Shown one piece after another: positions 1 to 59,225 of a stretch of DNA of 59,225 nucleotides (the stretch's first letter is position 1; each line of letters starts with the position of its first letter). Origin of the DNA: an uncultured Pseudomonadota bacterium (GTDB taxonomy: Bacteria; Desulfobacterota; Syntrophorhabdia; Syntrophorhabdales; Syntrophorhabdaceae). Below the pieces are notes generated by a model. That model saw only the letters and a program-made list of their open reading frames with translations. It made no database searches and was not told the DNA's origin. A program made the translations under genes and the position numbers. The DNA is taken from assembly GCA_937862865.1 (NCBI GenBank), contig CALMFJ010000017.1, positions 1 through 59,225 of the forward strand, in the 5' to 3' direction.

Positions 1-1
1 C

Positions 2-3000
2 CTCAGGGAATCGGAAGAACGATATCGGGTCGCGGTAGAGTCGTCGAACGACGGCGTTGCGATAGTCCAGGATTTCACGCACGTCTATGTGAACCCGAGG
101 TTCTTGGAAATATTCGGATATTCGAGTACCGACGAGATAAGGGGCACGCGGCAATACATCATCGTCCACCCCGACGATCTCGAAAAGGTGGTTGGCTACG
201 CAACGAAACGGCAAAGAGGCGAGGCCGTACCGGGCAGGTACGAGTTCAAGGGCATCAGGAAGGACGGGTCACCCGTTGACATCGAGGTATCGGCCAACAC
301 GATCACGTACAGGGGCAGGCCCGCAATCCTCGCGTACCTGCGTGACATAAGCGAGAGGAAGAGCATCAACGATGAGCTGACCCGCAATGTGTCCCGCCTG
401 AAAAGGCTCGTCGACATCCTGCAGCACCCCTCGGAGAGCATCCAGGAATTCCTCGACTACGCTCTCGAACAGGCGATCGAGCTCACCGGGAGCAAGATCG
501 GTTACATCTATTATTATCACGAGGACCGCAAGGAATTCATCCTCAACACATGGTCAAAAGACGTCATGCCTGAGTGCGCGGTCGCCAATCCGCAGACACG
601 GTACGAACTTGACAAAACAGGTGTCTGGGGTGAGGCCGTCAGGCAGAGAAGGCCTATCGTGCTCAACGATTTCCCCGGCCGCCATCCCCTCAAGAAAGGG
701 TACCCCGAAGGCCATGTCGGCCTCCTCAAATTCATGACCGTCCCGGTGTTTAAGGATACGGAGATAGCGGGGGTCATCGGGCTGGCCAATAAAGAGACCG
801 ATTACGGCGAAACGGACGTCCTCCAGGTATCTCTCCTCATGGAAGCCGTCTGGAAGGTGACCGAGCGGCTGATGGCCGAGGAGGCGCTGCGCGAACGGAC
901 GAAGGAACTCCGGTGCCTCTATTCCGTGGCCAACTGCGTTGAAAAATATCAAGCCGTTGATGCCATGCTGCAGCACATTGCCGACGTGATCCCGTCGGGA
1001 TGGTTCTACGCCGAGAGGGCATACGCAATGATAATCCTCGACGGCAGGGAGTTCAAGACCTCAAATTTCCATGAAAGTGAATGGAAGATGAACGCTCCTG
1101 TCATGGTAAATGGGGAGAGGCGGGGATGTGTCGAGGTAGGCTATCTCGATAAAATGGCCGACCGCGACGAGGGCCCGTTCCTCAAAGAGGAAACGGACCT
1201 CATCAACGCGATATGCGAGCGTATAGGAAAGGTCATCGAAAGGAAAGAAGCCGATAAAAAACAGAGGGACAGTGACGAACGCGTCCGCGTCCTGCTTGAC
1301 TCGACGGCCGAGGCCATTTACGGTATCGATCTTGAGGGCAACTGCGTCTTTGCGAACCCGTCATGCGTCAAGATGCTCGGGTATTCTCATGTCGATGACC
1401 TTCACGGCAGGAACATGCACGATCTGATACATCATGCATGGCCGGACGGGCGCCCGATGCCGGTCGAGGACTGCAACATATACCGGGCGTTCCGCCAGGG
1501 AAAAGAGATCCACATCGACGATGAGGTGCTGTGGCGCAAGGACGGCACCAGTTTCCCCGCCGAGTACTGGTCGTACCCCCAGATATTAAACGGGGAAGTG
1601 GTGGGCGCCGTCATAACGTTCTTCGATATCGCCGACCGGAAGAAGGCGGAAAAGGAGATCCTCGAGGGCCGGGAACTCGCAGAGGCGGCGAGCGCGGCGA
1701 AGAGCGAGTTCCTTGCAAACATGAGCCATGAGATCCGCACCCCTATGAACGGGGTCATCGGTATGGCTGGTCTGCTGCTCGATACGGAGTTGACCGATGA
1801 GCAGCGGCACTATGCGGAAACGGTCCGGTCGAGTGCAGAGGTGCTTCTCGCCCTTATAAACCAGATCCTCGATTTCTCGAAGATAGAAGCGGGCAAGCTT
1901 GAGCTTGAGGAACTGGACTTCGATCTTCGTTCCCTTCTCGATGACTTCGCCACGATGTTGTCCGCGCAGGCCCATGAAAAAGGACTGGAACTTATCTGCG
2001 GGGTTTCCCCGGATGTTCCCACTTTCCTGCGCGGCGATCCCGGGCGCCTTCGCCAGGTCCTCACCAATCTTGCGGGCAATGCAGTAAAATTTACGCACAA
2101 AGGAGAGGTCGCCATCCGGGCGAACCTCGTTTCGGAGACGGAAAGCGGGACATGCATCCTCTTCTCCATCAAGGACACCGGCATCGGCATCCCCCCGGAC
2201 AAGCAGGCCATCCTCTTCGAGAAGTTCACACAGGCCGATGCATCGACAACACGCAAGTACGGAGGCACCGGGCTGGGACTTGCCATCGCCAGAGAGCTTG
2301 TGGGAATGATGGGCGGCTCTATCACGCTTGCAAGCGACGTCGGCGCGGGATCGGAATTTTCATTCACCGCCCGTTTTGCGAAACAGCCCGACACGAAACA
2401 GGAACGGGGAACGCCTTCCGTGGAACTCAAAGGCGTTCGCGTTCTCGTAGTCGATGACAATAAGACGAACCGCGAGGTCCTGGCGGGCCAGCTAAAGGCA
2501 TGGGAGTTACGGGTGAACGAGGCGGGTGACGCCCCCGGTGCGATCGAATTGCTCTATGCGGCCGCAGAACAGGGAGACCCGTTCAGAGTAACGATCATCG
2601 ATATCCAGATGCCCGGCATGGACGGTGTCGCCCTCGGGCGGATGATCCTCAGCGACGGAAAGCTCGCCGGCACCCAAACGGTCCTTCTGTCTTCGCTCGG
2701 GCAGCGCGGGGATGCCCGGAAAATGGAAGAAGCAGGTTTTTCGGGGTACCTGACGAAGCCCGTCCGGCAGTCCGAACTCCTGGGCTGCCTCAAGACCGTT
2801 CTGGCATCCGCGGGAGATCGCGGGGAAGGAACCCCCATAGTGACACGCCACACGGTCCGTGAGATGCGGCGAAGCGGGTTGAGAATCCTTATCGCGGAAG
2901 ACAATATCACAAACCAGCAGGTGGCGATGGGAATCCTGAAGAGGCTGGGCTTTCGCTCCGATGCCGTGGCGAACGGCGCGGAGGCTGTCCGGGCCCTCGA

Positions 3001-3661
3001 GACGATCCCGTATGGCCTCGTGCTGATGGATGTACAGATGCCCGAGATGGACGGCCTGGAAGCAACGCGGCGCATACGCGATCCCGGGTCCCCGGTCAGG
3101 GACCACGCGGTGCCGATCATCGCGATGACCGCCCACGCCATGCAGGGGGACAAAGAACGCTGCCTCGAGGCCGGCATGAACGACTATCTGAGCAAGCCCG
3201 TCATGCCGAAAGAACTGGAGAAGATGATCCGTAAATGGGCGAACCCCGATGACAACGGGTTGTCCACTCCCGGGTCGCCGGCAAAAGTCACCGGAAAGAA
3301 AGGCGGGGCCCCGGTCTTTGACGATAAAGTGATGGACGAGTTGCTCATGGACGACCGGGAACTGGCGGTAACGGTACTGCAGGCCTTTCTCGAGGACACT
3401 CCGCGCCAGATCGAAACATTAAAGGAACATGCCGCGGCGGGCGATATCCGGAAAGTTGAACGCGGCGCCCATACAATAAAAGGTGCCGCGGCGAATATCG
3501 GCGCCGAAAGGCTCCGGCTGATCGCGTACGAGATGGAGCTCAGGGGAAAGGCGGACGACCTGCCTTCGATGCAGCAGAAATTGCCCGAACTCGAAGAGAG
3601 CTTCCGTGAACTAAGAGATGTCCTGGAAAGGAAGATAGGGAGGGCCCGAACTTCCGGGTAG
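2..3661 (+). CDS. hybrid sensor histidine kinase/response regulator (PAS-GAF-unassigned module-PAS-HisKA-HATPase-REC-REC-Hpt); 5' end outside window
   Basis: The frame stays open back to nt 2, and [25 protein letters not shown] upstream of the GTG at 89 is PAS-like. H-box [10 protein letters not shown]; ATPase boxes DTGIGI and GGTGLGLAI; two receiver motifs [11 protein letters not shown] and [11 protein letters not shown]; Hpt motif [12 protein letters not shown]. Confidence 0.9.
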
Positions 3662-3673
3662 GGGCATTGTGAA

Positions 3674-3766
3674 TGGCGGAGAGGCAGGGATTTGAACCCT
3701 GGGTACAGCTTTCACCGTACACTCGCTTAGCAGGCGAGCACCTTCGGCCTACTCGGTCACCTCTCC
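3674..3766 (-). tRNA. tRNA-Ser (anticodon GCU)
   Basis: Reverse complement reads GGAGAGGTGACCGAGTAGGCCGAAGGTGCTCGCCTGCTAAGCGAGTGTACGGTGAAAGCTGTACCCAGGGTTCAAATCCCTGCCTCTCCGCCA. It has a 7-bp acceptor stem GGAGAGG/CCTCTCC, anticodon stem CTCGC/GCGAG with loop CTGCTAA, a long variable arm, T-arm CAGGG-TTCAAAT-CCCTG and an encoded CCA. Confidence 0.93.
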
Positions 3767-3782
3767 GTAGGGACTCGGACAC

Positions 3783-3811
3783 AGTATACTGATTTACCCG
3801 GTGAATTGCAA
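3783..3811 (-). promoter_or_regulatory. sigma-70-type promoter for tRNA-Ser
   Basis: On the minus strand, TTGCAA (3811-3806), a 17-nt spacer, then TATACT (3788-3783). The -10 box ends 16 nt upstream of the mature tRNA 5' end. Confidence 0.5.
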
Positions 3812-3833
3812 TAATCTGGCATAACGGGGGCCC

Positions 3834-4808
3834 ATGTCAAACAACCCTGCACAGCGGATGATCGACATCCTGAAAACGCGGCATGACGTGCTGAGGCTCA
3901 CACGCGAGTTCTTTTACGCGCGGGATTACATCGAGGTGGAGACGGCGCACCTTATGGCGACCGCGCCGCCCGACCCCCACATCGATCCCCTTGAGGTCCA
4001 GGTTGCCGGAAAGGGACCGTTCTTCCTCCACACGTCACCCGAGATGAATCTCAAGAAACTCCTGCGATCGGGACACGAAAGGATCTTCGAGATCTGCAAG
4101 GTATGGAGGGTCGAAGACCTCAAAGAGGTCCATAATACTGAGTTTACGATGCTCGAATGGTACCGCGAAGGTTCGTGCCGGGATATCATGGCCGAGACGG
4201 GCGAGCTCGTCGGATATGTCGCGGAACGCCTTCCCGCGATACAAAAGAGAAGGTTCGCCGGCGCCTTCACCACCTACGAGCTTGACCGGCTTTTTGAGGA
4301 CATCCTGGGCTTCGACCCTTTTCCTCTTGACCGGGACGCCCTCTTTGCCGCCCTTGAGGATAAGGGTTTTTTGGGGATTGACGACAAAGATGATTGGAAC
4401 AGCCTTTTTTTCAAGGTTTTCATACAGGAGATAGAAAACGTGCTGCCGGCTGACCGGCCCTATTTCATATACGGGTGGCCCTCTTCTATCTCGACAATGG
4501 CAAAAAAGCGCAACGACAGGCCGAACATGGTCGAGCGGTTCGAGCTGTACATCGGCGGCCTCGAAATTGCAAACGGCTACAGCGAACTGACCGACCCCGC
4601 CGAACAGCGCAGGCGTTTCGAGAATGACAACTGCGAAAGGGCCCGCCTCGGAAAACGGCAATTTCCCCCCGATCAGGCGTTTCTCGATTCGCTTCGATCG
4701 ATACGGCACGACTGCACCGGTGTCAGTGTCGGCATCGACCGCCTCCTCATGGCCCTCCTCGGCAAACAAACGATAGACGAAGTGATCACGGACCGGTTGA
4801 TAATATAA
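3834..4808 (+). CDS. epmA: EF-P--(R)-beta-lysine ligase (PoxA/GenX, truncated class II LysRS paralog)
   Basis: 324 aa, a class II aaRS catalytic core without an anticodon-binding domain. Motifs FFLHTSPE, MLEWY, FELYIGGLEIANGYSEL and GVSVGIDRL. Confidence 0.85.
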   Translation: MSNNPAQRMIDILKTRHDVLRLTREFFYARDYIEVETAHLMATAPPDPHIDPLEVQVAGKGPFFLHTSPEMNLKKLLRSGHERIFEICKVWRVEDLKEVHNTEFTMLEWYREGSCRDIMAETGELVGYVAERLPAIQKRRFAGAFTTYELDRLFEDILGFDPFPLDRDALFAALEDKGFLGIDDKDDWNSLFFKVFIQEIENVLPADRPYFIYGWPSSISTMAKKRNDRPNMVERFELYIGGLEIANGYSELTDPAEQRRRFENDNCERARLGKRQFPPDQAFLDSLRSIRHDCTGVSVGIDRLLMALLGKQTIDEVITDRLII

Positions 4809-4819
4809 AGAAAACGGGC

Positions 4820-4935
4820 GACAGGCAATGGGCTATGGGCAATAGGAAAACCCCGTTACCCATCGTGTTTATCGGTTCCGATCACCCCTCAGCTATTACC
4901 CTGTATCCCCCATTGCCTATCGCCCATCGCCTGTC
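4820..4935. repeat. heptamer-periodic inverted repeat, family 1 (RGGCNAT units), element A
   Basis: Left arm 4820-4846 is GACAGGCAATGGGCTATGGGCAATAGG. The reverse complement of right arm 4909-4935 is GACAGGCGATGGGCGATAGGCAATGGG (23/27 identical). The 62-nt spacer itself contains degenerate units. Confidence 0.85.
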
Positions 4936-4993
4936 ACCTTGCTTCTTTCCATTTCCGGCCCTATATTTAATCAAATTATACGGGAGGTGCGTT

Positions 4994-5518
4994 ATGGGTA
5001 ACGGGGAAAGGGTGAAGGCGCTGGAAGTGGCGCTGAATAATGAGGTCCGGGAGAGGGATTTTTATCTTAAGAATGCGGCAAGAACGAACAATCCCGTTGG
5101 CAGGGCGATGTTTGAACGTATCGCCGAGGATGAGGCGGAACATTACGAGAGGTTGAAACGACTGCACGAAGAATGGACGGCCCGCGGCCGGTGGCCTGAG
5201 ACGCTGCCGCTGACCATTAACCGGACCAACGTCCGCGATATCCTGTTGAACGCGCTTAAGAATGCAGGCAAGGCGGGGGTGGGCGACGCGGATGACCGTG
5301 AGGCGATAAGGACAGGGGCGGAATTTGAGGAAAAAGGCGTTATTTTTTACAAACAGCTCGCCGCATCCTCGACAGATGAGCGTGAAAAGGCCTTTTTCGA
5401 ACTCCTGTCGTCCATCGAGTACGAGCACTATCTCTCGCTCCGGGACGCCGGGGAGTATTTCGATGACCCGGCCGCCTGGTTTCTGAAGGCCGAACATTCC
5501 ACGCTGGATGGCGGATGA
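4994..5518 (+). CDS. rubrerythrin-like / ferritin-like di-iron protein (no rubredoxin domain)
   Basis: RBS GGGAGG lies 7 nt upstream of ATG 4994. Two ExxH di-iron motifs (EDEAEHY, EYEHY). The ORF-track start at 4835 runs through repeat element A and is not credible. Confidence 0.8.
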   Translation: MGNGERVKALEVALNNEVRERDFYLKNAARTNNPVGRAMFERIAEDEAEHYERLKRLHEEWTARGRWPETLPLTINRTNVRDILLNALKNAGKAGVGDADDREAIRTGAEFEEKGVIFYKQLAASSTDEREKAFFELLSSIEYEHYLSLRDAGEYFDDPAAWFLKAEHSTLDGG

Positions 5519-5570
5519 TCCGGGCTTTCCGGAAAAAACATATCCGCTGAAAGATTCTTTAAAAAAGTAC

Positions 5571-5624
5571 TTGACACGAACTATTCTTAGTTAGTATTCT
5601 ATATTAGTTGATAATGGTTATTAT
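5571..5624 (+). promoter_or_regulatory. promoter plus AT-rich Fur/PerR-box-like operator upstream of the Fur-family gene
   Basis: TTGACA (5571-5576), an 18-nt spacer, then TATTCT (5595-5600). This is followed by TTAGTTGATAATGGTTATTATA abutting the ATG; TGATAAT...ATTATA resembles Fur/PerR half-sites. The stretch is strikingly AT-rich in a GC-rich genome. Confidence 0.45.
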
Positions 5625-6035
5625 ATGGAGATAGATCAGCATAAGTCGATGAAGATGACACCGCAGAGGATAGCGATAATGAAATACCTCGACGGAAATG
5701 TGACACACCCCAGTGCAGCCGACATATACGGGTCTCTGCGCGGCGAGTTTCCCACGATGTCCCTGGCAACCGTCTACAATACGATGGAAATTCTGAAAGA
5801 ACAGGGAAGGGTCGTGGAGCTTTCCATAGACCCCGCGAAAAAGCGGTTCGATCCCAATGTCGGGCCGCACCATCACCTGATCTGCACACAATGCAGCAAA
5901 GTCGTGGACATTTTTACCGAATTTCCGCTCGGGCTCACCGAGGATGAGAAGCATGGATTTAAGATAGTCGGCAACCATGTTGATTTCTACGGTATCTGTG
6001 GAGACTGCGCGGCTGCCGAAAAAGAAAGGTCTTAA
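5625..6035 (+). CDS. Fur-family metalloregulator, PerR-like by context
   Basis: 136 aa. N-terminal winged helix (PQRIAIMKYL...SLATVYNTMEIL), HHHLICTQC and C-terminal CGDC metal sites. Flanked by rubrerythrin-like and rubredoxin genes. Confidence 0.85.
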   Translation: MEIDQHKSMKMTPQRIAIMKYLDGNVTHPSAADIYGSLRGEFPTMSLATVYNTMEILKEQGRVVELSIDPAKKRFDPNVGPHHHLICTQCSKVVDIFTEFPLGLTEDEKHGFKIVGNHVDFYGICGDCAAAEKERS

Positions 6036-6059
6036 AAAAACATCAAGGAGGCTTGTATT

Positions 6060-6197
6060 ATGGTCTACACATGTTCAATATGCGGTTACAAATACGATGA
6101 AAGCGTAGAGAAGGCCCCGTTTGAATCGCTTTCGGACGATTGGAGTTGCCCGATCTGCAACGCACCAAAGGACGCTTTCGAAAAATCTGAAGCATAA
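6060..6197 (+). CDS. rubredoxin (45 aa; below the ORF-track length cutoff)
   Basis: Hand translation gives MVYTCSICGYKYDESVEKAPFESLSDDWSCPICNAPKDAFEKSEA, with two CxxC knuckles (CSIC, CPIC) and the conserved DDW. RBS AAGGAGG sits at 6044-6050, 9 nt upstream of the ATG. Confidence 0.9.
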   Translation: MVYTCSICGYKYDESVEKAPFESLSDDWSCPICNAPKDAFEKSEA

Positions 6198-6237
6198 CCC
6201 CCCATACCACCCCATTTAGTTCTCACGCCCCTCAATT

Positions 6238-6271
6238 CCCTCCCGCAACGGGAGGGTCTCGCTTATTCTTC
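6238..6271 (+). terminator. putative intrinsic terminator after rubredoxin
   Basis: Hairpin CCCTCCCG-CAA-CGGGAGGG (6238-6256) followed by the T-rich tail TCTCGCTTATTCTTC. Confidence 0.45.
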
Positions 6272-6348
6272 GGTTGACAACGGCTCTGCGGGAATAGGAG
6301 AATGAGAGAAACGGGAAAACTATAAGCTCATCTGTCAGGGGGGTTGCA

Positions 6349-7317
6349 ATCTTATTCGACGGGCCCTATGTCCTCAATACCGATCCGGCATTCGCCGCAA
6401 TATCGGGGATCAGTCTCTGGTACCACGGGCTTGCATATGCGATAGGGTTCGTCTTTATCTTTCTATGGCTGATCGTCCGGCGCGGATACATCGGGATATC
6501 CTCGTCACGGGCCCTCGATCTTTCGCTTATTCTAGCCGTCTTCAGTCTGCTGGGCGGACGCGCTTTTGACGTTTTTATCTATGAACGAAGCGTGTTCAAC
6601 GGCAAGTACCTGGAAATGGCATCGTTCTGGCACGGCGGGATGGCGATAACGGGGGTCGTGGCAGGGTTGATGGCGGGGGTCCTTCTGTTTTCCCTGCTCT
6701 ACAGGAAACAGTTCATTGCCATCGCCGACGAGGTTATCGTCCCGTTTTGCCTTCTGCTCCTCATGGTCCGGATCGGCAACCATCTGAACGGTGAACTGTA
6801 CGGGTCCGTCACCGGCGCGTGGTGGGGGGTCAGATACCCCGGCATTGAAGGGTTCAGGCATCCCGTAGCGCTGTACGAGGCGCTCAAGGGCCTCATCGTA
6901 TTCTTTATCCTTCTCGTCATTGCGGGGCGCGCCGAAAGCGGCCGGGGCAAGACAACGGGCCAGTTCTTCCTCTGGTCCGGGCTCGGGTCTTTTATTATCG
7001 ATTATTTCGGTGTATCATCCGGCCATCTTGCCTTGAACCCAGGGACGCGGCAATTCTTTTCTGTTCTTGTCGCCATCCTCGGCCTGCTGATCATCTTGCA
7101 CACAGCAAGAAAACCGAGAAAGAAATATTCCGATCTCAATACAATGCAATTTGCACCCATTTCTTTCAGAAAACGAAGGTCTATGGGAAGGGGGGCTGTA
7201 TTCCTGAAGATCGTGCTGTTTGCGGTCATTCTCGTCTTCTGCCTTACCCTCCCGGGCGCAAGGGCCCAACAGTCGCTCAAGGACCCCGCTTCACCGCCAT
7301 TCAATCAGGCAATCTGA
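6349..7317 (+). CDS. lgt: prolipoprotein diacylglyceryl transferase; start codon unresolved (frame open from 6298, first ATG/GTG/TTG only at 6592)
   Basis: Lgt motifs: DPAFAAISGISLWYHGLAYAIGF (N-terminal TM1, encoded upstream of 6592), WHGGMAI, RIGNHLNGELYG, HPVALYE. The start given here is a candidate ATC preceded by AGGGGGG with a 5-nt spacer. Confidence 0.75.
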   Translation: MLFDGPYVLNTDPAFAAISGISLWYHGLAYAIGFVFIFLWLIVRRGYIGISSSRALDLSLILAVFSLLGGRAFDVFIYERSVFNGKYLEMASFWHGGMAITGVVAGLMAGVLLFSLLYRKQFIAIADEVIVPFCLLLLMVRIGNHLNGELYGSVTGAWWGVRYPGIEGFRHPVALYEALKGLIVFFILLVIAGRAESGRGKTTGQFFLWSGLGSFIIDYFGVSSGHLALNPGTRQFFSVLVAILGLLIILHTARKPRKKYSDLNTMQFAPISFRKRRSMGRGAVFLKIVLFAVILVFCLTLPGARAQQSLKDPASPPFNQAI

Positions 7318-7475
7318 TACAAATTTGTTCGTTGAACGATGACAATCCGGTCAAGAAACACGCTGAATGGCAGCGATTCGATGCAAATATGTCCTTTGAC
7401 CGCAAAAACCGATCAACAATACAAAAAATACGGGCAATGTGATGCACGGGGGCCCTTGCCATGGCCTGAAAACCC

Positions 7476-7504
7476 TTGACTCGCTCACGTTCTTTTGTTA
7501 CGAT
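7476..7504 (+). promoter_or_regulatory. sigma-70-type promoter for carB
   Basis: TTGACT (7476-7481), a 17-nt spacer, then TACGAT (7499-7504), about 30 nt upstream of ATG 7534. Confidence 0.5.
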
Positions 7505-7533
7505 GCAGAGCAAATCCGAAAGGAAATCCCCCC

Positions 7534-10746
<3,213 letters not shown>

Positions 10747-10767
10747 GTATTCTGTATCGAACTTTGA

Positions 10768-10806
10768 GCCTCCGTTTGCCGAAAGGCGGCGGGGGCTTTC
10801 TTATTT
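10768..10806 (+). terminator. putative intrinsic terminator after carB
   Basis: Imperfect GC-rich hairpin GCCTCCGTTTGCC-GAAA-GGCGGCGGGGGC followed by TTTCTTATTT. Confidence 0.45.
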
Positions 10807-10837
10807 GTAAGGCGTGAGGGTGTGAGAGTCTCTTTTT

Positions 10838-11383
10838 TTACTTACCCGACGCGCATTTCGTTTGGAGGTAGTCGTAGATCTCGTGCAGACTGGCAAACAG
10901 GGGGTGGTCTTCGCGTTCGTTCCAGGGGTTTTTGAGGCCGGCGCGGATGATGCCGGCCGAGCGCGCCTTGTCGAGGGTCACCGGGCTGTCATCGATGATG
11001 GCCCAGCACCAGTCGAAAAGGACGGACTTGTCGTAGCTTAAGTGTATCTCGTCAAAGGGAAGGGCATTCTTCTCGAGCCACCTGCGCGTGGCAGGAAGGG
11101 TCTCTTTTTCCCTGTGGCTGGCGATCACGATATAAAAACCGTTTTCCTTGAGCCTGCCCAGAAACCCCCGGGCCTCATTGTACGGTTGGAAACGGTCCTG
11201 CTCCATATGAACGTCCCGGATGGCACGATAAAGTCTTTCCGGTGAAATGAGCCCTTTCCAGAAACTCCATGAATGCCATTGCGAGGGGTCGGGGAACCCC
11301 GGATGGATCTTGTGAAGCCGGGCATAAAGGGCCGGGGCGAAATCCCACAGGGTGTTGTCGATATCGATAATTATCTTTCTCAT
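10838..11383 (-). CDS. HAD-superfamily hydrolase (5'(3')-deoxyribonucleotidase-like)
   Basis: DxDxT motif at the N-terminus (MRKIIIDIDNTLWDF), later IIDDSP. The internal ATG at 11383 is preferred over 11461. Confidence 0.65.
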   Translation of the reverse strand: MRKIIIDIDNTLWDFAPALYARLHKIHPGFPDPSQWHSWSFWKGLISPERLYRAIRDVHMEQDRFQPYNEARGFLGRLKENGFYIVIASHREKETLPATRRWLEKNALPFDEIHLSYDKSVLFDWCWAIIDDSPVTLDKARSAGIIRAGLKNPWNEREDHPLFASLHEIYDYLQTKCASGK

Positions 11384-11517
11384 TCGTGCGCGTATTATAC
11401 CATAGATCGTCATGTGCCGGACAAAGAGGCGGTAGCGGGAACTCCCCGGCACTGTCTCCAAAAAAGTCAGGGAAGCGGGGGTACAGACAGGATTGCCCGG
11501 ATATTTCAGAATGAAAT

Positions 11518-11541
11518 AAGGGGAGAAGTTCTTCTCCCCTT
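11518..11541 (-). terminator. intrinsic terminator hairpin after the small Lys-rich gene (palindromic, could act on both strands)
   Basis: AAGGGGAGAAG-TT-CTTCTCCCCTT, a 9-11 bp stem with T-rich tracts on both sides, 30 nt downstream of the stop at 11571. Confidence 0.6.
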
Positions 11542-11570
11542 AACATTTTTGCTTTTCTCCGGTTAACCGC

Positions 11571-11834
11571 TTATTTTGCCTCTGCCGGCTTCTCCTCGGG
11601 AGGGGCTGCCTTTTTTGCTTTTTTCACCTTTTTGGCTTTTTTCGGCTTTTTTGCCTTTTTGGCTTTCTTTACCGGTTTTTCCTTCGGTGCGTCAACCTTT
11701 TCCGGCGGAGTGGCCGGGCCCGCGGGTGTCGCCGGGGTTGCAGGTGTCGCCTTTTTCTCGTCGGCGGCAAAGCCTGTCAATGTTAAGGAAAGACCGATCA
11801 CCAGTGCGAAAATAAAAACCAATGCCTTCTTCAT
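11571..11834 (-). CDS. small secreted low-complexity protein (signal peptide, PAT repeats, polylysine tail)
   Basis: RBS AAGGAGGTGA lies 6 nt upstream of the ATG. Signal peptide MKKALVFIFALVIGLSLTLTGFA; then TPATPATPAGPATP and KKAKKAKKPKKAKKVKKAKK. A terminator follows. Confidence 0.7.
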   Translation of the reverse strand: MKKALVFIFALVIGLSLTLTGFAADEKKATPATPATPAGPATPPEKVDAPKEKPVKKAKKAKKPKKAKKVKKAKKAAPPEEKPAEAK

Positions 11835-12018
11835 GCTGTTTCACCTCCTTTTTTTGGTATTGTTGTATTAAAACCATATATATACCACCGCCGAAATAAA
11901 TGATAGGAAAAAATAGAAAAACTTTATAGGGCAGGGGCCTAAGATACATACAGGCAGCCGGAGCTTTACGATACGATAATCGCGAAGGAATAGGGCGGGC
12001 GCGGCTGAAGGGTGCTCA

Positions 12019-13746
12019 TCATTGCGAAGGCTTGAACCTGTTGGTGATAGGCATCCGGCGGTCTTTTCCGAAGGCCTTCGGGGTGATCTTTATCCCGGGG
12101 GGGGACTGGCGCCGCTTGTATTCGCTCAAATCGACCATCCTGAGCACGCGGGCGATCTCCGCTGCGGGCAGAACGGGGAAATCACGGGCTGTCGGTTCCT
12201 TGTCCTCCTCCACATATCTTTTCAATATCTGATCGAGATGATCGTACGGCGGGAGGCTGTCGCTGTCTTTCTGGCCCGCTTTCAGTTCCGCCGTCGGTTC
12301 CTTGGTGAGGATCCTCTCCGGGATGACGGGCGCCTGCCCGTTCCGCCATGCGCATATCTCGTACACGATCGTCTTCGGGACATCCTTGATCACGGCAAAC
12401 CCCCCCGCCATGTCCCCGTAAAGCGTCGCGTATCCCACGCTCATTTCCGATTTGTTGCCGGTCGTCAGAACAAGATAGCCGAACTTGTTCGAAAGCGCCA
12501 TCAGGATATTGCCGCGTATACGCGCCTGCAGGTTCTCTTCCGTTATATCTTCCTTCATCCCCGCGAACAGGGTTTTCAGGTTCTCGAGATAACCCGCGAG
12601 AATGCCGTCTATGGGAATGTCGATGATGCGGGCCCCGAGATTGCCCGCGAGCTGATAGGCGTCTTCGCGGGACTCGCGCGACGTATACTTCGAAGGCATG
12701 AAAACGGTCGTGACGTTCTCCCCGCCCAGCGCATCGACGGCGAGCGCGGCGACAAGCGCCGAGTCGATGCCGCCCGACAGGCCGATGATGGTCCCCTTAA
12801 ACCCGTTCTTCCCGACATAATCGTGAAGGCCGAGCTTCAAGGCCTCGTATACCTCTTCGGCGGGATTGAGCCGGATGACAGGGTGTGTCCCGGCCGGCTT
12901 TTTCGGCTTTTTGTCCTTTAAGACGCCCGCGACATTCGTCACAAACGCACTATCCACTCCTGAAGACGAAGACCGTTTCACGAGGGCTTTTTCGTCAATA
13001 TCCATGATGAGGAGATCTTCCTCAAATGCCCGGCAACTGGCTGCGATGGTACCCGACCTGTCCATAACAAAGCTCTGGCCGTCAAAAACAAGCTCGTCCT
13101 GCCCGCCGACGAGGTTGGCATAGGCTACCCAGACATGATTTTCCCGGATCCTTTTCCGGACAATGTCTTCCCGGTCGTATATCTTGCCTCTGTGATACGG
13201 GGACGCGTTGATATTGAATATCAATCCCGCCCCCATCCGGGCCATCTCCGATATGGGCGGGCCTTTGAACCAGGTGTCCTCGCAGATAGCAACCCCGAAG
13301 ACAACGTTCCCGAAACGGAAAACGCGCGGCCGCTCTCCCGGGATAAAATACCGTTTCTCATCAAAGACGCCGTAGTTCGGGAGAAATCTTTTGCGGTAAA
13401 CACCCCGTATCCTGCGCTTGTAGATGACGGCGGCCGCGTTGTATATGCCGCGCACCGAGGAGTCGACAAAACCGATAACGACCACGGGCCCGTCTATCTT
13501 CGACGCAAGGTCCTTCACCGTTTTTATGTTGGCATCGATGAAACCCTTCTTGAGCAGAAGGTCCTCGGGAGGGTACCCTGTTATGACGAGTTCGGGAAAG
13601 GCGACAATATCGACATCGTTCTCGCGGGCCCTTTCTGCAAAGTCGAGGACCCTCGCGCTGTTGCCGGCGAGGTCGCCGACCGTGGCATTTACCTGGGCAA
13701 GGCCGATACGTAACGATCTTTTCATGCGGTCCCGTTTAGCATTCAA
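12019..13746 (-). CDS. nadE: glutamine-dependent NAD+ synthetase
   Basis: N-terminal CN-hydrolase (glutaminase) domain plus a C-terminal NAD synthetase with the PP-loop LSGGIDS. Alternative start at Met8. Confidence 0.9.
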   Translation of the reverse strand: MNAKRDRMKRSLRIGLAQVNATVGDLAGNSARVLDFAERARENDVDIVAFPELVITGYPPEDLLLKKGFIDANIKTVKDLASKIDGPVVVIGFVDSSVRGIYNAAAVIYKRRIRGVYRKRFLPNYGVFDEKRYFIPGERPRVFRFGNVVFGVAICEDTWFKGPPISEMARMGAGLIFNINASPYHRGKIYDREDIVRKRIRENHVWVAYANLVGGQDELVFDGQSFVMDRSGTIAASCRAFEEDLLIMDIDEKALVKRSSSSGVDSAFVTNVAGVLKDKKPKKPAGTHPVIRLNPAEEVYEALKLGLHDYVGKNGFKGTIIGLSGGIDSALVAALAVDALGGENVTTVFMPSKYTSRESREDAYQLAGNLGARIIDIPIDGILAGYLENLKTLFAGMKEDITEENLQARIRGNILMALSNKFGYLVLTTGNKSEMSVGYATLYGDMAGGFAVIKDVPKTIVYEICAWRNGQAPVIPERILTKEPTAELKAGQKDSDSLPPYDHLDQILKRYVEEDKEPTARDFPVLPAAEIARVLRMVDLSEYKRRQSPPGIKITPKAFGKDRRMPITNRFKPSQ

Positions 13747-14418
13747 CTAATATGTCCGTGTTTCAGGGTACAGGGTGTATTGTTTTCTGCGGACGCTCAG
13801 GATGCCCTTTTTGACAAGCAGGGTCATCATGCGGGAAACGGTCTCCCGGGAACAGCCGCATGAGTTGGCTATCTCTATTTGCGTGGGCCCTTTTTCTATA
13901 ATGATATAATCCTTCATTCTGATCCCGGTCCTCTGCGCGATATCGAGAAGGTATCTGAGAACACGCCCCTCGACGTTCAAAAATGCAAGCCATTTTATTC
14001 TCGTGTCGGCCGCACGCAGCCTGCCCGCCATCACCTTCAGGATATTGATCGAGATAGAGGGGTTCTCCATCAGGAGCCTCATGAAATCATTCCTCCTGAT
14101 GATAAGGAGGTCGCACGTCTCCATCGCAATAACGTTTGCTGAGCGCGGCAGTTCGTCAATGAGGGCAAGCTCCCCGAAGAACCCGTCCTTCCCGATCTCG
14201 TCAAGGACATACTCCCGGCCTTCCTCGTCATACAGGCTGATCTTTACCTTGCCGGAGAGGACGATGAACAGGGCGTTCCCTTCTTCGCCTTCCTGAAAAA
14301 TAAGCTGTCCCCGGTGATACGTGTTCATGTAGAGTATCCGGGAGATGGTCTCAAGGTCGTTGTCCTTGAGATTTGAAAAGAGGTGCACGCTCCGCAGGTT
14401 GTCCGCGTATCTTTTCAT
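13747..14418 (-). CDS. Crp/Fnr-family transcriptional regulator
   Basis: cNMP-binding barrel (FGELALIDELPRSA) and C-terminal HTH (IANSCGCSRETVSRMM). Confidence 0.85.
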   Translation of the reverse strand: MKRYADNLRSVHLFSNLKDNDLETISRILYMNTYHRGQLIFQEGEEGNALFIVLSGKVKISLYDEEGREYVLDEIGKDGFFGELALIDELPRSANVIAMETCDLLIIRRNDFMRLLMENPSISINILKVMAGRLRAADTRIKWLAFLNVEGRVLRYLLDIAQRTGIRMKDYIIIEKGPTQIEIANSCGCSRETVSRMMTLLVKKGILSVRRKQYTLYPETRTY

Positions 14419-14445
14419 CCTTCCGCCCTTTTTCAGGTCATCATA

Positions 14446-17079
14446 CTAATTGCCGATGAATTGTACAACGTTTTTGAGGGATTCCCGCACTTTGACACCC
14501 GGGACCCCGCCTTGCGCCGTGTTGGGGTTCCCTCCCCCCTTGCCTCCGTAATGAGCGGTGAGGTTCCTTATGATCTTGCCGGCACTGTAAGTCTTCTGGG
14601 CATCCTTACTGACCGATGCGACGATGAGCCCCTTGTCGTTCCCGGTTTCAGTTCCCACGACGACGATGCAGTCCCTGACCCGGGACCGTACGACATCCGT
14701 CACCTTCCTTAAGTCTTCCGCGCTCGCATTCTCCACGAAGAGGGTCACGACCCGGACGCCGCCGATATCGGGCGCCTCAGCGATGGCCCCGTCGACCCGG
14801 CCGGCAACGATGTCCTGCTTGAAATGCGCGAGCTCCTTCTCCCTCGATGCCAGGTCGTCGAGGAGCGACTCGACCCGCGACTCGACGCGGTCAAATTCTA
14901 TATTTGTCTTTCTGGCAATGGACCTCAAGGTCCCCTCGACCCTGCGCTTGTACGCCAGGGCCCCCATGCCCGTCGTTGCCTCGATCCTGCGCACACCCGA
15001 CGCGAGGGAACTCTCGCTCAGGATATAGAGGCTGCCTATCTGTCCCGTATTCCTGACATGCGTACCGCCGCAAAGCTCACGGGAAAAATCGCCGATCGAT
15101 ATGACACGGACCGTCTCCCCGTATTTCTCCTCGAAAAGCGCCGTCGCGCCTTCCCGTATTGCCTCTTCCCGGCTTTTGACGTTCACGATGACCGGGACGC
15201 AGTCCATTATCTTCTCGTTGACAATATCTTCAACCTGGCGTATCTCTTCGTCTTTCATCGCCTCGAAATGCGTGAAGTCGAAGCGCATACGGCCGGGCTC
15301 TACGAGAGAGCCCGACTGCTTCACGTGGTCACCGAGGACCTGCCGCAGGGCATACTGGAGGAGGTGCGTCGCCGTGTGATTGCGGGATGTGCCTTTCCTC
15401 TTTTCCTCGTCGACCGCAAGGGAAACGGCATCGCCGCGCCGCAGGGTGCCGGATTCCATGATCACCCTGTGCGCGAAGAGGTCTTCCTTGACCTTGGCGA
15501 CGCCTGTCACGCGCGCCAGCACGTTGCCCGACGTGATAATCACGGCCCCGGAATCGTCGATCTGCCCGCCGCTTTCGGCATAGAACGGAGTTTTTGTGAG
15601 AAAAAGCTCGCCCTCCTGGTCTTCCCCTATCTGCTCGACGATCTCATTGCCGACAAGGATCGCCTGAACGACACCCTCGTCCTGCAAGGTCTCATACCCG
15701 GTGAACACGCTGGACAGCCCCGTCTGCAATATCGCGAGGTGCCCCTCGTTCCACTCTTCGCCCTTGATCTGGGAACCCGTTTTCGAGCGCTCCTTCTGTT
15801 CGGCAAGGGCCTTCTCGAAGCCGTCCTTGTCTACGGCAAGCCCGTCCTCATCGGCCATATCGGTCGTGATGTCGACCGGGAACCCGTACGTATCGTAAAG
15901 CTTGTACACGAGGTCCCCCGGAATGGCCCTGTCGCCCCTGCTTTTAAGCCCCCGGGTAAACTCCTCGTAGAGTTTCATGCCCATTCCGAGCGTCTCGATG
16001 AACCTTTCCTCTTCACCCTTTATGACGCGCATTATGTACGCGTGGTTGTTCTTTATGTCGGGATACGCATCTTCCATGATGTCCACAACGTTCTTCGTCA
16101 GCTCGTTGAGGAACTCTTTCTGTATGCCGAGCTTCCTGCCGTACCTCAAGGCGCGCCGGATGATCCTTCGTAAGACATATCCCCTGCCGTCCTTCGACGG
16201 GAGGACGCCGTCGTTTATGATGAACGTGGCGCCGCGCGCATGGTCCGCGATGACGCGTATCGCTATGTCGTTCTTTTCGTTCTCGCCGTAGGCACAGCCT
16301 GCAATGTCCTCGATCCGCCGGATGATGGGCACGAAAAGGTCCGTCTCGTAGTTCCCGATCTTGCCCTGCATAATCGAGGTTATGCGCTCGAGCCCCATAC
16401 CGGTGTCTATGGACGGCCTGGGCAGCTTCTTCATCGACCCGTCGGCGCTCCTGTCAAATTCCATGAAAACGAGGTTCCATATCTCCAGGTAGCGGTCGCA
16501 GTCGCAGCCGACCTTGCATGCGGGCTGCCGGCAGCCGACCTCGGGACCGAGGTCGTAGAGGATCTCCGAACACGGGCCGCAGGGGCCCTCGTCGCCCATC
16601 GACCAGAAATTGTCCTTTTCGTCGAGCCGCACTATCCTGTCGGGCCTGACACCGGTCTTCTTCCAGAGTTCCTCGGCTTCGTCGTCTTCGCGGAATATGG
16701 TCACCCACATCTTCGATTCGTCGAGGCCGGCCTCTTTCGTCAGAAATTCCCACGCGTAGGCGATCGCGTCCTTCTTGAAGTAATCGCCGAACGAGAAGTT
16801 CCCCAGCATCTCGAAGAACGTATGGTGACGGAGGGTCTTGCCGATATTGTCGAGGTCGTTGTGCTTCCCGCCTGCGCGGACGCACTTCTGGCAGGACGTC
16901 GCCCTGTTGTACTGTCTTTTCTCCACGCCGAGGAAAAGGTTCTTGAACTGTACCATCCCCGCATTGACAAAAAGGAGCGTGGGGTCCTTTTCCGGCAACA
17001 AACCCGAACTGGGGACTATCGTATGGCTGTTCCGTTCAAAATACTCAAGGAACTTGCGTCTTAACTCTCGTGATGTCAC
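14446..17079 (-). CDS. alaS: alanine--tRNA ligase
   Basis: 877 aa, class II AlaRS core. Editing-domain HTATHLL and C-terminal DHHA1-like GGKGGG. Confidence 0.95.
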
Positions 17080-18116
17080 TCGTCTCCCTTCTTGATCCCG
17101 GCCTGCTCACCGATCCTGCCTTCGATCTCCTTCATGGTCTCGGGATGCGTCTTCATGTATTCCTTGGCGTTTTCCCTTCCCTGGCCTATCCGTGCATCAT
17201 TGTACGAATACCAGGTCCCCGCTTTCTCGACGATGCCCATGTCGACTGCGAGGTCAATGACATCGCCTTCGCGTGATATCCCTTCACCGAATATGATGTC
17301 GAACTCCACTTCCCTGAAGGGTGGTGCCAGTTTGTTCTTTACTATTTTGACCCGTGTCCGGTTGCCGACCACTTCCTGGCCGTCCTTGATCGCCCCGGTG
17401 CGCCTGATATCGAGGCGCACCGAGGAATAGAACTTCAGGGCGTTCCCGCCGGTTGTCGTCTCGGGGTTCCCGAACATGATGCCGATCTTCTGGCGTATCT
17501 GGTTAATGAATATGACGGTCGTCATCGATTTGCTCGTGATCGCCGTGAGTTTCCGCAGGGCCTGCGACATGAGCCGCGCCTGAAGGCCCATGTGGGAATC
17601 GCCCATTTCCCCCTCGATCTCCGCCCTCGGGACGAGCGCTGCAACAGAGTCGACAACCACCACGTCCACGCCGCCGCTGCGGACGAGGATCTCCCCTATC
17701 TCGAGGGCCTGCTCGCCGGTGTCCGGCTGCGATATGAGAAGATCGTCTGTATTGACGCCGATCCTGCGTGCGTAACTGACGTCAAGCGCGTGCTCGGCAT
17801 CGATGAATGCCGCAATACCCCCCGTTTTCTGGATCTCGCTGACAACCTGCAGGGCGAGCGTCGTCTTGCCCGAGGCCTCCGGCCCGAAGATCTCGATGAC
17901 CCGCCCGCGGGGAAGGCCGCCGATCCCGAGCGCGAGGTCGAGCGCAAGAGAGCCCGTTGAAACGACAGGGACGGCCTCGAGGGCCCTCTCTCCCAGTTTC
18001 ATGATCGCGCCTTTTCCGAAGAGACGCTCGATCTGGGACACCGCCATATCGACTGCCTTTCCTTTGTTGCTCTCCTCTTTCAAGTCGCTGCCTCCCTTTG
18101 TTGTCTTCGGGTTCAT
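17076..18116 (-). CDS. recA: recombinase RecA
   Basis: Walker [10 protein letters not shown] and signature [14 protein letters not shown]. 4-nt overlap with the alaS start. Confidence 0.97.
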
Positions 18117-18161
18117 GTCTCTCCTTTTTTACGTCGTGCTCTTCCGCGTTGCCGCCCCGTC

Positions 18162-18716
18162 TTATGGCTGCGGGACGGCCTTAAAATGCACTGTGAAGAG
18201 GGGCTCGTATGTTGCACCCTCTCTTCCGAGAATGCTCTTGAAAAAAACTATTCGATCGATTGCGAACCGCGGGCATTCCAGACGAACGATGTCTCTTTCC
18301 AGAATGGGTGCCGGTATTTTCATCCTGCCAAAGGTAATATGGGGGGTGTACCCCCGTTTTTCTTCCTCGTAACCCAGGGCTGTGAGGCGGTCCACTATAT
18401 CATGGTATATCGAGCGGATGATGTCAACTCCTTCGTCGAGGGTAGCCACAATGACGCGCGGCCGCTTTTTGCCGGGAAAGGCATCGACCGCTTTTAGCGA
18501 TGCCATGACCTTTTCGTAAGGGCCGCAGCCTTTAAGAACATCCTGAATTTCTTCTACCTTTTCCTCCGATATTTCCCCGAAGAAATGGATCGTTATGTGC
18601 TGACCTTCCGGTTTGACCCATCGTACCCCCGGCATTGTCTTCGCCATCGCACGGGACACCCCGGCCAGGCACTCCTTGACGTCCGCCGGTATCTCAAAAG
18701 CAAGAAAGCATCTCAT
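18162..18716 (-). CDS. thpR: RNA 2',3'-cyclic phosphodiesterase (2H family, LigT/ThpR)
   Basis: 184 aa with two HxT motifs (HITIHF, HITFGR). Confidence 0.85.
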   Translation of the reverse strand: MRCFLAFEIPADVKECLAGVSRAMAKTMPGVRWVKPEGQHITIHFFGEISEEKVEEIQDVLKGCGPYEKVMASLKAVDAFPGKKRPRVIVATLDEGVDIIRSIYHDIVDRLTALGYEEEKRGYTPHITFGRMKIPAPILERDIVRLECPRFAIDRIVFFKSILGREGATYEPLFTVHFKAVPQP

Positions 18717-19198
18717 AAGCTCCCCGACGTTTCTTCCGTTGCATCAAGCACGAACCTCAGCGCCTCCTCGACCGCCTGTCTTCGGATCCGGTGGCGTGTT
18801 CCGGAAAAAAGAAAAGTACGGACCGAGGTCTTCCCTTCCCGGGCAACAGCCATGTACACGGTGCCCACAGGCTTATCGGGTGTGCCCCCGGTCGGCCCGG
18901 CGATACCGGTGATGGCAACGGACATATCCGTACCCAGTTTTTCGCGGGCCCCCTCGGCCATCGCGCGGGCCGTCTCGCTGCTTACCGCCCCGTGTTTTGC
19001 GATCAATTCTTCCGGTACCCCGATAAGGCGCGTCTTGGCCGCGTTGCTGTACGTGACAAAACCGCCTTCAAAGCAGGCAGATGCCCCCGGCACGCTCGTG
19101 ATGCGCTCCGCAACGAACCCTCCCGTACAGGATTCGGCGGCGCACAGGCTGAGCGAGTGTCTGGTAAGCCGTCTGACGATAGTTGTTTCTGCTTTCAT
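18713..19198 (-). CDS. pncC: CinA C-terminal domain protein / nicotinamide-nucleotide amidohydrolase
   Basis: 161 aa; AESCTGG motif; lacks the N-terminal MoCF-type CinA domain. Confidence 0.8.
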   Translation of the reverse strand: MKAETTIVRRLTRHSLSLCAAESCTGGFVAERITSVPGASACFEGGFVTYSNAAKTRLIGVPEELIAKHGAVSSETARAMAEGAREKLGTDMSVAITGIAGPTGGTPDKPVGTVYMAVAREGKTSVRTFLFSGTRHRIRRQAVEEALRFVLDATEETSGSL

Positions 19199-19647
19199 AT
19201 CAACCTCGTTAAGGCAAGAAGGAGAATGTTTGCAAAGATCCCTGCCAGGACGTCGTCAGCCATCACTCCGTAGCCCCCTGGCAGCCTTTCCGCCCGGTTA
19301 ATCGGGAACGGCTTGGCAATGTCAAAGATGCGGAACAGGACAAAACCGATCAAAATATTGACCAGAGACGCCCTGTGCCCTGCCATCGCCACGCACATTC
19401 CGGCGAATTCGTCGATAACGATATGCCCGGGGTCCTTTCCCTCGTACCTCTCTGTGTTAACAGTGGCTGTACCGAATACGACGCAGAAGCCTGCAAAATA
19501 AAAACTGGTGAGGGCCCCCGGAAAAAAATAGATCAGGACGGCCGCAAAAACAGACGCGAACGTGCCGGGTGCGACGGGTATATATCCTGTGCAGAAACAT
19601 GTATTGAAGAACGACAGGGCCTTATCAATCGGTCTTCTTTTCACCAT
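19195..19647 (-). CDS. pgpA: phosphatidylglycerophosphatase A
   Basis: PgpA-family motifs [12 protein letters not shown] and [12 protein letters not shown] 19647 is preferred because the start at 19707 would overlap hisI by about 80 nt. Confidence 0.8.
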
Positions 19648-20017
19648 ACACGTCTTTTTCGTCGAAGACCTTTGTCCCGACGATCTTCCATTCGTCGTCC
19701 CAGGCACGATAGAAACAGCTGAAATAGCCGGTATGGCAGGCCGCGACCTTTTGATCCACGAGCAAAAGGACCGTATCGTTGTCGCAGTCGATGCGGACCT
19801 CCTTTACCTCCTGCGTATGGCCGGAGCTTTCGCCTTTCAGCCACAGTTTCTGCCGTGAACGCGAGTAAAAGTGCGCCTTTTTCGTCTTTATCGTCAGGTC
19901 GAACGCTTCGTTGTTCATGTAGGCGACCATAAGCACTTCTCTTGTGTTCGCATCCTGCACAACCGCGGGCATAAGGCCCTTCTCATCCCATTTCAAGCCT
20001 TCCATGCTGGTCCTCAT
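19625..20017 (-). CDS. hisI: phosphoribosyl-AMP cyclohydrolase (monofunctional)
   Basis: 130 aa; WLKGESSGH and [11 protein letters not shown] motifs. Confidence 0.92.
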
Positions 20018-20039
20018 CTATTCAGAGTATGTCCAGGCC

Positions 20040-20801
20040 CTACAGCCTGACATTAACGCCGCGCTCCTGAAGATACCTCTTGGCGTCGACGACGGTAAAT
20101 TCCCGGTAATGAAATATCGATGCGGCAAGAACAGCGTCGGCCTTCCCGAGGGCGAGCCCGTCGTACAGGTGCTCAAGCGTCCCCACCCCACCGGACGCAA
20201 TGACGGGAATATTGACGGTCTCCGCAATTGTCCGGGTCAGCTCGATGTCGAAGCCGATCTTTGTGCCGTCCCGGTCCATGCTGGTGAGCAGTATCTCCCC
20301 CGCGCCGAGCTCTTCAGCCCTTTTTGCCCAGCCTATCGCATCGATGCCCGTTCCCTTGCGGCCTCCATACGTGTAAACCTCGAAACCGTTCCCCGTCGCG
20401 GTCCGCTTGGCATCGATCGCCACACAGATGCACTGGCTTCCGAAAATATCGCTCGCCTCCCCGATAAATTCCGGGTTCTCGACCGCAGTTGTATTGACGG
20501 TGACCTTGTCGGCCCCCGCCCGGAGAATGTCCCGGATGTCATCGATGGAGCGTATGCCCCCGCCGACCGTAAGCGGCATGAACACCTCGTGCGAGACCCG
20601 TTCGACCACATCGATGATGGTCCGTCTCTTCTCATGGGAGGCGGTGATATCGAGGAAACACAGCTCGTCCGCAAGCTGCTCTTCATATGCCTTGGCATTT
20701 TCGACGGGGTCGCCCGCATCTTTGAGCTCGAGGAAATTGGTTCCCTTGACAACCCTGCCCTCCCGGACGTCGAGGCACGGTATTATTCTCTTAGCCAGCA
20801 T
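20040..20801 (-). CDS. hisF: imidazole glycerol phosphate synthase cyclase subunit
   Basis: [14 protein letters not shown] and ASGGVG motifs. Confidence 0.95.
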
Positions 20802-21498
20802 AGCCCATCGCCTCTTCGATACCGATGAACCCCTCGTAGAAGGCTTTGCCTATTATCGCAGCCCAGACGTCCATTTCTTTAAGCAGACGGACATCGTCTA
20901 TCTTCGATACCCCGCCCGATGCTATAAGGGGGAGCCTCGTCATTTCTGAAAGTCTTTGAAGCCCTTCGAGGTCTGGTCCGGTGAGCATCCCGTCCCGTTC
21001 GATGCTCGTGCAGAGCACGGCCATGATGCCGATGCGTTCCGCATCCCTGAGAAGTGAGGGGACGTCGCGGTCCACCGCGCTCTTCCATCCCCTGGCCATG
21101 GGCCTGCCGTCCAGAAGATCGAGGCCGAACACTATATTCTTGAATGCGGAGAGTTTATCGAGAAATTCCGGGTCCTCGAGGGCCCTCGTCCCGACTATGA
21201 CCCCGTCGATCCCCATATCGCCGTAGTATGTGATGACCTCTTCGGTGCGGATACCCCCGCCGACTTCCATGTAGCCTTTGACGATGCCGCGGATCTCACG
21301 GATGATCTCCCCGTGAGCAGGCGTACCCGTCCGTGCGCCGTCGAGATCAATGATATGGAAATCCCGCGCCCCCCGGCGGACCATGTCGCGAATCATCCCG
21401 GGAGGATCGTCGGAATAGACGGTTACCTCGTGAAAATCACCCTTCCTGAGACGAACAGTCCTGCCGCCCATCAGGTCCATCGCGAAAAGCGGTTTCAC
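20791..21498 (-). CDS. hisA: ProFAR isomerase
   Basis: [18 protein letters not shown] and ASGGVS motifs. Confidence 0.92.
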
Positions 21499-22073
21499 TC
21501 GTCCGTCCCCGATGTCCCCTTCGGTTCAATTAAGAATTGATCGAGCCCGGCATTGATGCCTTCTTCTGCCAGTTCATCGGCCGTGACCCACTTCCCGCCC
21601 CTCTTCAGGAACTTGCCCATCGTGAGAACGTTCTGCATCAGGGCCTTCTGTTCCTCGGAATACTCGAAGACCCTGCCGAGGGCCCCGTCCTTCATGAGGT
21701 GCATGTGAAACGCGACAGAAGCAGGTTTTTCAACGGCAAAGTTGCCGCCTTTCCTTTCCTCAAAACGGTAAATGAGGATGTGGATGTACGGCTGGCCCTT
21801 TTTTATCCCGTCGAAATACCCCACATCCCGGTCGGTAAGTGCCGTCTTGAGCTTTTCCTTAACGACCGCCGGGGCATCGGTGTGGATGATACCGGGGGTG
21901 ATCGCACGGCCGCAGACGGGGCATCGGATCGAATTCGCATCCTTGATGCGTTCGACGACCATTCCAAGGTCCCCGAAACTGTAGGCGACCGGGACTGTAA
22001 AGGCAAGGGTGAGCGCCAATGCGAAGAAAACGGCGAAGAGGACCTTCTTCAGCCTGGAAATGTATTTGAACAT
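21495..22073 (-). CDS. hypothetical membrane-anchored/exported protein
   Basis: N-terminal hydrophobic segment VLFAVFFALALTLAFTV. No motif I recognise. The stop overlaps the hisA start (translational coupling). Start ambiguous between 22073 and 22112. Confidence 0.55.
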   Translation of the reverse strand: MFKYISRLKKVLFAVFFALALTLAFTVPVAYSFGDLGMVVERIKDANSIRCPVCGRAITPGIIHTDAPAVVKEKLKTALTDRDVGYFDGIKKGQPYIHILIYRFEERKGGNFAVEKPASVAFHMHLMKDGALGRVFEYSEEQKALMQNVLTMGKFLKRGGKWVTADELAEEGINAGLDQFLIEPKGTSGTDE

Positions 22074-22129
22074 AATTAATTTTATAAAAAAAACGGTATA
22101 AAGGAAAGACAAAAACGGTCAAATCCGTG

Positions 22130-22819
22130 TCAGATCATAAGATATTTTCGCTTTACCTCGTCGTTCGCCTCAAGTTCTGCCACCGTCCCTTCGAAACGGA
22201 TCCTGCCGTTGTCGATGACATAAGCGCGCGTGATCATTCTCAGCGCCGATCTGACGTTCTGTTCCGACAGAAGAATGCTGATCCCGGCATCCTTGAGTTT
22301 CATGATCTGCTGCTCGAGGTCACGCACGATAAGCGGCGCCAGTCCTTCGGTCGGTTCGTCGAGAAGAAGAAGTTCCGGGCTTCCCATCAATGCCCGCCCT
22401 ATGGTGAGCATCTGTTGCTCGCCGCCGCTCAAGTGCCCCGCCCGGCGCGACCGTATCTCCTTCAGAGCAGGAAAGATCGCGTAAACCCTGTCTTTGTCCC
22501 AATCCCTGCCGCGCTGGTGGACTATCTCCAGGTTGTCGTCGACGCTCAGGTCCGCAAAGACCCGCCTGTCATCCGGGACATACCCTATGCCCTGGCGGAA
22601 AGACAGAAAAGGTTTCTGCCCCGTTATGTCCTTGCCCTTGAGGCTGATCGTCCCTCTCTTCGGGGGCACGATACCCATGATGCTCTTCATGGTCGTGCTT
22701 TTGCCAGCACCGTTGCGGCCGAGCAGGCCGACCACCTCACCCGCCTTCACGTTGAGAGAAACGTCGAAAAGGATGTGGCTCAGCCCGTAATATGTATTTA
22801 TCCCGCCTACATCAAGCAT
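22130..22819 (-). CDS. livF: branched-chain amino acid (HAAT-family) ABC transporter ATP-binding protein
   Basis: Walker A GRNGAGKST and signature LSGGEQQML. Start at MLDVGGINTYYG; the ORF-track extension to 23017 overlaps livG. Confidence 0.88.
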   Translation of the reverse strand: MLDVGGINTYYGLSHILFDVSLNVKAGEVVGLLGRNGAGKSTTMKSIMGIVPPKRGTISLKGKDITGQKPFLSFRQGIGYVPDDRRVFADLSVDDNLEIVHQRGRDWDKDRVYAIFPALKEIRSRRAGHLSGGEQQMLTIGRALMGSPELLLLDEPTEGLAPLIVRDLEQQIMKLKDAGISILLSEQNVRSALRMITRAYVIDNGRIRFEGTVAELEANDEVKRKYLMI

Positions 22820-23574
22820 ACGTCGCTCCCGCCAAGATATGCGTCCTGCACCTCCTGGCAGCACCTGACCTCGTTGCACGTTCCCTGGATCACTGTGGAC
22901 CCGTGCACCATGACCATGATCCTGTCCGAAATGGAAAACACGATCTCCATGTCGTGTTCGCAGAAAAGGATGGTTATCCCCAGTTTTTCCTTGAGCTGCC
23001 TGATAAGATCGATACACCGCGATGTCTCTTCCGGCGACATGCCTGCCGTGGGCTCATCGAGTATCAGGAATTCAGGGTTCCCGCCGAGCGCGATGGCTAT
23101 CTCGAGCACCTTGCGTTCCCCGTGGGATAAGGCGGCGCTCGTGGCATCCCCTACATCCGTAAGGCCGACGTTCTCCAGTATCTTCTCCGTCTCAGCGACA
23201 GCAAATTTCGACGACGGAGCGAACAGGTTCCACGTCTTCTTCTGCCGCGACAGCACGGACACCTGGACATTCTCGAAAACGCTCAGGCGGGGGAACACGT
23301 TGACCACCTGGAACGAGCGCGATATTCCCCTGCGGCACACCTGGTAGGGCTTGAGCCCCGTTATGTCCTTCCCCCTGAACACAACCTTTCCGCCGTCGGG
23401 CCGTATGACCCCGGTTATCAGGTTGAAAAGCGTGGTCTTTCCGGCGCCGTTCGGGCCGATAACCGCCACCACCTCGCCGTCCTTGACGGACAGGCTGGCA
23501 TTATTGACGGCCTTGAAGCCGTCGAATGATTTCGATAAGGCTGTTACTTCCAGCACGAGAAACTCCTTGAACAC
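22807..23574 (-). CDS. livG: HAAT-family ABC transporter ATP-binding protein
   Basis: Walker A GPNGAGKTT and signature LSHGERKVLEIA. Confidence 0.9.
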   Translation of the reverse strand: MFKEFLVLEVTALSKSFDGFKAVNNASLSVKDGEVVAVIGPNGAGKTTLFNLITGVIRPDGGKVVFRGKDITGLKPYQVCRRGISRSFQVVNVFPRLSVFENVQVSVLSRQKKTWNLFAPSSKFAVAETEKILENVGLTDVGDATSAALSHGERKVLEIAIALGGNPEFLILDEPTAGMSPEETSRCIDLIRQLKEKLGITILFCEHDMEIVFSISDRIMVMVHGSTVIQGTCNEVRCCQEVQDAYLGGSDVCLM

Positions 23575-23575
23575 A

Positions 23576-24517
23576 TTATCTCGCCCGTGCCTTCTTTTTC
23601 AGGAACCGGTCGAGATATCCCAGAACGCCGTTCGGCAGGAAAAATATCACGAGCATCATGATAATGCCGAGGGCAAGCGCCCAGTATACGGTAATGCCGC
23701 TGATATACGTTCTCAGGAGAACTATGATGGCCGCCCCCACCATGGGGCCGAGATAGCTCAGCCAGCCCCCGAGGAGACACATGATAACGAGCTCCAGGGA
23801 AACCGTCCAGAACATCATATCGGGGAAGACCGTGTTATCGACAACGACAAAGAGCGCCCCGGCCACGCCGCCGAAAAAACCGGCGATGGTCAGAGCGAGG
23901 AGCTGCTGAAGCCTCACGTTGACACCGATCATCTCCGACCGGACAGGGTTGTCCCGGATCCCCTGGAGCGCGCTCCCGAAAGGTGACTTGATCATACGGT
24001 ACAGGACGAACATCGAAATGGATGTCACAATAAGCGTGAAATAATATCCCCCGTTCGGCGAGGAGATAATGTCCGGCAGCGGGACCCCGTGGATCCCGTC
24101 ATCCCCCCCGGTGAAGGAATACCAGCGGTAGATTATCGCCCAGACAAGAGAGCCGAGCGATATCTGGAGCATCCCGAAATAGAGTTTCGACAGGCGGACG
24201 CAAATAAGCCCGATGATGAAACCGAGCATGGCTGCAACAACCGGGCCGACAATAAAGCCCAGCCATGGCGAAAGTCCCGTTTTCAGGATCATCAGAGCGG
24301 TGCCGTACGCCCCGGCCCCGTAGAAGACCGCATGGTGGAACTGGTACACACCCCCGTACCCGAGCACAAAGTTGAGGCTCGTGGCGCACAGGCCCGTGAG
24401 CAGGATAATGGCTGCGAGGTATACATAAAACCGGTCAAGAAAAACAGGGAAGAGGAAGAGGACAACAAGGGTGGCGATCACCCACAGGGACCTTTTCCGT
24501 AAGAACGAACCGGTCAT
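23576..24517 (-). CDS. livM: HAAT-family ABC transporter permease
   Basis: 313 aa polytopic membrane protein in the livHMGF gene order. Confidence 0.85.
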   Translation of the reverse strand: MTGSFLRKRSLWVIATLVVLFLFPVFLDRFYVYLAAIILLTGLCATSLNFVLGYGGVYQFHHAVFYGAGAYGTALMILKTGLSPWLGFIVGPVVAAMLGFIIGLICVRLSKLYFGMLQISLGSLVWAIIYRWYSFTGGDDGIHGVPLPDIISSPNGGYYFTLIVTSISMFVLYRMIKSPFGSALQGIRDNPVRSEMIGVNVRLQQLLALTIAGFFGGVAGALFVVVDNTVFPDMMFWTVSLELVIMCLLGGWLSYLGPMVGAAIIVLLRTYISGITVYWALALGIIMMLVIFFLPNGVLGYLDRFLKKKARAR

Positions 24518-24527
24518 GAAGCACCCC

Positions 24528-25427
24528 TCACCATGTCGACCTCAGGATGCCGGTCGGCCTGAAAATAAGGACGACAACCACCGCGCAATACGGGAAGACA
24601 ATCCCGAACTGGGGCCAGATCAGGATGCCGAGCGACTGCGTGAGGCCGAAGATGAGCGCCCCGAGAAGCGCACCCCAGACATTGCCGAGCCCCCCCATGA
24701 TGACGATGAGGAATGCCTCCATTATCAGTGTGTGGTCCATCCCGAGGGTGACACTGACCGTTGGCGCAACAAGAACCCCGCCGAGCCCTGCCAGAAGGCA
24801 CCCGATAACGAAGACGATCGCAAAGACCCAGTTCACGTTGATCCCGACCGCGCCGACCATTTCCCTGTCAACTGCGGCCGCGCGCGATATCTTGCCTATC
24901 TTTGTCTTGTTGGTCAAGAGCCACAACAATATCGCTATCACCGGGCCCATGACAAGGAGAAAAAAGCTGTAGATGGGGAAAGGCAGCCCCCCGAAGAGGT
25001 TTATGTATCCCTGAAACATGGACGGCACAGGAACGGAACGGTACTCCGCGCCCCAGATCAGTTTCACGAGGTCTCCGAAAACGAGGGAAAGTGCGAACGT
25101 GAGCAGAAGGAGCATCAGGTGCTCACGCTCGTACAGGAATTGGAACAGGGAGCGCTCGGCCACAAAGCTCAAGGCGGCGACCCCGAGCGGGGCCAGGATG
25201 AGGGCCACCCAGAAACCCGTCGTGCCCCCGCCGAAAAGATGCGACACGGTATAGGCCATGAAGGCGCCGATCATGTAGAGAGAGCCGTGAGCCACATTCG
25301 GGATCCTCAGGACGCCCAGAATGAGGCTCAGGCCCGACGACACTATGAAAAGAATTACCGTGCGCGAAAGCCCGACAAGGATCTGGCTTAATATGCCCGG
25401 GCTTATAAAACCGAGAACATTCTCCAT
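24528..25427 (-). CDS. livH: HAAT-family ABC transporter permease
   Basis: 299 aa polytopic membrane protein, upstream partner of livM. Confidence 0.85.
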   Translation of the reverse strand: MENVLGFISPGILSQILVGLSRTVILFIVSSGLSLILGVLRIPNVAHGSLYMIGAFMAYTVSHLFGGGTTGFWVALILAPLGVAALSFVAERSLFQFLYEREHLMLLLLTFALSLVFGDLVKLIWGAEYRSVPVPSMFQGYINLFGGLPFPIYSFFLLVMGPVIAILLWLLTNKTKIGKISRAAAVDREMVGAVGINVNWVFAIVFVIGCLLAGLGGVLVAPTVSVTLGMDHTLIMEAFLIVIMGGLGNVWGALLGALIFGLTQSLGILIWPQFGIVFPYCAVVVVLIFRPTGILRSTW

Positions 25428-25444
25428 TTATCTGTTCAATCCCT

Positions 25445-26662
25445 TTATTTCTTGCGAAGCTTCAGGACCTCCTGGCATGACGGGACATAGTCCTTGCCCT
25501 GGATGGTCTCTATGCTCCCCGCGATCAGGAAATCATACTTCGGGTCCTTTTTCGTGACGCCGAAGTACATCGGGAGCAAAAGCTGGTGATCGCATTTACG
25601 GATCTCCAGAGGGCCGACCGGGCTGTTCAGTGTCATACCTTCGAGGGCATTCACCAGCTTCTCCCTGTCGATCTTCCCCGCTTTTTTGTATCCCTCGGCA
25701 ATGAACTGGGCGGTCATATAGCCGTAAAGCGCCCCGATCCTGGGATTACGGTTATAGGCCTTCTTGAAGTCCGCCACAAATGCCCGGTTTTCCGGGGTAT
25801 CGGGATAATAGAAGAAATAGTTCGCCGTCCCGTATACGCCCTCGGGGGCATTTGCCCCTTGAGGCGCAAGGACCGAAAGCTCGGTTGCCGTATGCTGATA
25901 GAACGGGACCTTCTGGCTTAAGCCCGTCGCTTTCGCGGCCTTCTGGAAATTGACCATGCCGGACCCGCCTGTCGCCACGATGATAAAATCGGGCTTCGCG
26001 GCCAGTATCTGCGTTATGTACGGCGTAAAATCGGCCTCGCCGACCTTCCACCAGGTCTCCCCGACCTTCCGTACCGACGGTTTCAGCTTCTTGAGGTTGT
26101 TCCAGACGGCATCCGCTATTGCGTGGCCGTATTCGTAGTCATCGCCCGCGATCCAGTATTTCACGTACGGTTTTTTCGCCAGGGCGATCGCGGCCGCCCT
26201 GCCCGCCATTTCCGTATGCTCGTTCATGTTGAAAATGTAGCGATGGCCCTTCTCGCCGACGATCTTTTCGCTTTTCGCAAAGGTGACGAAAAAGGGCACC
26301 TTTTCCTTCTTCACGAAATCCGAGATGGCCAGGGTGGTGGCGCTGTTTATCGTTCCCATCAGGATATCGACCTTTTCCTTAAGAATGAGCTCTTTCGCCA
26401 TGGCAAGGCCGATGTCCGGCTTGAACTTTTCGTCCCGGGTCGTATACTCGACCTTCTTGCCGAGGATGCCCCCCTGGGCGTTTATACGCTCGACGGCGAG
26501 CTTGAAGCCGTCGAGGACATCGTTCGTGAAGGTCGTCGCCGGACCGGTGTAGGTATCGACGATACCCACCTTTATCGTGTTCGCGGCCTGAGAAACAGAG
26601 AGCATGCACAGTACGGACAACAGGATGACGGATAAGAAAATGACGCCGGAATACCTTTTCAT
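25445..26662 (-). CDS. ABC transporter substrate-binding protein (Leu/Ile/Val-binding protein family)
   Basis: RBS GGAGG lies 7 nt upstream of ATG 26662. Signal peptide MKRYSGVIFLSVILLSVLCMLSVSQA. Type I periplasmic binding fold (IKVGIVDTYTGP...). Confidence 0.85.
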   Translation of the reverse strand: MKRYSGVIFLSVILLSVLCMLSVSQAANTIKVGIVDTYTGPATTFTNDVLDGFKLAVERINAQGGILGKKVEYTTRDEKFKPDIGLAMAKELILKEKVDILMGTINSATTLAISDFVKKEKVPFFVTFAKSEKIVGEKGHRYIFNMNEHTEMAGRAAAIALAKKPYVKYWIAGDDYEYGHAIADAVWNNLKKLKPSVRKVGETWWKVGEADFTPYITQILAAKPDFIIVATGGSGMVNFQKAAKATGLSQKVPFYQHTATELSVLAPQGANAPEGVYGTANYFFYYPDTPENRAFVADFKKAYNRNPRIGALYGYMTAQFIAEGYKKAGKIDREKLVNALEGMTLNSPVGPLEIRKCDHQLLLPMYFGVTKKDPKYDFLIAGSIETIQGKDYVPSCQEVLKLRKK

Positions 26663-26746
26663 ATCAGCACCTCCATAAGATTGTTTTGCTTTGATTGACA
26701 TTGACACAGAAATTGCATTTTGTCAATTCGGTGTAAAAAAAATATT

Positions 26747-27439
26747 CTACTGGCTGCCAGGCCCGCTGTCGTCTTCCGTGTCCCGGAAGACATAATAAAG
26801 AATATCATCCCGTGCCTGAACAAGATGCGTTTTCAAAGCGGTGGTGATCTCAGCGGGGTCTCCCTTTTCAATGGCTTCTATTATCCTCTCATGCCCGTGC
26901 ATCGATCTTTCCGCGGTTTCAGCGAGGTAAATGCACTGGATCCTGTACCGCAGCATGTGGCGCCGCAATGTCTGGGTAAGCTCGAGAAGCCGTTCGCTTC
27001 CGGCAAGGCGCGCAATGATATCATGAAACTGAGCATCGAGCTCAGCATAACCCTTCAGGTTGCCTTTTGCTATATATTTCTTTTGATTGGCTATGCTTCT
27101 CTTCAGCGACTGGATGAGCCTGTCCCTCTGCCTCCGCAAGGCCCATTCGACGGCAAGCCCTTCGATCGCGGCCCGTATCTCGCATATCTGCTCGACCTCT
27201 TCCATGTCCATCCCCCGCACGACGTACCCGACCCGCGGAATGGACACGACAAGCTTTTCAAGCTCAAGGTTGTGAAGCGCTTCGCGGACCGGCGTGCGCG
27301 ACGTGCCGATCTCTTCCGCGATCTTTGCCTCGATAAGCCGGTCCTTGGGGGCAATTGCCCCTTTCAGGATCTCCTCGCGGATGTGATGATAGACCTTCTG
27401 CCGGATCGTCTTGTCTTTTCGGATGACGAGTTTTCTCAT
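26747..27439 (-). CDS. GntR-family (FadR/FCD subfamily) transcriptional regulator
   Basis: N-terminal winged helix RLIEAKIAEEIGTSRTPVREAL and a C-terminal all-helical FCD-like domain. Confidence 0.85.
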   Translation of the reverse strand: MRKLVIRKDKTIRQKVYHHIREEILKGAIAPKDRLIEAKIAEEIGTSRTPVREALHNLELEKLVVSIPRVGYVVRGMDMEEVEQICEIRAAIEGLAVEWALRRQRDRLIQSLKRSIANQKKYIAKGNLKGYAELDAQFHDIIARLAGSERLLELTQTLRRHMLRYRIQCIYLAETAERSMHGHERIIEAIEKGDPAEITTALKTHLVQARDDILYYVFRDTEDDSGPGSQ

Positions 27440-27536
27440 TATTTTTGTATACTGTACCCCAGGCTTTGCAATCCTTCAAGTTTTTTGTGCCATACCTGTT
27501 GTAACGTTCCGATAAATGGTGTATAAATAAGCCACG

Positions 27537-28484
27537 ATGCGCCTGGGTTTAATCCTTGTATTCTTTCTTGCCGTGGTCTTCACCCCCCATGTTCTCCCGG
27601 CAGTCGAAAACGGCTCCAACGGCGGTATAACAGCAGCGTCCTACATTCTCGTTGAAAAAGACACGTTCCGCATTATAACGGGGAAGGACTATCACCGGCG
27701 GCTTCCCCCGGCGAGCACGACCAAGGTCATGACAACGCTGGTAGCCCTCGAACGCTTAAGCGGTGAAGAGGCCGTCGCGGCCGACAAGAACGTGACGACC
27801 ATACCCCGCTCCAAGATGAACCTCGTTCCCGGGAGAAAATACCGCTCCTATGACCTCATGACGGGCATGATGGTGGAGTCGGCAAACGATGCGGCGTACA
27901 CGCTCGCAACGTTTATCGCGGGCTCGGAGACAGCGTTCGCGCGGATAATGACGGAAAGGGCGCGGAGCCTTGGGGCGCTCGACACCAATTTCGTGAATGC
28001 TTCGGGCCTCCCTGCGGACAATCAGTACTCGAGCCCGTACGATCTCGCCCTCATCTTCCAGCAGGCCCTTACCAACGAACGGTTCGTAAGCCTCGCACAG
28101 ACCCGGTACTTCACGTTTGAGGACAGCGCTCGCAAGATCAGGTACAAGAACCACAACAGGCTCCTGTTCTGTTTCGATCCGGCCATCGGCGGGAAAACAG
28201 GGTATACCCGCGCCGCACGCCATTGCTATGTCGGCGCGTTCGAAAAGAACGGTAAGATCTATATCCTTGCAATGCTCGGAAGCCGGAGCCTCTGGAAAGA
28301 CACCGTTCAGATACTGAGAACGATATACGATGACGTGCCGTCGGACGAAGAGCTTCGCCAGGCCAGGGCCTCACGCGTATCCTACTCCTCCAAAACGATT
28401 GCGCGGAAGAAAAACTCATCCCATTCCAAAAAGACCGTAAAGCGCCGCACCGGCAAAACCAGCAAAAAATACGCAAAAAAATAA
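27537..28484 (+). CDS. D-alanyl-D-alanine carboxypeptidase (S11, PBP5/6-like)
   Basis: Signal peptide; SxxK (STTK), SxN (SAN) and KTG (KTGYT) motifs; Lys-rich C-terminal tail. Confidence 0.85.
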   Translation: MRLGLILVFFLAVVFTPHVLPAVENGSNGGITAASYILVEKDTFRIITGKDYHRRLPPASTTKVMTTLVALERLSGEEAVAADKNVTTIPRSKMNLVPGRKYRSYDLMTGMMVESANDAAYTLATFIAGSETAFARIMTERARSLGALDTNFVNASGLPADNQYSSPYDLALIFQQALTNERFVSLAQTRYFTFEDSARKIRYKNHNRLLFCFDPAIGGKTGYTRAARHCYVGAFEKNGKIYILAMLGSRSLWKDTVQILRTIYDDVPSDEELRQARASRVSYSSKTIARKKNSSHSKKTVKRRTGKTSKKYAKK

Positions 28485-29810
28485 ATGAAAAAATGTTTCA
28501 CCATCATCACGATACTCGCGCTCATCGCCGCATCTGTGCCGGCCAGGGCGCTTACCAACGACGAGGAGCTCAAGTACGGCAAAGAGGTGTTCCTCGAAAT
28601 AGCCCGTACAGTACCCGTAAACAACGATCCCTACATGTCGTTCTACCTCAACGACATACGGAACAGGCTTGACAGCAAGACGATCATGCCCTTCAACGTC
28701 GTGCTCACCGTCATCGACTCACCGACAATAGATGCGTTTGCGACGATAGGCGGATATGTCTACATCGCATCGGGGCTCATAGCGAATTGCGACAACGAGG
28801 AAGAGCTGGCGGGCGTCATGGCCCACGAGTTCGCACACATAAAAAAGCGGCATATCGCGAAGAGGATGGAGAAGCAAAAGTACATCAACGCCACGATGCT
28901 GGCCACGATGCTGGCGGCCCTGCTCGTCGGCGATGCCGCGCGCACTGCCGTCCTTGCCATGGGGATGGGATCGGCCCAGACCATGTCACTGAAATATTCG
29001 CGGCAAGACGAGGAGGAGGCCGACAGGGAAGGGTCCACTCTCGCAAACGCTGCGGGGTACGGGGGACTCGGGATCGCGGATTTTCTCAAGAAACTCAGGT
29101 ATGGCGGCGGCGACAAGCTTTATCCCCAGTATCTCCTCACGCACCCGTACCATGAAAGCCGTATTATAGCCCTCGAATCGATGTGGAAGAGGCAGCCGCC
29201 GTCGAAAGAGGTTTCTCTTTTCCCGTACGTGATCGCACGGGCAAAGGCGGTCCAGAACTACAAGGCGACAGGGCTCGTTGACGATATATGGGTAAAACGC
29301 TACACCCAGAACGGCAAAGATCCCGTAGCCGCCTACGGGGCGTCCCTGTATTATGCGTTCAAGGGGAACTTCGAGAAGGCGCTCGAGATAGCGCGGTCGA
29401 ACCCGTCGCCCTACAGGGACCTCTTCATCGGGGAGATACTCATCCTGGCCAACCGCTTTCCCGACGCGGTCGAGGCCCTCCGGGATGTTTACGAAAGGGT
29501 GGGGCGATACTACCTGGCGCGGGCGTATGAGGGAATGGGCCGCTCCGACCTTGCGGCCGCAACGTACAGCTCCCTGCTCCCGTACGCCCCGATCTATCCG
29601 GAAATATACTACCGCCTGGGGATGGTTGAGGGCCGGACCGGGAACGAGGGTGCGGGCCACATGTACCTCGGATACTACTACATGAGCAGAGGCGATTACG
29701 TGCTCGCCAGAACGAACTTTGAGAAGGCCATCTCGCGCTACGGCATCAATTCCCGTCAGGGCACCGAGATCATGCGCGTGCTTGCGTCCATGGAACCGAA
29801 AAAGAAATAA
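28485..29810 (+). CDS. M48-family Zn metalloprotease with C-terminal TPR-like region (BepA/YfgC-like)
   Basis: Signal peptide; HEFAHIKKRH zinc motif; the ATG directly abuts the preceding stop codon. Confidence 0.8.
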   Translation: MKKCFTIITILALIAASVPARALTNDEELKYGKEVFLEIARTVPVNNDPYMSFYLNDIRNRLDSKTIMPFNVVLTVIDSPTIDAFATIGGYVYIASGLIANCDNEEELAGVMAHEFAHIKKRHIAKRMEKQKYINATMLATMLAALLVGDAARTAVLAMGMGSAQTMSLKYSRQDEEEADREGSTLANAAGYGGLGIADFLKKLRYGGGDKLYPQYLLTHPYHESRIIALESMWKRQPPSKEVSLFPYVIARAKAVQNYKATGLVDDIWVKRYTQNGKDPVAAYGASLYYAFKGNFEKALEIARSNPSPYRDLFIGEILILANRFPDAVEALRDVYERVGRYYLARAYEGMGRSDLAAATYSSLLPYAPIYPEIYYRLGMVEGRTGNEGAGHMYLGYYYMSRGDYVLARTNFEKAISRYGINSRQGTEIMRVLASMEPKKK

Positions 29811-29848
29811 GCACCCGGGTGCCGGAACGGCCGAACGCGCGTCTTCCC

Positions 29849-30712
29849 TCAATACTGACTGAGGGGCAGGGCCTCGATAATCCGGGCTATCGCCCCGGGG
29901 CCCACATTGTCAACGCCCTGTTTCAGCGAAATATTGTTCCCCCGCGGATGCCACACAACGGGATCAAAATCGGTGAACACCGTGATCGTCGTGAGTCCGC
30001 ACGCACCGGCGAGGTGTGCCATTCCGGAATCATTCGACACAAAAATGCCGCCCCGGGAGAAGAGCTCTTTGACCGCAGCGAGCTCGTGAATGACGATGCT
30101 CTCCCCGGGGAATTCGACGTCGGCGGGCTTCAAGACAACTGTGCCGGTCTCGTCCTTTTCGAGGCTGTCCCGCAGGGCAAGAAAATGTTCCGGGGGCCAT
30201 TTCCCCTTCGCAAAACCCTTTTCCGGATAAAGGATGACGGGGCCGGGCTTAGCGGAACCAACCCCGGCCCTGACCGGCTCGATACCGAACTTTCGAAGCT
30301 GCCGAAGCTGGTATTCCTCGATGTGCAGCCTTTCATGCGGCGACGCGGAGCTCTTCGTTCCGGGGCCCGGGAACGCACCGTCGGGGTACATGTCGATAAA
30401 TATCAATTCTTCCCGGGAATAGGCCGCCCAGCGCTTCCGGATGGACCCCTGCCTGTCCTTGCCAATGAAGATGATCCTTCTGAAATCGGCGCCGGTCAGC
30501 TTTTCCGAAAAAAGGTAGAGCCAGTGGCGTGATTCCACCCCGTACGTCTTCGTAAAATACGCAGGGAAAAGATCGAAAAAGCGGCGGTTCCCGAGTCCCA
30601 CAAGGCAGGGGCCGAAATGGCCTCTCAGCGACAGAAATATTGATTCGGCGAGGCAGATATCACCAAGGCCTCCCAGATGGACAACGAGGACCCCGGCGCG
30701 ACTATCGGGCAT
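29849..30712 (-). CDS. glycosyltransferase family 9 (heptosyltransferase-like)
   Basis: GT9 hallmarks LGGLGD near the N-terminus and NDSGMAHLAGACG near the C-terminus. Confidence 0.7.
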   Translation of the reverse strand: MPDSRAGVLVVHLGGLGDICLAESIFLSLRGHFGPCLVGLGNRRFFDLFPAYFTKTYGVESRHWLYLFSEKLTGADFRRIIFIGKDRQGSIRKRWAAYSREELIFIDMYPDGAFPGPGTKSSASPHERLHIEEYQLRQLRKFGIEPVRAGVGSAKPGPVILYPEKGFAKGKWPPEHFLALRDSLEKDETGTVVLKPADVEFPGESIVIHELAAVKELFSRGGIFVSNDSGMAHLAGACGLTTITVFTDFDPVVWHPRGNNISLKQGVDNVGPGAIARIIEALPLSQY

Positions 30713-31727
30713 TCGGGGGAACCGGCAGCGTTATCGACAGCTCTTCCGCGACATATCTCTTTTGAAGGGCTTTTATGAGGTCGTGGCGCACGGCATAAAG
30801 GGAGCCGGAATCCTTGACCCTGACGGTGACCGAAAGGCCGATCCCGGTATCGCCGAACGCGGTGAAACGGACCAATGGCACTTCGGCGCCAATGGTTCCG
30901 GGCGCCTCGCGCACAACATCCCATGCCGCCTCGCGGGATATTGCCTCGACCCTGTCGAGGTCGGCCGAGCGGGGCACCGTGAACTCTACGCTCAGCGACA
31001 TCTGCGGGTCGGGAAGATCGCAGTTTGTGATCGTTGCCGATGCAACATGGGCATTCGGCACGATGATAATGTTGTGTGCGGGCGAGGTGATCGTGGTCGA
31101 CCGCCAGGTTATATCGGTAACGGTCCCTTCTTCACCCGAATTGAGCTTGATGTGGTCCCCCGGGCGCAGCTGCTTCGATGCGATGATATGGAGGCCCGCG
31201 AACAGGTTCGACAGCGTGTCCTTAAGCGCGAGGGCCACAGCAAGCCCTCCCACGCCGAGGGCCGTGAGCAGCGGGGCGATCGATATCCCGAGAAAATTGA
31301 GGATGACGAGGAGGCCCGCAATAATGATCGTCGCCTTGAAAACGCCCAGGATAATCCCCGTCGCCGGGACATCGATATCCGAGCGCCGGGCGTAATTCTC
31401 AAAGGCCCTGACCGCCAGGTTCGCGATCGCCACCGTCACGGAAAAGATGAGCAATATAGAGATGGTCCGGTCGACTATGAGGACATATTTTCGCGGCAGG
31501 CCGGAAAACTCGACAGCAAAATAGAGCCCGACCGCGACGCACCAGAATATAGAAGGGACCTTGAAGGACCTGAGGACCCCCGCCTGTATGGTCATCCCTG
31601 AACCGGCGGTCCATTTCTTCAGGAAATGCACGAGCACTCCGCGCACGATGAAAAGCACCACGATGACAGAGGCTGCCACGACAGACGGGACAAAAAGGCT
31701 GTTGAAGAGGGGCTCGAAGCTTTTCAT
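30702..31727 (-). CDS. mechanosensitive ion channel (MscS family)
   Basis: Several N-terminal TM helices, then the MscS beta-domain PGDHIKLNSGEEGTVTDITWRSTTI. Confidence 0.85.
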   Translation of the reverse strand: MKSFEPLFNSLFVPSVVAASVIVVLFIVRGVLVHFLKKWTAGSGMTIQAGVLRSFKVPSIFWCVAVGLYFAVEFSGLPRKYVLIVDRTISILLIFSVTVAIANLAVRAFENYARRSDIDVPATGIILGVFKATIIIAGLLVILNFLGISIAPLLTALGVGGLAVALALKDTLSNLFAGLHIIASKQLRPGDHIKLNSGEEGTVTDITWRSTTITSPAHNIIIVPNAHVASATITNCDLPDPQMSLSVEFTVPRSADLDRVEAISREAAWDVVREAPGTIGAEVPLVRFTAFGDTGIGLSVTVRVKDSGSLYAVRHDLIKALQKRYVAEELSITLPVPPNAR

Positions 31728-31730
31728 AGA

Positions 31731-31799
31731 ATGGGCAATGGGTAAGAGGCAATGGGCGATGGGTATTTTCCTGTAGCCTATAGCCCATTGCCTCTTACC
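31731..31799. repeat. heptamer-periodic inverted repeat, family 1, element B
   Basis: 31741-31765 is GGTAAGAGGCAATGGGCGATGGGTA. The reverse complement of 31774-31799 is GGTAAGAGGCAATGGGCTATAGGCTA. The first 17 nt are perfect and the loop is 8 nt. An extra ATGGGCA unit lies at 31731. Confidence 0.88.
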
Positions 31800-31804
31800 A
31801 CGTT

Positions 31805-32722
31805 TTACAATCTGATATCCGTAAACTGCATGCAGCCCTTCAGCGCGTGATACCTTTCCTTTATTTCGGGCATCGTCAGTCTCTTTATCCTGTTGATGCT
31901 GAAGTCCTCAACGTTGAAAGATGCCATGACCGTACCCATGATGATGGCCTGCTTCACGCTTTCGGCGGTCGCCTCGCCGACGTTGGCGAGGTATCCCATG
32001 AAACCGCCGGCGAACGTGTCTCCCGCTCCAGTCGGGTCGAAGACGTCCTCCAGGGGGAATGCCGGGGCAAGGAACACCTCGTCGCGGTTCATCATGAACA
32101 CACCGTATTCGCCGCGCTTGGCGACAACGCATGTCGGGCCCGTCTCGATCAGCTTGCGGGCGCCTTTCAGGAGATTGTGCTCTTTGGTTATCTCGCGGAG
32201 TTCCGCCTCGTTTATCACGAGCATGTCAACCCGCTCAATCACCTTCATGAGCGCGTCCAGTTTGTTCTCGATCCAGAAGTTCATCGTATCGAGAACAAGG
32301 GCGGCGGGTTTCGCTACCTGGTCGATAACGTGGAGTTGGAGTTCCGGGTCGATATTCGCGAGGAAAAGAAATTCTGCGTTCCTGTAGTCTTCCGGCACCT
32401 TCGGCTTGAAGGTCTCGATAACATTCAGCTCCGTTTTAAGGGTTATGGCCTGGTTGAGGTCGTACCCGTACCTGCCTTCCCAGCGGAAGGTCTTCCCCTG
32501 GTCCACCTCGATGCCGGAGAGGTCCACGCTGCGGTCCTTCAGGAAGGATATCCCCTCCAGATCGAAATCGCTGCCGACCGTGGCCACGATGCCGACATCG
32601 GTAAAGAAGCTGGCCGCGTTCGTAAAATGGAGCGCCGAGCCCCCGAGGACATTGTCGGCTTTCCCGAAAGGCGTTTCTATGGAGTCATATGCGACGGTCC
32701 CTGCCACGCAAAGCTTGATCAT
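31805..32722 (-). CDS. PfkB/ribokinase-family kinase (adenosine kinase candidate by context)
   Basis: [13 protein letters not shown] motif. Start at MIKLCVAG (32722), overlapping the ahcY stop by 4 nt. Confidence 0.8.
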
Positions 32723-34050
32723 GTTCCCATCTCCCATGACGCGAGGTATTTCTTCTGTTCCTCGGTCAGGGTGTCGATCTTAACACCGGCCGATGCGAGC
32801 TTGAGCGAGGCCACCTGTTCGTCGATGGCCTTGGGAACGGAATACACCTTCTTCTCCAGTTTTTTGGCGTTCTTCCACATGTACTCGGAGCAGAGCGCCT
32901 GGTTCGCAAAGCTCATATCCATAACGTCGGACGGGTGGCCTTCCGCGCACGCCAGGTTGACGAGCCTGCCCTCGCCGAGGAGGAATATCTTCCTGTTGTC
33001 CTTGAGCGTGTATTCGTCAATGAAGCCCCGGATCCGCCTTTTCGCCTTTTTCATCTTCTCCAGCGCCTCGATCTCGATCTCGACATTGAAGTGGCCGGAA
33101 TTGCAGACGATCGCGCCGTCCTTCATCTTCCTGAAATGCTCTTCGCGGATGACGTGGATGTCGCCGGTGGTCGTCACGAATATATCGCCGATAGCCGCCG
33201 CCTTCTCCATTTCCATCACCTCGAAACCGTCCATGTGGGCCTCCAGCGCGCGAAGCGGGTCGACCTCGGCGACGATGACGTGGGCGCCGAGCCCTTTTGC
33301 GCGCATGGTGACGCCTTTGCCGCACCAGCCGTACCCCGCGAGGACGAACGTGGCGCCTGCGAAAAGGATGTTCGTTGCGCGCAGGATTCCGTCGACCGTG
33401 CTCTGGCCTGTGCCGTACCGGTTGTCGAACATATGTTTTGTCAGCGCGTCATTGACCGCGACGACGGGGAACTGGAGGACGCCCTCGAGCTCCATGCTCT
33501 TGAGCCGGATAACGCCCGTGGTCGTCTCTTCCATCGACCCGACCACGTCGCCGACGAGCGCCTGACGGTCTTTTTTGCTGAGCTTCTTCACCCATTTCTT
33601 GATGACGTCGTGCAGGGCGTCCATCCTGTCAAAGGCGATCATGTGGAGGGCGCCGACAAGGTCCGCGCCGTCATCCATCGTAATGTTGGGCATGAAGGAA
33701 AGGGCCTTCATGATGTGCTCGTAGTACTGCTTGTCCGTCTCGCCCTTGATCGAATAAGTCGGGATGCCGAAATGCTTCACGATCGCCGCCGCGACATCGT
33801 CCTGCGTGCTCAAGGGGTTCGACGCGCACAGGACGACCTCGGCCCCGGCGGCCTTCAGTGTCTTCACCAGGTTCGCCGTTTCCGTCGTCACGTGGAGGCA
33901 GCAGGCGATCCTGACGCCTTTCAGCGGTTTCTGCCGTGCAAACCGCTTCGCGATCTGCCGTAAAACGGGCATTCTTCTTTCTGCCCATTCGATGCGTTCC
34001 AACCCCGCATCGGCCAGCTTCATATCCTTAACATCATAATCAATAGCCAT
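32719..34050 (-). CDS. ahcY: adenosylhomocysteinase
   Basis: 443 aa; NAD-binding GYGWCGKG; conserved [10 protein letters not shown]. Confidence 0.95.
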
Positions 34051-34228
34051 TATATCTCCCTCCCTATTCCAGGTTATTTACAACAATTTAACGCAATGCT
34101 GGCAGCGGCTTCAGATCAAAGATGGTGCCGAGGCGTCAATGAGGAGCCGACGCAGACGTACGTCCGTACGTCGAGGAGCGCGACGAGGCGGACAACGAAG
34201 GCAACGCTTTGATATGGAGCCGGAGCTC
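34051..34228 (-). promoter_or_regulatory. structured 178-nt metK-ahcY intergenic leader (function unknown)
   Basis: A 7-bp long-range helix (34115-34121 with 34207-34213) encloses about 85 nt with at least two hairpins: GACGTAC-N4-GTACGTC near 34155-34172 and GCGTC-N11-GACGC. A GGAGC-N4-GCTCC hairpin lies directly after the metK stop. Confidence 0.3.
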
Positions 34229-35392
34229 CTATATCCCGGCGGCGCGGCGGATTTCTTCCACCATATCGAGCTTCTCCCAGGTAAATTCCGGATCGTTCCT
34301 TCCAAAGTGCCCTCCGCACGCGGTCTTCTTGTAGATCGGCCTCAAGAGGTCGAGTTTCTCGATTATCTTTCTCGGCCGCATGTCGAAGAGGTCGTTAACG
34401 ATCTCAGCGATCTTGTCGGGGCTTATCTTTGATGTCCCCTGGGTATCGATCATGACCGACACGGGCTCGGCCACGCCGATCGTGTAGGCGATCTGCAATT
34501 CAAGTCTGTCCGCGAGGCCTGCCGCGACAAGGTTCTTTGCAATGTAGCGCGCCATATAGGATGCGCTCCTGTCGACCTTCGACGGGTCCTTCCCGGAGAA
34601 AGCGCCTCCGCCGTGGCTGCCGACGCCGCCGTAGGTGTCGACAATTATCTTCCGGCCCGTCACGCCGCAGTCGCCTTTCGGCCCGCCGACAACGAACCGG
34701 CCCGTTGAATTGATGAATATCTTGGTCTTGTCATCCATCAGTTCGGCGGGAATGATCTTCTTGATGACCTCTTCGGTGACAGCTTCCCGCAGTTTAGCCG
34801 TCGCTATGTCCGGGTTGTGCTGGGCGGCTATAACGACTGCGTCGACACGCACAGGCTGCCTGTCGATATACTCTACGGTCACCTGGCTTTTTCCGTCGGG
34901 GCGAAGGAAGGGGAGCGTCCCGTCCTTGCGGACGTCAGCCAGGCGCCTTATAAGCTTATGAGCGTACATGATGGACATCGGCATGAATTCTGCCGTTTCG
35001 TTGCACGCATAACCGAACATAAGGCCCTGGTCCCCGGCCCCCTGTTCGTGGTCGTCCGTTTCGTTGACCCCCATCGCTATATCGGGTGATTGTTCATCGA
35101 TGGCCGTAAGAACCGCACAGGTTTCCCAGTCGAAACCCATAGACGAATCGTTGTATCCGATCTCTTTGACGGTCTGCCGCACGATCTCGGGGACATTCAC
35201 GTAGCTCGATGTCGTGATCTCGCCGCCTACCAGCGCAAGGCCCGTTGTCACGTATGTCTCACAGGCCACCCTGGCCTTCGTGTCGTCGGCAATTATCGCG
35301 TCGAGCACCGCATCTGATATCTGGTCGGAAACCTTGTCCGGGTGGCCTTCCGCCACCGATTCGGACGTGAATAAGAACCTGCTCATTCCCAT
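34229..35392 (-). CDS. metK: S-adenosylmethionine synthase
   Basis: [18 protein letters not shown] and [16 protein letters not shown] motifs. RBS GAGGAGG. Only 29 nt downstream of the ptsI stop. Confidence 0.97.
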
Positions 35393-35421
35393 TGTATAAC
35401 CTCCTCACTTTATCTGGAATT

Positions 35422-37215
35422 CTACCGTATCATTTTCTGTACCCTGGGACAATCACCGGGAAACAATTTCATCATCTCGTTTTTCAACAACAGTTCGGCT
35501 TCAGCCGGTGAGTCTTTTTTCATTATCTCGTCAAGCAGTTCCCGGCAATACCCGTGGTCGAGGCCGCGTATCATTTTCTTGGCAAGCGGTATCGCATACG
35601 GGTTCATGCTTATCTCGTCAAGGCCGAGGCCGAGCAAGACGGGTATATAGCGGGGCTCGCCGGCCATTTCGCCGCACAGGGCGATCGTTATCTTGGCTGC
35701 GTGGGCATCGTCGACTGCCTTCTTTATCATTTTGAGAACTGCCGGATGGAGCGGTTCATACAGGTACGATACATATTCGTTCACCCGGTCTATCGCAAGG
35801 GCGTACTGGATCAGGTCGTTCGTCCCTATGCTGAAAAAATCAACCTCGGCCGCAAGCATATCGCTCATCATACACGCCGAAGGGACCTCTATCATAATGC
35901 CCGTTTTGATATCCCTGTTATAAGCTATATGTTTTCGCGACAGTTCTTCCATGCACTCTTTTATGATCGCTTTTGCCCTGCGCACTTCCTCGATGCCGGA
36001 GACCATCGGGATGAGGATCCGCAAAGGCCCGAACACGCTGGCGCGCAGGATCCCCTTGAGCTGTGCTTTGAAGAGCGGCACCTCTTTGATGCACAACCGT
36101 ATGGCCCTTAGCCCCATCGCCGGGTTGATCTCCTTGGGCATCTCGATCTCTGAGACAAATTTGTCCCCGCCGATATCGAGGGTCCGGATCGTTATATATT
36201 CCATCGAATTGTTCTCGGCAAGTTTCCGGTAGATATGGTAATGGTCCATCTCCGTCGGAAGGTTGTTCCTCTTCGACAGGTATATGTACTCTGTCCGGTA
36301 AAGGCCGATACCGCTTGCCCCGTATTTTTCGACAATGTCCATCTCGGCAAGAAGCTCGATATTTGCGCCCACTCTCATCTTGAACCCGTCCCGGGTCTCG
36401 GCTTTGAGCCGGGCCAGGCGCAGGTGTTCTTTCTTCAGGTTGCGCAGGTGTACCTGCTTGGCAAGATATTCCTTCCGGACCTCCTCCGCAGGATTGATGA
36501 TAACAAGGCCCTCTTCACCGTCTATGATAACGAGATCGTTATTCTTTACAAGGCTGCTTACATTGCCGACACCGACAACGGCCGGTATCTCGAGTGCCCG
36601 GGCCACGATGGACGTGTGGGATGTCCTCCCCCCGACATCGGTCGCGAAACCGGATATGCGGTTCAGGTTAAGCTGGATCGTGTCGGCCGGCGAGAGGTCG
36701 TGGGCGATTATGACCGATTTGCCTTTAACGGCGGTCCGTTCTATGGGCGATCTTTTTTCGGCGGAAAGTATCCTCGCGAGCCTTTCATATATATGCTTTA
36801 TGTCCTGACCGCGCTCTTTAAGGTACGGGTCTTCCACCTGGTCGAAGCTCGCGAGAAACCGGGAAACGACGACCTCAAGCGCCCATTCGGCGTTTATCAG
36901 TTCCGACCGGATCACATCGATGATCGAATTGGAGAAAAATTCGTCCTGAAGGATCAGTATGTGCGCGTCAATGATAAACGCATGTTTTTTAACATCTTCA
37001 TCCGGTATGGAGTCCCTGATATGACCGAGCTGGTCTATCGCCTCCTCAATGGCCGCCCTTATTCTCACTATCTCGCGCTCCACGTGGCGCTCGGTTATTG
37101 AACGCTTGGGGATCGCGATCTTGCCCCGGTCTATAAGGCGCACCCTGCCGATCGATATGCCTGAGGAAACGCCCATTCCTTTCAGTGTTCTATTTATGAA
37201 AAGCTCTTCTTTCAT
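35422..37215 (-). CDS. ptsI: phosphoenolpyruvate-protein phosphotransferase (Enzyme I)
   Basis: Phospho-His region GGRTSHTSIVAR and PEP-utilising signature SIGTNDLIQY. Confidence 0.93.
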   Translation of the reverse strand: MKEELFINRTLKGMGVSSGISIGRVRLIDRGKIAIPKRSITERHVEREIVRIRAAIEEAIDQLGHIRDSIPDEDVKKHAFIIDAHILILQDEFFSNSIIDVIRSELINAEWALEVVVSRFLASFDQVEDPYLKERGQDIKHIYERLARILSAEKRSPIERTAVKGKSVIIAHDLSPADTIQLNLNRISGFATDVGGRTSHTSIVARALEIPAVVGVGNVSSLVKNNDLVIIDGEEGLVIINPAEEVRKEYLAKQVHLRNLKKEHLRLARLKAETRDGFKMRVGANIELLAEMDIVEKYGASGIGLYRTEYIYLSKRNNLPTEMDHYHIYRKLAENNSMEYITIRTLDIGGDKFVSEIEMPKEINPAMGLRAIRLCIKEVPLFKAQLKGILRASVFGPLRILIPMVSGIEEVRRAKAIIKECMEELSRKHIAYNRDIKTGIMIEVPSACMMSDMLAAEVDFFSIGTNDLIQYALAIDRVNEYVSYLYEPLHPAVLKMIKKAVDDAHAAKITIALCGEMAGEPRYIPVLLGLGLDEISMNPYAIPLAKKMIRGLDHGYCRELLDEIMKKDSPAEAELLLKNEMMKLFPGDCPRVQKMIR

Positions 37216-37478
37216 TCCTCGTTGAATCCATTATTTATAAGGCCGCCCAACTCTCCAAAGGCCTTTTCCTCATCCTCCCCCTCGACCCTCAGCACGATCT
37301 TGCTTCCCAGGGGGCAGGCGAGCATAAGCAGGCCCATGATGCTCTTGCCGTTCACCTGCATGCCGTCTTTTTCCATGAGCACGTTCGAATGGAATTTGGC
37401 CGCCAGCTTGACGAACAAAGCCGCTGCCCGCGCATGAAGCCCCAGCCTGTTCCTGACAGTGAATATGCCTTCGAGCAT
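37212..37478 (-). CDS. ptsH: phosphocarrier protein HPr
   Basis: 88 aa; His-15 motif GLHARAA; Ser-46 region NGKSIMGL. Confidence 0.9.
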   Translation of the reverse strand: MLEGIFTVRNRLGLHARAAALFVKLAAKFHSNVLMEKDGMQVNGKSIMGLLMLACPLGSKIVLRVEGEDEEKAFGELGGLINNGFNEE

Positions 37479-37482
37479 TCCC

Positions 37483-37893
37483 CTAATCCTTTTTCCTGGC
37501 TTTCAGGACATCCGTGGCACGGTATATATTCCTCTGCCCGTACTGTGTTATAAAATCTGCCAGTTCGTCGAGTGCCTTGCCCTCCCGGTATGCGACCAGT
37601 TTGATCAGCATGGGAAGATTGACGCCCGCCACAACCTCGACTTTCTCTTCCTCCAGAAATGACAGGCTGATGTTCGAAGGGGTCCCGCCAAACATATCGG
37701 TCAGGATGATCACCCCGTCCCCCGTATCTGAACCTTTTATGGCTGCCACGACCTTTTCTTTTATTTTTTCAACCTGGTCGTCCGGAAAGATGTCCACAGC
37801 GGAAAACTGTTCCTGCTTGCCCATGATCAATTCGGTCGCCGCGACCATTTCCCGGCCGAGATTAAAGTGTGCCACCACGACGAGCCCGGTCAT
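37483..37893 (-). CDS. PTS EIIA component, mannose/fructose family
   Basis: 136 aa; N-terminal LVVVAHFNLG (phosphorylatable His region); DMFGGTP motif. Confidence 0.8.
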   Translation of the reverse strand: MTGLVVVAHFNLGREMVAATELIMGKQEQFSAVDIFPDDQVEKIKEKVVAAIKGSDTGDGVIILTDMFGGTPSNISLSFLEEEKVEVVAGVNLPMLIKLVAYREGKALDELADFITQYGQRNIYRATDVLKARKKD

Positions 37894-37902
37894 AAAGCCT
37901 CC

Positions 37903-38754
37903 CTACTTCTTTTCTATATCCCTGTGAACGGTGGATACGCTGTAACCCATCGCATTCAAGTATTCGCCAAGCTCGCCGGCAGTAAATACCGACCGGTGCT
38001 TTCCGCCCGTGCAACCAAAACAGATGGTTAGATAGCTTTTGCCTTCCTTCTCAAACAAAGGAATAAGGTACACCAAAAAATCTGAAAGAAAAAGGAAATA
38101 TTTCTTGAATACTTCCTGAGACTTAATGTACTCGCCCACCTCGTGGTCGAGGCCCGTTTTGTCACGGAGCCCCTCGACAAAGAAGGGGTTCGGAAGAAAT
38201 CTCACATCGAGGACGATGTCCGCCTCGAGGGGAAGCCCGAACGCATAGCCGAAGGACATGAGGTTTATCTTCATCCGCTGCTCGTGGGCCCCATACGTGT
38301 TGAGGACCCACCGGCGAAGTTCATGCGGTGTGAGATGGGTGGTATCGATGACCTCGTCCGCCATGCTCCGGAGCCAGGCCATCAGCTTTCTCTCCTCGGC
38401 CACGGCATCCTTCACATTTGAAGAGTCAAGGAGCGGGTGTGTCCTGCGGGTTTCACGGTACCGGCGGACAAGCGCCTCCTCGGAGCTTTCGAGGAACAGC
38501 ACCTTCGCGTTGAATTCCTGTTTCACTTTTTTTATGACGTCCTGACCGGTCTCAAAGAAATCCCTGAGGCGCACATCGATGACAAACGCGCACCTCCTTA
38601 TTTTTTCACCCTCGTCCCGGTTGAGCTCCAGGAACCTGGACAGGAGAACTATCGGGAAATTATCGACACAGAAAAAACCAATATCTTCAAGCGCCCTTAA
38701 GAACGTGGTCTTGCCCGAACCGGAGATCCCGCTTACGATGAGGACATCTTTCAT
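37903..38754 (-). CDS. rapZ: RNase adapter protein RapZ (YhbJ)
   Basis: Walker A GISGSGKT and C-terminal GCTGGKHRSV. Confidence 0.9.
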   Translation of the reverse strand: MKDVLIVSGISGSGKTTFLRALEDIGFFCVDNFPIVLLSRFLELNRDEGEKIRRCAFVIDVRLRDFFETGQDVIKKVKQEFNAKVLFLESSEEALVRRYRETRRTHPLLDSSNVKDAVAEERKLMAWLRSMADEVIDTTHLTPHELRRWVLNTYGAHEQRMKINLMSFGYAFGLPLEADIVLDVRFLPNPFFVEGLRDKTGLDHEVGEYIKSQEVFKKYFLFLSDFLVYLIPLFEKEGKSYLTICFGCTGGKHRSVFTAGELGEYLNAMGYSVSTVHRDIEKK

Positions 38755-39692
38755 TCCGCCATGTCCTCCCCCATCGACCTCAGCATCCTCTTTTCAAGTT
38801 CTACGGCGGTGTTGATCCCCTGCCTGCGCAGGATAAAGTTGCGGCATGCTAGCTCGATGATCGCCGACACGTTCTTCCCCGAGCTGATAGGGACCTTCAC
38901 GAACGGCAGGTCGACGCTGAGCACCCTGTACTTGGCCTCCTTGAGGCCCACACGCTCGCATTCGACAGAGGTGTCCCAATCGAAGAGCTCGATGACGAGG
39001 TCTATCTTTTTCTTATCGATCACGGACGATACGCCAAAGAGATGGCGGATATCCACGATCCCGACGCCCCGTATCTCGAGCAGGCTCTTGATCATCTCGG
39101 GTGCCTCCCCGTAAAGGTCGATCGCGCCGATCTTCTTCACGTGCACCGCGTCGTCGACCACCAGGCGGTGGCCCCGCATGATGAGCTCCAGGGCGTTCTC
39201 GCTCTTGCCGATGCCGGGCCTCCCCATGATAAGGGCGCCAACGCCAAGGATGTCCATCAATACGCCGTGGATCGTGGTGGAAGGGGCCAGCTTCTCTTCA
39301 AGAAGCTTTGATATCCTTTCGATGAATATGGACGTGACAAGCTTCGTCCTGAGAAGCGGTATCCCTTTTTCTTCCGCGGATACAAGGAAAAATTCGGGGA
39401 CCTTCAGGTTGCGCGATACGATGAAGCAGACGACGTTGTTCCGGCACAGTTCCCGTATGATGCGCTTGCTCTCGGTCTCGGTCAGGGACCTCAGGTAAGA
39501 GATCTCGATATTGCCCAGTATCTGGACCCTGTGCGGATGGAGATATACCATGTGGCCCGTTATGACAAGGCCTAATTTCTGTATCCTCGGATTGTAGATC
39601 TTCCGTGAAAGCCCTTTGCCGCCCGCCAGGACCTCAAGTTCCAATCCATAAAGCTCATCGTCTACAAGCTGCCGGACCTGAATCCCTTTCAT
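38751..39692 (-). CDS. hprK: HPr kinase/phosphorylase
   Basis: P-loop GRPGIGKSE and signature LEIRGVGIVDIR. Confidence 0.9.
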   Translation of the reverse strand: MKGIQVRQLVDDELYGLELEVLAGGKGLSRKIYNPRIQKLGLVITGHMVYLHPHRVQILGNIEISYLRSLTETESKRIIRELCRNNVVCFIVSRNLKVPEFFLVSAEEKGIPLLRTKLVTSIFIERISKLLEEKLAPSTTIHGVLMDILGVGALIMGRPGIGKSENALELIMRGHRLVVDDAVHVKKIGAIDLYGEAPEMIKSLLEIRGVGIVDIRHLFGVSSVIDKKKIDLVIELFDWDTSVECERVGLKEAKYRVLSVDLPFVKVPISSGKNVSAIIELACRNFILRRQGINTAVELEKRMLRSMGEDMAE

Positions 39693-39759
39693 GTGTTCTT
39701 CCTGTCAGAAGACCATGCCGGTCCCGCATAACACACAAGCTGGTATATTGACCGGCCCC

Positions 39760-40224
39760 TCAATATTTTTCGTCCTCTTCAACAATGGCCTGATAAAGTG
39801 AACCGGCATCGTCGGGCAGTTCAAGCAGTCTCTTGCGGAACGACGGATCGCGAAGGATCCTCGATATGCGCGACAGGGCCATGAGATGAAGGCTTGCAGC
39901 GTCCTCCGGCGCGAGGACCAGAAAAAAGATGTGCACCTTCTTCCCGTCCGCAGCCTCGAAATCCACCCCTTTCCTCGACCGTGCGAAGACGCACATGACC
40001 TGGCCCGAGGAGCTTATCTTCCCGTGGGGGATGGCCACCCCGTCGCCAATGCCGGTCGATCCCAGCGATTCCCGCTCCATGACAATGCTGACCACGGGAT
40101 CGATGTCACGTATCAGTCCCGCGGTCTTTAGCTGTGATGCAAGCCTTGTTACTATCTCCCTTTTGCTGCCGCCTTCTATGTCACAAATAACCGTGGGCTC
40201 TTTCAGTATGTCGCCAAGCCTCAA
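39760..40224 (-). CDS. ptsN: PTS EIIA-Ntr
   Basis: 154 aa; GIGDGVAIPHG active-site His motif. Confidence 0.88.
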   Translation of the reverse strand: MRLGDILKEPTVICDIEGGSKREIVTRLASQLKTAGLIRDIDPVVSIVMERESLGSTGIGDGVAIPHGKISSSGQVMCVFARSRKGVDFEAADGKKVHIFFLVLAPEDAASLHLMALSRISRILRDPSFRKRLLELPDDAGSLYQAIVEEDEKY

Positions 40225-40745
40225 GGTCCCTTCCCTGCCGTCTCGATAAGGCTGAATTTCCCATCCTTCCTCTTGTACACGATGCAGACGTTGTCGTTTT
40301 CCCGCTCGCGAAAGACCATGAACATGTCACCGGAGGCCTTCAGCTGCATCACGGCCTCCTCGGGGTCCATGGGCTTCGCCTCGATGGTCCGGGAGACGAT
40401 AATGCCGGACCCTTCCGCCGTCGGGGTCAGGGGGGCGCGTTTCGACTTATTTTCGCGGTACGCCTTCACCTTGTCGCGGTACTTCGTAAGCCGGCGCTCG
40501 AGCTTGTCGAGTATCTTATCGATAGCCGCATAGATATCATCCATGACCTCATGGGCATTTATGACAACTCCGTTGATGGTGAACATGACATCGATACGCT
40601 GGCGGTACTTTCTTTCAAGCGAAATGACCACGTGTATATCAAGAGGGGTCTCCACGTATTTCTGGAGCCGCGAAAGCTTGTCTTCGACATATCGCCTGAT
40701 ATCTTCACTGGGATCGACGTGCCTGAAGCTGGTTGTGATATCCAT
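40221..40745 (-). CDS. hpf: ribosome hibernation promoting factor (long form)
   Basis: S30AE/sigma-54 modulation N-terminal domain plus a C-terminal dimerisation domain. RBS GGAGG lies 5 nt upstream of ATG 40745; the ORF-track start at 40799 is rejected. Confidence 0.88.
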   Translation of the reverse strand: MDITTSFRHVDPSEDIRRYVEDKLSRLQKYVETPLDIHVVISLERKYRQRIDVMFTINGVVINAHEVMDDIYAAIDKILDKLERRLTKYRDKVKAYRENKSKRAPLTPTAEGSGIIVSRTIEAKPMDPEEAVMQLKASGDMFMVFRERENDNVCIVYKRKDGKFSLIETAGKGP

Positions 40746-40757
40746 AATGCCTCCGTT

Positions 40758-40824
40758 ATAAAAAATAAGGTTGGCATGCACCAACCTTCGAGCATACATT
40801 AACAGATGTGCCGCATCGTGTCAA
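40758..40824 (-). promoter_or_regulatory. candidate hpf promoter followed by a terminator-like 5' hairpin
   Basis: On the minus strand, TTGACA (40824-40819), 17 nt, TAATGT (40801-40796). Then hairpin AAGGTTGG-TGCATG-CCAACCTT (40788-40767) and ATTTTTTAT, immediately upstream of the hpf RBS. Confidence 0.45.
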
Positions 40825-40906
40825 TCCAATTCCCCGAAAGTATTACGTAATTTACCAAAGAGCACGCCGGTGCACCCGGACCTTTTTCAAAAACTCTGCG
40901 ATTCCT

Positions 40907-42307
40907 TTAGCCGACCACCGTCCTTTCGCGTGACGACCGTATGTTCAATATCTCTCTATACTTGGCGACCGTCCGCCGTGCGATATTGATATCGTGCCGG
41001 GATTTGAGGGTGTGCGCTATCTCATCGTCCGTCAAAGGCTTCTTCTTGTCCTCTTTTTTTACGAGCTCCGACATCAGGTCCATGACGACATTTGTCGATA
41101 AGGAATCCCCGTCCCCCGTGTTGATGCTGGTCGGGAAAAAGAACTTCATTTCATAAACTCCGTGAGGAGTGCTCATGTACTTGCTTGTTGTTATCCTGCT
41201 CACGGTCGATTCGTGCACCCCGACGTCCTGCGCGACATCTTTCAGGATAAGAGGCCTCAGGGAGCGCAGGCCCCTGTCAAAAAATTCACGCTGAAAATTG
41301 ACGATGCTCTGCGCGACCTTTAAAAGCGTTTGCTGCCTCTGCTGAATGCTCTTGATAAACCATTCGGCCTGTTTCACCTTGTTCTTGATGTATCTCTTCG
41401 TCTCGCCGCCTATCTTCCGGTCCGCGGCGAGCCCCAGGTAATACCGGCTCATCCTGAGCTCCGGTATATCGTCGTTGTTCAGCGCTATCTCGTATCCCTC
41501 TTCGCCCCTGGCAACATATACATCGGGAACGACATATGAGATGAATTCGTCGCTGAAATTCCGCCCCGGCTTGGGGTCGAACGACTTTATCCTTTCGAAC
41601 ACGTCTTTTATCTTTTCAACAGGGAAGCCGGTGGCCTTTGCTATTCCTTTCAGGTTGTTATGCTGGAACAGGTCGAAATGGCTTGAAACAACCGTGTAGA
41701 ACACGGGGTCCTTCTGCCCGGAGAGCTCGTACTGGATAAGGATGCACTCCTTCAGGTCCCGCGCGCCGACACCCGCCGGTTCCAGTTTCTGCACCTTCTT
41801 CAGGACCGGTTCGAGGACCTCCACGGGAAAGCCCGAGTCCCGGGCGACCTCCTCGAGGGTACATATGAGATACCCGTTGTCATCGATATTGCCTATTATC
41901 CACTCGGCGACCACGCGTTCGGTCGGGTCGAAATCGGACAGCCCGATCTGCCATCTCAGGTGGTCCCGGAGATTGTACGTTTTTCGCACCATGTTCTCAT
42001 AGTCCGGGGCCTCTTTGTCCCCTGCGGGGAAAAAATCCTCGGACGGAGAATAGCGATCCAGCAGCTCCTGCATTTCCTTCCCGTCATCCTGGGCCTCTTC
42101 TGCCCCGGTCCGGGCCTCTTCGTCCCCGGTTTCTTCGCGGTCAGGCCGGGGCTCCTCCTCGCTGATCTCCAGGATAGGGTTTTCTTTTATTTCCAGCTCG
42201 ATAGCCTCGACAAGCTCCAGCTTCGACAGCTGAAGGAGCTTGATGGCCTGCTGCAGCTGCTGCGTCAGTACCGGCGAGAGCCTTTGTGTCTGTTTAAGCT
42301 CCAACAT
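40907..42307 (-). CDS. rpoN: RNA polymerase sigma-54 factor
   Basis: 466 aa; acidic region II; RpoN box ARRTVAKYR near the C-terminus. Confidence 0.95.
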   Translation of the reverse strand: MLELKQTQRLSPVLTQQLQQAIKLLQLSKLELVEAIELEIKENPILEISEEEPRPDREETGDEEARTGAEEAQDDGKEMQELLDRYSPSEDFFPAGDKEAPDYENMVRKTYNLRDHLRWQIGLSDFDPTERVVAEWIIGNIDDNGYLICTLEEVARDSGFPVEVLEPVLKKVQKLEPAGVGARDLKECILIQYELSGQKDPVFYTVVSSHFDLFQHNNLKGIAKATGFPVEKIKDVFERIKSFDPKPGRNFSDEFISYVVPDVYVARGEEGYEIALNNDDIPELRMSRYYLGLAADRKIGGETKRYIKNKVKQAEWFIKSIQQRQQTLLKVAQSIVNFQREFFDRGLRSLRPLILKDVAQDVGVHESTVSRITTSKYMSTPHGVYEMKFFFPTSINTGDGDSLSTNVVMDLMSELVKKEDKKKPLTDDEIAHTLKSRHDINIARRTVAKYREILNIRSSRERTVVG

Positions 42308-43034
42308 CGATGTTAAATTCCTCGCCTAAATACACTTCGCGTACTATCCTGTCCTGCGCCACGCTTTCCGGCGTGCCCTCGAGAAGGACCTTCCCGGCAT
42401 TCACGACATACGCCCTGTCGCAGATCGGCAGGGACTCCCGGACGTTGTGGTCCGACAGCAATATCCCGATCCCCCGGTGCTTCAGGCCGTAGATGATCTT
42501 CTTCAGGTCGGAAACAGATATGGGGTCGATGCCGGAAAACGGCTCGTCAAGCAGCATAAACCGGGGAGATGTCATCAGGGCCCGCGCTATTTCAAGCCGC
42601 CGGCGTTCGCCTCCTGAAAGGGAGTCGGCATTGTTGTTCGCAAGATGGTCCAGTTTGAACGACTCGAGTATCTCGATCGCCCGGTGGTTTATCAGGTCTG
42701 AATCGACACCGAGAAATTCAAGGATGGCCTTCAGGTTGTCAGCCACGGTCATTTTCTTGAAAACGGAAGGTTCCTGGGGAAGATATGTGATGCCTTTACG
42801 TGCCCGCATAAACATCGGCAGGTCGGTGATGTCCTCTCCCTCGAGCAGGATCTTCCCGGCATTCGGCTTGATAAAGCCGATTATCATATAAAATGACGTT
42901 GTCTTCCCGGCGCCGTTCGGGCCGAAAAGACCAACGATCTCCCCCTGTTCCATCGACATGCTGATACCGTCCACGACCTTCCTGGCGCTATATGTTTTTA
43001 AAAGGCCATGGGCGGCCAACGTTGCCTTCGTCAA
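42294..43034 (-). CDS. lptB: LPS export ABC transporter ATP-binding protein
   Basis: Walker A GPNGAGKTT and signature LSGGERRRLEIA. Position is between the lptC/A-like gene and rpoN. Confidence 0.92.
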   Translation of the reverse strand: MTKATLAAHGLLKTYSARKVVDGISMSMEQGEIVGLFGPNGAGKTTSFYMIIGFIKPNAGKILLEGEDITDLPMFMRARKGITYLPQEPSVFKKMTVADNLKAILEFLGVDSDLINHRAIEILESFKLDHLANNNADSLSGGERRRLEIARALMTSPRFMLLDEPFSGIDPISVSDLKKIIYGLKHRGIGILLSDHNVRESLPICDRAYVVNAGKVLLEGTPESVAQDRIVREVYLGEEFNIDVGA

Positions 43035-43951
43035 TTCGATCTTCCCTTCTCCATGCGTATTTTCGGCTGTTCGACAGACAGTTTTCCATCGTTCGTCATG
43101 TATGTCACACGCACGCCCTTCATTTCTACGTTGTCTTTGATGACCCTCGGAGATTGGGTGAACACTATCCTGCCTTCTTTAACATGATATACCGCCTTCT
43201 CGCTTTTCGCAACCGTGCCTTTCGTTATGACGCGTACGTTGCCGTCGGCCTCCATGCGGTCGACCTGATTGTCGGCACTGTAGATGTGGACAGCGTCGCA
43301 TACCAGGTGCAGGTCCTCCCCTTTCATGATGACCTTGCCTTCCAGGATATATGTGCTCACCTCGAAATAATAGAGCAGGCTGTCCGCCTGAAAATGATAC
43401 TTTCCCTTTTCGGTCGCGATGATCCCGGCGACGTCCGACAGGATCCTGACGGTCTCCTCGTTCGTGTTGGCCAGAAGGCCGATGCCTTTCATATCGATCT
43501 TCTTTCCCTTGATATCAACGACATCTTTTGTGGTGGTCAGGCCCTTTTTGAAATCAAAGTCCATGTGCGCGCTTTTCAGCGTATATTCGCCCTTGTAGAA
43601 CACCTCGACATCATCGACGTGCCCGGTCTCCTTATCGGTGTCCATCGCACCCTTCGACCCTGTAAACTCGATCGCGACATCGGGTTTCGGCTTGTAGATG
43701 CCTTTCAGGTCCTCGAGTTCGATAAGCGGCCGGTCAATGAATTTCCGGGCGACCCTGGCGGTCAGTTCCCAATCGACAATGCCCCGCTTCTCGCCCGTAT
43801 ACTTCACGTCCTTGAAAACGATCGCCTTCTTCGTCTCCTTAGCAACGGGAACCGCCTGTTTTTCCGGTTTGCTGACAAAAAAGAACAACGCGACACCGAG
43901 GCTTGCCAGAATAAACCCATAAGACAGATATATGATGATCTTTCGGTTCAT
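43031..43951 (-). CDS. membrane-anchored LptC-like plus LptA/OstA-like two-domain LPS transport protein (apparent fusion)
   Basis: N-terminal TM IIIYLSYGFILASLGVALFFFV. Residues about 40-187 are LptC-like. Residues about 188-306 carry the repeated OstA_N pattern (ADSLLYY...LEGKV, CDAVHIYS...ADGNVRV, SEKAVYHVKEGRIVF). Confidence 0.7.
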   Translation of the reverse strand: MNRKIIIYLSYGFILASLGVALFFFVSKPEKQAVPVAKETKKAIVFKDVKYTGEKRGIVDWELTARVARKFIDRPLIELEDLKGIYKPKPDVAIEFTGSKGAMDTDKETGHVDDVEVFYKGEYTLKSAHMDFDFKKGLTTTKDVVDIKGKKIDMKGIGLLANTNEETVRILSDVAGIIATEKGKYHFQADSLLYYFEVSTYILEGKVIMKGEDLHLVCDAVHIYSADNQVDRMEADGNVRVITKGTVAKSEKAVYHVKEGRIVFTQSPRVIKDNVEMKGVRVTYMTNDGKLSVEQPKIRMEKGRSN

Positions 43952-43952
43952 A

Positions 43953-44022
43953 ATGGGCTATAGGCTATGGGCTACAGGCTATGGGGTTTCCTCTTGCCCA
44001 TCGCCTGTAGCCCATAGCCTGT
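43953..44022. repeat. heptamer-periodic inverted repeat, family 1, element C
   Basis: 43962-43985 is AGGCTATGGGCTACAGGCTATGGG. The reverse complement of 43997-44020 is AGGCTATGGGCTACAGGCGATGGG (23/24). The loop is 11 nt. Confidence 0.9.
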
Positions 44023-44027
44023 CTTTT

Positions 44028-44980
44028 CTACACCACCTTCGCCTTGAGCAGGTCGTGGATGTGGACGATCCCGACCGGCCGGGCATTGTCTTCGTCGATG
44101 ACAAAAAGGGATGTTATCGAGAATTCCTCCATCTTTTTCAAGGCATGTGCGGCAAGCGCATCCTTGTGGACGACCTTCGGGTTGCGGGTCATAACGTCCC
44201 CCGCCTTTTTCCCGAGAAGGGCATCGTCGTACCGCTCGATCGCCCTGCGGAGGTCGCCGTCCGTGATGATCCCCGCAAAATTCCCGTTGTCGTCATAAAC
44301 CGCCGTGACACCGAGCCTTTTCGATGTTATTTCCAGGATCGCGTCCTTCATCGATGTGTTCACGGAAACACCGGGGACCGTGCTGCCCGTGTGCATGATA
44401 TCCGCGACCCTCAGGAAAAGCTTTCTTCCCAGAGAGCCCCCCGGATGGAGGAGCGCGAAATCTTCGACCTTGAATGCGCGCTTCTCCATGACGGACAGGG
44501 CGAGGGCGTCACCGAGGGCGAGTGTGGCGGTTGTGCTTGACGTCGGCACGACGTTATAGGGGCACGCCTCGTCCACTTCCACCGTCAGGGCCACGTCCCC
44601 CAGGCGGGCGATGCTCGATCCGGGATCTCCCGTTATCGTTATAACAGGAATGCCGAGCCTGTTGATCCACGGGATGATCTTGAGCACTTCGTCGGTCTCC
44701 CCGCTGTTGCTCACGATGATCAGGACATCGCTGCGCTGGAGCATCCCGAGGTCGCCGTGGAGCGAGTCGGCGGGGTGGACGAACAATGCCGGCGTACCCG
44801 TGCTCGACAGGGTGGATGCGATCTTTTTGCAGACCAGCCCCGATTTGCCCATTCCGGTCAGGACGACCCGTCCCGTGCATTGATATATGATCTCCGCTGC
44901 CTCGCTGAAGGCCGAATCGAGCTTTTCCATGACGCGCAGAAGGGCCTCGGCCTCTTTTTTCAAAACCCCTTTGCCGGTTT

Positions 44981-44993
<13 letters not shown>
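44028..44993 (-). CDS. kdsD: arabinose-5-phosphate isomerase (SIS + tandem CBS, KpsF/GutQ/KdsD family)
   Basis: SIS motif GMGKSG, C-terminal CBS pair, adjacent to kdsA. Confidence 0.88.
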
Positions 44994-48620
<3,627 letters not shown>

Positions 48621-48645
48621 CCTTGACTACCAGAGGATAAGCGCC

Positions 48646-49932
48646 TCACGCATTCCCCTCCTCTATCCTTATATGAACGCTCTGCCCTTTCGTAAAAGCC
48701 GAGTTGTCGATGTCCCTCTTGGCCTTCTTGAGGCCGTCTTCCGGGGCATCGTGAGTGACCATGACTATGGGCACGTGCCCGCTCAGTTTCCTGCCCTGCT
48801 GGGTCACCGCGGATATGCTTATTTTGTAATTCGCCAGGATGCCGGAGATCTTCGAAAGGACACCCGGGGTGTCCTTCGCCATCACCCTGAGGTAGTAGGG
48901 CACCGGCGAGCTTTTTGCCTCCCTGTATTTTCCTGAGACGACGAGCCCCGGTACGGAGGCAACCGCATTGCTTTTCAATTTCTTTGCCATGTCGACGATA
49001 TCGCTGACCACGGCGCTGCCCGTCGGCTCACTGCCGGCGCCCCGGCCGTAGAAAAGGTTGGGGCCCACCCGGTCACCCGCAATGTATACGGCATTGAAGA
49101 CCCCGTTCACGCTGCTCATGGGATGGTTCAGCGCAAGCATTGCCGGTTCGACCCGCGCCTCGATCCCCGATGCAGACCGCTTCGCTATGGCGAGCAGCTT
49201 GATCTTATACCCCAGGTCGCGCGCAAAACCGATATCCACGGGGTCGATGCTGGATATTCCATGCACCGTTATGTTCTTCATCGTTACCGGTGACGAAAAA
49301 GCGAGACGGACCAGGAGGGACAGCTTGTGGGCCGCATCGATGCCTTCGACATCGAATGTCGGGTCTTTTTCCGCATACCCTTCCTTCTGGGCGTTCTTCA
49401 GCGCCTCCCCGAAGGATATGCCCTCATCGGTCATCCGCGACAGGATATAATTGCTCGTCCCGTTGAGGATGCCAAGGATGTAGGTGAACCGGTTGCCCAC
49501 GAGCCCGTCGCGGATCGCCCTGATCACGGGGATCCCGCCGCACACCGACGCCTCGAAACCGATATCGCAGCCCGTCCTCTTTGCCAGGGCGAAAAGTTCC
49601 TCGCCCTTTTCGGCAAGCAGTGCCTTATTCGCCGTAACGACCTGTTTTTTCAAGCCGAGTGCCGCCTTGATGAGGTCGCCTGCCGGCTTCATGCCCCCGA
49701 TCAGCTCTACGACAATATTGACCCTTTCATCCCGGATCAATTCCATCGCGTCCCGGGTAAGGATCGCGCGGTCGATATTTTTCCCTTTGACATTACGGGG
49801 ATTTATCTCGGCTATGCGCACGACGCCAAGGTCAAGCCCCGTCTTCTGCCGGATAAGCGCGGCACGCTCCGTCAATATCCGGTATGTGCCCGTGCCAACC
49901 GTTCCCAAACCTATAATTCCTATCCCGATCAT
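48646..49932 (-). CDS. hom: homoserine dehydrogenase
   Basis: NAD-binding GIIGLGTVGTG and a C-terminal ACT domain. ATG 49932 is preferred; the ORF-track start at 50058 lacks homology signal. Confidence 0.9.
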   Translation of the reverse strand: MIGIGIIGLGTVGTGTYRILTERAALIRQKTGLDLGVVRIAEINPRNVKGKNIDRAILTRDAMELIRDERVNIVVELIGGMKPAGDLIKAALGLKKQVVTANKALLAEKGEELFALAKRTGCDIGFEASVCGGIPVIRAIRDGLVGNRFTYILGILNGTSNYILSRMTDEGISFGEALKNAQKEGYAEKDPTFDVEGIDAAHKLSLLVRLAFSSPVTMKNITVHGISSIDPVDIGFARDLGYKIKLLAIAKRSASGIEARVEPAMLALNHPMSSVNGVFNAVYIAGDRVGPNLFYGRGAGSEPTGSAVVSDIVDMAKKLKSNAVASVPGLVVSGKYREAKSSPVPYYLRVMAKDTPGVLSKISGILANYKISISAVTQQGRKLSGHVPIVMVTHDAPEDGLKKAKRDIDNSAFTKGQSVHIRIEEGNA

Positions 49933-50070
49933 GACCGCCCCGCCCGGCGTTAGAAACTGCCCGCTTTTCCCGCCGATTGATTTATTCGGTACCCATATTA
50001 TGTTGAAAATTACCACATTAGCGCGGACACAATCAACCGAAAACCAAGCAAGAATCATTCCAAAACCCGG

Positions 50071-50180
50071 GGCGATGGGCTATAGGCGATGGGCTATGGG
50101 AAAACCAGGCTTTGGAGCGACAGAAAAGCGATGAGCAATAAGATTTTTCACCTATAGCCTATTGCCCATCGCCTATTGCC
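50071..50180. repeat. heptamer-periodic inverted repeat, family 1, element D
   Basis: 50071-50100 is GGCGATGGGCTATAGGCGATGGGCTATGGG. The reverse complement of 50151-50180 is GGCAATAGGCGATGGGCAATAGGCTATAGG: 23/30 in register, 20/23 when slipped by one 7-nt unit. The spacer is 50 nt. Confidence 0.88.
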
Positions 50181-50185
50181 TGATC

Positions 50186-50668
50186 TTATAATTTATACCC
50201 GAATTTGCGCAGCATCTCCTTGCGCGCCTTCTTATCCTCGTCCTTTTCTATCCCGGCCGGCCTTGAGCCGTCAATGACGCCCATGATGCCCCGCCCCTGC
50301 TCTGTTTCGGCCACGACGATCTCGACGGGGTTTGCGGTTGCGCAGAATACCCGGCATACCTCCTGGCAGTCCTTCACGGCATTGAGGGCGTTGATGGGAA
50401 AACCGTCGCGCATGAATATGACGAATGTGTGCCCGCACGCGAGATTGAAAGAGGTATCGGCGGCAAGCTTCGCGAGCGTCTCGTCGTTGCCCTCGTAGCG
50501 GGTCAGGCACGGGCCGCTCGCCTCGGAAAAAGCGACCCCGAACTTGATCGACGGGGCGGACCCGACGAGGGCCTCGTACAGATCCTCCACGGTCTTTATG
50601 AAATGCGACTGCCCGATAACCACATTGAGCCCTTCCGGGATATCGATTTTTACGGTCTTAAGCTCCAT
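50186..50668 (-). CDS. adenosine-specific kinase family protein (Pfam family of that name; poorly characterised)
   Basis: 160 aa; GQSHFIKTVEDLYEAL, FNLACGHTFVIF and ATANPVEIVVAETEQGRGIMGVIDG match my recollection of this archaeal/bacterial family. Confidence 0.65.
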   Translation of the reverse strand: MELKTVKIDIPEGLNVVIGQSHFIKTVEDLYEALVGSAPSIKFGVAFSEASGPCLTRYEGNDETLAKLAADTSFNLACGHTFVIFMRDGFPINALNAVKDCQEVCRVFCATANPVEIVVAETEQGRGIMGVIDGSRPAGIEKDEDKKARKEMLRKFGYKL

Positions 50669-50688
50669 GACGCCTCCTTGCGGGGTAT

Positions 50689-51654
50689 TTATCCGGTACT
50701 TTCTTCAAAGGGCCTTTCTTTCCCGAAATCCGGCACGAAAAGCGGTGCGCTTTCGAGTTCCTGGACAAAAACGTTCTCGAACCCGTTGTCTACGAGATAT
50801 GCAATGACGCTGTCATACTCGTCCGGCCTGATCCTCCTTGCCAGGACCGGGTAGTCCCCGGCACGATGGAGCGGCAGATATTGCGACATGAGGCCGATCC
50901 ACGTCGATCTTCCCAGGCCCTCCCCGATCCAGTCAATGACCTGCCGAGACCCGGCAAGCCCTCCCGGCAGGACCAGGTGGCGCACGATAATGCCCCTTTG
51001 TGCAATACCATCTTCGACGACCAGGTCCCCGACCTGCCGCTTCATCTCCAGGATGGCAGACTTCGCCGCGTCCGGGTAGGGCGCGCCATCCGATGCATGC
51101 GACAGTTTCGCGGCAATGAGACCGCTTGAGTACTTGAAGTCCGGAAGATAAATATCGATAAGGCCTTCGAGGGATTCAAGCGCCTCAACGTCATCGTAGG
51201 CGTTCGTATTATAAACAAAAGGCAGGCCGAGGCCCCTGCGCTTTGCCTGACTGATGGCGTCCGCCAGAAAGGGGGTATACGGCGTGGGGCTGACGAGATT
51301 GATGTTGTGGCATCTCATTTCCTTCAGGGCAAAAAATATCCGGACCAACCCGTCGACATCCACAGGCCTGCCCTCGCCGTCGTGGCTTATCTGATAGTTC
51401 TGGCAAAAAACGCAGCGGAGGTTGCAGTGAGAGAAGAATATGTTCCCCGATCCGTGATCCCCCGTTATGGGAGGTTCCTCACCGAAATGCGGGCCGTAAT
51501 GGGCGATCATCATCTCGCGCCCGGCGCCGCAGAACCCTTTTTTGCCGCTTAAGCGATCGGCCCCGCACTTCCGGGGGCATATCCGGCAGTGTGACAGCCG
51601 GGAGATACCTTTATTCACAGGCAATAGTATAGGATGAAAACAGGCGATATACAA
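50689..51654 (-). CDS. radical SAM protein, PflX-like (pyruvate formate-lyase activase homolog)
   Basis: CRICPRKCG, HFGEEPPITG and the radical SAM cluster CNLRCVFCQN. The start is uncertain: TTG 51654 lies inside repeat element E; GTG 51618 is the alternative. Confidence 0.8.
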   Translation of the reverse strand: MYIACFHPILLPVNKGISRLSHCRICPRKCGADRLSGKKGFCGAGREMMIAHYGPHFGEEPPITGDHGSGNIFFSHCNLRCVFCQNYQISHDGEGRPVDVDGLVRIFFALKEMRCHNINLVSPTPYTPFLADAISQAKRRGLGLPFVYNTNAYDDVEALESLEGLIDIYLPDFKYSSGLIAAKLSHASDGAPYPDAAKSAILEMKRQVGDLVVEDGIAQRGIIVRHLVLPGGLAGSRQVIDWIGEGLGRSTWIGLMSQYLPLHRAGDYPVLARRIRPDEYDSVIAYLVDNGFENVFVQELESAPLFVPDFGKERPFEESTG

Positions 51655-51790
51655 TAGGCGATCGGCGATAGGAAGATCAAGTTCCGGTAAGGTGCGGCGG
51701 GGTAATGGGCAACAGGTTATGGGTGATGGGAAAAGCTTTTTCCCTGCAGCCCGTTGCCCGTTGCCTATCGCCTGGCATCTATTCCTACCT
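51641..51790. repeat. heptamer-periodic repeat, family 1, element E (degenerate; two G-rich blocks plus one C-rich block)
   Basis: Block 51641-51673 reads CAGGCGA TATACAA TAGGCGA TCGGCGA TAGG. Block 51699-51730 reads GGGTAAT GGGCAAC AGGTTAT GGGTGAT GGG. Block 51742-51788 reads CCCTGCA GCCCGTT GCCCGTT GCCTATC GCCTGGC. Mostly only the GGG/CCC core of each unit is retained. Confidence 0.7.
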
Positions 51791-52253
51791 TTACCGTTTT
51801 CGCATCGAGTATTTTCATTATATCGTGCGGGTCCATCGCCAGGAGGTAGCCGCGCCGTCCGCCGTTTATGTATATCTTCGGCAGATCGAGGACCGTTTCC
51901 TCCATGTACACGGGCATCGCCCTGCGCGTGCCGAAGGGGGATGTTCCGCCTATCATGTAGCCGGAGTGTTTCCGGGGATTTGCCGAGGGGCCGATCTTTT
52001 TCACGCCCAGGATGCGGGCCAGCTCTTTCGTCGACACCTCTTTGTCGCCGTGCATGAGAACGATGACGGGCCGGCCGGTTTCATCCTCCATGACGAGCGT
52101 CTTTATGACCATATGCTCGTCGACACGGTACTGCTTTGCAAATGTCGACGTACCGCCGCGCTCCACGTACTGATACGGATGTTCCGCGAACTCGACCTCT
52201 CTGTCCCTGAGGAACCTGACCGCCGCCGTAACGTGTGCCTTCTCTTTCGCCAT
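51765..52253 (-). CDS. ybaK: YbaK/EbsC-family aminoacyl-tRNA deacylase
   Basis: 162 aa; YbaK-type fold motifs (VKTLVMEDE, GGTSPFG). The last codons overlap repeat element E. Confidence 0.8.
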   Translation of the reverse strand: MAKEKAHVTAAVRFLRDREVEFAEHPYQYVERGGTSTFAKQYRVDEHMVIKTLVMEDETGRPVIVLMHGDKEVSTKELARILGVKKIGPSANPRKHSGYMIGGTSPFGTRRAMPVYMEETVLDLPKIYINGGRRGYLLAMDPHDIMKILDAKTVKVGIDARR

Positions 52254-52260
52254 TGCAGGT

Positions 52261-52360
52261 CGTTCTACGTTCCGCGTTCTACGTTCAACGTTAAAGACGA
52301 AACACCATTTCAGTGGTTTTTTGTTTCTAACGCAGAACGCGGAACGTAGAACGCGGAACG
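52261..52360. repeat. heptamer-periodic inverted repeat, family 2 (CGTTCYR units), element F
   Basis: 52261-52293 reads CGTTCTA CGTTCCG CGTTCTA CGTTCAA CGTTA. The reverse complement of 52328-52360 reads CGTTCCG CGTTCTA CGTTCCG CGTTCTG CGTTA. Identity is 25/33 in register, with a 19-nt perfect match when slipped by 7. Confidence 0.9.
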
Positions 52361-52362
52361 AT

Positions 52363-54054
52363 TCATTCTCCCAGTATTTCCTTAATGCTCAGGTTAATAA
52401 ATCTTTCTCCCATCCTCATTCGCACCGTGGGCGAGGCGATTATCCGGGTGGGGCCATTCATCCTGGCCGGCCCTTTTCCCGGGTAAAACCCGTCCCACAC
52501 CCTGCCGTTATCGTCCGTTATCTTCGCGTGCCCCCTGTCCGTCGTATTGACGCCCGCCACGTCGAGGAGCAGGTTGGGGCGGGGGTTCCCGATCCCGAAC
52601 GGGCCCATCCGTTCCAGGAGTTCCATGGCCTCGGCCGAAAGTTCGTCAAGCCCCGCGGCGGCGTCGACATGCACCTCGCGCGTCCGGGAAAGGATAGGAC
52701 CTTCCACAGACCTCTCAAATGCGTCGGCAAAAAGCCCGATGTTGCCTTCTGCAACGGAGATTCCGCACGCATATTTGTGACCCCCGTACTTGAGAAGGAG
52801 CGGCGAAAGGGAACGTATCGTCTCGAACAGGTCCATGCCGTCGCCGCCCCGGCCGGAACCTTTCCATATACCGTTGACCCTCGTCATGACGATCGCCGGT
52901 TTCCCGTATTGCTCGGTCAATTTTTGGGCCACGATCCCGAGGACCCCGTGATGCCATTTTTCATCGAATACGACTATCGTCTTCCTCCCTGCGAGCCCGT
53001 TGGTCGAAATATCACGCACGATCTGCTCGTGGATCTTTTTTTCGAGGCCCTGTCTGTCGCTGTTCGCCTTCTGGAGCCTCGCCAGCAAAGCGAGTGCTGT
53101 GGCATCATCAGGAGATACAAGAAAATCAAACGATGGGTCAGGTTTCGAGACCCTTCCCGCGGCGTTGATCCGCGGCACTATAATAAAACCGAGCGCGAAC
53201 TCGTTCACCAACCCTTTCGATATTATCCTGTTGCCGAGCATCGAGCGCAGCCAGGCCCTCGGGGACTCGTTCATCATCTCCAGGCCGTGTCTCACGAGGA
53301 TCCTGTTGTCACCGGTGAGCGGCACCATGTCCCCGACCGTTCCCACGGTCACAAGGTCCAGCTCCTTTTTAAGGTTTATATGCCCGGATATTAATCCCTT
53401 GTTATGAAGGGTCCGCCTGAGCCCCATGAGAAAAAAGAATGTCACCCCGCACGCCGCCAGGTCGCGTGTCGGAAATGCCGAATCCTTGCGTTTCGGGTTA
53501 ATGACGGCATGGGCCGGCGGGAGCTCCGAGCCCATCTCGTGGTGGTCTATCACTATGGTATCGATACCAAGCTCGTTCGCACGGGCGATCTCCTCGACGT
53601 TTGAAGAACCGCAATCGAGCGAGACGAGAAGGCGTACACCCTCCTTGTGAAGCCCGTTTATCCCCTCGATATGGAGCCCGTAGCCTTCCTCGCGCGTCGG
53701 TATGCGGATAGCGGGGGTGATCCCGAGGTTCCTGAGAAAATTAAAGGCAAGGGCGAGGCTCGAGATCCCGTCGGCGTCGTAATCCCCCCAGACACAGATC
53801 TTTTCTCCCTTTGCGATGGCGTCCACGAGGCGCGTGACGCCTTTTTTCATGTCAGGGAGCCGGAAGGGGTCAGACAGGTCGCCAAGCCGGGGCCTTAAGA
53901 AGCTTGATGCCTCGTCCGGGGTCGTGATGCCCCGGGCAACGAGTATGCGGGCAATAATGTCCGGGACGCCGAGACAGTCCGTTATCCCGGCGGCATAACG
54001 GGCGGCCTCCTCTGTGGGAATAGTGCCGGGGTTCGGTCCGCTACCGTCAGCCAT
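52363..54054 (-). CDS. recJ: single-stranded-DNA-specific exonuclease RecJ
   Basis: DHH motifs (WGDYDADG, VIDHHE) and DHHA1 motif GGHKYACG. Confidence 0.93.
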   Translation of the reverse strand: MADGSGPNPGTIPTEEAARYAAGITDCLGVPDIIARILVARGITTPDEASSFLRPRLGDLSDPFRLPDMKKGVTRLVDAIAKGEKICVWGDYDADGISSLALAFNFLRNLGITPAIRIPTREEGYGLHIEGINGLHKEGVRLLVSLDCGSSNVEEIARANELGIDTIVIDHHEMGSELPPAHAVINPKRKDSAFPTRDLAACGVTFFFLMGLRRTLHNKGLISGHINLKKELDLVTVGTVGDMVPLTGDNRILVRHGLEMMNESPRAWLRSMLGNRIISKGLVNEFALGFIIVPRINAAGRVSKPDPSFDFLVSPDDATALALLARLQKANSDRQGLEKKIHEQIVRDISTNGLAGRKTIVVFDEKWHHGVLGIVAQKLTEQYGKPAIVMTRVNGIWKGSGRGGDGMDLFETIRSLSPLLLKYGGHKYACGISVAEGNIGLFADAFERSVEGPILSRTREVHVDAAAGLDELSAEAMELLERMGPFGIGNPRPNLLLDVAGVNTTDRGHAKITDDNGRVWDGFYPGKGPARMNGPTRIIASPTVRMRMGERFINLSIKEILGE

Positions 54055-54949
54055 GGGCTATTCCCGTTATGGCCGCTATGCCTGCGCAGTTGTTTTCGTC
54101 AAGCCATTCGCCGAGCCCGGAAATGATCTTCGGCATGGCGAATGGGTCCGCGAACGTGGCGGTCCCGACCTCGACCGCCCTCGCGCCCGCCATCAGGAAC
54201 TCGAGTGCATCCTCGGCATCCATTATACCGCCGGCGCCTATTATGGGAATGGGCACTTCCTTGTAGCAGTCATATACGGCCCTCAGGGCGATGGGCTTGA
54301 GAATGGGGCCGGAAAGACCGCCCTTGAGCGGCATGTTCCTGCTCCTCGTATCAATGACGGCGGCAGGCATCGTGTTTATAAGCGTCAGCCCGTCGGCCCC
54401 GCCTTCATACGCCGCCCGCGCTATCTCGACGATGTTCTTCACTTCGGGTGTGAGCTTGGCTATGATCGGGACCGGCGTAACTTCCCGGACCGCCCGGACA
54501 ATGTTGTGAACGGCCGGCGCGTCCTTGCCGAAACTTATCCCCCCTTTCTTTATGTTGGGGCAGGAAAGGTTCATCTCGAGGGCGACAACGAGATGGTGAG
54601 AGGGGACCTTCCTGGCGCAGGAGATATATTCATCTTCCGAGAACCCGAAAAAATTAACGATAACGGGCACCTTCCTCTCTACGAAGAATGGGAAGTAATG
54701 GGAAAAGAAATCGTCAACGCCGACATTCTGGAGACCTATGGAATTTATCATTCCATGCCGCTCCTCCCACACACGGGGCGTCTTGTTGCCGTGATGGGGT
54801 TTTTCGGACAGGCCTTTCGTGACGTAGGCACCCAGGGTCTCGATATTCCACAGGGGCTCTATCTCAATGCCGTAACCGAGCGTGCCCGATGCGTTCATAA
54901 CCGGGTTCTTCAGGGCCTTGCCCAGAAGATCTACAGCGAGAGTTCCCAT
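54047..54949 (-). CDS. pyrD: dihydroorotate dehydrogenase (class 1B) catalytic subunit
   Basis: NASGTLG and GGLSGP motifs; paired with pyrK. Confidence 0.92.
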   Translation of the reverse strand: MGTLAVDLLGKALKNPVMNASGTLGYGIEIEPLWNIETLGAYVTKGLSEKPHHGNKTPRVWEERHGMINSIGLQNVGVDDFFSHYFPFFVERKVPVIVNFFGFSEDEYISCARKVPSHHLVVALEMNLSCPNIKKGGISFGKDAPAVHNIVRAVREVTPVPIIAKLTPEVKNIVEIARAAYEGGADGLTLINTMPAAVIDTRSRNMPLKGGLSGPILKPIALRAVYDCYKEVPIPIIGAGGIMDAEDALEFLMAGARAVEVGTATFADPFAMPKIISGLGEWLDENNCAGIAAITGIAHG

Positions 54950-55689
54950 AAATCAAACACCGGTCCTTCTTTGCAAACCCTTTTCAGGGGGTTTATCTCA
55001 TCCTTCGTTTCCGCCACGCACCCGAAACAGAGGCCGAGGCCGCATGCCATCCTTTCCTCGACCGAGACCTGGCACGGGACCTTATCCGCGTCGAGGAGGC
55101 CTTTCAAGCTTACGATCATTCCCCTGGGACCGCAGGCAAATACGGTCGGCCCCTGTGAGCGGTAAGATGCCAGGTGTTCCTTTAACAGGGAAACGACATT
55201 CCCGTGATACCCGTGGGAGCCGTCAAGCGTTGCGGTCAAAACCTCGATGCCTTTGAGGTCGGAAAGCAGGGGAAGCTCCGTCCTTCCCGAGATCCCCAGG
55301 AACAATACCGCTCTTTTCCCGAGCCTCTTCAGGAGCATCCGCACCCCGGCGTAACCGATGCCTCCCGCCACGACAAGGCATACCCCCGTCGGCGGCACCG
55401 AAAACCCCCGGCCCAGCGGCCCGAGCACCATGACGGGGGCCCTCTTGCCGGCGCGGCTCAAAGCTTCTGTGCCTTTGCCGACGACCCGGTACATGACCGT
55501 CACCGTCGTGCCCCGTGCATCATAGATGCTGAACGGCCTGCGGAGAAATATCTCGCGGTCGGGGACCTTCAGCATGACGAACTGGCCCGGGACGGCTTCC
55601 CCGAGGGGTCTTTCGAGCCGTACAGTCAGGCGGTAATAACCCGGGATCACGGCGCTGTTCTCTCGTATCGTTCCCGGTATATCGTCCAT
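54931..55689 (-). CDS. pyrK: dihydroorotate dehydrogenase electron-transfer subunit
   Basis: FNR-like FAD/NAD fold (RPFSI) and the C-terminal 2Fe-2S cluster MACGLGLCFGC. Confidence 0.9.
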   Translation of the reverse strand: MDDIPGTIRENSAVIPGYYRLTVRLERPLGEAVPGQFVMLKVPDREIFLRRPFSIYDARGTTVTVMYRVVGKGTEALSRAGKRAPVMVLGPLGRGFSVPPTGVCLVVAGGIGYAGVRMLLKRLGKRAVLFLGISGRTELPLLSDLKGIEVLTATLDGSHGYHGNVVSLLKEHLASYRSQGPTVFACGPRGMIVSLKGLLDADKVPCQVSVEERMACGLGLCFGCVAETKDEINPLKRVCKEGPVFDLWELSL

Positions 55690-55763
55690 ATTTATACCTT
55701 CTAAGAGTATCGGTTTTGCTCACGGGATTCTAACCCGTACGGGCCGCGCATGCAAATCTTTTT

Positions 55764-55824
55764 GAGTAAGCAGCGGGCGGCGAGCGGTCTCTTGCTCTTC
55801 ACTGTTTACTGCTTACCGTTCACT
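55764..55824. repeat. heptamer-periodic inverted repeat, family 3 (GYRRRCR units), element H
   Basis: GTAAGCAG (55766-55773) pairs with CTGCTTAC (55809-55816). The next 14 positions pair only via G:T. The 7-nt loop is TCTCTTG. The minus strand reads GTGAACG GTAAGCA GTAAACA GTGAAGA GCAAGAG. Confidence 0.65.
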
Positions 55825-56283
55825 TCATTCTAAAGACAGTGCCATAACGATGGCGTCCTCATTTGTTTCGGTGTAATATCCCCTGCGTTTCCCGATGCGC
55901 TTGAAGCCGAGCCTTTCATAGAGGCCCTGCGCCGGAAAATTGGTTTCCCTGACCTCCAGAAAGCATTCTTCCACCGAATTGATGCGGGCGCTTTCAATCA
56001 CCCTCTTCATTATGTCAAGGCCGATCCCCTGGCGCCGGAGGGCCGGGTGCACCGCTATGTTCATAATGTGCATCTCGAGGCCTGCTTGATAGAATATAAC
56101 ATACCCCACGATGTCCCCGCTCTCGGTCATGACAAGGTTGCGGGCGACGGGTGATTCCAGGGTCTGCGCGAACATTCCCCGGGTCCACGGGGATATGAAG
56201 GAACGTTTTTCTATCTCTATGACGTCGGGGATATCCTCTTCGGTCATCCTGCGCATCTGCCGCTCACCCGAGGCCCCCGTCAT
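55825..56283 (-). CDS. rimI: ribosomal-protein-alanine N-acetyltransferase (GNAT)
   Basis: 152 aa GNAT with the acetyl-CoA motif LRRQGIG; RimI-like size and N-terminal MTEEDIPDVIEIEKRSF. Confidence 0.75.
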   Translation of the reverse strand: MTGASGERQMRRMTEEDIPDVIEIEKRSFISPWTRGMFAQTLESPVARNLVMTESGDIVGYVIFYQAGLEMHIMNIAVHPALRRQGIGLDIMKRVIESARINSVEECFLEVRETNFPAQGLYERLGFKRIGKRRGYYTETNEDAIVMALSLE

Positions 56284-56867
56284 GCGGGCCCGTTCGAATG
56301 AGCGCCCTTGAGCTCCTCGACCGTGTTCACATTCAAAAAGACGAGGTCTCCCCGGGCATTGAAAAAGCTCGGGTCATCTTTTACCACGTTCATCGTCACG
56401 TACGGGAATACACCGGACACCTTGAGCCGGTCAAGACCTATCAGACGTAGAAAATGGGGAAGGCAGGACCGGCCGTACACCGCATGCAGGGGCTGGAAGT
56501 GCGGCCCGATCATCGGGATGGTTATCTCCGCGTCGCCCGGTGCATTGAGCAGGCACGCCACGGCGTCCCGGGTAAGAAAAGGCATGTCGCAGGCGACGAC
56601 AAAAACCCGCGCCTTGTTCGCGTGAAGAAGCGCCGTTGCAATACCGACCATGGGGGTCTGGACGGGAATGATGTCGTCGATAACGGGTGCCTCAATACCG
56701 TCAAGGGAACCGTGTATCGAAGAGATTATCAGTATATCGTCGAAAACCTCTCTCACCGTGTCATAAACAGTCCTGATCAATGGCCGGCCCTGAAAATCGG
56801 CAGTTGCCTTGTCGCGGCCCATACGGAGGCTCCGTCCACCGGCGAGTATCGCACATGCCGTGTCCAT
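56280..56867 (-). CDS. mobA: molybdenum cofactor guanylyltransferase
   Basis: N-terminal AILAGGRSLRMGRDKA motif; 195 aa. Confidence 0.85.
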   Translation of the reverse strand: MDTACAILAGGRSLRMGRDKATADFQGRPLIRTVYDTVREVFDDILIISSIHGSLDGIEAPVIDDIIPVQTPMVGIATALLHANKARVFVVACDMPFLTRDAVACLLNAPGDAEITIPMIGPHFQPLHAVYGRSCLPHFLRLIGLDRLKVSGVFPYVTMNVVKDDPSFFNARGDLVFLNVNTVEELKGAHSNGPA

Positions 56868-57059
56868 GCAAAATACCTATCATCTTTCGGGTGCAATAGC
56901 AAAAAAACTCCGGCTCCGGCCAGGAGGGACATCACTGAAAACATTCATATATTTCCAGAAAAAGGTCTTTTTCCTGATGTTCAGCATATTGTTCACAATC
57001 TGGGGTACAAATACAGTTAAAAGTCAATAATTTTCGTATCTTATTTTCAGATTTTTCAG

Positions 57060-57089
57060 TTGACAACAGCCATCCCGATGACATAAGAT
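57060..57089 (+). promoter_or_regulatory. candidate sigma-70 promoter for dctQM
   Basis: TTGACA (57060-57065), 18 nt, TAAGAT (57084-57089), in an AT-rich 275-nt divergent intergenic region. Confidence 0.4.
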
Positions 57090-57142
57090 GTGATACAAGT
57101 TACTGGGGTAAAGGTACATTTCTAGTTACAATAGGAGGAGCA

Positions 57143-57628
57143 ATGGGAGCCATACTTTGGATTGCTGAGAAACTCAGCAAATTGATGAGCGTCATTGCCG
57201 GGGCAGCCCTTACATTTATCATGCTGCTCACAGTGTGTGACGTTTTCCTGCGCTACTTCTTCGACCGGCCTATTATCGGTACATTCGAGATAGTTGGTTT
57301 GGGCGGGGCGGTAGCCATCGGTTTCGCCCTTCCCATTACATCATGGATGAGGGGCCACATCTTCGTCGATTTTTTTGTCGTCAAGTTCAACAAAGTGGGG
57401 CAGGGCATAATCAATGTCATCACGCGCCTTGTCAGCATCGGCCTTTTTTATATCATCGGTCACAATCTGATCAAGTACGGGTATGACCTCTATAAATCCG
57501 GCGAGGTATCCCTGACACGGCAGATACCGTTCTATCCCGTCGCATACGGGATGGCGGTGTGCTCCTTCATCTTGTGCCTCGTTCTGATCTGTGACATCAT
57601 CAAGATCTTCGGAGGTCAATATGAGTGA
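57143..57628 (+). CDS. dctQ: TRAP transporter small permease
   Basis: 161 aa, four predicted TM segments. RBS AGGAGG lies upstream. 8-nt overlap with the dctM start. Confidence 0.85.
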   Translation: MGAILWIAEKLSKLMSVIAGAALTFIMLLTVCDVFLRYFFDRPIIGTFEIVGLGGAVAIGFALPITSWMRGHIFVDFFVVKFNKVGQGIINVITRLVSIGLFYIIGHNLIKYGYDLYKSGEVSLTRQIPFYPVAYGMAVCSFILCLVLICDIIKIFGGQYE

Positions 57629-58928
57629 TCCTATTACTGTTGGAATCGTCGGCCTGCTCGTCGTACTTGTCCTGTTCCTCACCGGCATCGAGCTGGGGTT
57701 CGCCATGGTCCTCATGGGCTTTCTCGGCTTCGGGTACCTCATCTCTTTCGATGCGGCCCTCAACCTGCTGGCAAAGGACATGTACGACGTTCTCAATTCG
57801 TACAGCTTTACCGTCATCCCCCTGTTCGTCCTCATGGGGCAGGTGGCATTCAACTCAGGCATAGCGAAGCGCCTTTTTGACTCTGCCCATAAATTTATCG
57901 GTCACATTCCCGGCGGGCTTGCCATGGCAACCGTCGGCGGGGCCACAGTATTTAAAGCGATATGCGGTTCTTCCCCCGCGACGTCCGCAACGTTTGCCAG
58001 CGTCGCGGTCCCCGAGATGGACCGGTACGGATACGACAAGCGGCTCTCGACGGGTATCGTCGCCACGGTCGGTACGCTGGGCATCCTGCTTCCCCCCAGC
58101 GTAACCCTTATCCTGTACGGCATCATCACCGACCAGTCGATCGGACGGCTCTTCCTTGCCGGCATAGTCCCCGGCCTCATCATAGCCTTCCTGTTCATTG
58201 CGGTTATTTACGGATGGTGCAAGATGAACCCCGCCATCGGGCCCAAGAGCGCGAAGGCGACCTGGAAGGAACGGTTCAAGACCATACCTGAGGTCCTTAT
58301 GGTCATGGTTATTTTCTGCCTCGTCATCGGCGGCATCCTTGGCGGCGTGTTCACCCCCACTGAAGCGGGCAGCGTCGGAACATTCCTCGTTCTTGTCATG
58401 ACCTTCGCGATGCGCGACCTCAACATCAAGGGATACATCAAGTCCGTCGCCGAATCCGTCAGGACGGCCACAATGGTCCTTATGCTCATCGCCGGCTCTA
58501 CGGTCCTCGGCCACTTCATCGCGGTCACCACGATCCCCATGGTCGCGGCCGACTGGATCGTCAGCCTCAACATGCCTTCATGGGTCATCGTCATTTTCAT
58601 CGCCCTTATCTACCTTATCGGCGGGTCCTTCATCGATGACCTCGCCTTCATGATCCTGGCGACCCCGATCTTCTACCCGGCCATCCTCAAGCTCGGCTAC
58701 GACCCGATGTGGTTCGGTATCCTCATCGGCATCACCGTCATGCTCGGCGTCGTTCTTCCCCCGATGGCCATCTGCGTCTTTGTCGTCAAGCAGATCACCA
58801 AGACCCCGTTCAGCGTCATTTACAACGGCGTCTACCCGTTCCTCATCAGCATCATCCTGGGCGGCGTCCTCGTCTTCCTTTTCCCCTTTCTCTCGACATG
58901 GCTGCCCCACTGGCTGATGCCCGGCTAA
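57621..58928 (+). CDS. dctM: TRAP transporter large permease
   Basis: About 435 aa polytopic DctM-family protein. RBS GGAGG lies 5 nt upstream of ATG 57621; the ORF-track start at 57591 is rejected. Confidence 0.9.
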   Translation: MSDPITVGIVGLLVVLVLFLTGIELGFAMVLMGFLGFGYLISFDAALNLLAKDMYDVLNSYSFTVIPLFVLMGQVAFNSGIAKRLFDSAHKFIGHIPGGLAMATVGGATVFKAICGSSPATSATFASVAVPEMDRYGYDKRLSTGIVATVGTLGILLPPSVTLILYGIITDQSIGRLFLAGIVPGLIIAFLFIAVIYGWCKMNPAIGPKSAKATWKERFKTIPEVLMVMVIFCLVIGGILGGVFTPTEAGSVGTFLVLVMTFAMRDLNIKGYIKSVAESVRTATMVLMLIAGSTVLGHFIAVTTIPMVAADWIVSLNMPSWVIVIFIALIYLIGGSFIDDLAFMILATPIFYPAILKLGYDPMWFGILIGITVMLGVVLPPMAICVFVVKQITKTPFSVIYNGVYPFLISIILGGVLVFLFPFLSTWLPHWLMPG

Positions 58929-58951
58929 GACAACATCCCGAACATTCAAAA

Positions 58952-58978
58952 CCCCGCTTCGCAGGAGGCGGGGTTTTT
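58952..58978 (+). terminator. intrinsic terminator after dctM
   Basis: CCCCGCTTC-GCAG-GAGGCGGGG (9-bp stem including one G:T) followed by TTTTT. Confidence 0.8.
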
Positions 58979-59225
58979 CGTTCTACGTTCTACGTTCTAC
59001 GTCTAATCATTCCGATCTTGCCGGACAATCAGCCCCCTTCGATTGAGTCCTTGCGCCATTCTGCTTCGCGCGTCATCGCCAGCCAGGTTCCTCTTTTCTC
59101 TGGGTACCCGGGGCCCGAGGCTTTGTTTGATGGCTTTTGAAAGTTAATATTCTCGGAATACAGGAAAGAGGGGCCCTGCATGAAAGGAATACTTACATCG
59201 GGATTGTTAACGTAGAACGCGGAAC
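58979..59225. repeat. heptamer-periodic repeat, family 2, element G (right arm cut by window end)
   Basis: 58979-59006 reads CGTTCTA CGTTCTA CGTTCTA CGTCTAA. At 59208-59225, TAACGTAGAACGCGGAAC is the inverted partner and matches the right arm of element F at 17/18. The arms are separated by about 200 nt. Confidence 0.8.

Follow-up and report, generated by a model that had tools for sequence, protein, structure and literature searches.

REP elements, known stabilisers of mRNA 3' ends, have arms that are single imperfect palindromes of 20-40 nt with a conserved 5' GTAG or GGAG, and they occur where a RAYT gene is present. A REP located within ~15 nt of a stop codon reportedly stalls ribosomes, a finding attributed to Liang, Rudd and Deutscher in 2015. 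Heptamer arrays are represented by the STRR sequences of heterocystous cyanobacteria, which have units of the CCCCAGT type and are said to have been described by Mazel in 1990, and CRISPR arrays consist of 24-48-nt repeats split by unique spacers of similar size. Xanthomonas genomes each harbour 70-75 convergent inverted pairs of GGGAATC arrays, mostly of four units, which are intergenic and lie near the upstream ORF; the majority of these repeats are transcribed, and they fold into quadruplexes in vitro (Rehm et al. 2015, PLoS One, PMC4692102). Heptamer arrays in Nostoc have GGGGAYT, TTTTGAA and GACYAAT units (PMC4692102; bioRxiv 10.1101/2022.06.06.494920), and for the TAACTGA direct repeats found in Beggiatoaceae, Cyanobacteria and Bacteroidetes, the proposed role was protein binding in single-stranded form, not hairpin formation (MacGregor 2015, PMC4679880). 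In the summaries of Mrazek (2007) given by PMC4679880 and PMC4692102, heptamers lead the long simple-sequence repeats in abundance, and long repeats with 5-11-nt units were proposed to reflect a general expansion tendency.

Here we analysed a 59,225-nt stretch of DNA (the window) from a Syntrophorhabdaceae-like sewage bacterium, a relative of Syntrophorhabdus, and show that heptamer elements occupy its transcribed spacers. The palindromes are of a described kind, heptanucleotide simple-sequence repeats in inverted pairs, of which they form a new and well-documented case; an earlier note on this DNA had taken the architecture to be undescribed, which is wrong, as convergent inverted heptamer pairs have been reported in Xanthomonas (Rehm et al. 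2015, PMC4692102). What is new here is the phylum spread and polarity of the GGCNATR family, the placement at stop codons, and the switches of family and dialect between sister lineages.

Heptamer arrays and inverted pairs in the window

The presence of period-7 intergenic arrays in the window was confirmed. When clusters were defined by 28-nt windows in which 16 or more of 21 positions matched at lag 7, we found 8 of them, whereas 30 dinucleotide shuffles yielded 0.07 on average and never more than 1, period-7 arrays thus being ~100 times commoner than in shuffled sequence; lag 14 gave 7 clusters and every other lag from 3 to 15 gave 0-2. TRF, which is independent of the lag count, detected period-7 and period-14 arrays of 2.4-4.9 copies starting at 4824, 4905, 31730, 43956, 50070, 50151, 51749, 52261, 52329 and 58979. 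The same period dominated 811 kb of other genomes, where there were 299 period-7 arrays versus 3-41 for periods 5, 6 and 8-11. The earlier note had raised the possibility that the arrays would vanish in an independent assembly; all were kept in six independent metagenome assemblies (99.7-99.9% identical to the window) with zero indels in any array, which rules out an assembly artefact. A 68-nt length difference between metK and ahcY in L129 resembled a presence/absence polymorphism and proved to be a scaffold gap of Ns.

Eight sites had been listed as heptamer arrays in inverted orientation. Seven of these (A to G) are inverted array pairs, with arms 11-212 nt apart and the same unit on opposite strands, and H fits this description only in part, with a degenerate array and a weak hairpin. 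The coexistence of several unit families held for RGGCNAT and CGTTCYR, the third family being GTRARCR and weaker, and the claim that most of the larger intergenic gaps carry an element was overstated, as 8 of the 21 gaps of at least 60 nt are occupied. All eight elements sit between genes with Pfam domains and public gene calls, which bears out their non-coding nature, and with contiguous 7-nt units they are not CRISPR. Gene names previously assigned at the junctions agreed with Pfam (homoserine dehydrogenase, adenosine-specific kinase, radical SAM, YbaK/tRNA_edit and RecJ).

Element A (4812-4940) separates an EpmA-like gene on the + strand, with its stop at 4808, from a rubrerythrin start (4994). 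Its left array (4816-4843) reads GGGCGAC AGGCAAT GGGCTAT GGGCAAT AGG and its right array (4905-4939) is made of YATNGCC units, with 17-nt arms (4816-4832 and 4909-4925) that are 94% complementary across a 76-nt gap; the RNA fold is predicted at -47.8 kcal/mol (z = -4.6), and the element is identical in 3 other assemblies. Element D (31730-31799) occupies the entire 77-nt spacer from a PfkB stop (31805) to an MscS start (31727), both on the - strand, with arrays at 31730-31763 and 31777-31799 and 23-nt arms (31741-31763 and 31777-31799; 91% complementary) around a 13-nt loop; it is identical in 4 assemblies and has a predicted fold of -35.5 kcal/mol (z = -5.1). Similarly, element E (43952-44022; arrays 43952-43985 and 43997-44022) takes up the 76-nt spacer between a KpsF stop (44028) and an LptC start (43951), both on the - strand, with no Shine-Dalgarno sequence visible ahead of the LptC start codon. 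Its 24-nt arms (43962-43985 and 43997-44020) are 96% complementary across an 11-nt loop and the predicted fold is -45 kcal/mol (z = -7.2).

Element B (50070-50181; arrays 50070-50100 and 50151-50181), on the - strand, begins 4 nt past the adenosine-kinase stop (50186) and is followed by a ~130-nt leader upstream of hom that is conserved across species. Its 23-nt arms (50071-50093 and 50151-50173) are 87% complementary with a 57-nt gap, the predicted fold has z = -2.4, and strains fall into two haplotypes, distinguished by 3 clustered sites that are confined to a single arm. Element C (51618-51776) is compound and lies between a YbaK stop (51765) and a radical-SAM start (51624 by gene call); 26-nt arms at 51641-51666 and 51749-51774 are 73% complementary across 82 nt, the outer left array spans 51640-51672, and an inner hairpin joins a left array at 51700-51730 (GGTAATG GGCAACA GGTTATG GGTGATG GG) to a right array at 51742-51774, with a predicted fold of -47.4 kcal/mol (z = -3.1). 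Element F, of the CGTTCYR family (52261-52360; arrays 52261-52292 and 52329-52360), fills the 109-nt spacer from the RecJ stop (52363) to the YbaK start (52253), both on the - strand, is invariant across 5 assemblies, and is predicted to fold at -50.8 kcal/mol (z = -6.7). Its 25-nt arms pair with a 43-nt gap at 52261-52285 and 52329-52353 (96%) or, shifted by +7, at 52268-52292 and 52336-52360 (92%), so that the suggestion of pairing in several registers stands, F and B each pairing in two.

The remaining elements are less regular. Element H (55764-55822) is a degenerate array of five GTRARCR units (period-7 score 15/21) whose sole real stem is 10 bp (predicted fold -21.3 kcal/mol, z = -2.9); it is bounded by a GNAT stop (55825) on one side and, on the other, by a promoter-like site (55756-55727) that is conserved ahead of pyrK, and carries 5 SNPs among strains. 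The H-type unit family is clear in the relatives L255 and L258. Element G, also of the CGTTCYR family (58979-59225), has its arms, about 207 nt apart, between convergent genes, with a left array of (CGTTCTA)x3.4 at 58979-59002 immediately after the dctM terminator (58956-58974). Its right arm begins at 59209 and runs on beyond the window end as AACGTAG AACGCGG AACGTAG AACGCGG AAC; within the window 17-nt arms (58980-58996 and 59209-59225) are 88% complementary across 212 nt. The right arm is complete in L001, where a second terminator flanks it, and an 11-codon ORF within G was rejected as a gene, not being conserved in L133.

Placement, folding and turnover

At nearly every junction in the window, L133, L255 and L258, the 5' arm begins 0-10 nt past the stop codon, distances that rest on public gene calls, with one L258 site at 23 nt. 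In the window the distance is 3-10 nt, with G instead following a terminator. D, E and F lie within operons and extend to start codons, and several elements reach the next start codon without a visible Shine-Dalgarno sequence. No element was found in a divergent spacer in any of these four sequences, including 0 of the 2 divergent gaps in the window. A terminator scan called the dctM terminator (58956-58974) and none of the elements, whose stems lack a U-tract, and they are thus not intrinsic terminators, in which a U-tract comes after a G+C-rich stem with a short loop. No element matched Rfam at the gathering threshold, which tRNA-Ser alone passed, and a permissive search returned only sub-threshold miRNA-precursor look-alikes on D and F, which does not amount to a known RNA family.

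As RNA, the elements are predicted to form stems of 17-28 bp at -35 to -50 kcal/mol, with z-scores of -5 to -7 for D, E and F. When transition mismatches in the stems were read on the mRNA (sense) strand, A.C outnumbered G.U by 24 to 10, and the antisense strand gave the better fold in all 7 window elements compared and in 12 of the 14 elements overall. Selection for a stable stem in the mRNA would predict the reverse, and the mismatch pattern speaks against strong selection of this kind.

The elements are stable in close strains and turned over between species. Among 4-6 assemblies at 99.7% identity there was no polymorphism in unit number, and SNP density was higher in the elements than in other intergenic DNA (12/757 vs 2/734, p = 0.013). 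In one strain three clustered changes make an arm a perfect 14-nt duplication, which, together with the 14-nt superperiod, fits realignment in unit register. L132, L133 and L258 have orthologues of element E and L134 lacks one; at this kpsF|lptC junction the window, L132 and L133 all retain a hairpin predicted at -41 to -45 kcal/mol, with units, copy number and loop differing among them. The right arm of element C is conserved in L132, L133 and L258, relatives bear other heptamer families at the RecJ-YbaK junction of element F, and copy number varies between species at one and the same junction. More generally, sister lineages carry a different family or a GGT dialect at matching junctions, the units being GGCNATR in the window and GGTNATR, on either arm alike, at several junctions of L132 and L258. 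The sister lineage L134 has no heptamer arrays over 20 kb of synteny, with an 11-nt spacer or plain hairpins in their place, which indicates that the elements are dispensable.

Whether the two arms drift without compensation, as the earlier note had asked, has a divided answer: across species the two arms remain heptameric and able to pair, yet in L133 they were homogenised separately, leaving one regular mismatch per unit. We rejected the change from GGC to GGT in both arms as proof of compensatory selection, because a motif-specific mutation bias would hit both inverted copies equally and mimic covariation.

Beyond these relatives, the GGCNATR unit was found in Bacteroidota, Cyanobacteria, Planctomycetota, Nitrospirota, Desulfobacterota, Gemmatimonadota and Burkholderiales, with arrays present in Nostoc, Scytonema, Tolypothrix and Planktothrix. 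An inverted partner within 400 nt accompanied 40 of 124 GGCNATR arrays, versus 1 of 124 in a reverse-only control, and 50 of 129 CGTTCYR arrays. Paired GGCNATR arrays show one fixed polarity, 5'-(GGCNATR)n...(YATNGCC)n-3' (40:2), and CGTTCYR pairs take both (23:27), so that the polarity rule is not universal. When ORFs within 1.5 kb of arrays were clustered at 237 loci, no protein family recurred beside the arrays, the clusters being common families only, such as ABC transporters and histidine kinases; the top cluster, an ORF antisense to dnaK (Pfam NAD-GH), probably represents one locus in related organisms.

Origin and possible function

We give about an even chance to the explanation that we favour, in which the elements are slippage-grown palindromes of heptanucleotide repeats that act as REP-like RNA stem-loops between cistrons or at 3' ends; both origin and function are inferred here. 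Each palindrome comprises a 3-5-unit array of a 7-nt repeat and an inverted copy 10-210 nt away. The arrays would expand and homogenise as strands slip by 7 or 14 nt, a second arm would stem from inverted duplication or template switching, and some cross-locus process would maintain the few unit families of each genome. Pure local slippage leaves the 40:2 polarity of GGCNATR and the cross-locus dialects unexplained. The resulting REP-like stem-loop, intercistronic or at the 3' end, could block 3' exonucleases, be a double-stranded target of RNase III, or both. It could further affect how the adjoining cistrons are terminated and translated, since it abuts the stop codon and, in some cases, the start codon that follows. 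The Xanthomonas repeats, which are parallel in architecture, placement and preference for ~4 units (PMC4692102), count for this explanation, as do the excess of period 7, the frequency of inverted partners far beyond the control, the placement at stop codons, the predicted stems, the 14-nt superperiod with its strain haplotype, the hairpin kept at kpsF|lptC and the genome-specific dialects. The arm-by-arm homogenisation in L133, with its one mismatch per unit, counts against it, together with the lack of terminator features, the A.C excess among mismatches, the array-free L134, the insufficiency of slippage alone and the constant unit number among strains.

It is possible, if rather doubtful, that the elements are instead neutral or selfish by-products, slippage junk that expands where it is harmless, past stop codons and off promoters, with the hairpin a side effect. 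The array-free sister lineage with the same gene order, the freedom with which family, loop and copy number vary at a single junction from species to species, the raised SNP density (p = 0.013) and the lack of a G.U bias among mismatches in mRNA would all be expected on such grounds, as would the general expansion tendency of repeats with 5-11-nt units, as far as the proposal of Mrazek (2007) is relayed in PMC4679880 and PMC4692102. However, a mechanism would be needed for the inverted partner of 30-40% of arrays and for the fixed 40:2 polarity, and essential genes (lptC, ybaK) have been retained with their Shine-Dalgarno regions replaced by elements. The hairpin capacity at kpsF|lptC is likewise retained in three species, and the ordinary hairpins found at two matching junctions in L134 suggest that a hairpin is wanted there.

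We think it unlikely that the elements are non-autonomous mobile elements, similar to REP/REPINs or MITEs, whose terminal heptamer arrays are bound and spread by an enzyme acting in trans. Each genome has few unit families with many loci each, lineage-specific dialects (GGC vs GGT) extend to both arms and across loci, and the different families of sister lineages at one junction look like replacement rather than drift; the polarity of the GGCNATR family is fixed, and metagenomes contain a CGTTCCG-type element with a fixed irregular arm (AACGCGGAACGCGGAAGTCGGAACGCGGAACAG) at at least six unrelated loci. Set against this, no target-site duplication is visible, copies share no loop sequence, unit order and number are unlike in every window copy, and the CGTTCYR polarity is mixed (23:27). 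Neither a transposase nor a RAYT-type gene was present among the called genes in ~67 kb of the genome, and no neighbouring protein family was recurrent at the 237 loci.

A bolder reading, to which we assign an equally low probability, is that the palindromes are the product of an unrecognised trans-acting system, spanning many phyla, that writes or spreads arrays of a defined unit. It is suggested by the recurrence of genome-specific dialects over loci, the replacement of one family by another at one junction, the absence of arrays from a sister lineage, and the occurrence of one unit in many phyla. Such a system could be a REP-like element with a novel mobilising enzyme, or templated repeat addition at both 3' ends of a break, which would directly yield the fixed 5'-(GGCNATR)n...(YATNGCC)n-3' polarity. 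In a second reading of this bolder sort, those elements that take the place of a Shine-Dalgarno sequence would couple the translation of neighbouring cistrons across the hairpin base.

Finally, it is very improbable that the arrays are DNA-level signals, whether G-quadruplexes, i-motifs or tandem sites for a DNA-binding protein or regulator: RGGCNAT with R = G does yield a G3 tract every 7 nt, as in Xanthomonas GGGAATC (PMC4692102), and regulators bind heptamer direct repeats in other systems, but CGTTCYR and GTRARCR have no G tracts, many RGGCNAT units begin with AGG, spacing to promoters is not conserved, and the elements follow stop codons and avoid divergent, promoter-bearing spacers.

Among the long simple repeats of free-living bacteria none are commoner than heptamer arrays, and the genus-level set described here, which combines a filled junction and an empty one with junctions that bear other families and with a shift between the GGC and GGT dialects, is a compact comparative system for asking why the unit is 7 nt, why arrays occur in inverted pairs and what they do. 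Several elements ahead of essential genes span the distance from stop to start codon without a Shine-Dalgarno sequence. If functional or actively spread, the elements would be a widespread intergenic class comparable to REPs; if neither, they would be a clean example of mutational processes shaping bacterial spacers.

Comparison with described repeat systems

STRR and REP sequences, which the earlier note had chosen for comparison, are the right neighbourhood. Like REP, BIME and REPIN sequences, the elements are abundant intergenic palindromes past stop codons in transcribed spacers, with genome-specific sequence; unlike in REPs, each arm is a tandem array in which 7-nt units follow one another in variable order, and is not itself a palindrome, and no constant tetranucleotide flanks the arrays, which excludes them from this class. 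Their unrelated loops of 11-212 nt, with no duplication at the boundaries, likewise do not fit a MITE, whose copies have terminal inverted repeats, a target-site duplication and an interior sequence in common.

As in cyanobacterial STRR and heptamer arrays, several families share a genome and the arrays are intergenic and often near start codons, but the units differ and the host, going by the organism names of its YbaK homologues, is Syntrophorhabdaceae-like rather than a heterocystous cyanobacterium. Few arrays are paired in Nostoc, whereas nearly all are paired here. The TAACTGA repeats (PMC4679880), which occur in sets of 2-6 units, also place one heptamer across unrelated phyla, with array ends a few nucleotides before start codons that have no canonical ribosome-binding site; unlike the present arrays they are nearly all direct, with 1 inverted set in 170.

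Consistent with long simple-sequence repeats of 5-11-nt units (LSSR 5-11; Mrazek 2007), head-to-tail 7-nt iterations are in excess and the location is non-coding. As in Xanthomonas, arrays of the same unit oppose each other in intergenic DNA nearer the upstream ORF, with none in divergent gaps; the G-rich GGGNATC character is not shared, RGGCNAT giving G3 only if R = G. The window elements differ from the Xanthomonas repeats in their units (RGGCNAT, CGTTCYR and GTRARCR), in having several families per genome, two of the three of which cannot form G-quadruplexes, in belonging to a Desulfobacterota-like host rather than to the Gammaproteobacteria, and in lying still nearer the stop codon (0-10 nt vs a mean of 28 nt). 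What the two have in common are tandem 7-nt units in ~4 copies, with arrays on opposite strands close enough together for a stem-loop to be possible, an intergenic position (~90% in Xanthomonas) that favours the upstream ORF and seldom falls between divergent genes, and persistence between the same genes in related species while length and sequence vary.

Heptamer arrays and their genomic setting

Heptamer arrays are a genuine and abundant repeat class of the window genome, and their 7-nt periodicity is established: a self-match scan returned eight clusters at lag 7 in the 59-kb window versus 0.07 on average in dinucleotide-shuffled sequence, seven clusters at lag 14, and zero to two at every other lag. 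The intergenic sites comprise elements A (4812-4940), B (50070-50181), C (51618-51776), D (31730-31799) and E (43952-44022, kpsF/lptC), with GGCNATR units, F (52261-52360, recJ/ybaK) and G (58979-59225), with CGTTCYR units, and H (55764-55822, GNAT/pyrK). TRF reported arrays of 2.4-4.9 copies, with periods of 7 and 14, at all listed sites but H, and an inverted-repeat finder paired the arrays at A through G, with arms of 17-26 nt, complementarity of 73-96% and a separation of 11-212 nt; the right arm of G exceeds the window end and is complete in a longer contig copy, L001. Inspection of the sequence bore out the earlier note's description of three spacers in 50071-52360 built mostly of inverted tandem 7-nt units, the gene names it gave to these junctions are agreed on by Pfam and public gene calls, and the slipped-register pairing it proposed was recovered at B and F, each of which pairs in two registers offset by one unit. 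The separate unit family that it assigned to H is real, as clear GTAARNA arrays are present in relatives, although the H array itself, with GTRARCR units, is degenerate and its stem spans just 10 bp. The flanking genes are complete and a 7-nt unit is no multiple of the codon length, so the elements are non-coding, as the note had argued from the period.

The names carried by YbaK homologues put the organism close to Syntrophorhabdaceae. Flanking genes are co-directional at every element but G, which lies between convergent genes, and neither of the window's two divergent spacers holds an element, while 8 of its 21 gaps of at least 60 nt are occupied by one. Placement adjacent to stop codons in transcribed spacers is established, the distance from the upstream stop codon to the 5' arm being 3-10 nt in the window. 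D, E and F span the entire spacer and end 1-7 nt ahead of start codons also conserved among relatives; none of these starts is preceded by a visible Shine-Dalgarno sequence, and strong ones are found at neighbouring genes, such as AAGGAGG ahead of the adenosine-kinase gene. Strong stems are predicted on the transcribed strand, at -35 to -51 kcal/mol for D, E and F (z -5 to -7) and -43 to -48 kcal/mol for A, B and C (z -2.4 to -4.6). A terminator scan of the window found terminator features in none of the elements, and none matched an Rfam family. CRISPR, REP/BIME, MITE, terminator and known RNA were each excluded by membership tests.

Just downstream of H, a promoter-like site on the minus strand (55727-55756; TTTGCA, 18 nt, TAGAAT), whose GGGTTAGAATCCC core is kept in all relatives, is probably the pyrK promoter. 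Directly after B, approximately 130 nt ahead of hom (window 49933-50065; 13140-13272 in the relative L133; also in L134 and L258; TTTGGAATGATTCTTGCTTGGTTT...GTGGTAATTTTCAACAT) are near-identical in five of five lineages, a conservation far above that of element B; this region has no Rfam match and probably represents a promoter and leader or, alternatively, a regulatory RNA. The metK/ahcY spacer (34051-34228) contains a long imperfect palindrome, ATCAAAG...CTTTGAT, centred on ACGTACGGACGTACGT, and in one assembly, L129, a scaffold gap falls at precisely this position. A SAH riboswitch might be expected ahead of ahcY, and none was found in this spacer by Rfam. Repeats of period 8, 18 and 27 (CCTTTTTTGCTTTTTTCA) at 11609-11684, within a small minus-strand ORF (11571-11834), probably represent a lysine-rich protein repeat unrelated to the heptamer elements.

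Stability among strains and turnover within the genus

An assembly artefact is ruled out, as six independent assemblies carry a 19-kb region at 99.7-99.9% identity without a single indel. Among the assemblies compared, elements A (three others), D (four) and F (five) do not vary, and no copy-number polymorphism of the arrays was found among the 4-6 assemblies compared. The elements are stable over short times despite an enrichment of SNPs within them (12/757 versus 2/734 in other intergenic DNA of the strain assemblies). Element B occurs as two haplotypes whose three clustered differing sites are confined to one arm; in the window haplotype this arm consists of a perfect 14-nt duplication, the outcome that realignment in unit register would give. 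On the contig L257 (1086-1196), element F is identical across all 109 nt while YbaK is only 90% identical to that of the window, reflecting either recombination or a chimeric contig; the gene downstream of the element also differs there.

Comparison of junctions in syntenic relatives (L132/L258, L133, L255 and L134; YbaK identity 80-88%) revealed that this strain-level stability coexists with turnover between species, with few unit families per genome and with a dialect, or variant unit, common to several loci. At kpsF/lptC, the GGCNATR units of the window are replaced by the dialect GGTNATR on both arms in L132/L258, persist in L133 with another copy number and loop, and give way in L134 to an 11-nt spacer with an AGGA Shine-Dalgarno sequence. 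At recJ/ybaK, the only one of these junctions within the coverage of L255, the window has CGTTCYR, L132/L258 and L255 have GTAARNA, L133 has GTTCAAA and L134 has a plain hairpin. At GNAT/pyrK, where the window has the degenerate H, L132/L258 have no clear array, L134 has none, and L133 (6407-6510) has 14 perfect GCCGTTA units in direct repeat, which begin within the GNAT stop codon and have no inverted partner. No period-7 array was found over 20 kb of L134. At the convergent COXG/DctM junction, inverted heptamer arrays lie just within both terminators, with 200-330 nt of unrelated sequence between them; their units are CGTTCYR in the window (58979-59225, with L001) and GGTNATR in L258 (2826-3286) and L132 (2791-3265).

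Distribution across phyla and possible origins

An exact scan for (GGCNATR)x4, using one genome per species, returned at least 117 loci, with the matches listed including Bacteroidota (Chitinophagaceae, Saprospiraceae and others), many Cyanobacteria, Phycisphaerales, Casimicrobiaceae, Geobacteraceae, Smithellaceae, Syntrophorhabdaceae, Nitrospirota, Thermodesulfovibrionales, Gemmatimonadota, Acidobacteriota and Verrucomicrobiota. Around the listed loci, period 7 prevails (299 arrays versus 3-41 for other periods) and many further heptamer units occur. Inverted partners occur much more often than chance allows: for 40 of the 124 GGCNATR arrays among the matches listed, one lies no more than 400 nt away, arranged as 5'-(GGCNATR)n...(YATNGCC)n-3', versus two arranged the opposite way and one in a reverse-only control (p = 4e-10); as this arrangement is identical when read from either strand, the direction of transcription or replication is not its source. 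A metagenome scan for (CGTTCYR)x4 returned at least 120 loci, and 50 of the 129 arrays among the matches listed are paired, in both orders (23:27). A CGTTCCG-type element, in which an irregular arm, AACGCGGAACGCGGAAGTCGGAACGCGGAACAG, faces a perfect (CGTTCCG)x4 arm, recurs on the metagenome contigs L143, L145, L177, L179, L223 and L248; with its fixed arm it occupies at least six unrelated gene contexts, mostly immediately past the stop codon, and thus looks like the product of dispersal rather than local slippage, resembling a dispersed REP-type repeat. CGTTCYR arrays also adjoin dnaK at 14 listed metagenome loci (L135, L144, L149, L159, L164 and others), an adjacency found via an antisense ORF of dnaK (Pfam NAD-GH); these probably represent a single orthologous site among related organisms.

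The arrays may grow and be homogenised by slippage in 7-nt or 14-nt steps, with the second arm arising from inverted duplication. Pure slippage does not explain the 40:2 polarity among the matches listed or the dialects common across loci, and the arrays may therefore have a mobile or trans-templated origin, although no transposase was found among the called genes in approximately 67 kb of the window genome and no recurrent neighbouring gene was found beside the arrays among 237 listed loci. Arrays built by slippage and inverted duplication could, once transcribed, form RNA stem-loops with a REP-like effect: blocking 3' exonucleases, serving as RNase III substrates, given predicted stems of at least 22 bp, and interfering with termination or initiation at the adjoining codons. 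There is real evidence against selection for an mRNA structure. Among the stem mismatches that are transitions, read on the sense strand, 24 are A.C and 10 are G.U, the opposite of what the usual deamination biases predict. Folding is more stable for the antisense than for the mRNA strand in 7/7 window elements and in 12/14 elements overall, when those of L132, L133 and L114 are included, a bias absent from other spacers and coding segments. The arms in L133 have been homogenised independently of one another, and L134 does without elements. The shift from GGC to GGT on both arms does not prove compensation, since a motif-specific mutation bias would affect both inverted copies alike.

Comparison with described heptamer repeats

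The earlier note could not assign this combination to a described class; that it is undescribed is incorrect, as two precedents show. Rehm et al. 2015 (PMC4692102) counted 186 GGGAATC-type heptamer arrays in one Xanthomonas genome and 183 in another, 70-75 cases of which are convergent inverted pairs; approximately 90% are intergenic, with the upstream ORF at a mean of 28 nt, they are rare in divergent spacers and typically contain four units, and the same gene neighbours are retained as the sequence varies, with no function found. MacGregor 2015 (PMC4679880) described TAACTGA heptamer sets common to Beggiatoaceae, Cyanobacteria and Bacteroidetes that end immediately ahead of start codons without ribosome-binding sites. 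Mrazek 2007, as cited in PMC4692102 and PMC4679880, found heptamers to be the commonest long simple repeat and proposed that the 7 nt reflect the polymerase footprint during slippage. Our literature search found no later paper accounting for heptamer repeats of these kinds. The elements thus match a kind already described but unexplained: like the Xanthomonas pairs, they are inverted heptamer arrays that are intergenic and lie by the upstream ORF. New here are the spread of GGCNATR over phyla, its fixed polarity, the tight stop-codon adjacency, the replacement of the Shine-Dalgarno region by elements, and the pattern of turnover at the genus level.
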